Below are positions 1 to 42,509 of a DNA stretch of 42,509 bases, in pieces. The notes below the pieces were generated by a model. The model searched no databases. It worked only from the letters and a program-made list of their open reading frames with translations, and was not told the origin of the DNA. Position numbers and translations under genes: made by a program. The stretch is from a virus: positions 1-42,509 of IMG/VR virus record IMGVR_UViG_3300018080_000053, one strand, 5' to 3'. Numbering within the stretch: position 1 is the stretch's first letter; the number at the start of each line of letters is the position of its first letter.

Positions 1-123
1 CCCGTGATCGGATCCACGTATGCAACGGGAGTATCCCCAAACATCCCGATCCCAGCGCTGAGGGTTTCGAAAATCGCTTGAGCAATGTCCGTATCTGATC
101 CCCCTAACACGATCGCCCAAATA
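1..123. repeat. Terminal direct repeat, copy 1 (identical to 42387..42509); signature of a circular or circularly permuted assembly
   Basis: Read base by base: cccgtgatcggatccacgtatgc...gatcgcccaaata occurs at both window ends. A coding frame is continuous across the junction. Confidence 0.95.
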
Positions 124-836
124 TGCTGAGGGGGAACACCGTCAGGGTCAGTGACGATCCCATTGTTGGCAATCACCCTCACTTGCTCAACTGCTGGGAT
201 ATTTGAGATCGCGGTGAAGATCGCTGCAGTGTTAGCGGTGCCGGTTTGCTCAGCCGCTTTTTGACGCCTTATTCTGAGCTCAGTGTCAGTCTCCTCAGCC
301 TGACCCTCAGTAGCGTCAACATTATTTGTAACTGACTCCCAACCGAAAATAGGGGTGTCAATTTGTGTTAGTGTCCCAACTACTGCGGAAATAGGACCCG
401 CATTGACCGCAGTAGCTGAGACGTTCTTTGTTGTTGAGGGAGCAATTACAATCTCAACATCGGTCTTGAATTGCTCCCCGATAGCAGGGTCGGAAACAAG
501 GGATCCCGCTGGGATCGTTGTCCCCGCTGCATTTGAGGTACATTCAAGAGTGACCGTTGAGAATTCTGATTCTTTGCGCTCAATCCCGTTGAGCAAAACG
601 AGATCGGACAGAAAAACCCCGGTTGACTTTTGGGGATCATATGCTGATACCGCTCCCTCAATACTCTCATTGATGTCAGCAACAATCTCAGTCACAATCC
701 GCGCAAACTGACCAAAAGCCGAATCAGGATCGGTCTTGATATTGTCCCCAAAAGCGCTTTTGAGATCTGCAATGAGAGCGTTGAGAATATCGTCATAACG
801 ATCGATCGTGTATCCTGTTTCATCAAATGAGCTCAT
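1..836 (-). CDS. Baseplate J-like protein (gpJ/gp47 family), N-terminal part; the gene wraps the contig junction and ends at 42068
   Basis: ATG at 836..834. My hand translation MSSFDETGYTIDRYDDILNALIADLKSAFGDNIKTDPDSAFGQF...EETDTELRIRRQKAAEQTG is open to the window edge. Position 836 (+42386) is in frame with the 42068..42496 ORF, giving a 384-aa protein. The E.TD.ELR.R motif and the position between gp25-like and gpI-like genes fit baseplate J. Confidence 0.85.
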   Translation of the reverse strand, partial: MSSFDETGYTIDRYDDILNALIADLKSAFGDNIKTDPDSAFGQFARIVTEIVADINESIEGAVSAYDPQKSTGVFLSDLVLLNGIERKESEFSTVTLECTSNAAGTTIPAGSLVSDPAIGEQFKTDVEIVIAPSTTKNVSATAVNAGPISAVVGTLTQIDTPIFGWESVTNNVDATEGQAEETDTELRIRRQKAAEQTGTANTAAIFTAISNIPAVEQVRVIANNGIVTDPDGVPPQHIWAIVLGGSDTDIAQAIFETLSAGIGMFGDTPVAYVDPIT

Positions 837-846
837 GAGATCTCTC

Positions 847-1203
847 CTATATCGTCAAATCAGTTGACACGGGTCCAAAAACACTATCAGCGGTAAAATC
901 GATTTGAGCAGCGTGCTCAACCGGGTCAACTGCAAAGTCAAGCCTCAACAATCGTCTGAGATTGGGAGTATTGACCAACGTTCTTTGTATTTCGGTTTTC
1001 TTTTGCAATGTTGAGCTATCCGTTGCCCACATAACCCCAAACCAGTCAACCCCCTTTGTATAGTCAAAGATCCACTCTCCCAAAATATGCAAGATCCGAA
1101 TTTTTGCACATTGGATCACCTCCTCACCCTCAGTGACAAGTTGAAGATCTCCCAACTCAACAACTAGATCCTGATTTTGGTCAAGTAGTAAATCAGTGCT
1201 CAT
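847..1203 (-). CDS. gp25/GpW-type (XkdS/DUF2634-like) baseplate wedge protein
   Basis: 118-aa ORF immediately upstream of baseplate J in transcription order. Its size and the pattern DL..ELGDL..V.G.E...Q...I.L....GEW recall the gp25/GpW family. Not searched. Confidence 0.6.
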   Translation of the reverse strand: MSTDLLLDQNQDLVVELGDLQLVTEGEEVIQCAKIRILHILGEWIFDYTKGVDWFGVMWATDSSTLQKKTEIQRTLVNTPNLRRLLRLDFAVDPVEHAAQIDFTADSVFGPVSTDLTI

Positions 1204-1204
1204 C

Positions 1205-1621
1205 TCATTGACCTTTTGCCTTTATCTGACCCGCAACGGAAATTTTGCACCTAAAAGAAACAGGGTACTCAGTTGGGGTTGGGGTTGTTGGTATCTTAGG
1301 AGTTGCGCTGATAACCTCACTTTGATCGTCTTGCCGCAATACCTCAACCCCCTCAGCCTTGTCTTTGACCGCGGTTGCTTCCAACTTGACCGTATACGGA
1401 CCGGGATCGGGAGTTGTTGCCCCCGCTGCAGGGACTGTGATCGCACTAACAGTGATCTGATCCCCATCCCTATGTACAAGTTTCGCCTCAGCCTTGACCT
1501 TGACCCCCGTTGGGGGAGCAACAACGATCGTTGCTACCACGTTAGGAAAAAGCGGGGGGATCGTTGTTGTCGGATCAGTGACAACCGTCATACCTTGCAC
1601 CGCTATGAGTTTAAGAGCCAT
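1205..1621 (-). CDS. Hypothetical baseplate-module protein (possibly spike-tip associated)
   Basis: 138-aa ORF packed between the spike and gp25-like genes (stop/start abutting). It is Pro/Thr/Val-rich and beta-like. The overlapping ORFs 1196..1660(+) and 1222..1524(-) have junk-like composition. Confidence 0.5.
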   Translation of the reverse strand: MALKLIAVQGMTVVTDPTTTIPPLFPNVVATIVVAPPTGVKVKAEAKLVHRDGDQITVSAITVPAAGATTPDPGPYTVKLEATAVKDKAEGVEVLRQDDQSEVISATPKIPTTPTPTEYPVSFRCKISVAGQIKAKGQ

Positions 1622-2235
1622 TATACATCAACCGTAAAGTTGCCGTTTATATCGGCTTGACCCGTTGCAGTGTTGAGCTTGATTGACCCCGGACCGGTTG
1701 ATACCTCAATTTCTGAGGGACCGGATTTGATCGATCCCGTTGGAGTTGTGATCTCAATATCAGTGTCCTTGAGTCTCACAACGGTTGTGTTGGCAAGGTT
1801 TCTCAACGTCAACGCTGCAGCGTCAACGGGAGGCTTGAGAGCGGTTGGCGTCGGAAGGATCCCCGGGATCGCTATTGCGTCAGATAAATGATTTTTTCGA
1901 GTCGATTGAGGATCCGCGATCCCTCCCAGGTTTGCCCAATTGGCGATCGAGCGCTCAGCAAAAATCAATAATACGTTGTGACCTGGGAGAATATCGAAAG
2001 TCACAAAGAAATTGCCCCCGCCCGGATAGACGATCGGAACGTCCTCAATGACTGGCAAAAGCTGAGGGACCGGGTTTCCTTGAAACAAAACTTTTAAAGA
2101 GGGTTGGACTGAAACAGTTTGCAACGCGGAATCAAAAGAAATGACTTGACCGGGCATAGCAAAATGTTTCTTTGAGAAAAGTGACTCAAAGATTTTCGCT
2201 AATCCAACATCAAGATTTTCTTTTGAATCACTCAT
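1621..2235 (-). CDS. Central baseplate spike protein (Mu gp45 / phi92 gp138 N-terminal-like)
   Basis: 204 aa. The N-terminus has MPGQVISFDSALQTVSVQP...VPIVYPGGGNF...GHNVLLIFAERSIANW, the OB-fold spike pattern (PG.V...D....V.VQP). It lies between the hub-like and wedge genes. Confidence 0.6.
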   Translation of the reverse strand: MSDSKENLDVGLAKIFESLFSKKHFAMPGQVISFDSALQTVSVQPSLKVLFQGNPVPQLLPVIEDVPIVYPGGGNFFVTFDILPGHNVLLIFAERSIANWANLGGIADPQSTRKNHLSDAIAIPGILPTPTALKPPVDAAALTLRNLANTTVVRLKDTDIEITTPTGSIKSGPSEIEVSTGPGSIKLNTATGQADINGNFTVDV

Positions 2236-3191
2236 ATTGCGAAAACATCTCCCTCAATAGCGGTTTCATATGTTTGCCCAAAATTCGATCCCGAATGTCT
2301 AACTTTGTCAGCAATATAAGGAGTTGATGCGGTTGGCAATTTGATCTCTCCTTTGCGCTTGAGCGTTTCTATTCCTAAAGAGCTCAAAGGCAAAGGAGAG
2401 ATCACTTGAAACAATCTCGACGGTTTGAGGTCACCGTTGAGCAGCGCTTTACATTGCACTCCCAACCGGATCGGTTTATTAAGAACCTTTGTTTTATCGA
2501 CCTTTTTAGGTTGAGCAGCGTCAGACCGCTCAATTAAAATGGGTTGCTCAAGCAATCCAGTATCTGAGCTCAGGATTGTTGCAACAAGATCTTTTTTTGG
2601 CGGTTGATTGAAACTGACAACCTCTAAAACCTGATTTTGAAATGACCACGACAAATAAAAATCGTCAGCAACTTGATTTAGAATATCCTTGACCTTGCCT
2701 GAGTATGATTCCCCGCGGGTCATGATCGCAGCGGGATCAACAAAGTCACTAGTAAAAGGCAACTTGAAAGCAAGAGCAAGATCAGTCAAAAGCTGAGTGA
2801 TCGGGGTCCCTTTTTTGTATGACTTTGAAAAATAGGATTCAAGAAATTCCTTGTTGCCGTCCCCAGCAATGATCTCAGTTATCCAATCCGCTTTAACTTT
2901 CCTATGACTCACGTTGATCGTTGTCCCCTTGAAAAGCAATGGGACTGAGAGCGGGGGCAAAATCGGGAGGTCAAAGGGATTATATCCCGCGTAAAACTCA
3001 AGAGCTTGATGATCCTGACTCCACAAAGACCGGGTCAACTCACTCAAGTTGTATATTGTGATCTTTGCAATATTGGGCGTTGAGTCCCTATTGAGCTCAA
3101 TGTCAAATTCAATGTGAAGATTGCGGATCGTGTAGCGCAATACTCCAACATACATAACAAGCTCAACGTATCTGTTAAATTGTATAGTCAC
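2232..3191 (-). CDS. Baseplate hub-like tail protein (assignment by position)
   Basis: 319-aa ORF with ATGA-type coupling to its neighbours. It occupies the gpD/gp27/XkdQ slot between the tape-measure-distal genes and the spike. No diagnostic motif recognised. Confidence 0.45.
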   Translation of the reverse strand: MTIQFNRYVELVMYVGVLRYTIRNLHIEFDIELNRDSTPNIAKITIYNLSELTRSLWSQDHQALEFYAGYNPFDLPILPPLSVPLLFKGTTINVSHRKVKADWITEIIAGDGNKEFLESYFSKSYKKGTPITQLLTDLALAFKLPFTSDFVDPAAIMTRGESYSGKVKDILNQVADDFYLSWSFQNQVLEVVSFNQPPKKDLVATILSSDTGLLEQPILIERSDAAQPKKVDKTKVLNKPIRLGVQCKALLNGDLKPSRLFQVISPLPLSSLGIETLKRKGEIKLPTASTPYIADKVRHSGSNFGQTYETAIEGDVFAI

Positions 3192-3504
3192 TCATTTCCT
3201 CTTTGGTCACGTATATCAAAATATAGCGATCACCAATGAGATCGAAATCAGGATCTTGAGCCTTTTCCTCAGCGTCAAGAATGTACAAGCCCCCCAACTC
3301 AAGGACCGCATGAGGCTTGAGCAAATTGACTCCTCCAACTAATTTGAGACCCTTGAGATCAAGATCGAAAGTAACCCCGAAAATATCCATATACCAACAC
3401 TGATCAACCAAATTCCAACGGATAGAAAGCTCAACGGTCTGATCCTCAATATCGATCTGGAATGAGTAATCAGGATTCGGGGTCAGTGGTATAGTGAAAG
3501 GCAT
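3175..3504 (-). CDS. Hypothetical tail/baseplate protein
   Basis: 109-aa ORF in the same orientation, tightly packed, with protein-like composition. The overlapping 3483..3713 ORF is Lys/Arg junk. Confidence 0.55.
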   Translation of the reverse strand: MPFTIPLTPNPDYSFQIDIEDQTVELSIRWNLVDQCWYMDIFGVTFDLDLKGLKLVGGVNLLKPHAVLELGGLYILDAEEKAQDPDFDLIGDRYILIYVTKEEMSDYTI

Positions 3505-3510
3505 TTCTTT

Positions 3511-4167
3511 TTACCCAAACAAATCATTGAGGGTTGAGGAATTTTTCTCAGAGGTTTCAGTTTTTGCCTGAGGTCCCTTTTTGCTTTTAGGAGCGGTCTT
3601 TTTTGCAGCCTCAGTATTTTCAGGTTTCTCTTGCTCTTTGATCTTTTTCGGTATCTGAGAGGGATCAACAACGTTGATCTCACTTGCAACGGTTCGAATT
3701 TCTCGCAATTCAATCGTAAAGAAAAGCGCTTTTGCCGTGTCCTTTGTCTGATTCGGTCTAACGCTGGTAATCATCATTGATGAATAAACGTTGAGAGGAG
3801 TGAAAACGTCAACAATATCATTTTTGTCAGCGAGATCGAGCAAAGCTGAGTATTTGTCTTGCCAACTAAGCGGGGGGAAACCTCCCGCTAAAATACCTGA
3901 GGCAACCGCTCCCGCTATTGCCTGAGGACTGAGAGCAATGTCAGTGAGGATACACTCAAGGATCAGGCTTGCAGGTCTCTCAACGCGATTGTCAGTTACA
4001 TCAAGCCCAGCCTCAACCGGGTGCTCAGTAATGTCATAATCATAAACTGGGGTCTCAGAAACAAGGACATCAACGATAATATCCCCGATAATGACCGGAA
4101 CAAATCCAAAGAAACGGGCAAGAGCAACCGGATCCTTGATCAAATTGATTGCGTTTGCAAAACCCAT
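3511..4167 (-). CDS. Hypothetical tail protein immediately distal to the tape measure
   Basis: 218-aa ORF whose ATG abuts the tape-measure stop (4168). It has a Lys-rich C-terminal tail (KKIKEQEKPENTEAAKKTAPKSKKGPQAK). Confidence 0.55.
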   Translation of the reverse strand: MGFANAINLIKDPVALARFFGFVPVIIGDIIVDVLVSETPVYDYDITEHPVEAGLDVTDNRVERPASLILECILTDIALSPQAIAGAVASGILAGGFPPLSWQDKYSALLDLADKNDIVDVFTPLNVYSSMMITSVRPNQTKDTAKALFFTIELREIRTVASEINVVDPSQIPKKIKEQEKPENTEAAKKTAPKSKKGPQAKTETSEKNSSTLNDLFG

Positions 4168-6111
4168 TTAATATATCACTCCTGATTCATTGTTTCTCAC
4201 CGCGTTTGCAACTGATTTGCCCATTTCATCAGCGATCCGCTTTGCAAGATCCTGGGAGCTCTCACCGGGCAATTGAGTAATATTAAATTGGTTTCGAATA
4301 TCCGCCCGGGCCTGATTTGTTGCATTTGCCGTGTTGTTATTAAATACGCTGGGGGACGGTCCCGCCATAGCAGGATTTAACATTAATCCAGCGTCAAAGG
4401 GAGATGACCCCAACCCCCCGGGGGTTTGGCCTCCCGCGGGAGTATCATCAGAAAAAAGACCCCCAATGAGCGGGAGATCCTTGAGGACTCCTTTGATTGA
4501 CGGCAAAGCGGATCGGAATATATCAGCAAGTTTTCCGGGCAATGTCCCTAGAAAATCGAAAACCCCAACAACAAAATTTTTGATTGCCTCAACCGCAACA
4601 ATGATTGTATCAGACAATCCAGGGATATAATCATCGAGCATCAAGAAAAATTTTGCTGCTAGCTCAGCGAGAAACTCAAAAAGAGCGATCACGGGAGCAT
4701 ATACAAAAGAAACGGTTTCAATAATTCCTTGTATGATCCCCGCAATGAATGTCTTGAGATTTTCCCAAATGAGTTGCACTTTTTCAGAAAAACTCAATGT
4801 GTCATCAGTGATCACATTGTAAAAAATCTGAAATGTCTCTTTTAGGAAATTGAGAGCAGCGGGAATCCTCTCAGTAAAGAAAGAAACGAAATTCTCAAAC
4901 GCTTTGAGCATTGCAAGGTCAAACTCTTCTTTTGAGAGACCAAAGAGAGCAGCGATCAAACCGGTTATGTTTTCATGTATGAATTTTGAGATCGTGTCTC
5001 CCCATTTTCCTAAAAGGGAATCGCCTCCCTGAAAAAACACGATCAGATCCTCAACCGCAAGAGCAAGGACAACAAGTAACCCGGTCAGAATTCCCGCGGG
5101 AGTAACAAGGCCTAAAAGAGCCTTTTTCATCCCTGCAAAAGTTGCGAGTTTTTGCATCTTAATGATCAGCGAAAGGGCCTTGATGAATTTCGCAAATTTC
5201 ACCGCGCCGATCGCAATCGCAAGCAATTTGAAAGTATTTTTCAGACCTCCCAACCGATCAACAATGGGGGCAAGAATATCAAAGACATTTCTCAAAACTG
5301 ACAAAAGGAATTTGAGCACCGAAACAAAAGTGTCAACCCATTGCTTGACCCTAACTTGTATGAGTTCTTTATTTTGGATCACAAAATCAATGAATTCATC
5401 AACAAGAGGGGCGATCGCCTCTCCAACCAAACCGGAAAAGAGTTGAGTCAACGATTTGACGATCGTCATTAGCTGACCCCAAATCATATTGAATCTCTCA
5501 GCCCCCTCCCGAGCTTCCTCATTCAACAAATTGATCTCTTTGTATCGTTTCAGAATCTCATCAAGTGTTGTCCCTTGATCCCTGAGGAAACCTACAATCT
5601 TGTTTGCTTCCCCACTGAGCAACATGTCAACCGCTGCAACTGCCTTTTGCTGATCCTCCAACTTGAGAGCAGCGTCAATAATTTCCTGAAATTGCTTTTC
5701 AGGCTCAAGTTTTTGCAGGTCTTTAAATTCGAGATTGAGGATCTTGAGAGACTCCTCAACCGCGGTCATTTCCCCCAATCCCGCCATTTCACCAAATTTG
5801 TTATTCATCTCCTCAACGAGATCAACAACATTTTCAGCGTTGAGGCCTATGTTACTAACAACGCCTCCCAAAGCATCAAGAGCCTCAGCCGAAAGGCCAA
5901 CCGACTTGGCGAGATTTCCTAGCTCAGCGGTTTCTTTGTTTGTTTGGACAACAAGAGCGCTGATCGCTGCAGTCCCAGCAGCAATGAGACCGGTGACCCA
6001 TTTGAGGGTATTTCCCAGGTCATCAACCGTTTTGTTGAATTCCTCAACATCGGTTGAGTCAACCTCCCAACCCAGTAAAGCAACAAATTCCTCAATGACA
6101 GTCCGGGCCAT
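4168..6111 (-). CDS. Tail tape measure protein
   Basis: 647 aa, the longest structural ORF. It has a helical, low-complexity N-terminus, a long hydrophobic middle (LLAIAIGAVKFAKF..., GLLVVLALAV) and a Gly-rich C-terminus. It lies directly after the chaperone gene pair. GGAAGGA sits 9 nt upstream of the ATG. Confidence 0.85.
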   Translation of the reverse strand: MARTVIEEFVALLGWEVDSTDVEEFNKTVDDLGNTLKWVTGLIAAGTAAISALVVQTNKETAELGNLAKSVGLSAEALDALGGVVSNIGLNAENVVDLVEEMNNKFGEMAGLGEMTAVEESLKILNLEFKDLQKLEPEKQFQEIIDAALKLEDQQKAVAAVDMLLSGEANKIVGFLRDQGTTLDEILKRYKEINLLNEEAREGAERFNMIWGQLMTIVKSLTQLFSGLVGEAIAPLVDEFIDFVIQNKELIQVRVKQWVDTFVSVLKFLLSVLRNVFDILAPIVDRLGGLKNTFKLLAIAIGAVKFAKFIKALSLIIKMQKLATFAGMKKALLGLVTPAGILTGLLVVLALAVEDLIVFFQGGDSLLGKWGDTISKFIHENITGLIAALFGLSKEEFDLAMLKAFENFVSFFTERIPAALNFLKETFQIFYNVITDDTLSFSEKVQLIWENLKTFIAGIIQGIIETVSFVYAPVIALFEFLAELAAKFFLMLDDYIPGLSDTIIVAVEAIKNFVVGVFDFLGTLPGKLADIFRSALPSIKGVLKDLPLIGGLFSDDTPAGGQTPGGLGSSPFDAGLMLNPAMAGPSPSVFNNNTANATNQARADIRNQFNITQLPGESSQDLAKRIADEMGKSVANAVRNNESGVIY

Positions 6112-6368
6112 TATTGATCATCCTTCCAACGTCTATCAATCTCATTTTGCAAGAACATGAATTCTTGACGATCCAAAAAATCAATATTAGTCCAGTTGTC
6201 AACCTCCTCAGGGCTCACCTCATACCATTTTGCAACCTGCAGAGTCTCAACAATCTGAGCTCCTAAAGAGTGCTCAATGTCAGCTATGCTGACTCGGTCT
6301 GATCGTCCGGGATCAGATCGCCCCCTATAGCGGCAAGCCGATCCCGGACTTTCGAAAAAACCTTTGGG
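6111..6368 (-). CDS. Putative -1 frame extension of the tail assembly chaperone (GT-like fusion, from slippery CCCAAAG)
   Basis: The -1 frame is open from about 6410 to a TAA at 6113..6111 that overlaps the tape-measure ATG. It has no ATG/GTG/TTG start of its own for its first 69 codons. It encodes the protein-like sequence ...IADIEHSLGAQIVETLQVAKWYEVSPEEVDNWTNIDFLDRQEFMFLQNEIDRRWKDDQ. The heptamer C CCA AAG at 6368..6362 is in the zero-frame register X XXY YYZ. Confidence 0.5.
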   Translation of the reverse strand, partial: PKGFFESPGSACRYRGRSDPGRSDRVSIADIEHSLGAQIVETLQVAKWYEVSPEEVDNWTNIDFLDRQEFMFLQNEIDRRWKDDQ

Positions 6369-6745
6369 AAATTTTCCTTTATCCCGTGAAAAATGACCAA
6401 ATAGATCTCATCAGGATTCTCCGCGAAATAGTCACTTTTCTCAAGGTCGTCAATGACAATCGTCTCGGTCTCAGTTTTTACACTGGCATATTTGAGCAGC
6501 ATTGAGGCAAGACCCCAAATCGTTTCAAATTCGATCTCTCCCAGCGCTTTGAGAATTCTTGATTGACTCTCAGCCTTGTCAGAGGCTCCCGCGGTTGCCT
6601 CTGAGAAACCCTTGAGAAGTGTTTGCAAAAAGGTATGAGCAACGTATGCTGCATCTTTTCGCTTGAGCGGTTGGAGGTTATACTCTCTTATCTCACCGCT
6701 CAAATTGGTCAAAGAGAAATTGATGTTATGCGGGTCCTTTTTCAT
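6284..6745 (-). CDS. Tail assembly chaperone (G-like, zero-frame product)
   Basis: 153-aa acidic ORF between the tail tube and the tape measure, which is the canonical position. Confidence 0.7.
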   Translation of the reverse strand: MKKDPHNINFSLTNLSGEIREYNLQPLKRKDAAYVAHTFLQTLLKGFSEATAGASDKAESQSRILKALGEIEFETIWGLASMLLKYASVKTETETIVIDDLEKSDYFAENPDEIYLVIFHGIKENFPKVFSKVRDRLAAIGGDLIPDDQTESA

Positions 6746-6756
6746 TTGAAATCCTC

Positions 6757-7173
6757 CTAGATCTCAGCTCCCGAATGGACGATCTCACCGCGGGTGAAAT
6801 TGAATATCCATTCAAGCGCAACCTCAACGTTGCTCTTTTCCATGTTGGGGATCTTTCTCAAAGCGCAACTCTCAGCAAAGAAAAGATCCGCGTTGCTTGA
6901 GTTGTCAGTCACCGTGATCGGGTAGGGCTCATCAAGAGCGTCAAGCGCCAACAATGCCGCGTTTGAGGGACTGTATGAGGAAAGCCGGATCGTAATACTC
7001 CCGCTCTCATCAGCACTCTTGATGTGTCTCCCGTTGCCGTCAGTCCCGACATGAACGGATCTTTTGTCGGTTGTGTATTCCGCGGTTATCATTGTCCCAT
7101 CGGCAAACGCTCTCATCGGAGTTGCCCCAACGGTGACTGAAACCTTTTTTGGATCGTATTGCTTATAGGCCAT
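6757..7173 (-). CDS. Tail tube protein (DUF3277-like)
   Basis: 138 aa, directly after the sheath gene. The N-terminus MAYKQYDPKKVSVTVGATPMRAFADGTMI matches the remembered DUF3277-type tube pattern. Confidence 0.7.
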   Translation of the reverse strand: MAYKQYDPKKVSVTVGATPMRAFADGTMITAEYTTDKRSVHVGTDGNGRHIKSADESGSITIRLSSYSPSNAALLALDALDEPYPITVTDNSSNADLFFAESCALRKIPNMEKSNVEVALEWIFNFTRGEIVHSGAEI

Positions 7174-7188
7174 TTTCGGATCCTCCTC

Positions 7189-8655
7189 TTAGATATTCCA
7201 TACACCAATCAAGGTGTAATCGTTGACAGCGGAATTGAGCGGTAACACGAAAAACGGATCATTCGAGCTCCCCAACTCCATACGATGGGAGGCCCGTTGA
7301 GCAGTCGTGAAATCATCAGCGTCAGGAGCGTTGATCTGAAAAGGTCTCTCAGGAGTGTTGACACCGATCCCACGATCGATCGCCTCATTGCCGTATGTTT
7401 TCACAACCCCAACAACGAAAGAAACAGTATCATTCGTGAAACCTCTGAGCGGTTGATTGAGGAGATCGGTGAAAAGAGCCTCAGCAATGCGAGCCTCAAA
7501 CCAATCCCGACCCAACATGATCCGCTTTTCGATGTCCCCGGACGTGATCCCGTCATAAAGGAAAATGTTGGATCCCAGCGCTTCAAGATAATTGTAATTC
7601 TTATCTCTCAAAACCGCTTTCTCAGTTACCGTCAAAGGCTTTGTTGCTCCACTCTCAGAAACAAGGGAGAGGACCTCATAGGCCCAATTGGTCGTACCCT
7701 CAGTTGCAGGGAGCACAGCCCCCGCGGTTGCCGCGTCAGGCCACTGATCATCATGCTCAATGTAAATGACCATTGTCTTTTTGAGGCCCAGCGCTTTGCA
7801 CCTGGAACCGACATCAGTAGTTGTCCCGCTTGCTTTTGCTCCCGCTGAGGTCACAACAAGGTCAATCAGTTTGGTCTTTGCCTCAACATAGGAGGCAGTT
7901 TCAACCATTTGATCGTCTGACGCTGCTCTATCAAGAGCAATGTTGTAATAGGAATCCCCAACCGCTGAAATTTCTGAGATTGCGCTCAAAGCGTCAGAGG
8001 GTTCCTCAGCGTCAAGACCTGCAACCGCGGTCCCGTTGCTATTGTCAAAGAAACCCGCGGCAAGATCGGTCCCAACCGGGGGATCGGTCGGAATGATCGT
8101 CAAGAGCTTTGCAGCCGATCCGGTTTGACTGTGTTTGAGGACTAGCCTATTGAGCAAGTCAAACTCAAAAACAGCGGTATCAAGCCCGGTGATATTCGGA
8201 GTCAACGCGGCAAGTTTCGCATTGAGAACGGTAAGAATTCCCGCAAGATCCGTGATCCCCGAAAAGTCACAACCGGAAATGTCATCCTCAAGAGGAGTGG
8301 GCGTTGAGTTGTCTTGCACGGTAAATGATCCGTCAGTGACCGCTTTCCAAACTGCAAAATCACTCTCATAGTCCGGTCCCGCGATCCAATAGACATTGGA
8401 TGCAACGCGGATCCAACGTCCGATCATGAGCTCAGCTGCGGTCCTCTTCTGAGCAAAAAAGACATTTGCGAATTTATACGGATCCGAATCCGAATCAAAA
8501 TCATCAAAACTATCTTTTGTTGTCAGCAAAAACCTCTGATCGACCGGGACCTGATCATCATCGCTGAGGAAAATCTCAAGTCCGAAAGTTGTCTGAGGTA
8601 CAACCGACGTTTGCAGGATTGCTTGAACGTCAACATGACCTAGAATGTTTGCCAT
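7189..8655 (-). CDS. Contractile tail sheath protein (DUF3383-like)
   Basis: 488 aa, immediately upstream of the tube gene in the sheath-tube-chaperone-tape measure order. The antisense ORFs inside it have junk composition. Confidence 0.7.
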   Translation of the reverse strand: MANILGHVDVQAILQTSVVPQTTFGLEIFLSDDDQVPVDQRFLLTTKDSFDDFDSDSDPYKFANVFFAQKRTAAELMIGRWIRVASNVYWIAGPDYESDFAVWKAVTDGSFTVQDNSTPTPLEDDISGCDFSGITDLAGILTVLNAKLAALTPNITGLDTAVFEFDLLNRLVLKHSQTGSAAKLLTIIPTDPPVGTDLAAGFFDNSNGTAVAGLDAEEPSDALSAISEISAVGDSYYNIALDRAASDDQMVETASYVEAKTKLIDLVVTSAGAKASGTTTDVGSRCKALGLKKTMVIYIEHDDQWPDAATAGAVLPATEGTTNWAYEVLSLVSESGATKPLTVTEKAVLRDKNYNYLEALGSNIFLYDGITSGDIEKRIMLGRDWFEARIAEALFTDLLNQPLRGFTNDTVSFVVGVVKTYGNEAIDRGIGVNTPERPFQINAPDADDFTTAQRASHRMELGSSNDPFFVLPLNSAVNDYTLIGVWNI

Positions 8656-8673
8656 TGTAAAACCTCTCCTCTT

Positions 8674-9192
8674 TTACGGGACATCAATGATGATTTCATG
8701 ATCCCCGGGTTGGTATTTTCCGGTGATTTGATAACCCGCGTTGATTGTCTGATTTACCTCAGATATTTCATTCCACAAATAGAAAGTATGATCGCAAGAC
8801 CAACGCTCCTTATATTTGGTATCGACAAGAGCGGTGAGATTGCGGATCACACTAGAACGGATCAAGGAAACTTTCTCCGGTTGGAGTATCTGACGGACCT
8901 TGAGCAATTCTGACGAATGACTCAATTTTCGTTGCAAATCCCTCCCCTTGCGGGTCGAATAAATATCGACTTGCACCGTCAATTCACCTCGATTGTAATA
9001 GGTAATTGTATAGTCATTGGGAGGCCCAACCGGGGTTGACTCAGCGATCGAATGAGTTGATCCCTCCTCAGACAAAATAAGATACTCAGCATGAGCCCCA
9101 ACCGGGATCGGTCCCTCTTGCTGAGCTCTTATGACATGTTGATCATCATATCCCAGAACAGCGATCAACCATTGTCTGATAAGCTCATTCAT
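8674..9192 (-). CDS. Hypothetical protein, neck / tail-terminator position
   Basis: 172-aa ORF between the connector genes and the sheath. It is co-oriented and overlaps the upstream gene by 8 nt. Confidence 0.5.
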   Translation of the reverse strand: MNELIRQWLIAVLGYDDQHVIRAQQEGPIPVGAHAEYLILSEEGSTHSIAESTPVGPPNDYTITYYNRGELTVQVDIYSTRKGRDLQRKLSHSSELLKVRQILQPEKVSLIRSSVIRNLTALVDTKYKERWSCDHTFYLWNEISEVNQTINAGYQITGKYQPGDHEIIIDVP

Positions 9193-9544
9193 CAGCTGTC
9201 CTTTGCCTCAATATGACATGTTTGAATTTGCCTGAAAACGTCCGATCTCCCAATTGGAAACAAAGAAAAAACTCACCGTTATATTCAATTGCGTCAGTAT
9301 TGCGGTTGAGCTCCCTTACCTCAACGTCTGCAGTTGTCCACGTTTGAACAAAATTTTGGACCCGCTCTCCCTCAGGCAATTGCAACAATTGTTTTTGATT
9401 GAGCGGTTGAGGGAAAATGATCGATATTGGGATCGGAGCATCATAATCGGGGATCCACTCCCCGTTGACATATGATCCCGCATCCCCTTTATAAAGGTTT
9501 GCCGTGACCATTTCATCCCCGAAATATGACAGTAAATCGATCAT
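9185..9544 (-). CDS. Hypothetical head-tail joining module protein
   Basis: 119-aa ORF with an ATGA overlap to the upstream gene. Assigned by position only. Confidence 0.5.
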   Translation of the reverse strand: MIDLLSYFGDEMVTANLYKGDAGSYVNGEWIPDYDAPIPISIIFPQPLNQKQLLQLPEGERVQNFVQTWTTADVEVRELNRNTDAIEYNGEFFLCFQLGDRTFSGKFKHVILRQRTADE

Positions 9545-10011
9545 TTTGCGGGTCCCCAGGTAATCGATCGTCTCAAAGTACCTGAGTCAATGAGCGGGTT
9601 TGCTTTTCCCTTTTTCCGCTCAATGGTCAAGGGAGAATTCGGGGGACTTGTCAAGGTTGTGATCGTGTTTTGAATATCCGCGGCAACTTTTGCCCCGATT
9701 TGACCGATCGCTTTGGTTGCTGTGAAACGCCTTGCAAGGACCTCCCTCAATGCTGCTTTGAATGCAGCCTTGTAAACCATTTTCTCAGCTTTGAGAGTTG
9801 ACCTCAGAAAAGATCTGGCGGGGATCCGCTTTGTTCCAAACTCATTCCAAAAAGCGATCTCAGCGATCGTTGCTCCATACTCAGAATTAGGATGCTCCCC
9901 TTGACCTCTGAGGATCCCGACCTTGATCGCAGCGTCTTTGACATTGTCAACAACACCGGATAACCCGGGACCCTTTGTGATCCTTTTGAGCTTTGCACCG
10001 GATTGAGTCAT
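9541..10011 (-). CDS. HK97 gp10-like head-tail joining protein
   Basis: I moved the start to ATG 10011, which forms an ATGA overlap with the upstream stop. The motif IAFWNEFGTKRIPARSFLR matches the NEFGT..IPARPF signature of the HK97 gp10 family. Confidence 0.6.
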   Translation of the reverse strand: MTQSGAKLKRITKGPGLSGVVDNVKDAAIKVGILRGQGEHPNSEYGATIAEIAFWNEFGTKRIPARSFLRSTLKAEKMVYKAAFKAALREVLARRFTATKAIGQIGAKVAADIQNTITTLTSPPNSPLTIERKKGKANPLIDSGTLRRSITWGPAK

Positions 10012-10385
10012 TGAGCAACCGCAACAATTCCCATTCCAACGCTCAAGGCCAATCGCCAATATTCAGCCCCATACGAGGTTGACAAATAGAAATCCTCAGT
10101 TGACCCATTGCTTGCCGCGTTGTTGAATGAGACAGAAACCGATCCCACTGTCCTTGAGGCAACCTTGCCTGACAAGGCACTCCCCGATCCTGCAGCCGCA
10201 GTGTTTTTGTTTGCTATGACGAGCAAATGAGCGGCAAGCGCTGACAAGCCCCGATCGTACAAGTCACCCCAGCGAGATTCACTAACCTCAAGCATAGCAT
10301 CATTGATAAAAATCTGAATTCGAGCGTCAGACTCAGAATCAAACTCAGGATACCGGGCCTTGAAAGTTGCTGGGGTGACTGTCAC
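10008..10385 (-). CDS. DUF4054-like head-tail adaptor
   Basis: 125 aa. The N-terminus TPATFKARYPEFDSESDARIQIFINDA...LAAHLL is the pattern remembered for DUF4054 connector proteins. Confidence 0.6.
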   Translation of the reverse strand: MTVTPATFKARYPEFDSESDARIQIFINDAMLEVSESRWGDLYDRGLSALAAHLLVIANKNTAAAGSGSALSGKVASRTVGSVSVSFNNAASNGSTEDFYLSTSYGAEYWRLALSVGMGIVAVAQ

Positions 10386-10393
10386 GATTTACC

Positions 10394-10744
10394 TCAAAAC
10401 TTGCCGGGCTTCTTCTTTGCCTTGCTCTTGCGCTTCTTTTTGGGCTTGTCCTCAGGCTCAGGAGTGGGCTCAGGAGCCTCCTCAGGCTCAGGAGTGGGCT
10501 CAGGAGCCTCCTCAGGCTCAGGAGTGGGCTCAGCGGGGGCAATAGTGGGAGAGGCGTTGACAACAAAGGTCCCGTTGTCTTGCAAGGTCTGAACATACTT
10601 GAGGCGAGAGGCTGCAACAACCTCCTCATCATTGAGGTCAACATTGAGCCCGGGCATAACCTTGAGGATCCGGGTTTCCCCGGAAATTCTCACGGCAATG
10701 CTATACTTTCTCGCTGAATTGTTGTTGATGCTCGCCATACTCAA
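10394..10744 (-). CDS. Hypothetical virion-module protein with (EPTPEPEEAP)x3 repeat and Lys-rich tail PKKKRKSKAKKKPGKF
   Basis: 116-aa ORF with an ATGA-type overlap to the capsid gene stop. It contains a 30-nt tandem DNA repeat. The overlapping ORFs in other frames are repeat artefacts. Confidence 0.65.
   Translation of the reverse strand: MSMASINNNSARKYSIAVRISGETRILKVMPGLNVDLNDEEVVAASRLKYVQTLQDNGTFVVNASPTIAPAEPTPEPEEAPEPTPEPEEAPEPTPEPEDKPKKKRKSKAKKKPGKF
10421..10444. repeat. 24-nt perfect inverted repeat, partner of 31851..31874
   Basis: cttgctcttgcgcttctttttggg is the reverse complement of cccaaaaagaagcgcaagagcaag. Confidence 0.9.
10450..10533. repeat. 30-nt tandem repeat, 2.8 copies (encodes EPTPEPEEAP on the minus strand)
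   Basis: cctcaggctcaggagtgggctcaggagcct is repeated head to tail. Confidence 0.9.
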
Positions 10745-11685
10745 ACCTCCTCAAGTATGAACATTGAAACCGGGTAATAGATATTGAGTCCCCCGGTTTC
10801 AGCGGTTGCGGGAACCTCATATTCAAGGCCTCGCAATTGCTCCGGGTGAAACATAATATCCTGGGGGAGCTCAAATTGTACCATGTCAGGATTCCTCTCA
10901 AGGAAAACCGCCACGTCAACTCCCCCGCTCCCAGCTCCCTTGAGCTCATTGATTGCCACGATCTGATCAAGAGAGGTCAGATACGGGGAATTTTTGACAA
11001 GGAATCCACCGATCGTCATATCGGAATCTGCGGACATCGGAGTTTCCATGACAATCGACCACTGCTTGAGCGGGACTCCCAGCATATTGCCCCGGTGCCG
11101 TCCCTTGGAATCCTCGAAAATCTCACGGAAACCCCGATTGACATCAGCAAGAATCTCAAGAGGAGTCTTTGTATCCCACTCAGGATCGCCCCCCGTACCA
11201 TTGGGAGCATTGCCACTCGGGACATTGGGATCCGTGAAGAGACCCAAAAGGTTTGCCGAGGAGGATCCGAAAAATGCAATGTGATTGAGTCTCTCCTCAA
11301 TCGCTCTCCTGACCGCGTTTGCTCTCTTCTGATCAAGGGGAGTCCCAGTGATCCGGGCTTGATTGATCTCCTTTATGGAGTAGCCGAAAGCGGCGCCGAC
11401 TGTATGAACCGGGACAACCGTTTCACGACCCGCAATATCAACCCGGGGGAGGTCCTTTGCATAATGGTTGATGATTTTTGCCATACCAGCCTGATCATAG
11501 GTCCGGTAAGTGATCGAGGTGATCCCCGTTGGGGCCTCCTCAGAAATGGGGAACATTTTTGTGTAACCCAGATCAGCGTAAAGAACATCATAGGTCTTTG
11601 CCTTGATGAATTCGAGCTCACGCGCAAAAAAGGCTCCTCCAAGGGGAAGAGGCGCAGCGTCTTTGATATTCGTTTTCATTTTCAT
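10741..11685 (-). CDS. Major capsid protein (DUF2184 / encapsulin-like, HK97 fold)
   Basis: 314 aa. FARELEFIKAKTYDVLYADLGYTKMFPIS...TYRTYDQAGMAKII..YAKDLPRVD matches the remembered DUF2184 capsid family. It follows the DUF2213 and decoration genes as in that gene set. Confidence 0.8.
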   Translation of the reverse strand: MKMKTNIKDAAPLPLGGAFFARELEFIKAKTYDVLYADLGYTKMFPISEEAPTGITSITYRTYDQAGMAKIINHYAKDLPRVDIAGRETVVPVHTVGAAFGYSIKEINQARITGTPLDQKRANAVRRAIEERLNHIAFFGSSSANLLGLFTDPNVPSGNAPNGTGGDPEWDTKTPLEILADVNRGFREIFEDSKGRHRGNMLGVPLKQWSIVMETPMSADSDMTIGGFLVKNSPYLTSLDQIVAINELKGAGSGGVDVAVFLERNPDMVQFELPQDIMFHPEQLRGLEYEVPATAETGGLNIYYPVSMFILEEV

Positions 11686-11693
11686 TGCTCCTT

Positions 11694-12719
11694 TTAACCG
11701 CGGAATCCAATGGTAACAGCGGTGTCAGTCATCGGGGCTGGGGTTCCCCCTGCCGTATAGGTCCTTTCAACGGTGACCAAATCTCCCTTTGAAAAGGCGC
11801 TAGCAAGCGGATCGACGGCCGCGGCAACAACAGAAGTACCGGAAGCCTGATTGACGGTAATAGGAGTCACCAAACAAGTTGTCCCGCCAATTTTCACGTC
11901 AATTGACATCGATTCCCCCGCGCCCGCTCCGGTCAACGCTGCAGCATAAATGGTCTCAATCTGACCATCCTCAGTTGCAATGAAACCAACTGAGTTTGCA
12001 GTTGCCGCGGTGACTTGCTGATCGGTAATGTTCATCAACACTCGACCAAGCAAAGTCCACTGAGCACCATTCCAAATGATTTCATCTCCGGCAACAAAAC
12101 TCTGACCCGTGTTGGTTTTCGTGGGATCGTTGTCAGTGACATCAGCGCTGATTGCGTAACTCCAACCGGGCATAACCTCAGCGCTTGTCGGGAAATCTGC
12201 AGCTGCAGCAATCGCGCCCTTGTACACAACCGATCCCTCGGGATAACTTGACGCAACTGAGGACCCGATATGAATCAACGCGATCTGAGTATTCGAGGTC
12301 AAAGACTCTTCAAGAGTCCCATTGAGCGGAGTATCATCGACCCCGGGAACACCCGCGCTAATTTTCCCGTCATCGTTGGCATAATAGAGCGGATCTCCCG
12401 GTGAAGCCCCTGAGGAATCATATACAGTGACGTACATAAAACCTTGAATGAGAATAGCGCAATCGTCGCCAGCCTCATAATTGATAGCTCCACTTGCAAG
12501 AGTTTCTCTCCCAATATCTCGACCCGCGATCCCTAGGGGATTTCCATCTCCCCCCAAAAGACACTGATCGTCATTCGACCCGCGAGAAACGACCCGACCA
12601 AAATCAATGGCATTGTCTCCCGAAGCAATCTTTGTGATCACTGCTTTCGGGTTGATGTCCGCAAAAAGCCCGTCATAGGCAATGTCATGATTTACTTTGT
12701 ATGATGTCTGAGCGACCAT
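11694..12719 (-). CDS. Head decoration / cement-like protein (DUF2190-like N-terminal domain plus C-terminal extension)
   Basis: 341 aa. The N-terminal 120 aa (GD.AIDFGRVV...LGIAGRD...AILIQGFMYVTV...PGDPLYY) resemble capsid cement proteins. It lies immediately upstream of the capsid gene. Confidence 0.5.
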   Translation of the reverse strand: MVAQTSYKVNHDIAYDGLFADINPKAVITKIASGDNAIDFGRVVSRGSNDDQCLLGGDGNPLGIAGRDIGRETLASGAINYEAGDDCAILIQGFMYVTVYDSSGASPGDPLYYANDDGKISAGVPGVDDTPLNGTLEESLTSNTQIALIHIGSSVASSYPEGSVVYKGAIAAAADFPTSAEVMPGWSYAISADVTDNDPTKTNTGQSFVAGDEIIWNGAQWTLLGRVLMNITDQQVTAATANSVGFIATEDGQIETIYAAALTGAGAGESMSIDVKIGGTTCLVTPITVNQASGTSVVAAAVDPLASAFSKGDLVTVERTYTAGGTPAPMTDTAVTIGFRG

Positions 12720-12721
12720 TG

Positions 12722-13855
12722 TTATTCACTCCTCTTGTTTCGGCTAGCAAGCATCTTTTTCCGAGACTCATCAACCTTGTTGACAAGATCCTCGTCAAGT
12801 CCCTTGAGGTCATCCCCCAAAACGGTACTCTCACCGGGGAGACTCTGGGACAGCGTATCAAAAACCGCCTCAACATACTCATCCGATCTGTTGGTAAGAT
12901 CAAACTCACCCGGTTTTGCTTTCTCGATCGCAGTCTTGCGGATCTCATGATCCTTGAGACCCTTGACCTCAATCTTAGGGGAAAGCGCCTTTGCCTTGTT
13001 GATGAGATCGATCCGATTCTCAACAAGAGCGTCAAGCGCTGTCACGTCAAGCGCTTTTGCCTTTTCAGCGTCAAGCTCACCGGTCAATTTTTCAACTGAC
13101 TTTTTTGAATCGGTGAGCTCAGAGGTCAACTTTTCGATCGTATCCTGGGAGCTCTTGACCTCGTTTTGCAACTTGTCAATTGCCTCCCCAGCCTGATCGG
13201 TGACCTCGATTGTGATCCCGTCAATCATTCTGGTTGCCATTTTTTCGATCTCCTTTTTTCCTTTATCGTTTTGAGAGTCGCTCAGCCTTATTTCCGGGCC
13301 AGCTCTCCCCGCTTTGACCAGCGCAATGTGATTGACCAAAATATTTGTCTGAATACCGTCATAAAAACCCAGCTCAGGATCCTCCCCGCTTTGCCAAACA
13401 ACATCAGTTGCGTAGCCTAAAGAAATCTGATTGACCCCCTCTTTTTCGATTTTTTCGATCGCATCTTTTACTTGGAAAAGCAGATCAACCGCGATCGTGT
13501 CGCCGTCCCGCTTGACGGTCTCACGGGAAAACCCAACTTGAAGATCCTTGACGTTTGCCGCGGTGACAGCCTCTGACGGGTGACCGTCAGTAATCGGCTT
13601 ATTCACAACGCTTGCAAGAGTCTCGTCAGAAAAAACCTCTTTTTCAGGCCTGAGCAACCTGACAATGTTTCCCGGTTTCTGCTCAATATGAGCGGGGATC
13701 TCCCCTTTTTCGAAATCAAGGACTGCATCATAGGCCTGGATCCCGGTCCGAGCAACTCTCGCAGGAGCTGACAAATATCCCTCCCGCGTTTTTTTCCGTT
13801 TTGATAAAGTGCTGAGATCATACAAGATCATGGGAAACAGGCTCCTTTTAATCAT
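12722..13855 (-). CDS. DUF2213-like prohead protease/scaffold protein
   Basis: 377 aa. The N-terminus KTREGYLSAPARVARTGIQAY is the DUF2213 pattern. The C-terminal half is a Glu/Lys-rich coiled coil, as in scaffolds. Confidence 0.6.
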   Translation of the reverse strand: MIKRSLFPMILYDLSTLSKRKKTREGYLSAPARVARTGIQAYDAVLDFEKGEIPAHIEQKPGNIVRLLRPEKEVFSDETLASVVNKPITDGHPSEAVTAANVKDLQVGFSRETVKRDGDTIAVDLLFQVKDAIEKIEKEGVNQISLGYATDVVWQSGEDPELGFYDGIQTNILVNHIALVKAGRAGPEIRLSDSQNDKGKKEIEKMATRMIDGITIEVTDQAGEAIDKLQNEVKSSQDTIEKLTSELTDSKKSVEKLTGELDAEKAKALDVTALDALVENRIDLINKAKALSPKIEVKGLKDHEIRKTAIEKAKPGEFDLTNRSDEYVEAVFDTLSQSLPGESTVLGDDLKGLDEDLVNKVDESRKKMLASRNKRSE

Positions 13856-13894
13856 TCTAGGTCCGGTTTTCGGTTTTTGTCAACTGAATAGAGA

Positions 13895-14785
13895 TCAGAT
13901 CTGAGGCTCCCAACTCTTTTGAGCGCTAACCTCCCCCAACCATTTGGAAAATACAGGCTCAGCTACACAACGGCAATTAATGTCTTGACCCGGGTGACCG
14001 GTTGAGGGAGGCGGGGAGACCCATGAAAACGTTTTCCCGTTGTTGGCCTTGTGACTGGGTCTGACTGCGGAATCTCCAACAGTTCGCCAACGGTATTCTT
14101 TAATCCCTAAATCTTGTTGACGAAACTGATTGAGGTCTCCGGTGAGTTTATTCATTTGATCCCGGGCAATGAGTTTAGGTCTATATCGGGAGTTTGTTGA
14201 TTCAATTTGCTCAAGTCTCTCACGGATCGAAAAGAAATCATCTCCCCGGTTGATCCCCTCAGTGACTGCCTCTCTCACTTGCTCAAGGTATTGAGGTTGC
14301 AGGGTCTTTATTAACTCAACGTTTTTTTCGATTTTATCGAGCAACAAAGCCTCAATATTCTTGTCCCTGAGGATTGACCTGACATCAATCCCAGCAAGTT
14401 TGTTGATCTGAGAAACCCATTTCTTGCGGTGAAATTTTGCCCCTCTTGTGATCGAATTTCTAGCGATCCGCTTTGCGTATTTGTCTAATTTTTCGCTTTG
14501 TCCGTTGAGCTTTTGCTCAATATTCGAAAAAGCAAGAGCAAGCTCAATCCCTATGTCAACGTCAGTTGTGAGAGGCGAATATTGAGCCTCATAATCTCTC
14601 AAAATTGGGACAATTTGAACCCGGACAAAATCACTGATCTCCCGGGTCAATCTCCTCATTGCGATCACATATTCAGCGGTAATCGCTTTTGACGGTTCTA
14701 TCGGTTTATATCGCTTGAGCGATCGGGATTTTTGAGCCCGGTGCTTTGCTATGTTGTTGATCTGAGATTGAGTGAGGGTTGTCAT
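13895..14785 (-). CDS. Head morphogenesis protein, Mu gpF / SPP1 gp7 family
   Basis: 296 aa directly after the portal gene. The C-terminal motif WRTVGDSAVRPSHKANNGK...GHPGQDINCRCVAEPV is the MuF signature. Confidence 0.8.
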   Translation of the reverse strand: MTTLTQSQINNIAKHRAQKSRSLKRYKPIEPSKAITAEYVIAMRRLTREISDFVRVQIVPILRDYEAQYSPLTTDVDIGIELALAFSNIEQKLNGQSEKLDKYAKRIARNSITRGAKFHRKKWVSQINKLAGIDVRSILRDKNIEALLLDKIEKNVELIKTLQPQYLEQVREAVTEGINRGDDFFSIRERLEQIESTNSRYRPKLIARDQMNKLTGDLNQFRQQDLGIKEYRWRTVGDSAVRPSHKANNGKTFSWVSPPPSTGHPGQDINCRCVAEPVFSKWLGEVSAQKSWEPQI

Positions 14786-16170
14786 TGATCCTCATCCTCA
14801 GGAGTTTCCTCAGGCTCATCCTCAAGAGTTTCCTCAGGCTCATCAACGGGAAGCTGGGGAGGGGGCTCAACGGGCTCAATTTCTCCCTCAAGATCATCCC
14901 TCTCAATTGCCTCAAGAGTCTCAATCCACTCATCCGAAATAGGATAAACCCCGTCCTCTTTGAGCTGAGCGGTGACAATCGAACTAGTCACGTTACCCAT
15001 TTCAATATTATTCTTGTCCCGCTGAGAATTTTTGAGATCAATGTCAGCCTTTTCGGTGTCAGTCATTTGCCAAAGAGAATTAAACTCATATGACCAATCA
15101 TCGGGCATATATCCCAGCGTTGACCTAACCCATATCTGATCAAGATAATCAAGATGAGGACCGAATTTGTTGATCTGATTACTATTAACCATATCGTAAT
15201 ATTGCCGCGTTTGCTCTTGCCCAGTTGAGTTGAGGCCCGGAGCACTCTCCCCCAACAATCGAGTTGCCGGTATATCGGCTGCAGCCGCGGCAATATTGAG
15301 AAATCTGAGCATGAGATCCGAAAGTCCCGAAAATTGGAGTTGCTTTTGCTCAAAAGACTCCTCATCAGCGTCAATGAGTAACATGTTATTGAGGCTCTTG
15401 ATCGTGTCACCGTTGATGAAACGATTAATGATCGCGGTTTCTCCCCCGGGGGTTGAGAGCTGATGAAACAGTTTCTTGACTGCGATGACATCGATCTTGC
15501 TCTCATATACAAGGGAATTGACTGATTGAGCGGTTGAGGAGGCGTTGACAACCGCATCATATACCCTCTGAATAATCGATTGTCCCCAATATTGTTCACG
15601 TTGTTTCTCTCGCCACGGGAGAGGGAGTCCCTCAAAGTGCAAGACCCGCGAAAAATGGATCGCGTTTCTCCCTCCCTGCAGGAAATAGGCCTGAGGTTTC
15701 CTGAAATCGGGTTGACTTGGATCGGTTGTATTCACGACCCCCGGGATCAGATCGTGCCGATCAACAACTAGGAGATACTTGAGCGATCCCTTTTTGACTC
15801 GACTGAGATCTAAAGGCTCAGCCATCTCCCCAGCCCCGTCAACCCCGATTATAATCCCAGCTCCCCCGTACAATCGAGCCCAGCGCTCAACCTCTGAAAA
15901 TGAAGCCTTGATCTTGAAATCCTTTTCAGCGTTTTTCAAGTCGTCAAGTTGATCAGGAGACAATGAGGAGGCAGAAAACGATCGCCATTTTCTGACCATA
16001 TCATCAACGGTGACATCAATGATTTTTCCTGCTAACCAATCCTCTCGATAGATCGTGCTGAGCTCGTTTTCACCGAATTTCTTTGACTCAAATTGAGTAT
16101 AGGATCTCTTGTCTTTTGCGGTCCCCAGGTTGGCAACTAGGTTGACAAGCCCGTCAATTATTTTGCTCAT
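14782..16170 (-). CDS. Portal protein (DUF1073 type) with acidic repeat C-terminus
   Basis: 462 aa. It is followed by MuF and has the DUF1073-like N-terminus (LGTAKDKRSYTQF). The C-terminus is DEPEETLEDEPEETPEDEDQ. Confidence 0.8.
   Translation of the reverse strand: MSKIIDGLVNLVANLGTAKDKRSYTQFESKKFGENELSTIYREDWLAGKIIDVTVDDMVRKWRSFSASSLSPDQLDDLKNAEKDFKIKASFSEVERWARLYGGAGIIIGVDGAGEMAEPLDLSRVKKGSLKYLLVVDRHDLIPGVVNTTDPSQPDFRKPQAYFLQGGRNAIHFSRVLHFEGLPLPWREKQREQYWGQSIIQRVYDAVVNASSTAQSVNSLVYESKIDVIAVKKLFHQLSTPGGETAIINRFINGDTIKSLNNMLLIDADEESFEQKQLQFSGLSDLMLRFLNIAAAAADIPATRLLGESAPGLNSTGQEQTRQYYDMVNSNQINKFGPHLDYLDQIWVRSTLGYMPDDWSYEFNSLWQMTDTEKADIDLKNSQRDKNNIEMGNVTSSIVTAQLKEDGVYPISDEWIETLEAIERDDLEGEIEPVEPPPQLPVDEPEETLEDEPEETPEDEDQ
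14803..14844. repeat. 18-mer agtttcctcaggctcatc repeated with a 24-nt period (portal acidic tail)
   Basis: The copies are at 14803..14820 and 14827..14844. Confidence 0.85.
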
Positions 16171-16499
16171 TTTTTCCCTTTTCCCTCAATCATGTCAAAC
16201 ACGGGACCCACTATCATGGGTCCAAAAACGGGATAACCCCCTATACATTTCTTGATCTCGGCAACCTCAGTAACTGAAAACTCGGTTGCGATGTCAGCTC
16301 CCTTGATCTTGGTTGCGAGCTCATAGCGCTCATATTTCTCTTGCTCAGTCAATGAACACCCGGCTTGAGCGGTTGTCCCTTGCATCAATACTGCAGTCAT
16401 ACAAATTGTGCGAAGTGTAACCGGATCATCATTGTCAGGAGAGAGCTTGACCTTGCCTCCCAAAATCGTTTTGATTTCTTTGTCCCATGAAAAATGCAT
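16167..16499 (-). CDS. Hypothetical protein (accessory insert between terminase and portal)
   Basis: 110-aa ORF with an ATGA overlap to the portal start. No motif recognised. Confidence 0.55.
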   Translation of the reverse strand: MHFSWDKEIKTILGGKVKLSPDNDDPVTLRTICMTAVLMQGTTAQAGCSLTEQEKYERYELATKIKGADIATEFSVTEVAEIKKCIGGYPVFGPMIVGPVFDMIEGKGKK

Positions 16500-16527
16500 T
16501 TAGCGGGTCCTTTCTCTTTGTCTTTGG

Positions 16528-16845
16528 TCAACCGAATTGACTTGTGAGTTTTTCCTTGATGTCTGAGAGGAAATACACAACCTCAGGCATTGCCTCAAGA
16601 GCGATCATGAGCGCTGAGCGGGAGGCGTTTGCTGCGGTCATATCAGCGACAATCAAAACCATATGACTATGAAAGCAAAACGGCATTGCGAAATTTTCAG
16701 GATCCTCGATACACCCGTTCTTTGTAAAACTCCCCTCAGCTTGACCGCTGATGAATGAAGCAAGCTGAGCCTCAAGAGCCTCCCGATCGCTCAACTGCGA
16801 GAGCTTGAATTTAATATCAAGCTCATAAATCAAATTGGTATCCAT
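16528..16845 (-). CDS. Hypothetical protein, tandem paralog B
   Basis: I set the start to ATG 16845 (MDTNLIYELDIKFKL...). It shares MDT..., FKL, AEGSF, VADM.A, ALxxMPEV with 16859..17173, and is preceded by the same 21-nt junction/RBS block. Confidence 0.65.
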   Translation of the reverse strand: MDTNLIYELDIKFKLSQLSDREALEAQLASFISGQAEGSFTKNGCIEDPENFAMPFCFHSHMVLIVADMTAANASRSALMIALEAMPEVVYFLSDIKEKLTSQFG

Positions 16846-16858
16846 TGTCTGATCTCCT

Positions 16859-17173
16859 TTATACGGTTGGGGAAGCGTTGATCTCAACCATGTTGAATTC
16901 ATAGTTGAGGACCTCAGGCATTGAGGCAAGAGCACTCAGGATCTCAGTCCTTGCACTGACAACCGCTGACATGTCAGCAACAACAATTGTCATGTCAGTA
17001 TCAAAGAGAAACTCTTTTTTCTTTTTCGAGATCTCACGAAAAACGTTGTCAGCAAATGATCCCTCAGCCTGAGTCTTGAGAAAATCATCAATATCTTTTT
17101 CAGCCTTTGTCCGCTCACCCTTGTTTTTGAGCTTGAACCGAATAACGATCCCCAAACTGATCTGAGTGTCCAT
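16859..17173 (-). CDS. Hypothetical protein, tandem paralog A
   Basis: 104 aa (MDTQISLGIVIRFKL...AEGSF...VVADMSAV...ALASMPEV). See paralog B. Confidence 0.65.
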   Translation of the reverse strand: MDTQISLGIVIRFKLKNKGERTKAEKDIDDFLKTQAEGSFADNVFREISKKKKEFLFDTDMTIVVADMSAVVSARTEILSALASMPEVLNYEFNMVEINASPTV

Positions 17174-17186
17174 TGTCTGATCTCCT

Positions 17187-18086
17187 TTAGCCTACCATAA
17201 AGCGGCGGTTAACCCCCGCAACCGGTATTGTGACAAAGCCTAAATTTGTGATCGGAGAGGCTGTGTATGCAGCTCCCGCAAGATTAATATTGTTGACTCC
17301 ACCCAAGTTGAGGGTCCCGAAAAGAGATTCGATCACGCCAGCGGTCCCGGTATGAGTCATTTTAACACAGCGATTCGGGAGGGTAACCGGGTTTTGGCCA
17401 GAAAAAATATAAAAAGTAGGAGTGAGATCAACTCCCCTCCCGTGATCGGTGTTATATCGGGGGACTGACGTTAAGATCACGTTATTTCTCTCAGCGAACA
17501 TATGAAGCCCCTGAGTAACATTCTTGAACCCATAGAAACCCGCAGCGCTGATCCCCGTGAGATCCCAAAAAACAAAAAACAGATTAGGATCAATAACTGA
17601 GTTGCCTGTTAGCGTCAGATCTCCCAGTGTTGTTGCTCCCAACACATTAAGGGATCCGACTTGAGCAAGCCCCCCAACCTCAGCGATCCCGCTGATAAAA
17701 AAGTCTTGCTCACTGAGGCTGAGCAATGGGATCCCGGTCCCGACTCTCGAAAATCCTCCGATGTCAGGGACAAGGAAAATGTCACCCCCCGCGGTTGAGC
17801 GGATTGCTCCCCCTCCCTCAAGGGTAAAATCCCCCGGAGTTGAGGGATCTGCAAAAAAGGCCTCAGCAATCCCAATATGAGTATCGATCTCAGCGTGGGT
17901 CTTGACCCCAATGTCACTCAAGTTGAGGTGAGAGAGGGTCCCAATGAGCTTTGCAACGTCAACCTCGTCATATCCTCCCTCCTCATGAGACTCCGCATGA
18001 GGAGGAAAAGGAAAATCTTGCTCATTGCCCGGGAGGATCGTTTGACTCTCCCGTAATACCTGAACATGCTCTTTGATGTTGCTCAT
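17187..18086 (-). CDS. Hypothetical Gly-rich, fibre-like protein
   Basis: 299-aa ORF with an ATGA overlap to the terL stop. It has the motif LSHLNLSDIGVKTHAEIDTHI followed by Gly-rich, beta-like segments. Function not assignable. Confidence 0.55.
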   Translation of the reverse strand: MSNIKEHVQVLRESQTILPGNEQDFPFPPHAESHEEGGYDEVDVAKLIGTLSHLNLSDIGVKTHAEIDTHIGIAEAFFADPSTPGDFTLEGGGAIRSTAGGDIFLVPDIGGFSRVGTGIPLLSLSEQDFFISGIAEVGGLAQVGSLNVLGATTLGDLTLTGNSVIDPNLFFVFWDLTGISAAGFYGFKNVTQGLHMFAERNNVILTSVPRYNTDHGRGVDLTPTFYIFSGQNPVTLPNRCVKMTHTGTAGVIESLFGTLNLGGVNNINLAGAAYTASPITNLGFVTIPVAGVNRRFMVG

Positions 18087-19648
18087 CTTTTCCTCATTAG
18101 CTCTTTGTATCCTACAAAACTATCAGTGATTAACATCTCATGTATTGCGTCAAGAGTCGGGTCAATCTGATCATCGTGCTTGTGAGTCATGAGGGGAGTG
18201 AATTTCTCAAACTCATATAAATACTCATCTAACCAATAGGCTTGACGCGGCAAGACAACTTGACCTTGAGCAATTCGAGGCGATCCCGATTTGGCCCGGG
18301 AGACCTTGTCCTTATCCCGGGGAATTCCCTCAACGTATCCGTTGCCCCTCTGAGCGTTGATTGCTTGGATCAATCCAGTTCCCGAGCTCTTGTCCTCAAC
18401 TCGTCTTGACCGGGCTCCCATATGGTTTCTCTTGTGTTCAAATTCATGACGATCACAAAACTGCAGGAATTTCCTCTCAAGATCAGGGGCCTCCCATTTT
18501 CCCCGGACCTGATCAATGAGATAGATCCTTTGGTCTTGACCCATTGCCCAACACTGGAAAACGGAAAAGTCATTAACCTCTTTTGCTTTCATCGCGGTAT
18601 CCGCGTAAATCGCTTTATAAAGCACCGGGACCCGCTCACCGTCCTCAAGGACTATCACGTTTTCAACGGGCCAATACTCAGCGAAATAGTTGAACCATGA
18701 TCGCTTGAATATCGATCCCCCCTCGGGGGCTGGCCTTTGAAGATACTGAGAGGAATAAGTATATATATCTTTTTTGAGGACCTTTATGTCATCCTCATCA
18801 ATCTTGTATTTCCACAAAGGCCCGGATCGATACCGATACTTGACAGGGATTCCCGCGGTCCATTCCGCGGGATAATCGTCCCGATCACCGTCCTCAATCT
18901 CAACGGGCATTTCTAAATGATACCATTGATCCCCGGTCCCCCCGCTGAGACAAAATCCCGCGGGATCATTATCATGCAACCGTTGCATGATGAGGACGAT
19001 CGGAGTTTCTCTCTCAAGCGCAAGTCTGCTCTTTATCGTATTTGTGATCTTGCGGTTTGTCCGGTTGAGAATTGCGTCAGAAAAAACGTCCTCAGGTTTT
19101 ATCGGATCATCGATCACGATCCCCCCGCTGAAACCTGACTCCATTTGTCCCGCTCGAAACCCGGTCAACGTCCCTCCTGAGGGAGCAACTCTCATCCCTC
19201 CCCCAAACTCATTGAACCATAAATTGTTAGCCTTTCGATCTTGCCGAATTTCCATAGGCCATAATTGCTGGAATTCAGGAGAGGTCACAACCCGCTTGAT
19301 CTCACTTGAGTTGTTGAGAATCAGATCGTCTGAGCAACTTGTATGAATCCACTTTGACCGGGGGTTGATAGCAAAACCCCAGGCAATGAAAGCGATAACA
19401 GCAAGCTCAGTCTTTGTGAAACCGGGAGGGATATTGATGATCAATCGCTTGACCTCTCCCGCTGCAACTTTCATGAGTGTACGAGCAATGATCTTATGAT
19501 GCTTTGAAAGAATCGCTTTTTGTCCGGTCCTCACCTTGAAGAAATAGCGCCAAAACAAATAAAAATCTTGCTCAAGGCAATGCTTCAAAAGCCTCAATTC
19601 ATTTGGGGTCCAATCATGAATAAGCTCTTGAGTGCTAGAATTCTGCAA
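18083..19648 (-). CDS. terL: Terminase large subunit
   Basis: It has a Walker-A-like PPGFTKTE, a Walker B GGIVIDDPIKPED, and nuclease-domain motifs YADTAMKAKEVNDFSVFQCW and HDDQIDPTLDAIHEM. The tracked ORF start (19828) lies inside terS in a junk-like frame. I favour TTG 19648, preceded by GAGGAGA with 6-nt spacing. Confidence 0.85.
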   Translation of the reverse strand: MQNSSTQELIHDWTPNELRLLKHCLEQDFYLFWRYFFKVRTGQKAILSKHHKIIARTLMKVAAGEVKRLIINIPPGFTKTELAVIAFIAWGFAINPRSKWIHTSCSDDLILNNSSEIKRVVTSPEFQQLWPMEIRQDRKANNLWFNEFGGGMRVAPSGGTLTGFRAGQMESGFSGGIVIDDPIKPEDVFSDAILNRTNRKITNTIKSRLALERETPIVLIMQRLHDNDPAGFCLSGGTGDQWYHLEMPVEIEDGDRDDYPAEWTAGIPVKYRYRSGPLWKYKIDEDDIKVLKKDIYTYSSQYLQRPAPEGGSIFKRSWFNYFAEYWPVENVIVLEDGERVPVLYKAIYADTAMKAKEVNDFSVFQCWAMGQDQRIYLIDQVRGKWEAPDLERKFLQFCDRHEFEHKRNHMGARSRRVEDKSSGTGLIQAINAQRGNGYVEGIPRDKDKVSRAKSGSPRIAQGQVVLPRQAYWLDEYLYEFEKFTPLMTHKHDDQIDPTLDAIHEMLITDSFVGYKELMRKR

Positions 19649-20075
19649 GGAATGTCTCCTCAAAGCGCTCAATTTCCTCAACGGTGAGAGGCTCAGTGAC
19701 CGCGACACTCGCTGACAAGTGACCGGAAATCTCAACCGCTTTCCTTTTGGCGTAAAGGAAATCCATGAGCTTTGTTGCCGCTTGAAAAGAGACCTCAGCG
19801 GGGACAAAATCCCGCTTGAAACGATCATCAGAGGTTACGATCTCAACTATCTCAGCCCAATCCTCAGCGCTGGGCTCATCCTCATTGCGATTGCGCTTGA
19901 CTAGCTGGTAAAGGCGGGAAGTTTGCCCGGGCCTGGGATCTTGCCCGGACATGAGCTCAGCAAGAAACCTCCCAGGATCGGGGGCTCCTGATTCATCGCA
20001 AAACTTGCCCAATTCTTGAGCAAGATCCCATGATCGTTGACCTTTTGTCCTTTTTATACGCTTTCCCATAATCAA
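19635..20075 (-). CDS. Terminase small subunit (assignment by position)
   Basis: 146-aa ORF, the first gene of the late block, overlapping the terL start. It has a basic N-terminus (GKRIKRTKGQRSWD). The start is either TTG 20075 or ATG 20069. Confidence 0.55.
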   Translation of the reverse strand: MIMGKRIKRTKGQRSWDLAQELGKFCDESGAPDPGRFLAELMSGQDPRPGQTSRLYQLVKRNRNEDEPSAEDWAEIVEIVTSDDRFKRDFVPAEVSFQAATKLMDFLYAKRKAVEISGHLSASVAVTEPLTVEEIERFEETFLAEF

Positions 20076-20088
20076 GACCGTCTATACC

Positions 20089-20118
20089 ATTATTTAATGA
20101 GGACGTAGATCGAGTCAA
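20089..20118 (-). promoter_or_regulatory. Candidate late-operon promoter TTGACT-18-AATAAT
   Basis: On the minus strand: ttgact (20118..20113), an 18-nt spacer, then aataat (20094..20089). This would give a near-leaderless terS mRNA, and no SD is visible. Confidence 0.3.
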
Positions 20119-20154
20119 TAGGGAATATCTGAGGGGGTGAAATGGAAAAAACCG

Positions 20155-20192
20155 AAAAAAAACCCCGGGCAACTTACGAGGTCACCCGGGGG
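20155..20192 (-). terminator. Intrinsic terminator T2 (7-bp all-GC stem followed by T8)
   Basis: The minus strand reads CCCCCGGG-tgacctcgtaagttg-CCCGGGG-TTTTTTTT. Confidence 0.75.
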
Positions 20193-20311
20193 AAAACAAG
20201 GCAGTCACCGTGCACGGCAACTCCCGTTTTATTTCCACGGACACCCGGGGGCACCTGCTAAGTTTCCCCGGGGGTTGCGGATCGGATAGCAGGTGCTCTC
20301 ACCAATCCGCT
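20155..20311 (-). ncRNA. Candidate structured RNA 2 (about 157 nt), from promoter P2 to terminator T2
   Basis: Bounded by TTGACA-17-TATCGT and T2. It is GC-rich, has interleaved complementary blocks (see findings) and no credible ORF. Confidence 0.5.
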
Positions 20312-20318
20312 AAGGCCA

Positions 20319-20347
20319 ACGATACACGGACCCCCGGTCCCTGTCAA
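20319..20347 (-). promoter_or_regulatory. Promoter P2: TTGACA-17-TATCGT
   Basis: On the minus strand: ttgaca (20347..20342), a 17-nt spacer gggaccgggggtccgtg, then tatcgt (20324..20319). Confidence 0.6.
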
Positions 20348-20363
20348 CCGAAAAAAGCGAAAA
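20331..20363. repeat. 33-nt perfect direct repeat, copy 1 (carries the P2 -35 box)
   Basis: cccccggtccctgtcaaccgaaaaaagcgaaaa is identical to 20562..20594. The period is 231 bp. Confidence 0.9.
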
Positions 20364-20397
20364 AAAACCCCGGGGCTTTGCGCGATGCTCCCGGGGG
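20360..20397 (-). terminator. Intrinsic terminator T1 (7-bp all-GC stem followed by T8)
   Basis: The minus strand reads CCCCCGGG-agcatcgcgcaaag-CCCCGGGG-TTTTTTTT. Confidence 0.75.
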
Positions 20398-20542
20398 AAA
20401 ACGTATGAGACCCGCGATAAGCACTTACCGGCCCGATAAGGTAAAACGGTCTCGTTTTATTCATTGCGGGAATTACTCCGCTCAACTCATGGGAAACCTC
20501 CCGCGTTTCATATCCCGTCATTTTGCCCGGGTAGCATGAATC
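20360..20542 (-). ncRNA. Candidate structured RNA 1 (about 183 nt), from promoter P1 to terminator T1
   Basis: Bounded by TTGACA-17-TATCAT and T1. The only ORF through it (20258..20578) also runs through a terminator and the next promoter. Confidence 0.5.
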
Positions 20543-20549
20543 AAAAAGA

Positions 20550-20578
20550 ATGATAGGAGATCCCCCGGTCCCTGTCAA
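20550..20578 (-). promoter_or_regulatory. Promoter P1: TTGACA-17-TATCAT
   Basis: On the minus strand: ttgaca (20578..20573), a 17-nt spacer gggaccgggggatctcc, then tatcat (20555..20550). Confidence 0.65.
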
Positions 20579-20594
20579 CCGAAAAAAGCGAAAA
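20562..20594. repeat. 33-nt perfect direct repeat, copy 2 (carries the P1 -35 box)
   Basis: Identical to 20331..20363. Confidence 0.9.
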
Positions 20595-20639
20595 TCGCTC
20601 CCGTCCGGGCTCCCCCACTGACCCGCGGATCCGCGTTGC

Positions 20640-21320
20640 CTTATGCCCCCGCAGTCCCTCGAAAAAATAACCTGATTTTATCTAAATATTCAATCGCTCA
20701 CCCGATATTGACGACATGTGACCCTTTATCCCCAAATGTGCGATAAATGAATATTTATATTTTAGGCCTCGATACCGTTATAATAATTATTCTTTTTTTC
20801 TGCATAAGTCCGACAAAAAATCCGATTCATTTTATTTAAAATATACCTATTTTATTTATGCATTCATCGCACAATTGGCCACATAGGGTCACATGTGGGC
20901 AATATCGCTCACCCGATACGAAAACTTGACGCAATTCCCAAAAAATCAATTATTTTTATTTTGGCCTTTTCCTATACGTCTGACGATACCTAAGGCAAAT
21001 TGACCCCCACAAATAACACTAAATGATCCCTATTTATTTCCACTTCTCTTGAGACCGATCGGCCTATATAGATTTCCCATGAGCTATTTTGACCGTAAAA
21101 AACATGAATATTTAATTATCCTGATTTTCTCAAATCATAAAAAACAATATTAGTCCAACAGCGCGTTGAGGAAAAGTAGTCATAAATAAATATACATTTT
21201 TATTTTATTTATGCATAAAAATTTTCTCCAAAATAGTTCACCGCAGATCTATATAGGCAACTCGATCCCGAAAACCCCCGGAAAAAATGATCCGAATTTC
21301 CCAGGCCCAAAGGCAAAAAG
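20640..21320. other. AT-rich core with no ORF of 60 aa or more, inside the divergent control region
   Basis: The composition visibly drops to roughly 30 percent GC (by eye) against GC-rich flanks. No ORF of 60 aa or more lies entirely within it; the only tracked ORFs touching it (21211..21402+, 21238..21543-) overlap just its right edge and look spurious. It holds several internal repeats. Confidence 0.7.
20693..20918. mobile_element. MITE-like element: 196-bp body (20708..20903) with 42-46-bp imperfect terminal inverted repeats, flanked by a perfect 15-bp direct repeat
   Basis: The direct repeat atcgctcacccgata occurs at 20693..20707 and 20904..20918. The left arm is attgacgacatgtgaccctttatccccaaatgtgcgat..gaat. 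The reverse complement of the right arm (20862..20903) is attgcccacatgtgaccctatgtggccaattgtgcgatgaat. About 35 of 42 aligned positions match. No ORF inside. Confidence 0.35.
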
Positions 21321-21444
21321 GCCCGGTCCCAGCTCCCCCGCCCAACGGAAAAAGGACCTCACTGACCCGCGGTCTCGATCGAGCTCCTATTGTTATCATT
21401 GAATAGGAGGCCTCTGAGGCTCCCGCGGGGGTCTCACAAGATAC

Positions 21445-21473
21445 TTGACAGCCTCTCCCAAAGGAGTTATCTT
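21445..21473 (+). promoter_or_regulatory. Promoter TTGACA-17-TATCTT for a short plus-strand RNA
   Basis: ttgaca (21445..21450), a 17-nt spacer gcctctcccaaaggagt, then tatctt (21468..21473). Confidence 0.55.
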
Positions 21474-21479
21474 GCTCTC

Positions 21480-21550
21480 GCTTGAGATGGGGTTTCCTTC
21501 TGACCTCTGCCCGGGCTGACAACCTCCCAGTTGGCCCGGGCATTTTTTTT
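21480..21550 (+). ncRNA. Candidate sRNA of about 70 nt (two hairpins, the second being the terminator)
   Basis: It lies between the promoter at 21445 and the terminator at 21508..21550. The 5' hairpin is agatgg/ccttct. The terminator loop contains CCTCCC. The window holds only a 5-codon ATG ORF (atg ggg ttt cct tct tga at 21487). Confidence 0.45.
21508..21550 (+). terminator. Intrinsic terminator (9-bp stem tgcccgggc/gcccgggca followed by T8)
   Basis: Read directly: tgcccgggc-tgacaacctcccagttg-gcccgggca-tttttttt. Confidence 0.8.
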
Positions 21551-21560
21551 GAGAATTTTG

Positions 21561-21589
21561 TTGACTAACGCTTTTTTCGCTGATAGTCT
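21561..21589 (+). promoter_or_regulatory. Candidate early-operon promoter TTGACT-17-TAGTCT
   Basis: ttgact (21561..21566), a 17-nt spacer, then tagtct (21584..21589). It is the first promoter-like site upstream of the plus-strand block. Confidence 0.45.
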
Positions 21590-21596
21590 TGCTCAC

Positions 21597-21674
21597 TGTC
21601 ACCCGCTGTCCCCGGTCCCGTGCTAGATCCCCTCCCCCCGGACTAGCAACCGCAACCGGGTTCAGCGGGTGACA
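21597..21674 (+). promoter_or_regulatory. 78-nt interrupted hairpin in the early 5'UTR, ending 11 nt before the SD
   Basis: It stacks three stems: 12 bp tgtcacccgctg/cagcgggtgaca, 6 bp cccggt/accggg, and 6 bp tgctag/ctagca. The 16-nt loop is atcccctccccccgga. Confidence 0.6.
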
Positions 21675-21701
21675 ACTCACCGTCTGAGGGAGGAAAATCG
21701 A

Positions 21702-21962
21702 ATGTTTAGGAAAAACAAGCAAGACAAGAGACAAGAGCCTCAAGGACCCCCGGTCTTTGTGCGGATCGATCCTGACAATCCTCATTTGGCTCATTTGGCC
21801 GACAAGAGCTCACCGCGAAAAGGCCCAACCTATTGCAAGCTCAAACCTGACAACACCGTTGCCGTTCTCACCGATAGCAAGAGCCTCAACCGCGGCAACA
21901 TGTGTCAAAACTGCAACGGGGTTGTGAGAAAACGGGTGAGGAGACAAGCGCTCAAAATCTGA
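21702..21962 (+). CDS. Hypothetical early protein (86 aa)
   Basis: ATG 21702 is preceded by GAGGGAGG at 8-nt spacing. The GTG 21669 start in the track would lie inside the UTR hairpin. Confidence 0.5.
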   Translation: MFRKNKQDKRQEPQGPPVFVRIDPDNPHLAHLADKSSPRKGPTYCKLKPDNTVAVLTDSKSLNRGNMCQNCNGVVRKRVRRQALKI

Positions 21963-21980
21963 AACCTGGGAGGGTATCTC

Positions 21981-22982
21981 ATGCAAACCGGACCGATCAA
22001 AGGGAGTGTCCTTGAGAATCGATTGTTGCTCTTGCTCAGATCGATTTGTGAGCATACTCAAGCGGGAGGTTTCAACATAGGAAAGCGGGATCACGCGGTT
22101 GACATTGGGTTGATTTACGCTGAAACGCTCTCCTTTCTTGAGCAAGCGGTCAAGGAAAAAATTGAGCGGGAGGAAAACAGCCCCGATCCCGATCCCCCGC
22201 GGGATCGGTCAAAGCCTTTCCCTGAGCCCCGTTGTGAGCATTGCACTCATTATAAAGCAAAGGACAAGGTTTCAGGTCATTGCCTGAATCTCAATGATGC
22301 AATTGTCAGACCGGTACACCGTTGCTCCCATTTTTTGAGGAGGATCAAGCCGATTTGCCGAAATTGTGACTTTTACCAATCACTTGACAAGGACCGGGGA
22401 CATTGCTTGAAATCCTATAAAAAAATGGGAATGCTCCCAACTCCTGAGAAAGTTATCGCTGAGCACTCATGCAGATATTATCAACATACTGTGCCTGAGT
22501 CTGACATTCAACTTGAGACTGAGTACAAGTGCAAACATTGTGTCAGGTTCAAAAGAAACCGTTTTTTTGATCACGGGTGTCCTTTGGGATCGCGTGGATC
22601 GGATTGGGTAATCTGTCACGAATTCAAAAAAGCTGAATTTTGCAAGGATTGTGAATATTACTCAGACTATGAGTGTTTGAATTTCGACAAGCAAGTCAAC
22701 CCCGATGATTGTTTCGGATGCTTCAAACCGAAAAAATCCGATCCCCCGTCCCCTTGTCTCAATTGTGAGCATGATTTCAAGCCCCGTCCCCCAACCCCTG
22801 AGCCTCTGAGGTTGTGTCCCTTTTGCGGGTCAAGTGAGGTTGTTGTTGAGACAACTAATAGGAAAATGGAAAACCGCGGTCACCGCGTTTTTTGTGCCGC
22901 TTGCGGATCTCGCGGTCCCGAAAGAACCACAAAAGCGGGAGCTATTGCAATCTGGAATTCCCGCCCGGGGGATGACTCATGA
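21981..22982 (+). CDS. Cys-rich protein: four tandem CxxCxx[YF]...C...Cxx[FY] modules fused to a C-terminal Lar-family zinc ribbon
   Basis: 333 aa with SD GGGAGG. The C-terminus CPFCGSSEVVVE...RVFCAACGSRGPERTTKAGAIAIWNSRP matches the remembered Lar restriction-alleviation signature (CPFCG...C..CG..GP...A...WN.R). Confidence 0.7.
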   Translation: MQTGPIKGSVLENRLLLLLRSICEHTQAGGFNIGKRDHAVDIGLIYAETLSFLEQAVKEKIEREENSPDPDPPRDRSKPFPEPRCEHCTHYKAKDKVSGHCLNLNDAIVRPVHRCSHFLRRIKPICRNCDFYQSLDKDRGHCLKSYKKMGMLPTPEKVIAEHSCRYYQHTVPESDIQLETEYKCKHCVRFKRNRFFDHGCPLGSRGSDWVICHEFKKAEFCKDCEYYSDYECLNFDKQVNPDDCFGCFKPKKSDPPSPCLNCEHDFKPRPPTPEPLRLCPFCGSSEVVVETTNRKMENRGHRVFCAACGSRGPERTTKAGAIAIWNSRPGDDS

Positions 22983-23215
22983 AACCCCGTTTCATTTGCC
23001 GATTGAGGATCCACAAATACCGACTTGTTGAGGTCTCACGTTTCCCATTGCCCAGCCTGGGAGAATCAATGATCGGTGAGCTCACAACCCGCAAATGTAA
23101 CTATTGCGGCAAGGTCAAGAGTCAAAGCGGGAGACTCATCAACCGCGGGATCAACGCTGAGATCAACGTTGAGGATCTCATTGCCTATCGCAAATATGAG
23201 GAGGATAACAAATGA
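22979..23215 (+). CDS. Hypothetical protein (78 aa)
   Basis: It has an ATGA overlap with the upstream gene and contains a single CNYCG motif. Confidence 0.5.
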   Translation: MKPRFICRLRIHKYRLVEVSRFPLPSLGESMIGELTTRKCNYCGKVKSQSGRLINRGINAEINVEDLIAYRKYEEDNK

Positions 23216-23790
23216 AATGGATTATTGACCCCGGTCATAGTGGACTAGTTGACGGGTTTTACCTAACTCAAGGTAAGCGATCCCCTGAGGTCCCGCCCGG
23301 GATCTATGAGGGAGAGTTTAACCGCAATATTGCTTTCTACATTGAGCATTTGAGGGAGGGAGATACAGTGATCACTGCTCAAGGACCCCTCAACCCCACG
23401 CTGGCCTCAAGGACCGCTTTTGCGAATATGCTACACAAGAAATTCGGCAATTGCGCTCTCATTTCGATACATGCAAACGCTGCTCAAGGCAACGGTTGGA
23501 GTCCCGCTCAAGGTCTCACCGTGTTTACTCATCCTCAGCCCAGTCCACGATCGGCAACGCTGGCCTCATTGCTTGAAGATGAGCTCAACCGGGTCAATTA
23601 CACTTATTCAAGGGGAATCAGGAAAGCCCGTTTTACAATGCTCACAAAAACTCAGTGTCCCTCGGTCTTGCTTGAGTTGGGTTTCATGACCAACAAAGAG
23701 GAGGCTGAGAGATTGGCCGATCACTATACGCAACTCAAGATCGCTGAGGCAATCTCCCGGGCAATGACAAGCTATGAGGAAATGTTATGA
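23212..23790 (+). CDS. N-acetylmuramoyl-L-alanine amidase (Amidase_3 type), candidate endolysin
   Basis: 192 aa with the motifs IDPGHSG, SIHANA and LLELGFMTN. No signal sequence. Confidence 0.8.
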   Translation: MKWIIDPGHSGLVDGFYLTQGKRSPEVPPGIYEGEFNRNIAFYIEHLREGDTVITAQGPLNPTLASRTAFANMLHKKFGNCALISIHANAAQGNGWSPAQGLTVFTHPQPSPRSATLASLLEDELNRVNYTYSRGIRKARFTMLTKTQCPSVLLELGFMTNKEEAERLADHYTQLKIAEAISRAMTSYEEML

Positions 23791-24014
23791 CATACAAGAA
23801 ACTAAGTGCAACGGTGAAAATCAATACAGTTATCGAGATTGACCCGCAAAATGTACGTCGTTGCGGTTATAGTTGTCCTCATTGGGATACAAAATCAGTC
23901 ACTGGAAAAAACGAGAAAACGGCTTTTTGCATTTTCGGAGCTCTCCGATGGTGTGACGATGATAATACATACAGACACGTCAATTGCAGAAAAGCAACAA
24001 AGGACCTCTCATGA
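23787..24014 (+). CDS. Small Cys-rich protein (75 aa)
   Basis: ATGA overlap. It has Cys residues in CGYSCPHW...C...C...C. Confidence 0.5.
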   Translation: MTYKKLSATVKINTVIEIDPQNVRRCGYSCPHWDTKSVTGKNEKTAFCIFGALRWCDDDNTYRHVNCRKATKDLS

Positions 24015-24331
24015 CTGATCAGCCCGTTAACAACCGTGAGCACTTGCTCACTGAGCCCATTGAGACCCCAGTCTCAGCGGTTGCCTCTCCTGAGGAGTGG
24101 CGACAACACAAGATCAAAGCTCTCACTGACCTGGGATACCCTCAAGAGCTAGCTGAGCAACGTGTTGATGAGCCCGGGCCTGATGTGTTTGTCAAGCAAC
24201 GGGTCATGAGTGATCTTGCTCGGGGAGTCCCCCTTGAGAAAGCGATCAAGAGAGCTCACAAGGCCTGGAAAAGACGTTGTCAGCTCGTCAGAAATGAATA
24301 CTACCAGATCACCGGGAAAAAGCTCAAATGA
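24011..24331 (+). CDS. Hypothetical protein (106 aa)
   Basis: I moved the start to ATG 24011, which forms an ATGA overlap with the upstream stop. Confidence 0.5.
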   Translation: MTDQPVNNREHLLTEPIETPVSAVASPEEWRQHKIKALTDLGYPQELAEQRVDEPGPDVFVKQRVMSDLARGVPLEKAIKRAHKAWKRRCQLVRNEYYQITGKKLK

Positions 24332-24540
24332 AAATCCCTGACAAATGCCATCAATGTAACGATTGCGCTTTTCTATATACTGAAATTCAGTTTATCTCCT
24401 CAATGGCTCCTTTGGATCAACCTGCATATACTGAGAATCATATTGCTCATTGGTATATGTGTTCAGAATATCAACATTTTGTCCAACCAAATCAACCCGC
24501 TTGCTTGTCATTTGTTCAAGCAGAAAAGGACCCGCAATGA
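24328..24540 (+). CDS. Small Cys-rich protein (70 aa)
   Basis: ATGA overlap. It has CHQCNDC...C.EY...C..F. Confidence 0.5.
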   Translation: MKIPDKCHQCNDCAFLYTEIQFISSMAPLDQPAYTENHIAHWYMCSEYQHFVQPNQPACLSFVQAEKDPQ

Positions 24541-24797
24541 AAAAGCGTCATTGCAACAATTGCGATAGTACCGAAATCAAAGCTGATTCTTTTAGAGATA
24601 TGAGCCTCAGTCACGTTGAGGCTTTTACAACAACTGAGATTTGTAAAGAGGTTTCCCGGTCAATGTATTTTGAGGATCTTGATTTTTGCTCCCTCTCTTG
24701 CCTGATTATTTGGCTAACTAAACAATTCAACTCTGATGAATTTGACAAATGGATCATCAACTATCGAAAACTCAAAGAGGAAAGATCTCATGGGTAA
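24537..24797 (+). CDS. Small zinc-finger-like protein (86 aa; CxxC ... FCSxxC, TRASH/FCS-like)
   Basis: The start is ATG 24537 (ATGA overlap). It has HCNNCDS... and ...DFCSLSCL. Confidence 0.5.
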   Translation: MKKRHCNNCDSTEIKADSFRDMSLSHVEAFTTTEICKEVSRSMYFEDLDFCSLSCLIIWLTKQFNSDEFDKWIINYRKLKEERSHG

Positions 24798-25032
24798 AGT
24801 ATACACGTCAAGACCCGCAGCAAAATTCCGGGGGGCTCGATTGGCCTGGGACTATTTCACATTTCGATCTGATTTCTATTTTGTGGGCTCAGGAAGTCGG
24901 CTGACTCATTTATGGTACAGTCGCCAATTAGGAAAATGGGAGGCTGTAATAACAGGGGGTCGCAACCGACGACAGTCAATAGCCCGATCCATTGCTCATA
25001 TTCGATATTACACCGTGTTTCATAGAATATAG
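24790..25032 (+). CDS. Hypothetical protein (80 aa)
   Basis: ATG 24790 overlaps the upstream stop. The composition is basic and aromatic-rich, so this is a less certain call. Confidence 0.4.
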   Translation: MGKVYTSRPAAKFRGARLAWDYFTFRSDFYFVGSGSRLTHLWYSRQLGKWEAVITGGRNRRQSIARSIAHIRYYTVFHRI

Positions 25033-25048
25033 ATCAATCTGATTCTCA

Positions 25049-27535
25049 ATGAAACGGTCTCTCAACCCGCGAATTCTCGATCTCTATTTGTCATTAGGAC
25101 GTGAGCTTTTTCCGCTCATCCAAAATGACAAGAGACCACTTCACAAAGAGTGGAGAAAAAGACGATATACACCATCAGAGTTATATGGATACGTCAAGAA
25201 AGGTTGTAATATAGGCTGGCGGTTAGGTCCCCTCGATTGTGTCATTGATGTTGACCCGCGCAATGACGGCAAGCGATCTCTCAAGAAACTCAACCGGGAC
25301 CTCTCAACCTTTGACCTCAGTGACATTTACCCCACTGTCCAAACCGGGGGAGGGGGTTTGCACTATTATACAACTCTCCCTGAGCGGGTTTCGATCCGAA
25401 AGAATCTCAAGGAATATCCCGGGATCGATTTCCTTTCCTTTGGTCGATATGTTGTGATCGCTGGGAGCTCTCATCCCTCAGGGACCCCCTATAGATTTGA
25501 CGAGCTGAGCCCATTTCGCAAGCTGGGCAAGAAACTCCCCGATCCATTGTTCAAACGGATCGGAAAATTTGACCTTGAAGATGACATTGCAAAGTATAGC
25601 GCTTGCAATACGATCGCAACCCGGACACTTAAGGACTTGCTCAAGCAACTCCCCGTTGAGGACTATGACTCTGACGATAAATGGTTTCCGATTATGGTTG
25701 CCGCTCATCATGCAACTCAAGGTTTCGGTCTTGACGTTTTTCTCAATTGGTCTTTGGGGGATCCTCGATATGCTGATCATGCCGAGCGAATCAAAAGACG
25801 TTGGGAGAGTTTGAGGCATGACAGCGACTCACAAATAACAGTCAATACAATTTATGCTGAGGTCATTGAGAGAGGGGGTGAGCTCCCCCCGCTTGCCGTT
25901 GTCAGGGACTTTGAGATTCTTGACGGGCTTGACGCTGATGAAAATGAGGAGTCAGACGAAAAGAAAAAGTCCATACTGGACAAGAAATTTTCGAGAAAAA
26001 AGGTCATCAAAGAGGCCCGGAAACTCACAAAATATTCTGCAGCAAAAGCAATTCATGGTGTATTGGACAAGTGTCACAACTTTTCTGAGCTTGACACTGA
26101 GTATATCCTTGCGATCATTCGCACAAAAACTGAAATGCCTCTCCCGTCCCTTAGACGTACCCTCAATGAGAGGAGACGAAAAGCGTTAGCCTCTGAGGAT
26201 GATATTGAGGATCTAGGATACTATCTCACTCAAGAGACCATCAAGCAAGCTCGAAAGAATGACTCAGATATTGTGTATGCAATTGACTCAAGATTTTGGG
26301 AATTTGATACAACTCATTGGATCCCGGTCCCCTTTGCGGTCATGAGATCAAGAGTATTGGACCGGGCAAAAGCGATCAAGAAAGAAAACCCATCGATAAC
26401 TCAGCCGATCTCCTCGCTTGTTATGCAAGCAACCCAATTGCTTGAGGCTGAGACGGCTAGACAAGATGATCTTTTCGGATTTCAGAAACCTCCCAAAGCA
26501 GTGATCAACACAAGGACCCATGAGATACACATTGACATTGCAACCGGGGAGTCAGTTGCTCAAGAGCACAATATTGAGAGTTATCTCACCTATTGTATCA
26601 ATGCTGAGTATGACCCTCAAGCCCGTTGCGGTCTGTTTGACCGGACACTCAATGAGATCTTTGATTGCTATATTTCACGAGATCGAAAAGAGGTCATAAG
26701 ACATTTATGGGAGGTCATCGGATACACGATCCAACCTCACAAAGATATTGCTTGCTGGGTCCTTTTTCATGGATCAGGATCCAACGGTAAAACGTTGATC
26801 CTCAATATCATCTCAGCTCTCCTAGGAGATTTTGCGCTTGAGAAATCGATCCGCGAGCTTGACGTTGCAAAAAATGCTCATGCATTTGCAGACCTCCCGG
26901 GCAAGCTGGCAATGATTGATGAGGACGTTTCAAGCTCAACGCTACTCCCTGACGGGGCTGTCAAGAAAGTTTCCGAAAACAAAATGTTGGTTGCTAATCC
27001 AAAAAATCGGCCAACTTTTCGATTTCTCAATACGGCAATTGCTTATCTGAGCTCGAATAGTTGGCCGAAAACCCGCGATCTCAGTTACGGACTCAAGAGG
27101 AGAGCTCTTGTTTTCGATTTCGATCGGCGTTTCACCCCCGCTGAGATAGACCTCACAAGGGGAAAGCGGATCATTGACTCTGAGATGAGCGGGATCCTCA
27201 ACAAAGCTCTCAGAGGCCTCAAGCGCTTGAGGGAGCGGGGATCATTTGATGTCCCCGGGCCTTGCAAAAAAGCGATCGAAACATGGTACTATGAGAGTAA
27301 TCAGATCATGCAATTTCTCACCGAGCACTATTATGAGACGGTCACCCGCAAAGGGACACCGTTTCTCAAACTATATGACCAATATGTTGAGTGGACACAT
27401 GATCAGGGATCAAAAAGGAGTTACTCAAGGCAAGGCCTGAGGCAAGCTCTTGAGTCAATGGGTCACCGCTACAATGAGAAAACGGGCAACGTATCAGGGT
27501 TACTCCCTGAATTGAGAGAGGAGGACCCAGAATGA
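25049..27535 (+). CDS. Bifunctional primase-polymerase / D5-P4-type replicative helicase
   Basis: 828 aa. The N-terminal prim-pol motifs are CVIDVDPRNDG and GGGGLHYY. The C-terminus has the Walker A VLFHGSGSNGKT and Walker B AMIDED, typical of P4-family primase C-terminal domains. Confidence 0.85.
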   Translation: MKRSLNPRILDLYLSLGRELFPLIQNDKRPLHKEWRKRRYTPSELYGYVKKGCNIGWRLGPLDCVIDVDPRNDGKRSLKKLNRDLSTFDLSDIYPTVQTGGGGLHYYTTLPERVSIRKNLKEYPGIDFLSFGRYVVIAGSSHPSGTPYRFDELSPFRKLGKKLPDPLFKRIGKFDLEDDIAKYSACNTIATRTLKDLLKQLPVEDYDSDDKWFPIMVAAHHATQGFGLDVFLNWSLGDPRYADHAERIKRRWESLRHDSDSQITVNTIYAEVIERGGELPPLAVVRDFEILDGLDADENEESDEKKKSILDKKFSRKKVIKEARKLTKYSAAKAIHGVLDKCHNFSELDTEYILAIIRTKTEMPLPSLRRTLNERRRKALASEDDIEDLGYYLTQETIKQARKNDSDIVYAIDSRFWEFDTTHWIPVPFAVMRSRVLDRAKAIKKENPSITQPISSLVMQATQLLEAETARQDDLFGFQKPPKAVINTRTHEIHIDIATGESVAQEHNIESYLTYCINAEYDPQARCGLFDRTLNEIFDCYISRDRKEVIRHLWEVIGYTIQPHKDIACWVLFHGSGSNGKTLILNIISALLGDFALEKSIRELDVAKNAHAFADLPGKLAMIDEDVSSSTLLPDGAVKKVSENKMLVANPKNRPTFRFLNTAIAYLSSNSWPKTRDLSYGLKRRALVFDFDRRFTPAEIDLTRGKRIIDSEMSGILNKALRGLKRLRERGSFDVPGPCKKAIETWYYESNQIMQFLTEHYYETVTRKGTPFLKLYDQYVEWTHDQGSKRSYSRQGLRQALESMGHRYNEKTGNVSGLLPELREEDPE

Positions 27536-28068
27536 TTGAGCCTCTCAAAATTGCATATGCTGATCCCCCGTACCCTAATTGTGCCCATTTATACAAGGGG
27601 CAACCTGAGTATGTGGGGGAAATAGATCATGAGAAATTAGCTAAAAAACTACTCACTGAATATGACGGTTTTATTTTGCATACGTCCTCAACAGCTTTGC
27701 GATTTATACTCCCCATGTTTCCTGATCCTGAAATCAGAATCATGAGCTGGGTTAAACCCTTTGCTACTTTTAAAAGGAATGTATCGGTTGCATATGCCTG
27801 GGAACCTGTATTAGTCAGATCAGCCAGAAAACCAAAAGTATCTCACCGAATTGTCATGAGAGATTGGGTCTCACAATCAATTACACTCAAAAAAGGTCTT
27901 GTTGGGGCAAAACCCCCCGTGGTTTGTGAGTGGGCTTTTGAGATGTTAGGAGCTCTCCCGATTGACTATTTTGATGATCTTTATCCTGGGACCGGAATAG
28001 TCAAAAAAACCTGGGATCAATGGTGCAAGCGAGTCAACATGCTAGGTTATGAGGAGGAAACAGAATGA
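27532..28068 (+). CDS. DNA N6-adenine (or N4-cytosine) methyltransferase, DPPY first and FxGxG-like last (beta-class order)
   Basis: 178 aa with ADPPYP at residues 10-15, SWVKPF, and C-terminal DDLYPGTG. The target sequence is unknown. Confidence 0.65.
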   Translation: MIEPLKIAYADPPYPNCAHLYKGQPEYVGEIDHEKLAKKLLTEYDGFILHTSSTALRFILPMFPDPEIRIMSWVKPFATFKRNVSVAYAWEPVLVRSARKPKVSHRIVMRDWVSQSITLKKGLVGAKPPVVCEWAFEMLGALPIDYFDDLYPGTGIVKKTWDQWCKRVNMLGYEEETE

Positions 28069-28319
28069 GTCTTTTTGAGATCATTATTTGTGTTTTGGTT
28101 GCACTTTTTATGCTCAGTCAATGGGTAATTGCGTATTTTTTTGGATATGCAAGAATTGAGCAACGCAATTGGTACGTAATTGCCGCGAAAAATCTTGAGC
28201 GAAAATTTGAGCTTGATAAAACGATTCCGATTGACGAAGAAAAAAATTTAATTCATCAACGTTTTATGCTTGCTCATATGCGAGTATTTCAAGAGCTCAA
28301 TGAGGAGGATGAGTCATGA
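28065..28319 (+). CDS. Small membrane protein (84 aa, N-terminal TM segments)
   Basis: ATGA overlap. IIICVLVALFMLSQWVIAYFFGY is hydrophobic. Confidence 0.5.
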   Translation: MSLFEIIICVLVALFMLSQWVIAYFFGYARIEQRNWYVIAAKNLERKFELDKTIPIDEEKNLIHQRFMLAHMRVFQELNEEDES

Positions 28320-28519
28320 GCCCAAAAAAATCACTAAAAGATGTTACTGTCCCAATGAAAGAATTATTCCCCGATGCTTATCCGTTTTATGGGGGTCTGA
28401 AACGAGCTGTTGAATTTAGGCTGCAATGGGAATACATCCAATCGTTTATTGAGGATTTAAAAACAAACGGAAACACTGAGCAAGCGGTTTTTCATGCTTG
28501 CCGTGAGTGGGATCTTTGA
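28316..28519 (+). CDS. Hypothetical protein (67 aa)
   Basis: ATGA overlap with protein-like composition. Confidence 0.5.
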   Translation: MSPKKSLKDVTVPMKELFPDAYPFYGGLKRAVEFRLQWEYIQSFIEDLKTNGNTEQAVFHACREWDL

Positions 28520-28531
28520 GGAGGAAACAGA

Positions 28532-28738
28532 ATGAAAAAAGGACAACGGATTAAATTGAAGCAATCGAGAGTTGCTGAGGCTATGTCAATGGTTGGGGAG
28601 ACTGGGACAGTGACCGGGAAAAGTCTGAGTCACAAGGGAGTCTATACGGTGAAACTCGATAACCCTCCCGGGCCAAAGACCGATCGGTTACTCAAGACAA
28701 ATGGAATTCATGAGAGCTATCTTGAGGAAATCGAATGA
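28532..28738 (+). CDS. Hypothetical protein (68 aa)
   Basis: GAGGAGG lies 7 nt upstream of the ATG. Confidence 0.55.
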   Translation: MKKGQRIKLKQSRVAEAMSMVGETGTVTGKSLSHKGVYTVKLDNPPGPKTDRLLKTNGIHESYLEEIE

Positions 28739-28821
28739 GGACGATCAAAGCTCTTGTAACCTCATTGCTTGAGTTTCTTGAGGACTACTTTTGTGATCTG
28801 TATGACGGGGAGATCGATTGA
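28735..28821 (+). CDS. Possible 28-aa coupled micro-ORF (MRTIKALVTSLLEFLEDYFCDLYDGEID)
   Basis: It has an ATGA overlap upstream, and its TGA overlaps the TTG start of the next gene. It is too short to judge. Confidence 0.3.
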   Translation: MRTIKALVTSLLEFLEDYFCDLYDGEID

Positions 28822-29258
28822 CCTCAAAACGGAAAAAGGGACCGTACAAAACCCGGGCTGAGAAAATTCTCAGCTTGCTTTCTCGTAATCGAAACCGCTG
28901 GTTAACCTGTAGGCAAATCGGGTCAATGCTCGTCTCAAGAAAAGCGGTCCCCAGGCCAACAACTCAACGGGAGGTCAAGTTGCTCATGGGATCGGTTGGG
29001 ACAACCCTCAGATATATGAGGGAGCGGGGGCAAATCGATCACCGTCTGATCCGTGAGACCCGCTATGAGTATAGAGCTTTTCGAGTCGATAGTAATCACG
29101 AGAATATTTGTTGCCATATTTGCCGCTCAACCGATGATCTCGATCGGTATCGGGGAAAATGGCATTGCCGAAACTGCCTCATAGGTGAGGAGGATAACTC
29201 TGCAACGGTACAAGCGTTGATCTCAACCGGGGGCTCAAATTTGGGACTAATTGACTGA
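28818..29258 (+). CDS. Putative DNA-binding protein (winged-helix-like N-terminus plus CxxC...CxxC zinc finger)
   Basis: 146 aa with a TTG start and GGGGAG 5 nt upstream. It contains ILSLLSRNRNRWLTCRQIGSML and CCHICRS...WHCRNC. Confidence 0.5.
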   Translation: MTSKRKKGPYKTRAEKILSLLSRNRNRWLTCRQIGSMLVSRKAVPRPTTQREVKLLMGSVGTTLRYMRERGQIDHRLIRETRYEYRAFRVDSNHENICCHICRSTDDLDRYRGKWHCRNCLIGEEDNSATVQALISTGGSNLGLID

Positions 29259-29803
29259 TGATTGATACTGAATTTAACGGGGGTTGGGTCCTCTCCTCAT
29301 CAAGCGATCCTTTTGCGCTTGCAATCGTTGACGGTCTTGCTGAGTTTTCGGCATACGGTCCCCACTATTCAAGACGATCACCGGGGTCAAGGACTTTTAC
29401 CGGTTGCGGTCAAGAGATCGTTTTACTACATGAAAGTCTTTTAGCAGTTTGGGCAGTTGTATACCAGAAAACCCCAGCAAAAAGAGGGACCGGATCTAGT
29501 CGCGGAAAAACAGGAAACACGGATCAAAACACTCAATGGTTGTGGCGAAACATGCTTTTCAGGAGGCTCCCGAAATGTCCTGTAATAGCCTCTGAGTTAG
29601 TAAAGACAGCGACAAACGCAACCTATAAGGCTTGGAAATTAAAATACAAAACATTGCCCCCTGAGCGACTCAGGACCGAAATTGAGATCGCAAAAGTAAG
29701 ATCGAAAAATCCTGGGTATTGTTACCGGGTTGCTGGGTATACTGTTGATCGAATTGTTCGCGGCAAACTGTATCTCTTTGCACCTCAACTCAATCTCTTT
29801 TGA
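29258..29803 (+). CDS. Hypothetical protein (181 aa)
   Basis: TGATG overlap with the upstream gene. No motif I can name with confidence. Confidence 0.55.
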   Translation: MIDTEFNGGWVLSSSSDPFALAIVDGLAEFSAYGPHYSRRSPGSRTFTGCGQEIVLLHESLLAVWAVVYQKTPAKRGTGSSRGKTGNTDQNTQWLWRNMLFRRLPKCPVIASELVKTATNATYKAWKLKYKTLPPERLRTEIEIAKVRSKNPGYCYRVAGYTVDRIVRGKLYLFAPQLNLF

Positions 29804-29822
29804 GAAAAAAGGGAAAAAATAG

Positions 29823-29851
29823 TTGACAGCCCCCTTGAGCGGATCTATTAT
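29823..29851 (+). promoter_or_regulatory. Internal promoter TTGACA-17-TATTAT
   Basis: ttgaca (29823..29828), a 17-nt spacer gcccccttgagcggatc, then tattat (29846..29851), in a 100-nt intergenic gap. Confidence 0.6.
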
Positions 29852-29904
29852 GAGTGTATCAACTGACCTGGGAGGGTCAAACGGTCAAAGAGGAGGAAAC
29901 CAAA

Positions 29905-30099
29905 ATGAGGACAGTTGAGCAACAAGAAAACATCAACAAAGCGATCGTCAAAAAACTCAAGACCATAACTAATCGGGGGATGAGTTTGAGCTCATGTTGT
30001 ACGTTCATAACTCTCACCCGTTTAGAGTTGGGGAGATTGACGCTAAATACTATGAGCCTCTCAACAAGAGAGGTCAGGAGGATCCCGTTGCCGCGGTGA
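29905..30099 (+). CDS. Hypothetical protein; the 3' half may be out of frame (see the G-run finding)
   Basis: ATG 29905 follows AAGAGGAGG. The GTG 29854 in the track would precede the predicted transcription start. Confidence 0.4.
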   Translation: MRTVEQQENINKAIVKKLKTITNRGMSLSSCCTFITLTRLELGRLTLNTMSLSTREVRRIPLPR

Positions 30100-30121
30100 T
30101 CGTAATTCGGGAGGGGGCAAA

Positions 30122-30451
30122 ATGACCGATCAGATCAAAATCTGTCTTGATTGTCAACATTATCTTGAGGGACCTCAGATCAAGAAATGCAGGAAAAGTG
30201 CTCATCCAACTCATGCTGATACATGCTCTCTTTTTGAGCAAGCTCTTGAGCCCGTTGATCCTGAGCCCAAAGAGGATCGGCAATATTGGCTTATGACCCC
30301 CGGGAAAAATAATACAACATATGTTGCCCGTTGCTTTTCGAGTCTCAAGAATTTGCTTGAGTATGCCGAAAAACAAAGGACTCCTCTCAATAAGATTTTT
30401 GCCTTGAGCGCAAGAAATCTCAAGTTGAGGCTTGAGGTTGAGGATAACTAG
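30122..30451 (+). CDS. Small protein with one CxxCxxY...C...CxxF module (109 aa)
   Basis: It contains CLDCQHYLEGPQIKKCRKSAHPTHADTCSLF. Confidence 0.55.
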   Translation: MTDQIKICLDCQHYLEGPQIKKCRKSAHPTHADTCSLFEQALEPVDPEPKEDRQYWLMTPGKNNTTYVARCFSSLKNLLEYAEKQRTPLNKIFALSARNLKLRLEVEDN

Positions 30452-30599
30452 TCACCGTTAAACAGTGGGCTTGAGACCCCCGGGCAATGGTTGCCCAAAT
30501 CGAAAACAACCAACGGGAGGTTTGACAACATTCTCACAAAACGTCCACATTGGCGAAAAAGTTTCTGCTTCGCAACTCAAGCCCACTGTTTGGCGGTGA
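30452..30599 (+). ncRNA. Intergenic structured element: a 24-bp stem closing a 100-nt insert
   Basis: tcaccgttaaacagtgggcttgag (30452..30475) pairs with ctcaagcccactgtttggcggtga (30576..30599). That is 22 Watson-Crick pairs plus 2 G.U pairs, and the G.U pairs exist only if the plus strand is the RNA. Confidence 0.5.
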
Positions 30600-30618
30600 A
30601 AAGGAGATCGAAAAAAAA

Positions 30619-30834
30619 ATGATTGAGGAATATGATAACAACTCAGTAATACTAAAAGATTGTGAGTGCATTTGTGACTCAAGAAAAGCGATCCTTGTTT
30701 CCTCAGATCTTTTTGATGAGCCTTTGTGGTTTCCGTTGAGTCAGATACATGATGACTCTGAGGTATACAAAAACGGGACCTCAGGAAATTTCATTTTCTC
30801 TAACTGGATAGCCAAAGAAAAAGAGCTGATATAA
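30619..30834 (+). CDS. Hypothetical protein (71 aa)
   Basis: ATG 30619. AAGGAG lies 12 nt upstream, which is long spacing. It has CECIC and WFPLSQI motifs. Confidence 0.5.
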   Translation: MIEEYDNNSVILKDCECICDSRKAILVSSDLFDEPLWFPLSQIHDDSEVYKNGTSGNFIFSNWIAKEKELI

Positions 30835-31034
30835 TGGCAAAAGTGACCGCAGCAAAAAAGGGAGAGCGGGTGAGATCCTATCCCCTGGAAAAAGATCACG
30901 GGTGGAGCTCCCGCAAAGCGGAAACTGACGGGATCGTGATAGTCCTTGATCCTCATGAGAGTCTCAACGGGGGTTGTTTCATTTCGCTTGATGATCTTGA
31001 GGATGCTCTCAGCGCTTTCTATACCTTCAAATGA
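30834..31034 (+). CDS. Hypothetical protein (66 aa)
   Basis: Its ATG overlaps the upstream TAA by 1 nt. Confidence 0.5.
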   Translation: MAKVTAAKKGERVRSYPLEKDHGWSSRKAETDGIVIVLDPHESLNGGCFISLDDLEDALSAFYTFK

Positions 31035-31098
31035 AAAAAGCAACAAAAGCACAAAAAGCGCTTGACAACCCCGGACCGAATATGAGAGGAGAGATCTC

Positions 31099-31335
31099 AT
31101 GAGTTTTCTTGATCTAGTCGCTGAGAGATACGGAAATCCCCGGGCCATTTTCGCAACCGCTGAGAAAATTCCTCACGGGACCCCGGTCAAGATCTTTGTT
31201 GAGAATGAAACCCAAATCATTGACGCGATCTCAACTGGCAAAAAGGAAAAGGGTTGTCATGTTGTATCCGTCAAGAAAAAGAATCGATCATGGCGATTGA
31301 GGATGAGACCGCGAAACATTCTCATTTGCTGGTAA
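31099..31335 (+). CDS. Hypothetical protein (78 aa)
   Basis: GAGAGGAG lies upstream of the ATG. The C-terminal 20 aa look low-quality. Confidence 0.45.
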   Translation: MSFLDLVAERYGNPRAIFATAEKIPHGTPVKIFVENETQIIDAISTGKKEKGCHVVSVKKKNRSWRLRMRPRNILICW

Positions 31336-31366
31336 TAGGACCCGCAACCAAAAAGGAGTTTGAGAA

Positions 31367-31657
31367 ATGCAAGCAAGGATCGTCTTTGACATGAAGATCG
31401 CCTCAGTGGAATTTCGAGGCATGGATGAGATCGAAAAGACAGTGAGCAAAGCGCTCAAGGCTCATCTTGCCTCTTTGACTGGGGGCAAGAAAAGGGGACG
31501 GAAGCCCGGATCGAAAACCGCCACAAAGACAACCGCGAAAAAGAGCAAGGCTCCCTCGAAAAAGGCTCCCGCGAAAAAGGCTCCCGCGAAAAAGGCTCCC
31601 GCGAAAAAGACAACAAAGGCAAAAACCGCTCCCATTCCCAGCGGTGAGAAATTCTAA
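31367..31657 (+). CDS. AT-hook / histone-H1-like basic protein with (KKAPA)n tail
   Basis: 96 aa containing GKKRGRKPGSK followed by KSKAPSKKAPAKKAPAKKAPAKKTTKAK. AAAGGAG lies upstream. Confidence 0.65.
   Translation: MQARIVFDMKIASVEFRGMDEIEKTVSKALKAHLASLTGGKKRGRKPGSKTATKTTAKKSKAPSKKAPAKKAPAKKAPAKKTTKAKTAPIPSGEKF
31549..31608. repeat. 15-nt tandem repeat, 4 copies (ggctccc[tg]cgaaaaa; encodes KAPAK)
   Basis: Read directly from the sequence. Confidence 0.9.
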
Positions 31658-31679
31658 ACAACAAAAGGAGTGAGAAACA

Positions 31680-32078
31680 ATGAAAGTACAAGTAACACTC
31701 GAAACCCCTGAGGAGGTCAAGAAATTCCTCAGCTTGATCGAAGGGAAAAAGACCCGGGGAAGGCCCAAAAAGGTCAAGGACCCTGAGCCCGATCCTGAGC
31801 CTGAGGATCCTGAGGAGGATCCTGAGGAGGATCCTGAGGAGGATCCTGAGCCCAAAAAGAAGCGCAAGAGCAAGAAAAAGGGCAAGAGCAAGAAAAAGGG
31901 CAAGGCCAAGGGAGTTACTTTGCGGCAACTGAGAAAGGCTGCGAATGACTATGCGAAGGAAAACGGGCCTGATGACATTGAGGAGATTCTTGAGGAGTAT
32001 GACATTGACTCCCTCAATGACCTTGATGAGTCAGACTATGCCGATTGTCTCGCAAAGATCGCTGAGCTGAGCGAATAG
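31680..32078 (+). CDS. AT-hook protein with acidic (EDPE)4 block, Lys-rich block and an acidic C-terminal domain
   Basis: 132 aa containing KKTRGRPKKV (the RGRP AT-hook core), EDPEEDPEEDPEEDPE and PKKKRKSKKKGKSKKKGKAKG. Confidence 0.65.
   Translation: MKVQVTLETPEEVKKFLSLIEGKKTRGRPKKVKDPEPDPEPEDPEEDPEEDPEEDPEPKKKRKSKKKGKSKKKGKAKGVTLRQLRKAANDYAKENGPDDIEEILEEYDIDSLNDLDESDYADCLAKIAELSE
31803..31850. repeat. 12-nt tandem repeat, 4 copies (gaggatcctgag; encodes EDPE)
   Basis: Read directly. Each unit contains GGATCC. Confidence 0.9.
31851..31874. repeat. 24-nt perfect inverted repeat, partner of 10421..10444
   Basis: cccaaaaagaagcgcaagagcaag encodes PKKKRKSK here and also in the minus-strand gene at 10394..10744. 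Confidence 0.9.
31867..31902. repeat. 18-nt tandem repeat, 2 copies (agagcaagaaaaagggca; encodes KSKKKG)
   Basis: Read directly from the sequence. Confidence 0.85.
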
Positions 32079-32104
32079 ATCCCACCGTAAAGGAAAGCCC
32101 ACCA

Positions 32105-33256
32105 ATGACAAATCACGCCAAACACTCTCCTTCAAGTGCTCATATTTGGGCACGGTGCGCGGGGGCTGGGGTTTTGCCTCAGCCTCCCGCTCCCCCTCCC
32201 TCAATTCATATGCTGCAAGGGACCTCAGCCCATATGATGCTTGAGAAAGCTCTTGAGAATGACATTGATCCTTTGACGTGGACTCAAGTCCCTGTCATTG
32301 AGGGTAAGAAAAGGACCCCGGTTGCGGTCACCGATGAAATGAGATCCGCGGTTGCAACCGCGGTGAGTGAGATTGAAAAAATCTTAGACTCTTGCAAGTT
32401 TCCTATTTATTACGTTGAGCAAATGCTTGTCATGAGACAAGTCAGCAAAACCGTTTTTGGGACCGCTGATCTTGTCATTGATGACAAAACCGCTCTTTGG
32501 GTCATCGATTATAAAAACGGGGCTGGGGTTGAGGTCAACGCTGACAACAACTATCAGCTTGCGCTTTATGGCCTGGGAGCTCTTGCCGAATTTGGACGAT
32601 CGGATCGTCCTCTCCATTTGGGGATCATCCAACCCCGGGCCAGATCGGGAAACACTGTCAAGATTTGGACCATCAAAGATTCAAAAGCCTTTGAAGATCA
32701 TTGGTCAGAAAAATTCAAAAAGGCTTTGTACCGTATCGATCAATTTTCCGTTTTGCCTCCCGGTCAAAGATATACAAGCGGGGATCACTGTCATTGGTGT
32801 CCCGTCAAGATTGTTTGTCCCAAGGTCATTGAGCAAACCGTTTTATCAATGGTTGCCGATACTGCAAAAATGAAAAAAATGGGTTTCGATTATCTGATCG
32901 AAATCTTTAGAAATAAGACTCAAATTACTGACATTCTCAAAACCGCTGAGCAATATGCTCATGAGAGAGTTTCCCGCGGTGACAAGATCCCAGGTTTCAA
33001 ACTCGTCAACGGCAAGTCTAAAAGGCAATGGATCAACCCGGATCAAGTTGAGGATCTCTTGCATGAGACCGATCATGATCCTGAAACGTTTCTCAAATAC
33101 TCCCTCAAGTCTCTTGCTGAAATTGAAAAGCTCATGAGTAAAGATTGGGTTGACAAGCATACAATCAAATCGTCAGCAAAGACTCAGCTTGTTTTCGAAT
33201 CTGATCCCAGGCCTGAGGTCAGTGAGATCAACGCTGATGATTTCGAGAAATTCTAG
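32105..33256 (+). CDS. DUF2800-type PD-(D/E)XK (Cas4-like) exonuclease
   Basis: 383 aa. The N-terminus is HAKHSPSSAHIWARCAG, and there is a Cys cluster GDHCHWCPVKIVCP. It is followed by DUF2815 and DNA polymerase as in the known cassette. Confidence 0.75.
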   Translation: MTNHAKHSPSSAHIWARCAGAGVLPQPPAPPPSIHMLQGTSAHMMLEKALENDIDPLTWTQVPVIEGKKRTPVAVTDEMRSAVATAVSEIEKILDSCKFPIYYVEQMLVMRQVSKTVFGTADLVIDDKTALWVIDYKNGAGVEVNADNNYQLALYGLGALAEFGRSDRPLHLGIIQPRARSGNTVKIWTIKDSKAFEDHWSEKFKKALYRIDQFSVLPPGQRYTSGDHCHWCPVKIVCPKVIEQTVLSMVADTAKMKKMGFDYLIEIFRNKTQITDILKTAEQYAHERVSRGDKIPGFKLVNGKSKRQWINPDQVEDLLHETDHDPETFLKYSLKSLAEIEKLMSKDWVDKHTIKSSAKTQLVFESDPRPEVSEINADDFEKF

Positions 33257-33264
33257 GAGGGGAT

Positions 33265-33531
33265 ATGCGAAACGGTCAAAGCGTAACAATCAAGATTGAG
33301 GCAAAGAATGACGGTTTTGAGCGATCGATTTTCGCTGAGCCTCGATTGCCCCCGATCCCGATCGGTGAGCTTTCATTTTTGTTGCTCGATACTCTGATCT
33401 TTTTCTTTCAAAGTCACTTAGAAATGGATCAGGAAAAAGCATACATGGAGACTGAAAACATTCTCAAGCAAATGAAGACCGTCTATATTCCTGACGGCGA
33501 GACAAAAGAAAGGACCCCGGACAATGGCTAA
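33265..33531 (+). CDS. Hypothetical protein (88 aa)
   Basis: AGGAGG lies upstream. It overlaps the next gene by 8 nt. Confidence 0.5.
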   Translation: MRNGQSVTIKIEAKNDGFERSIFAEPRLPPIPIGELSFLLLDTLIFFFQSHLEMDQEKAYMETENILKQMKTVYIPDGETKERTPDNG

Positions 33532-34102
33532 TCTCAAAAAAGGAAAAATGTTGAGCTCAACAAAGTTTAGGACCCCTGAATTTCGGATGAGTTTTCCTCA
33601 CTTGTTTGAGCCTCACGGTTTCGAAGATGAGACCCCGTGTCATTCCGTGACAGCTCTTTTCCCTCAGTCTGCAAACCTCAAGTGTTTTGAAAAGGCTGTA
33701 CAAGCGATCATTGACGAAAAGCTCAACGGCAAGCGCTCAAAGAAACTCAAGATCGCTGAGATTAAAGACGGGGATGAGATAGAAACCAAAGAGGGAGATC
33801 CCAGGCCTGAGACTCAAGGTAAAATGGTTATTCGCCTCAAGAGCAAGAATCGCAAGCCCCGGGTTTTTGACTCCTCAAGAGATGATATTGACAACCCTGA
33901 CGAGATCTACGGCGGTTGTTACGGGGTTGCCGTTGTCGAAGCGTATTTGTGGAAAAACTCATTTGGGATCGGTGTCTCCTTTGGTCTTTTGGGAGTTCAG
34001 AAAACAAGGGACGGTGAACCGTTTCTTGGAGGCGTTGACGCTGATGATTTCGAGGACGTTGACATTGATGAGGATGAGGATGACTATGAGGGTCAATTTT
34101 GA
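33524..34102 (+). CDS. DUF2815-type single-stranded DNA-binding protein
   Basis: 192 aa. The N-terminus is FRTPEFRMSFPHLFEP, and the acidic tail is DADDFEDVDIDEDEDDYEGQF. Confidence 0.7.
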   Translation: MANLKKGKMLSSTKFRTPEFRMSFPHLFEPHGFEDETPCHSVTALFPQSANLKCFEKAVQAIIDEKLNGKRSKKLKIAEIKDGDEIETKEGDPRPETQGKMVIRLKSKNRKPRVFDSSRDDIDNPDEIYGGCYGVAVVEAYLWKNSFGIGVSFGLLGVQKTRDGEPFLGGVDADDFEDVDIDEDEDDYEGQF

Positions 34103-34485
34103 TCTATCTCGCCTCGCCATATACCTATAAACATGAGGACCCTGAGCAAGTTGATCTAATTCAACGCTTGCGCTTTGAGGCGGTTTGCTCGTTTGCTGCT
34201 CAACTCATGCTTGACGGGTTGAGGGTTTTCTCACCGATCAGTCATACTCATCCGATCGCTCTTGCGGGTGAGCTCCCCGTCAATTGGGAATACTGGGAGA
34301 AATACGATCGGGAAATGCTCTCCTTTTGCAAGCGGGTCATAGTGCTCATGCTCCCGGGTTGGAAAACCTCAACGGGTGTCCAATCTGAGATCGAGATCTC
34401 CCGCGAAATGGGGATCCCGGTTGAATATGTTGATCCGATCCTCTTTGGGCTCCCCCTCTCTGATGATCTCTTGACCGCTGCATAA
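34099..34485 (+). CDS. DUF1937 / nucleoside deoxyribosyltransferase-like protein
   Basis: 128 aa with a TTG start in a TTGA overlap. The N-terminus IYLASPYTY...FSPISHTH is the pattern remembered for DUF1937. Confidence 0.6.
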   Translation: MIYLASPYTYKHEDPEQVDLIQRLRFEAVCSFAAQLMLDGLRVFSPISHTHPIALAGELPVNWEYWEKYDREMLSFCKRVIVLMLPGWKTSTGVQSEIEISREMGIPVEYVDPILFGLPLSDDLLTAA

Positions 34486-34486
34486 T

Positions 34487-36457
34487 ATGTCACCCCAGGT
34501 CACAAGGATCGATTTTGAGACCCGGTCTCCGGTTGACCTCAAACGGTCCGGGGCTTGGATCTATGCTCGTCATCCTCAAACTGAGATCCTTTGTCTCTCA
34601 TTCAAGCGGGGGAGTGGAAAAACAAGAATTTGGGTTCCTGAATATTTCATTGAAACAGGAACCGAAATACCTGAATTATTGGCCTTGTCTATCGCTGAGG
34701 GAGACATTTTTGAGGCTCACAATGCCTTTTTCGAGCGGGTTATATGGAAATTCATCGCTCAGACTCGCTGGGGCTGGCCTGAGCTCCCTCCTGAGCGCTG
34801 GGCTGATACTGCGGCAATAGCTGCAGCCCGGGCATTGCCGCGGTCACTGGACGGGGTTTCTCAAGCGCTGGGGTTGTCTGAGACAAAGGACATGACCGGT
34901 CATCGGATCATGCTGAAACTGAGCAAGCCTCGCAAGCCCAGCAAATACAACAAGGCCCGATACCATGCAAAGCCGAAAGATTTTGAGAAACTGTACAAGT
35001 ATTGCATAAGGGACACCCGGACCGCTGAGGGGGTTTCGACAACGTTGGGACCGCTCTCAGCCTTTGAGCGTCAGATCTGGGAGCTTGACCAGCGGATCAA
35101 TTTTCGAGGGGTCTATTGTGACCGGGAGGCAATTGAGGGAGCTCTCAAGATCCTCTCGCAACTCAAGCGAGAGGCCAATGAGCGGATCGTTGAGCTGACA
35201 AATGGGGAGATCGAAACAATCAGTCAGGTCAAAAAGATTGTTGAGTTTGTCAATGAGCTGGGCCTTTCGATTTCATCGATTGCAAAGGACAAGGTCAAGA
35301 CCGCTCTTGACCTCCCTCATTTGGATCCGATTGTCAGGGAAATCCTTGAGTTGAGACAAGCCTCAGCCCGATCCTCAACTGCTAAATATGAGTCAATGCT
35401 TGAGAGGATGGATACCGACAACCGGATCCGTGAGCTCATTTTGTTTCACGGGGCTCATACTGGACGCTGGACCGGAAAAGGAATCCAGATTCAAAACTTT
35501 CCTCAAGGGAGCATCAAAGATCCTGATGAGATTGAAACCGCAATTGAGATCATCAAATCCGGTGATTCAAAGCTAATGAGTCTCATGTATTCTGATCCTT
35601 TCGATGTCCTTTCAAGTTGCCTGAGAGGTATGCTGAGAGCTCAACCCGGATCCCGTTTCATTTGTGCTGATTACTCAGGAATTGAAGCCCGGTTTCTTAT
35701 GTGGTTAGTTGGAGAGACTGAGGCGGTTGAAATGTTCCGATCCGGGGCTGACATTTACAAGGTTCTTGCGTCAGTGATTTTCAGCAAATCGATTGAAGAG
35801 ATTGAACATGATGAGAGGGAGCTAGGCAAGCGGGGGATTTTGGGTTGTGGTTATCAAATGGCCTGGAAAAAATTCAAGGTCACTTGTCAAGTTATGTACG
35901 GGATCACAATTTCTGAGTCAATGGCAAAACGGGTTGTCAATGCATACCGCAAGAAATATGCAGACGTGCAACGCTTTTGGTATGCAATCGAGGCCTCAGC
36001 TATCAAAGCGGTCCTCAGAAAAGGAAAGCGGATCGATTGTGGCAAGGTCAGTTGTCAGTATCGGGACGGTTTCTTGTGGATCCGGTTGCCCAGCGAGAGA
36101 GAGCTTGCTTATTACGATCCCAAAATTGAGGATCACCCGAAATTTGACAAGGCTCAGCTCACCTATATGGGAGTTTCCCCGCAATCCTACAAATGGGAGC
36201 GTCAAACTACATACGGGGGGAAACTTACTGAAAACATAGTTCAAGCGAGTTGCTTTGATGTTATGGCGGGGGCAATGCTTGAAATTGATCTTGAGTATCC
36301 AATTGTGTTGACTGTCCACGATGAGATTGTTTCTGAGGTCCTTGAGGGGAGAGGATCTCTCGATGGCTTTTGTGATATAATGGCAACGGTCCCCAAATGG
36401 GCTGAGGGTCTCCCCCTCAATGTTGAGGGTTGGGAGGGTCTCAGATTTCGAAAATAG
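34487..36457 (+). CDS. Family A DNA polymerase with N-terminal 3'-5' exonuclease domain
   Basis: 656 aa. It has Exo I RIDFETRS, motif A ICADYSGIEARFL, motif B RELGKRGILGCGYQM and motif C LTVHDEIV. Confidence 0.9.
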   Translation: MSPQVTRIDFETRSPVDLKRSGAWIYARHPQTEILCLSFKRGSGKTRIWVPEYFIETGTEIPELLALSIAEGDIFEAHNAFFERVIWKFIAQTRWGWPELPPERWADTAAIAAARALPRSLDGVSQALGLSETKDMTGHRIMLKLSKPRKPSKYNKARYHAKPKDFEKLYKYCIRDTRTAEGVSTTLGPLSAFERQIWELDQRINFRGVYCDREAIEGALKILSQLKREANERIVELTNGEIETISQVKKIVEFVNELGLSISSIAKDKVKTALDLPHLDPIVREILELRQASARSSTAKYESMLERMDTDNRIRELILFHGAHTGRWTGKGIQIQNFPQGSIKDPDEIETAIEIIKSGDSKLMSLMYSDPFDVLSSCLRGMLRAQPGSRFICADYSGIEARFLMWLVGETEAVEMFRSGADIYKVLASVIFSKSIEEIEHDERELGKRGILGCGYQMAWKKFKVTCQVMYGITISESMAKRVVNAYRKKYADVQRFWYAIEASAIKAVLRKGKRIDCGKVSCQYRDGFLWIRLPSERELAYYDPKIEDHPKFDKAQLTYMGVSPQSYKWERQTTYGGKLTENIVQASCFDVMAGAMLEIDLEYPIVLTVHDEIVSEVLEGRGSLDGFCDIMATVPKWAEGLPLNVEGWEGLRFRK

Positions 36458-36478
36458 GACCCGGGAAAAGGATTGCAA

Positions 36479-36796
36479 ATGTTGACAGGGTTATTGACCG
36501 GAATCATTACCAGCTTTCTCAAATTAGTTGGGAGTGAGGCAAAAGCTGAGGTCATGAGGAGACGAGCAAAAGAGGCCCGGGAAAGAAAGAAACAACAAGA
36601 GTTGCTCAAGCGAAAGGCTGAGCTCAAAGCAAAGCGGGAGGCTCATGAGAAACTAGTCAAGGAATATCGTGAGAAACAAGAGCAACTCAAAAAGGAGATT
36701 GCTGAGGCTCAAGCGAGATTTCGTGAAGAGTGGAAAAGGACTAACACTCCCGGTGAGATTCCTGACAATCCATATGATGAGGAGGAAAACGGATGA
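36479..36796 (+). CDS. N-terminally anchored coiled-coil protein (i-spanin-like topology)
   Basis: ATG 36479 has AAAGGA 7 nt upstream. A hydrophobic N-terminus (LTGLLTGIITSFLKLV) is followed by a charged coiled coil. Confidence 0.5.
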   Translation: MLTGLLTGIITSFLKLVGSEAKAEVMRRRAKEARERKKQQELLKRKAELKAKREAHEKLVKEYREKQEQLKKEIAEAQARFREEWKRTNTPGEIPDNPYDEEENG

Positions 36797-37356
36797 GATA
36801 CACACTATCACTTTTTATTTTTGCGCTGGGTCTTTGTAGCCTGGGATTGACCATTGATGACACAATTGACGCTTGCAATGAGGTTGAGCAACATATAAAT
36901 TTGTTTCATTTCAATTCCCCGGACCGGATCCGCAAGCAAGCTCTCAAATATGTTGCTTTTGTAGTTCATTGGTCTGAGGAATATCAGATCGATCCGCTGC
37001 TCACGGCAACAATTATTGACATGGAATCCAGTTGGATCCCAAATCGCCCGGGCAAATTGGGCGAAATTGGATTAATGCAAGTCCACTATTCCCCATTCAA
37101 AAAAGGTTTTGACCTTTCAAGGCCAACCGATCAAATTCACGCGGGAGTCAAAGCGTTGAGATATTGTTTCGATATTTGCGGATCTGAGCTCAATCGAGGT
37201 CTGACCGGATATGCAACGGGTAAATGTAACAAAAGTTATCCCGGGCTCAGATTGAGGCTCAAGAATTATCGAGAGACTTTGAGACTACATAGGGTCAAAG
37301 AAAAAGCGGATCCGATGATCGATGAAATAGACAACCTTTTGAGGGAGTTGAGATGA
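36793..37356 (+). CDS. Lytic transglycosylase (SLT domain) with N-terminal signal/anchor
   Basis: 187 aa. The N-terminus is LSLFIFALGLCSLGL. The catalytic region IIDMESSW...GEIGLMQV has the E-S and GLMQ motifs. Confidence 0.75.
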   Translation: MRYTLSLFIFALGLCSLGLTIDDTIDACNEVEQHINLFHFNSPDRIRKQALKYVAFVVHWSEEYQIDPLLTATIIDMESSWIPNRPGKLGEIGLMQVHYSPFKKGFDLSRPTDQIHAGVKALRYCFDICGSELNRGLTGYATGKCNKSYPGLRLRLKNYRETLRLHRVKEKADPMIDEIDNLLRELR

Positions 37357-37562
37357 GCAAAAAGAAGCAAAAAGAAACGGTCACAATTGCTGAGGCTGCA
37401 AATGAGACCGGGTTGACTCCTCAGTTGATCCGGGCCTATTGTCGGGCGGGAGTTTTCGAGGGAGCTGAAAAGATCCGGGGAACCCGTTGGGCAATTCCTC
37501 GAAAGGATCTCAATGAGCTCATTGAGGACAAACTTGACCTCAGCGGTATCTTTGCCCGGTGA
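37353..37562 (+). CDS. Helix-turn-helix (excisionase/MerR-like) DNA-binding protein
   Basis: 69 aa containing VTIAEAANETGLTPQLIRAYCRAG. Confidence 0.55.
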   Translation: MSKKKQKETVTIAEAANETGLTPQLIRAYCRAGVFEGAEKIRGTRWAIPRKDLNELIEDKLDLSGIFAR

Positions 37563-37888
37563 TCATGCTCACTCTCGAAAAAGAGATTGAGCGCAAATTT
37601 TGTGAGGTCATAAAGGACAAAGGGGGCTTTGTTGTCAAATTCACTGACCCAGCAAGACGGGGAGCCCCCGATCGTCTAGTGCTCATTTTTGGAGTCTGTT
37701 TCTTTGTTGAGTTTAAAACTCCCCGCGGGAAACTGGCAAAGCATCAAATCGAATACGCAAAGAAACTCAATGAGCAAGAGATCAAAGTTTTTCTCATTGA
37801 CTCTCACGAAAAGTCTGACCGTTTTTTATCTGCTTTGGGGACCGGACCGATTGACCCGATCTGCTTTCTACTCAATACCGTTGAATGA
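37559..37888 (+). CDS. VRR-NUC domain nuclease
   Basis: About 109 aa containing GAPDRLVLIFGVCFFVEFKTPRGKLAKHQ (a PD...ExK core). The start is GTG 37559 or ATG 37565. Confidence 0.7.
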   Translation: MIMLTLEKEIERKFCEVIKDKGGFVVKFTDPARRGAPDRLVLIFGVCFFVEFKTPRGKLAKHQIEYAKKLNEQEIKVFLIDSHEKSDRFLSALGTGPIDPICFLLNTVE

Positions 37889-39405
37889 AATACAATCCTG
37901 AGCCCTATCAGCGCAAAGGTACAATTGAGCTTTTGCAAAATCGAAAGTTTGGCCTTTTGTTTGATCCGGGCCTGGGAAAAACGGCAACGGTCTTGCACTA
38001 TCTCAAAGCGCTCTCATTGTATCAAGACAAAATCAAAGCGCTCATCATTGCTCCCCGGTTAGTTTGTCTTGACGTTTGGCCTGAGGAGATCGATAAGTGG
38101 GATCAATTTCGGTCATTGTCTCATGTCCAATTGAGAAACCTTGAGCCTTTTGAATTTGGAAAAACAATCAAGGATCTCAAAAACCGATCTGAAAATATTT
38201 GGTTGACCGCTCCCGATCTGTTTCGATTGCGCGATCTGTTTTCTGCTCTTGTAAGATCGATCTCAAAAGAACACAAGATCCCATTTCGAAATTTTGACTA
38301 TTGGATGACTCAAGGGAGCTATCAGCGAAACAAGTTTTATGATCTCATCAAAAGCGATCCCTCAATCTGGCCTTTTGATGTCCTTGTTGTTGATGAGTCA
38401 TCGAAATTCAAAAACGCAAGCTCAAAGCGTTTCAAGGTCTTGAGAAAATTTATCCCGTTTTTCTCAAGACGGGTGATCATGACCGGGACCTTTGCCCCTA
38501 ACGGACTTGAGGACATTTTCTCTCAACAATACATTATCGACAACGGCAAAACGTTTGGGAAACAGATCACAACCTTTAAAGACAAATATTTCCAAATCGA
38601 CAACCCCCGTTATTACACTTACAAGATCAAGGGTCCCGCTGAGGCTGAGGAGATACAAGAAAAGGTTTCGTCATGGGTCATGAGACTTGACGCTGATGAC
38701 TATCTTGATCTATCTGAGATCGTCCACAACAAGATCCTCATTAGCCTCTCAAAACGAGATCAGAAACACTATGACAACGTTGAAAGGGACTATTTCACTG
38801 AGCTTGACACGGGAGAGGATCTCATTGCTCCCTCAGGCTCAGTAAAATATTTGCTTTGCCGTCAAATGGCAAGCGGGTCCTATTACGATCCCGGGAGGCC
38901 TGACAAAAAAGTCAAGACGGTGATCCCGTTTCACAAGAGGAAAACTGAGAGACTTGCTGAGCTCATTGATGAGTTGCACGGCAAACCGCTGATCGTTGCC
39001 TATGTCTATAGGTCAGATATGACACAGATACAAAAGGACCTCAAGAAAAAATTACCGTGTATCGGGGGTCATACTTCTGAGAAATTGGCCCGGGCTCATC
39101 TCAAACGTTGGAATCAGAAAAAGATCCCCGTTTTGCTTGTACAAGCCTCCTCAGTTGCTCACGGTTTGAATATGCAAAGCGGGGGCAACGATCTATGTTT
39201 CTATTCACTGACGGATCATCTTGAGGACTATGAGCAACTCATAAAGCGGATCCATAGGAGGGGGACAAAGGGTCAAGTAAGGGTCCACTATCTGATCATG
39301 AGAAATACATTTGACATTATGGCATATCGACGGATCAGAAACAAAGAAGCAACTGAGAGGGACTTGCTCAAAGCGCTTGAGCAATATCGAAAGGACAAAA
39401 GATGA
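37885..39405 (+). CDS. SNF2-family (DEAD-like) helicase
   Basis: 506 aa. It has motif I DPGLGKT, motif II VLVVDESSKFKN, and the helicase C region SVAHGLNMQ...RIHRRGT. Confidence 0.85.
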   Translation: MKYNPEPYQRKGTIELLQNRKFGLLFDPGLGKTATVLHYLKALSLYQDKIKALIIAPRLVCLDVWPEEIDKWDQFRSLSHVQLRNLEPFEFGKTIKDLKNRSENIWLTAPDLFRLRDLFSALVRSISKEHKIPFRNFDYWMTQGSYQRNKFYDLIKSDPSIWPFDVLVVDESSKFKNASSKRFKVLRKFIPFFSRRVIMTGTFAPNGLEDIFSQQYIIDNGKTFGKQITTFKDKYFQIDNPRYYTYKIKGPAEAEEIQEKVSSWVMRLDADDYLDLSEIVHNKILISLSKRDQKHYDNVERDYFTELDTGEDLIAPSGSVKYLLCRQMASGSYYDPGRPDKKVKTVIPFHKRKTERLAELIDELHGKPLIVAYVYRSDMTQIQKDLKKKLPCIGGHTSEKLARAHLKRWNQKKIPVLLVQASSVAHGLNMQSGGNDLCFYSLTDHLEDYEQLIKRIHRRGTKGQVRVHYLIMRNTFDIMAYRRIRNKEATERDLLKALEQYRKDKR

Positions 39406-39626
39406 GCGGCGAAACAACCTCAGACCCGATCAGTCCCGCGCACTATTCGAGACTCAACCCGCAACCTTTCGAGGTGATCAAGGCCTGGGAGCTCAATTTT
39501 TTTCTAGGCTCAGCGGTCAAATACATTGCCCGGGCTGGGCACAAAGAGGGAGCCTCAGAGGAAACCGATCTCAGGAAAGCGATCAAGTTTCTTGAGTTGT
39601 ATCTTGAGGCTCCTGAGTTATCCTAG
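39402..39626 (+). CDS. DUF3310 protein
   Basis: 74 aa. PAHYSRLNPQPFEVIKAWELNFFLGSAVKYIARAGHKEG is the remembered DUF3310 pattern. Confidence 0.65.
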   Translation: MSGETTSDPISPAHYSRLNPQPFEVIKAWELNFFLGSAVKYIARAGHKEGASEETDLRKAIKFLELYLEAPELS

Positions 39627-39970
39627 AAACCGGTTGTCAAGAATTTCTGGATCAATGCTGAGAGACCGGAAATGAGAAGAGTTGTTGCGCCGATCAACGC
39701 GGCAATGAGTTTGGAATCAATTCCTTTTAACTCTTGAGGAGGAAAGGATCTCCCGCTCCCGCTTTTTGGACTGTGAAATTCCTTGACATGATTTCCCATG
39801 TTTTTCTCAACGTCAGTTGTTGTTGCTAAAAATGGCAGCGTCGCCTCAAGTTTACTATCAATGTTTGAAATTTGCGTACTAATCGAATTTGTTTTACTAT
39901 GTAAATCATTTACATCTTTTCGGAGAGTATCTCTCAAGTTGTCGATCTCATCTTGTGTTTTAGGAGGCAT
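39623..39970 (-). CDS. Tail-anchored membrane protein with N-terminal coiled coil (XhlA/holin-like topology); last gene of the late block
   Basis: 115 aa with a single C-terminal TM segment, LIAALIGATTLLISGLSALI. Confidence 0.5.
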   Translation of the reverse strand: MPPKTQDEIDNLRDTLRKDVNDLHSKTNSISTQISNIDSKLEATLPFLATTTDVEKNMGNHVKEFHSPKSGSGRSFPPQELKGIDSKLIAALIGATTLLISGLSALIQKFLTTGF

Positions 39971-39982
39971 TTGAGATCCTTT

Positions 39983-41458
39983 CTAGCTTCTGAACATAGC
40001 AAGGGGGAGCCTATAGATATTGCCGCTTTCAGGTTGCCCGGAGTCAGGCTCAACTATGACCCAAAGATCCCGACCGTCAAAAACAAGGTCATTGTGAGGA
40101 CCGAAATTGATCGTGCGATCATGAGGCGTGATCAAAAACGGGGTTGCAATGTCGGTCAATTGTCTGATCTCAGGATCTTGACGATCAATTTGTGAGAATT
40201 TCGAAGCATCGATCTTGAGCAATGCAAACTGATTGCCAGTCCCGCCCGGGAGATCAATATTCGTGAGCATCCAAAGATTGATCCCGTCAAAGACCATACC
40301 CCAGCAAGCATTATCATAATGAGTGACCTCCCCTGACACGTAAGCTGGCCCGGGGATCGTCGTCTGACCTCGGATAATTTCATCAAGATCAGCATCAAGG
40401 TAATTGTGAGATTTGACGAGCTCAACTAAATCACCGCTGAGGCTATAAAGAGCACTGACAAAAGCGCGGTTTGACTGTCCAATCGCGCAAAGTCTAGCCC
40501 CTCGCGTTGTCAAGGCCCGGGGGTAGTTTGCTCCCCCGCACCCCGTTGTTGGGGCTGCAATCTGAGCTGAGCATAAGTGACTTGCGCTTGTTGTTGTATC
40601 ATTGACAACAAAAAAGATATACTGACCGTCAGAACAAATCCCCTCAACCGCTTGCATGTTGATTCCGGTGGGGGCATCCCCGGCCCCTCCCGCGGTCAGG
40701 AAACCCGTTGACCTATTGACGATCTGAACTGCAGGAGCCCCCGCGGTTGTGATATTGATCCACCCCTGAGAAATCGCAAGATAAGTCGCATCAGCAATTA
40801 TCACCTTAGCATGTTTATAATAAAGCGGCTGAGGCCCGTTGCCCGATCCTGACAATGAGGATCCGGTTGCAGCCCAGCCCGTTTTAACGTTCCAGGTTGC
40901 AAGATCCCACGCTTGAATTCTATAAACGTCAGGGGAGGCGTTGCTATCAATGAAAACAACATACGCTGAGACCCCGTCAGTGCACATTGACACAACTGAC
41001 CAAACCTCACCACCTTCTGAGGGGAGGTCTAACTTGAGATCATTTGAGGTCCCGACTTGTGTCAATGACCGCGGATCCCAAACTTCGATCACGGTTGCCG
41101 CGTTGTCAATGGCAAGCAATCGGGGATCGTTCTCAGCGGTGAAATAGACCTCAAGATCTCGATACTCTTTACCACTGCCCCCCGCGATAAAATTGGTAAC
41201 GTCATTGCCGACACCCCATGAGTCAGGCCAAAGACCCGTTGAGATCGCCAGCTGGGGATCCGTTGACCCCTCAAAAAAGGAATCAACCCGCTCTTGCACA
41301 ATGCGATCAATCTTGTCCTCAATCTTGTCAAATAACCAGTTAATCCACTCAAAAGGGACTTGCTCATTGTCAACCCAGCCTAGATCCTGTTTTGGGTCTG
41401 ACGGGGCTGTTTTGGTTCCCGCGTTTGCCCAGCGCTTGAGAAATTTTCCTATAGTCAT
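39983..41458 (-). CDS. Tail fibre / receptor-binding protein with repeated beta-propeller-like blades
   Basis: 491 aa. It has a fibre-type N-terminus (LGWVDNEQVPFEWINWLFDKIEDKI). It also has recurring blade-like motifs: TDGVSAYVVF, SDGQYIFFVV, FDGINLWML, FDGRDLWVIV. Confidence 0.6.
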   Translation of the reverse strand: MTIGKFLKRWANAGTKTAPSDPKQDLGWVDNEQVPFEWINWLFDKIEDKIDRIVQERVDSFFEGSTDPQLAISTGLWPDSWGVGNDVTNFIAGGSGKEYRDLEVYFTAENDPRLLAIDNAATVIEVWDPRSLTQVGTSNDLKLDLPSEGGEVWSVVSMCTDGVSAYVVFIDSNASPDVYRIQAWDLATWNVKTGWAATGSSLSGSGNGPQPLYYKHAKVIIADATYLAISQGWINITTAGAPAVQIVNRSTGFLTAGGAGDAPTGINMQAVEGICSDGQYIFFVVNDTTTSASHLCSAQIAAPTTGCGGANYPRALTTRGARLCAIGQSNRAFVSALYSLSGDLVELVKSHNYLDADLDEIIRGQTTIPGPAYVSGEVTHYDNACWGMVFDGINLWMLTNIDLPGGTGNQFALLKIDASKFSQIDRQDPEIRQLTDIATPFLITPHDRTINFGPHNDLVFDGRDLWVIVEPDSGQPESGNIYRLPLAMFRS

Positions 41459-41471
41459 TTTGTACCTCTCA

Positions 41472-42068
41472 TCAAGGCCAGTTGATGATCTCTAACTTGA
41501 CCCCCGCTGATACGGGTGCAAGCCTTTCGATGATTCTACGTTGAGCCCCCGTCAAAGCGGTTGCAAGCTCAACGGTCACATAGCCAATTTCAGGAGACCG
41601 GATCTCAGACTCAATTGAGAAAACAAATTTAATGAATTCATAGATCGCGGGGATCGTCGATTTTGAATAAGTCGCCTTGACTTTACCAAACAGATACTCA
41701 CGATATATGTCGTCAGAAGCAAGGTTATCAGTGGGGAGCCCGTTGAGGCTTGTCAAAACCCCACCATCAAGCGCTGAGAGGCTTGAGAGACCTTGATCCG
41801 GGTTGTCAGGGTCCCCCACTGCCTTGAGGGTAAATACCCCGCTGTCAGGGACCTCCTCAGCTGGCCTGGGAAAGCCTACGATGTCCCCAACTTGATCTAG
41901 CCAAACTCCCTCAGCGGTTTCGATCGTGCGATACAACAAGAGCCCCTCAAGGACAATGTCAGTGTCCTCAAAACGGGCTGCGATTGCCGTCAGTATCGCT
42001 TGCCAGTTAGGCCCATCCGAAAACTGATTGAGAAGCCTCCCGATTGCCTTTATTGATCTTGCTCCCAT
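41472..42068 (-). CDS. Baseplate wedge protein 2 (gpI / DUF2612-XkdU-like)
   Basis: 198 aa immediately after baseplate J (ATGA-type junction). It has the pattern LLNQFSD.PNWQAIL.AIA..FED....LE.L...R.I..A.G.WLD.VGDIVG.PR. Confidence 0.55.
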   Translation of the reverse strand: MGARSIKAIGRLLNQFSDGPNWQAILTAIAARFEDTDIVLEGLLLYRTIETAEGVWLDQVGDIVGFPRPAEEVPDSGVFTLKAVGDPDNPDQGLSSLSALDGGVLTSLNGLPTDNLASDDIYREYLFGKVKATYSKSTIPAIYEFIKFVFSIESEIRSPEIGYVTVELATALTGAQRRIIERLAPVSAGVKLEIINWP

Positions 42069-42509
42069 TATGAGAATACCCGGACATTGGGGAGCGTTAT
42101 AACCGCTCTCTCATTGGTTGCAATTGCTAGGTTACCAGTCCCGGACGGTGGAAATGATATATCAAGTTTCAAATCTGATACATAGTGACCGGGGACAGAA
42201 TTGATCGGAGTATATAAACGGGTGAATTCTACATCTTCACCGATCTCGAAATTCTCATAGTAATCAACGATCGCTTGTTTGATCTGGTCATCCCCGTCCG
42301 GGGGATACTCCGAATCAGTTACAACCGTAACGTCAATATAGTTGGTAATGTCATCGGGTCTCTCAAAGGTGATCGTGTAAGTCTCACCCGTGATCGGATC
42401 CACGTATGCAACGGGAGTATCCCCAAACATCCCGATCCCAGCGCTGAGGGTTTCGAAAATCGCTTGAGCAATGTCCGTATCTGATCCCCCTAACACGATC
42501 GCCCAAATA
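42068..42509 (-). CDS. Baseplate J-like protein, C-terminal part (continues from 836..1 across the circular junction)
   Basis: Same frame as 1..836 through the 123-nt repeat. The Met at 42496 in the ORF track is internal. Confidence 0.85.
   Translation of the reverse strand, partial: IWAIVLGGSDTDIAQAIFETLSAGIGMFGDTPVAYVDPITGETYTITFERPDDITNYIDVTVVTDSEYPPDGDDQIKQAIVDYYENFEIGEDVEFTRLYTPINSVPGHYVSDLKLDISFPPSGTGNLAIATNERAVITLPNVRVFS
42387..42509. repeat. Terminal direct repeat, copy 2 (identical to 1..123)
   Basis: Same 123-nt string as 1..123. The unique genome length is therefore 42386 bp. Confidence 0.95.

Follow-up and report, generated by a model that had tools for sequence, protein, structure and literature searches.

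In phage lambda, a strong sigma-70 promoter (PR'), a short RNA (6S RNA; ~150-200 nt) and a strong intrinsic terminator (tR') lie upstream of the late genes. In HK022, antitermination is RNA-mediated: the cis-acting put RNA, a conserved two-stem element of ~70 nt, is a structured RNA just downstream of a phage promoter and ahead of terminators. T7-type phages have tandem strong early or origin-activating promoters, and the pacL site of SPP1 is a bent T/A-tract region that overlaps the terS promoters. In the Hfq-binding module of small RNAs, a U-rich stretch stands just before the terminator hairpin, with another hairpin ahead of it. Phage-encoded sRNAs and anti-sRNAs are known (PMC4104026), and StxS of Stx phages, a terminated RNA from a constitutive phage late promoter, works as a trans-acting sRNA (PMC7547250). 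At least seven terminal T residues are reported to be typical of Hfq-binding sRNA genes (PMC5558911). Here we compare these systems with a locus upstream of the terminase genes in a complete phage genome of ~42.5 kb (IMG/VR record IMGVR_UViG_3300018080_000053; its 42,509 nt are hereafter called the window).

Results

Two promoter-RNA-terminator units in a divergent control region

A gene-free control region of 1.63 kb separates the late operon on the minus strand from the early operon on the plus strand, and gene calling finds no protein gene in 20070-21701 of the window. It contains an AT-rich core of 870 bp with two large inverted repeats, flanked by the inner promoters. Between this core and the late operon's own promoter, the minus strand carries two head-to-tail units, each made up of a T-tract, a near-consensus sigma-70 promoter, a transcribed body and a terminating G:C hairpin + T8 (Table 1). 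This anatomy (a promoter, an RNA of ~160-180 nt and a strong terminator, present in duplicate and pointing at terS) had been described in an earlier note on this DNA and is borne out. The promoter scan recovers TTGACA at 17 nt from TATCAT and TATCGT, both hairpin + T8 ends are in place, and the RNA sizes agree with the predicted starts. The 33-nt block said to be perfectly repeated is indeed exact (20594..20562 = 20363..20331), and a repeat finder places it within a 46-nt repeat of 87% identity. In copy 1, the block includes the 11-mer CGCTTTTTTCG (20590..20580), centred about -42, and ends in GGGACCGGGGG, which forms the first 11 nt of the G+C-rich promoter spacer.

Table 1 Features of the control region and the adjoining genes, in window coordinates
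Feature	Position	Strand	Description
33-nt block, copy 1	20562..20594	-	T4-CGC-T6-CGG, -35 TTGACA, then spacer start
Unit 1 promoter	20550..20578	-	TTGACA (20578..20573)-17-TATCAT (20555..20550), 11/12
Predicted unit 1 RNA	20360..20542	-	~182 nt; start near 20542
Module A (unit 1)	20482..20502	-	SD GGGAGG (20502..20497), 6-nt spacer, AUG (20490..20488), AGU, UGA (20484..20482)
Unit 1 intrinsic terminator	20360..20397	-	CCCCCGGG...CCCCGGGG hairpin (20397..20368) + T8 (20367..20360)
33-nt block, copy 2	20331..20363	-	11-mer CGCTTTTTTCG at 20359..20349
Unit 2 promoter	20319..20347	-	TTGACA-17-TATCGT, 10/12
Predicted unit 2 RNA	20155..20311	-	~157 nt; start near 20311
Unit 2 intrinsic terminator	20155..20191	-	11-pair hairpin, 8 G:C (20191..20163) + T8 (20162..20155)
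T-block	20144..20162	-	T8-CGG-T6-CC; unit 2 terminator tail and conserved element
terS-proximal promoter (predicted)	20089..20118	-	TTGACT-18-AATAAT, 10/12; downstream of both terminators
Putative terS, first late gene	19635..20069	-	144 aa; by position only; overlaps terL start
terL	18083-19828	-	PHROG 38, E 2.5e-98
Mirror-image unit	21445..21550	+	TTGACA-17-TATCTT (21445-21473), ~75 nt, hairpin, T8 (21543-21550)
Early-operon promoter	21561..21589	+	TTGACT-17-TAGTCT; kept in L002 and L093

Scanning both strands of the whole window yields 12 promoter-like sites that score at least 10/12, and only three G:C-stem + T8 terminators in all 42.5 kb (-20367, -20162 and +21543). All three fall within the control region, and the promoter and terminator features of the units stand above chance. 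Each of the three bounds a short promoter-RNA unit and lies 10-36 nt ahead of the following promoter's -35; the T8 of unit 1 doubles as the distal T-tract of the unit 2 promoter.

Copy number and exchange among relatives

Relatives were collected by terL and terS protein from IMG/VR, GTDB genomes, JGI metagenomes and a set of 5.8 billion proteins. The lineage is rare: protein searches recovered three full control regions and a more distant pair, blastn against the INPHARED phage genomes gives no match, and exact and degenerate DNA patterns in IMG/VR match one contig, from the same phage population. One 42-kb relative is binned with a KSB1 MAG, and distant terL relatives occur in Desulfovibrio and Planctomycetaceae contigs.

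Two units are present in the window, L086 and L089, one in L002 and L093, and none in L003 and L095. A further genome, L090, shares 99.9% identity with the window downstream from 20169 yet carries a different cassette, and the boundaries of variant exchange coincide with T-blocks. By sequence comparison, the units are apparently accessory and exchangeable between near-identical phages. The expectation that related phages would keep the units holds in part: every unit variant retains a near-consensus promoter (TTGACT-17-TATCAT in L002, for unit 1) and a perfect terminator, whereas L003 and L095 lack units and the consensus fold is weak (see below). Several assemblies break inside the cassette, at a cassette-variant junction or at the 33-nt repeat.

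A predicted promoter downstream of both terminators

We examined how the late operon could be transcribed. The earlier note held that read-through of the terminators was RNA polymerase's only way into the late block. This is undermined by a conserved predicted promoter that follows the last terminator, so that read-through would not be needed for the late genes. This terS-proximal promoter stands 20 nt before terS, within the stretch of the control region that is best conserved across three lineages, and the T-block lies exactly 25 nt upstream of its -35 in the window, L002 and L093. Counterparts occur in the relatives without any unit, as TTGACA-17-AATAAT in L003, which also carries a similar T-block, and as TTGACA-17-TATAAT in L095; dozens of relatives at ~50% in terL have TTTACA-17-TATATT or TATAGT before terS. 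On this comparison, the predicted promoter is conserved in every relative, many of them devoid of units, and because the late operon has this predicted downstream promoter of its own, it would not require the units as a leader. More sense-strand promoter-like sites lie within the late operon, at -16198, -13883 and -6139. The close spacing between the last terminator and terS that had been pointed out stands, with the last U-tract ending 85 nt upstream of the gene (ATG at 20069) rather than ~80 nt. The putative terS protein has no family match.

The layout, directly upstream of late genes, is like that of lambda PR'-6S-tR', and it could serve late-gene antitermination, in which a Q-like early protein or a put-like nascent RNA would let polymerase through and read-through would give most late transcription. 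We regard this as quite unlikely. In its favour, conservation between the window and L002 matches that of coding DNA over the promoter, its G+C-rich spacer and the initial ~60 nt of the transcript, and ~20 early ORFs without recognisable function could conceal a factor. Against it stand the promoter past the last terminator, found in unit-less relatives too, the extra sense promoters within the late operon, and a cassette that is present in 0-2 copies and swapped between 99.9%-identical genomes.

The search for a factor argues in the same direction. The reported absence of a recognisable Q-like gene is confirmed by Pfam and PHROGs, which find no Q, N or sigma family among ~46 ORFs scanned; PDB sequence searches for an antiterminator give no match, and no gene lies within 1.6 kb upstream of the units, where Q is normally encoded. 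The first early gene was considered as a Q-like protein, regulator or zinc finger and rejected, as the gene is an orphan whose single homologue has Tyr in place of Cys68 of the CxxC. By reading, no promoter-proximal -10-like pause element is conserved across variants. Among the first transcribed nucleotides, GATCAT occurs in L002 and ATTCAT in unit 1, where a 1-nt insertion removes the key A2; unit 2 and L093 have no such hexamer. The locus thus differs from lambda PR'/Q in having no adjacent or recognisable Q gene, no conserved pause element, a conserved promoter downstream of the terminators, and units that number two, one or none among close relatives; unlike in lambda, lysis is encoded in the other operon. 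With HK022 put it shares the placing of an RNA-coding stretch right after a promoter and ahead of terminators, and it differs from put in that the promoter-proximal hairpins of the four variants vary in sequence and shape among unit 1/L002, unit 2 and L093, with the 5' hairpin not kept in L093, and in that relatives dispense with units.

The transcribed bodies are built from different modules

We compared the two bodies with each other and with the single units of L002 and L093. The earlier reading of the pair as an old duplication in which some pieces were conserved is right in part: it holds for the promoter block, whereas the bodies are distinct modules. Outside the terminator the bodies have no significant similarity (local alignment z 2.3). 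The claimed shared patches AATAAAACG and GTTTTCCCCCGGG are found in both units. The 5' half of unit 1 is ~90% identical to the unit of L002 (alignment z 23) and shares the block AAACGC.GGAGGTTTCC.ATG with that of L093 (z 4.9), while the 3' module of unit 2 (GAAAUAAAACG, CCGUGCACGG hairpin, GUUUUCCC) matches the 3' half of the L093 unit (z 8.7). With modules labelled A and B, unit 1 is A+B', unit 2 A'+B, L093 A+B and L002 A+B''; judged by these alignments, unit modules recombine among variants.

Module A carries a Shine-Dalgarno (SD) sequence and a mini-ORF. The arrangement of SD, 6 nt and AUG recurs in L002 (AUG GUU GAG UAA) and L093 (AUG CAA CCG GCC AGU UAA) and is absent from unit 2. The codons vary across variants (MS, MVE and MQPAS, each followed by a stop; 2-5 codons), the mini-ORF lies ~90 nt upstream of the terminator, and predicted folds pair part of the SD with the sequence that directly follows the mini-ORF. 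Judged from sequence, an AUG-initiated ORF of 2-5 codons behind a strong SD resembles lambda bar and other minigenes of 2-8 codons (PMC2490762), although here the codons are unconserved and the SD is partly paired. A protein-coding reading of the units was rejected: no gene is called, and the long ORF is broken by indels in L002.

A size of ~160-180 nt with an SD, a short ORF and a terminator recalls attenuator leaders. Together with the polymorphism in presence and copy number and the exchange at T-block boundaries, this could point to a dispensable or selfish recombining cassette, or to a cis-acting leader or attenuator with a translation-sensing mini-ORF, in either case with no trans function. 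We consider this very improbable. A mini-ORF of just 2-5 codons, ~90 nt before the terminator and missing from unit 2, argues against it, as do the failure to find a conserved alternative antiterminator pairing in L093 and the promoters and terminators held in every variant.

At the 3' end, the unit RNAs have an A-rich stretch, a hairpin, GUUUU, the G:C terminator hairpin and U7-8, in this order. The hairpin, GUUUU and terminator are common to all four variants despite differing hairpin sequences. The description of the products as structured RNA fits unit 2 (MFE -78.2 kcal/mol, z -5.03 against dinucleotide shuffles) and not unit 1 (z -0.30). Similarly, the bodies are rich in CCCGGG, as had been remarked, with 7 occurrences in 20164-20531, but its presence alone is not special because the motif is ~6-fold over-represented across the genome (53 observed, 8.8 expected). 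RNAalifold gives a weak consensus for three units (-9.85 kcal/mol), from an alignment that is unreliable because the aligned modules are non-homologous. With only four unit variants and this weak consensus, covariation is without statistical support.

The suggested check against Rfam covariance models (Rfam 15) returns 0 matches at the gathering threshold in the whole window. In E-value mode over 19900-21300, the best sub-threshold match is anti-hemB (25.6 bits against a threshold of 49.5), aligned essentially through hairpins, terminator stem and U-tail only. Searches for tRNA, tmRNA and tandem repeats find nothing relevant. Against the phage's own sense transcripts, the units reach at most 10-12 nt of complementarity, no more than expected by chance, and no duplex stands out in energy.

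The early side and roles at the DNA level

The third G:C-stem + T8 terminator ends a mirror-image unit on the plus strand, whose hairpin has arms GCCCGGGC/GCCCGGGC and loop CAACCUCCC. It is followed by the early-operon promoter, the spacer of which contains CGCTTTTTTCG (21569-21579), and by the start of the first early gene at 21702. This 11-mer is confined to control regions, in both orientations. A pairing of unit GGGAGGUU with the plus-strand loop AACCUCCC spans 8 nt in the window, 7 in L093 and 6 in L002, with no covariation, and is not claimed.

We wondered whether the locus acts as DNA, with the RNAs as by-products. The outward strong promoters (20578 on the minus strand, 21445 on the plus strand) could supercoil or open the AT-rich core, possibly an origin; released polymerase could be handed to the adjacent operon promoters; or the phased T-tract blocks could be binding sites for terS (pac) or for a regulator. 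The mirror-image unit, the T8 terminators placed 10-36 nt ahead of the next -35, and the AT-rich inverted-repeat core are consistent with such a role, and inverted repeats are also found in relatives' control regions, where the arm sequences are different. So are the restriction of the 11-mer to control regions, where it abuts the -35s of the units and sits inside the early spacer, and the exact 25-nt distance between T-block and terS promoter in three lineages. The arrangement is also like the tandem strong host-type promoters at the genome control region of T7-type phages and the phased T-tracts upstream of terS in SPP1 pacL, except that each promoter here is closed by its own terminator. 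We nevertheless consider a role at the DNA level unlikely: the bodies retain RNA-type features (SD-AUG; hairpin, GUUUU and terminator) despite sequence replacement, and relatives with inverted repeats and the terS promoter manage without units. Contig ends in the cassette were rejected as evidence for pac or cos; because the breaks coincide with a variant junction or the 33-nt repeat, they are uninformative on termini, and strain bubbles or the repeat explain them without a need for physical ends.

Discussion

We tentatively favour the reading that the units are free-standing, modular phage small-RNA genes whose strong terminators insulate the late promoter. It was among the options raised in the earlier note and fits self-contained units, their exchange and a separate predicted late promoter. 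Host sigma-70 RNA polymerase would initiate at each T-tract and near-consensus promoter, make RNAs of ~182 and ~157 nt and be let go at the strong intrinsic terminator, whose T8 tail would double as the T-tract ahead of the following promoter. The unit 1 RNA would additionally offer a genuine-looking ribosome-binding site and a 2-codon mini-ORF. Both RNAs would most probably work in trans, with translation or RNA of the host or the phage as their target, and the terminators would stop heavy unit transcription from overrunning the terS promoter. The promoters of the units and the one downstream of them, the terminators, the modules and the copy-number variation come from the sequence, while RNA accumulation, trans action and the identity of the targets are what we infer.

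Like Hfq-type sRNA genes, the units have their own predicted promoter and a Rho-independent terminator with at least 7 T (PMC5558911), and in all four variants a hairpin followed by GUUUU and the terminator stem resembles an Hfq-binding module (term from PMC4509938). A length of 50-250 nt, an A-rich (ARN-like) stretch and rapid sequence turnover with retained architecture are further likenesses (PMC5558911, PMC4509938, PMC4104026). The canonical SD-AUG mini-ORF of unit 1 and tandem genes with an identical 33-nt promoter block are unlike such genes. Base-pairing sRNAs do not usually have a conserved SD-AUG, which counts against the small-RNA reading, as do a unit 1 RNA no more stable than shuffled sequence, the weak consensus fold of the few variants, and the lack of an Rfam match and of a phage target.

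A more speculative idea, a long shot in our estimation, joins both sides of the region into a bidirectional relay of promoter, short RNA, terminator and promoter. Host polymerase would be loaded at the strong inner promoters, and its release at T8 10-36 nt before the operon promoters would give polymerase hand-over or local control of supercoiling; ribosomes would be titrated or translation tuned by complementary signals in the released RNAs, an SD-AUG minigene on the late side and the conserved, anti-SD-like CAACCUCCC loop on the early side, and swapping would alter timing or immunity specificity between co-circulating strains.

A layout like PR'/6S/tR' beside terminase genes does not alone imply Q-type antitermination; here, comparative data point to a late operon that has retained a promoter of its own. 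Provided that the RNAs are made, the locus would be a compact case of exchangeable phage small-RNA cassettes at the early/late hub of an uncultivated lineage. Their copy number and module content differ between otherwise 99.9%-identical genomes, a pattern typical of diversifying selection, as in immunity, anti-defence or host takeover.

The control region between late and early genes

Independent assemblies of the same phage measure 42.2-42.5 kb and differ in their break points, indicating that the window is an essentially complete phage genome of ~42.5 kb. The minus strand holds the packaging and virion genes, which start at 20069, reach position 1 and carry on at 42496-39623. Because no gene is called on the identical ENA contig between the start of terS, the presumed small terminase (20069), and the first early gene (21702), the two promoter-RNA-terminator units sit in a 1.63-kb divergent control region.

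Features of the genome and its control region
Feature	Position	Strand	Detail
terL	late block	minus	PHROG 38, E 2.5e-98
Portal, Mu-F, cement, major capsid, tail genes	late block	minus	
terS-proximal promoter	20118..20089	minus	TTGACT-18-AATAAT, beyond last terminator
Unit 2 terminator	20191..20155	minus	G:C hairpin + T8
Unit 2 promoter		minus	TTGACA-17-TATCGT, 10/12
Unit 1 terminator	20397..20360	minus	G:C hairpin + T8
Unit 1 promoter		minus	TTGACA-17-TATCAT, 11/12
Inverted repeat 1	20703-20753/20857-20907		imperfect, 51-nt arms, 103 nt apart
Inverted repeat 2	21053-21091/21229-21267		imperfect, 39-nt arms, 137 nt apart
Mirror-image unit promoter	21445-21473	plus	TTGACA-17-TATCTT
Mirror-image unit body and end	to 21550	plus	about 75-nt RNA, GCCCGGGC hairpin, T8 (21543-21550)
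Early promoter		plus	TTGACT-17-TAGTCT, 10 nt beyond mirror-image unit
11-mer CGCTTTTTTCG	20580-20590; 20349-20359; 21569-21579	minus; minus; plus	
Lar-like, amidase, primase, DUF2800 nuclease, Enc34-type SSB, PolA, VRR-NUC, SNF2 genes	21702 to ~39600	plus	
Near-consensus sigma-70-type sites, sense orientation	29823-29851; 13854-13883; 16169-16198; 6110-6139	plus; minus; minus; minus	three of four at gene boundaries or close to them; 16198 falls within the preceding ORF, shortly before the portal start

Anatomy of the two units

On re-reading the minus strand, we found the anatomy described in the earlier note to be accurate, with an exact 33-nt repeat (20594..20562 = 20363..20331), two promoters, and hairpin-plus-T8 ends. 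Terminators with a G:C stem and T8 occur only three times in 42.5 kb in a genome-wide scan, all within the control region. The units are real and non-random, and their predicted RNAs are about 182 nt (unit 1) and 157 nt (unit 2). The term "structured RNA" fits unit 2, whose predicted fold has exceptional stability (-78.2 kcal/mol, z -5.03), but not unit 1, whose fold lacks unusual stability (z -0.30). Similarly, the noted CCCGGG richness is present (7 copies, locally dense), but the hexamer is ~6-fold enriched throughout the genome. This palindrome occurs 53 times in the whole window, against 8.8 expected from dinucleotide-preserving shuffles. The Rfam comparison proposed for the units returned 0 families at gathering score, the top sub-threshold alignment covering mainly hairpins and terminator.

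Units vary in number and composition among close relatives

This is a rare lineage: a set of 5.8 billion proteins contains six terS clusters. We compared three full control regions, those of the window (also in contigs L086 and L089), L002/L106 and L093 (terS 89% and 80% identical to the window, respectively), and two more distant ones, L003/L094 and L095 (about 60%). L002 and L093 each carry a single unit, and L003 and L095 carry none. The L002 unit is about 90% identical to unit 1 over the promoter and first ~80 transcribed nt, and its 3' half is unrelated. In the 5' part of the body, which contains a Shine-Dalgarno (SD) sequence, AUG and mini-ORF (module A), the L093 unit has only the block AAACGC.GGAGGTTTCC.ATG in common with unit 1 (z 4.9); in the 3' part (module B), it has the block GAAA.AAAACG..CCGTGCACGG..GTTTTCCC in common with unit 2 (z 8.7). 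Since the bodies of units 1 and 2, terminator excluded, are not significantly similar to each other (z 2.3), this sharing leads us to read the window pair as what looks like A+B' followed by A'+B, and L093 as A+B. The likely recombination joint is the 33-nt T-block and promoter, which is identical in both units.

Contig L090 is window-like (99.9% identity) downstream of 20169 and carries an L002-type cassette upstream of it. Several assemblies break exactly within the cassette, as expected of a strain bubble. IMG/VR contig IMGVR_UViG_3300029258_002369 (L001/L002, 44418 bp) has a terS-terL copy at each end, one with 100% and the other with 89% amino-acid identity to that of the window. Rather than a true terminal repeat, this looks like the closure of a circular genome across two strain variants that occur together. 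That the units are a selfish cassette or an attenuator is the reading to which we give least credence.

A predicted terS promoter lies downstream of the units

The first option in the earlier note was a lambda PR'/Q-like or put-like antitermination switch, with late genes reached by read-through of the unit terminators. What speaks against obligatory read-through is a predicted promoter located after the last terminator and kept in relatives without units. In the three-way alignment, no other part of the control region is as well conserved as the block formed by the T-block, this terS-proximal promoter and the short terS leader, with an exact 25-nt distance from T-block to -35. At the same position, unit-less L003 and L095 have TTGACA-17-AATAAT and TTGACA-17-TATAAT. 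Among about 90 terL-relative loci, dozens (~50% identity) show TTTACA-17-TATATT or TATAGT immediately 5' of terS, and no locus beyond the close clade carries a promoter-terminator pair at this place. Further arguments against the switch are sense-strand promoter-like sites within the late operon (-16198, -13883, -6139), no regulator family (Q, N and sigma included) detected among about 46 ORFs, an orphan first early gene whose zinc motif is not conserved, and no conserved -10-like pause element 3' of the unit promoters on reading the window, L002 and L093. A Q- or put-like switch is disfavored and rather improbable.

Together with a plus-strand site at 29823-29851, these late-operon sites suggest that the phage may depend on the host's polymerase starting from several promoters inside its genome. 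The predicted near-consensus terS promoter lies ~20 nt upstream of the gene, and the predicted mRNA leader would be very short; the leader (20070-20088) has no SD, which sets terS apart from other genes of this phage.

Symmetry and inverted repeats

Second in rank, and unlikely, is a role in architecture or at the DNA level, for example in activating an origin, in handing over polymerase or in a network of regulators; a mirror-image unit, the pattern of the 11-mer CGCTTTTTTCG and an AT-rich inverted-repeat core leave room for it. The mirror-image unit (21445-21550, plus) stands ahead of the early operon. L002 and L093 both conserve the loop of its hairpin, CAACCUCCC, which appears anti-SD-like, and the L093 counterpart has a replaced stem and no U-tract. 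Only the control regions of the three close phages contain the 11-mer, each with 3-4 exact copies in both orientations; it adjoins the -35 of unit promoters and, in the early promoter, lies within the spacer between -35 and -10. It looks like a putative operator for some regulator, or a DNA-bending element.

The AT-rich core, with two large inverted repeats, lies between the inner promoters. Relatives keep inverted repeats (arms of 91 + 88 nt in L002, 60 + 54 nt in L093, 84 nt in L095 and 63 nt in L003) despite quite different arm sequences, which points to probable selection on the repeat itself, as origin, operators or long hairpin RNA. Each inverted-repeat spacer holds one copy of an exact minus-strand 16-mer, ATGCATAAATAAAATA (20848-20863 and 21201-21216), also found at L093:2033-2048, where the surrounding AT-rich DNA does not align; this 16-mer may be a promoter or binding site.

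The units resemble small-RNA genes

The 3' parts of all four unit variants are built alike, with an A-rich stretch (AAUAAAACG or AAAAAACG) followed by a variable-sequence hairpin, GUUUU, a G:C terminator hairpin and U7-8. This matches the plan described for chaperone-binding sRNAs, which includes at least 7 terminal U (PMC5558911, PMC4509938). The variants are few and non-homologous, and no consensus fold or covariation statistic is obtainable from them. Judged by sequence, module A has the form of a canonical ribosome-binding site in this phage, comparable to the GGGAGG-N8-ATG found at the first early gene and at the Lar-like gene. The mini-ORFs that follow have 2, 3 or 5 codons (MS*, MVE*, MQPAS*), recalling phage minigenes (PMC2490762). 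Since every predicted fold pairs part of the SD with sequence immediately 3' of the mini-ORF, we infer translation rather than assert it. No RNA target was found within the phage itself. Our leading reading, held tentatively, is that the units are small-RNA genes, accessory to the phage and modular in build, which their strong terminators insulate, nearest in kind to prophage sRNAs and the PR'-derived StxS RNA (PMC7547250, PMC4104026).
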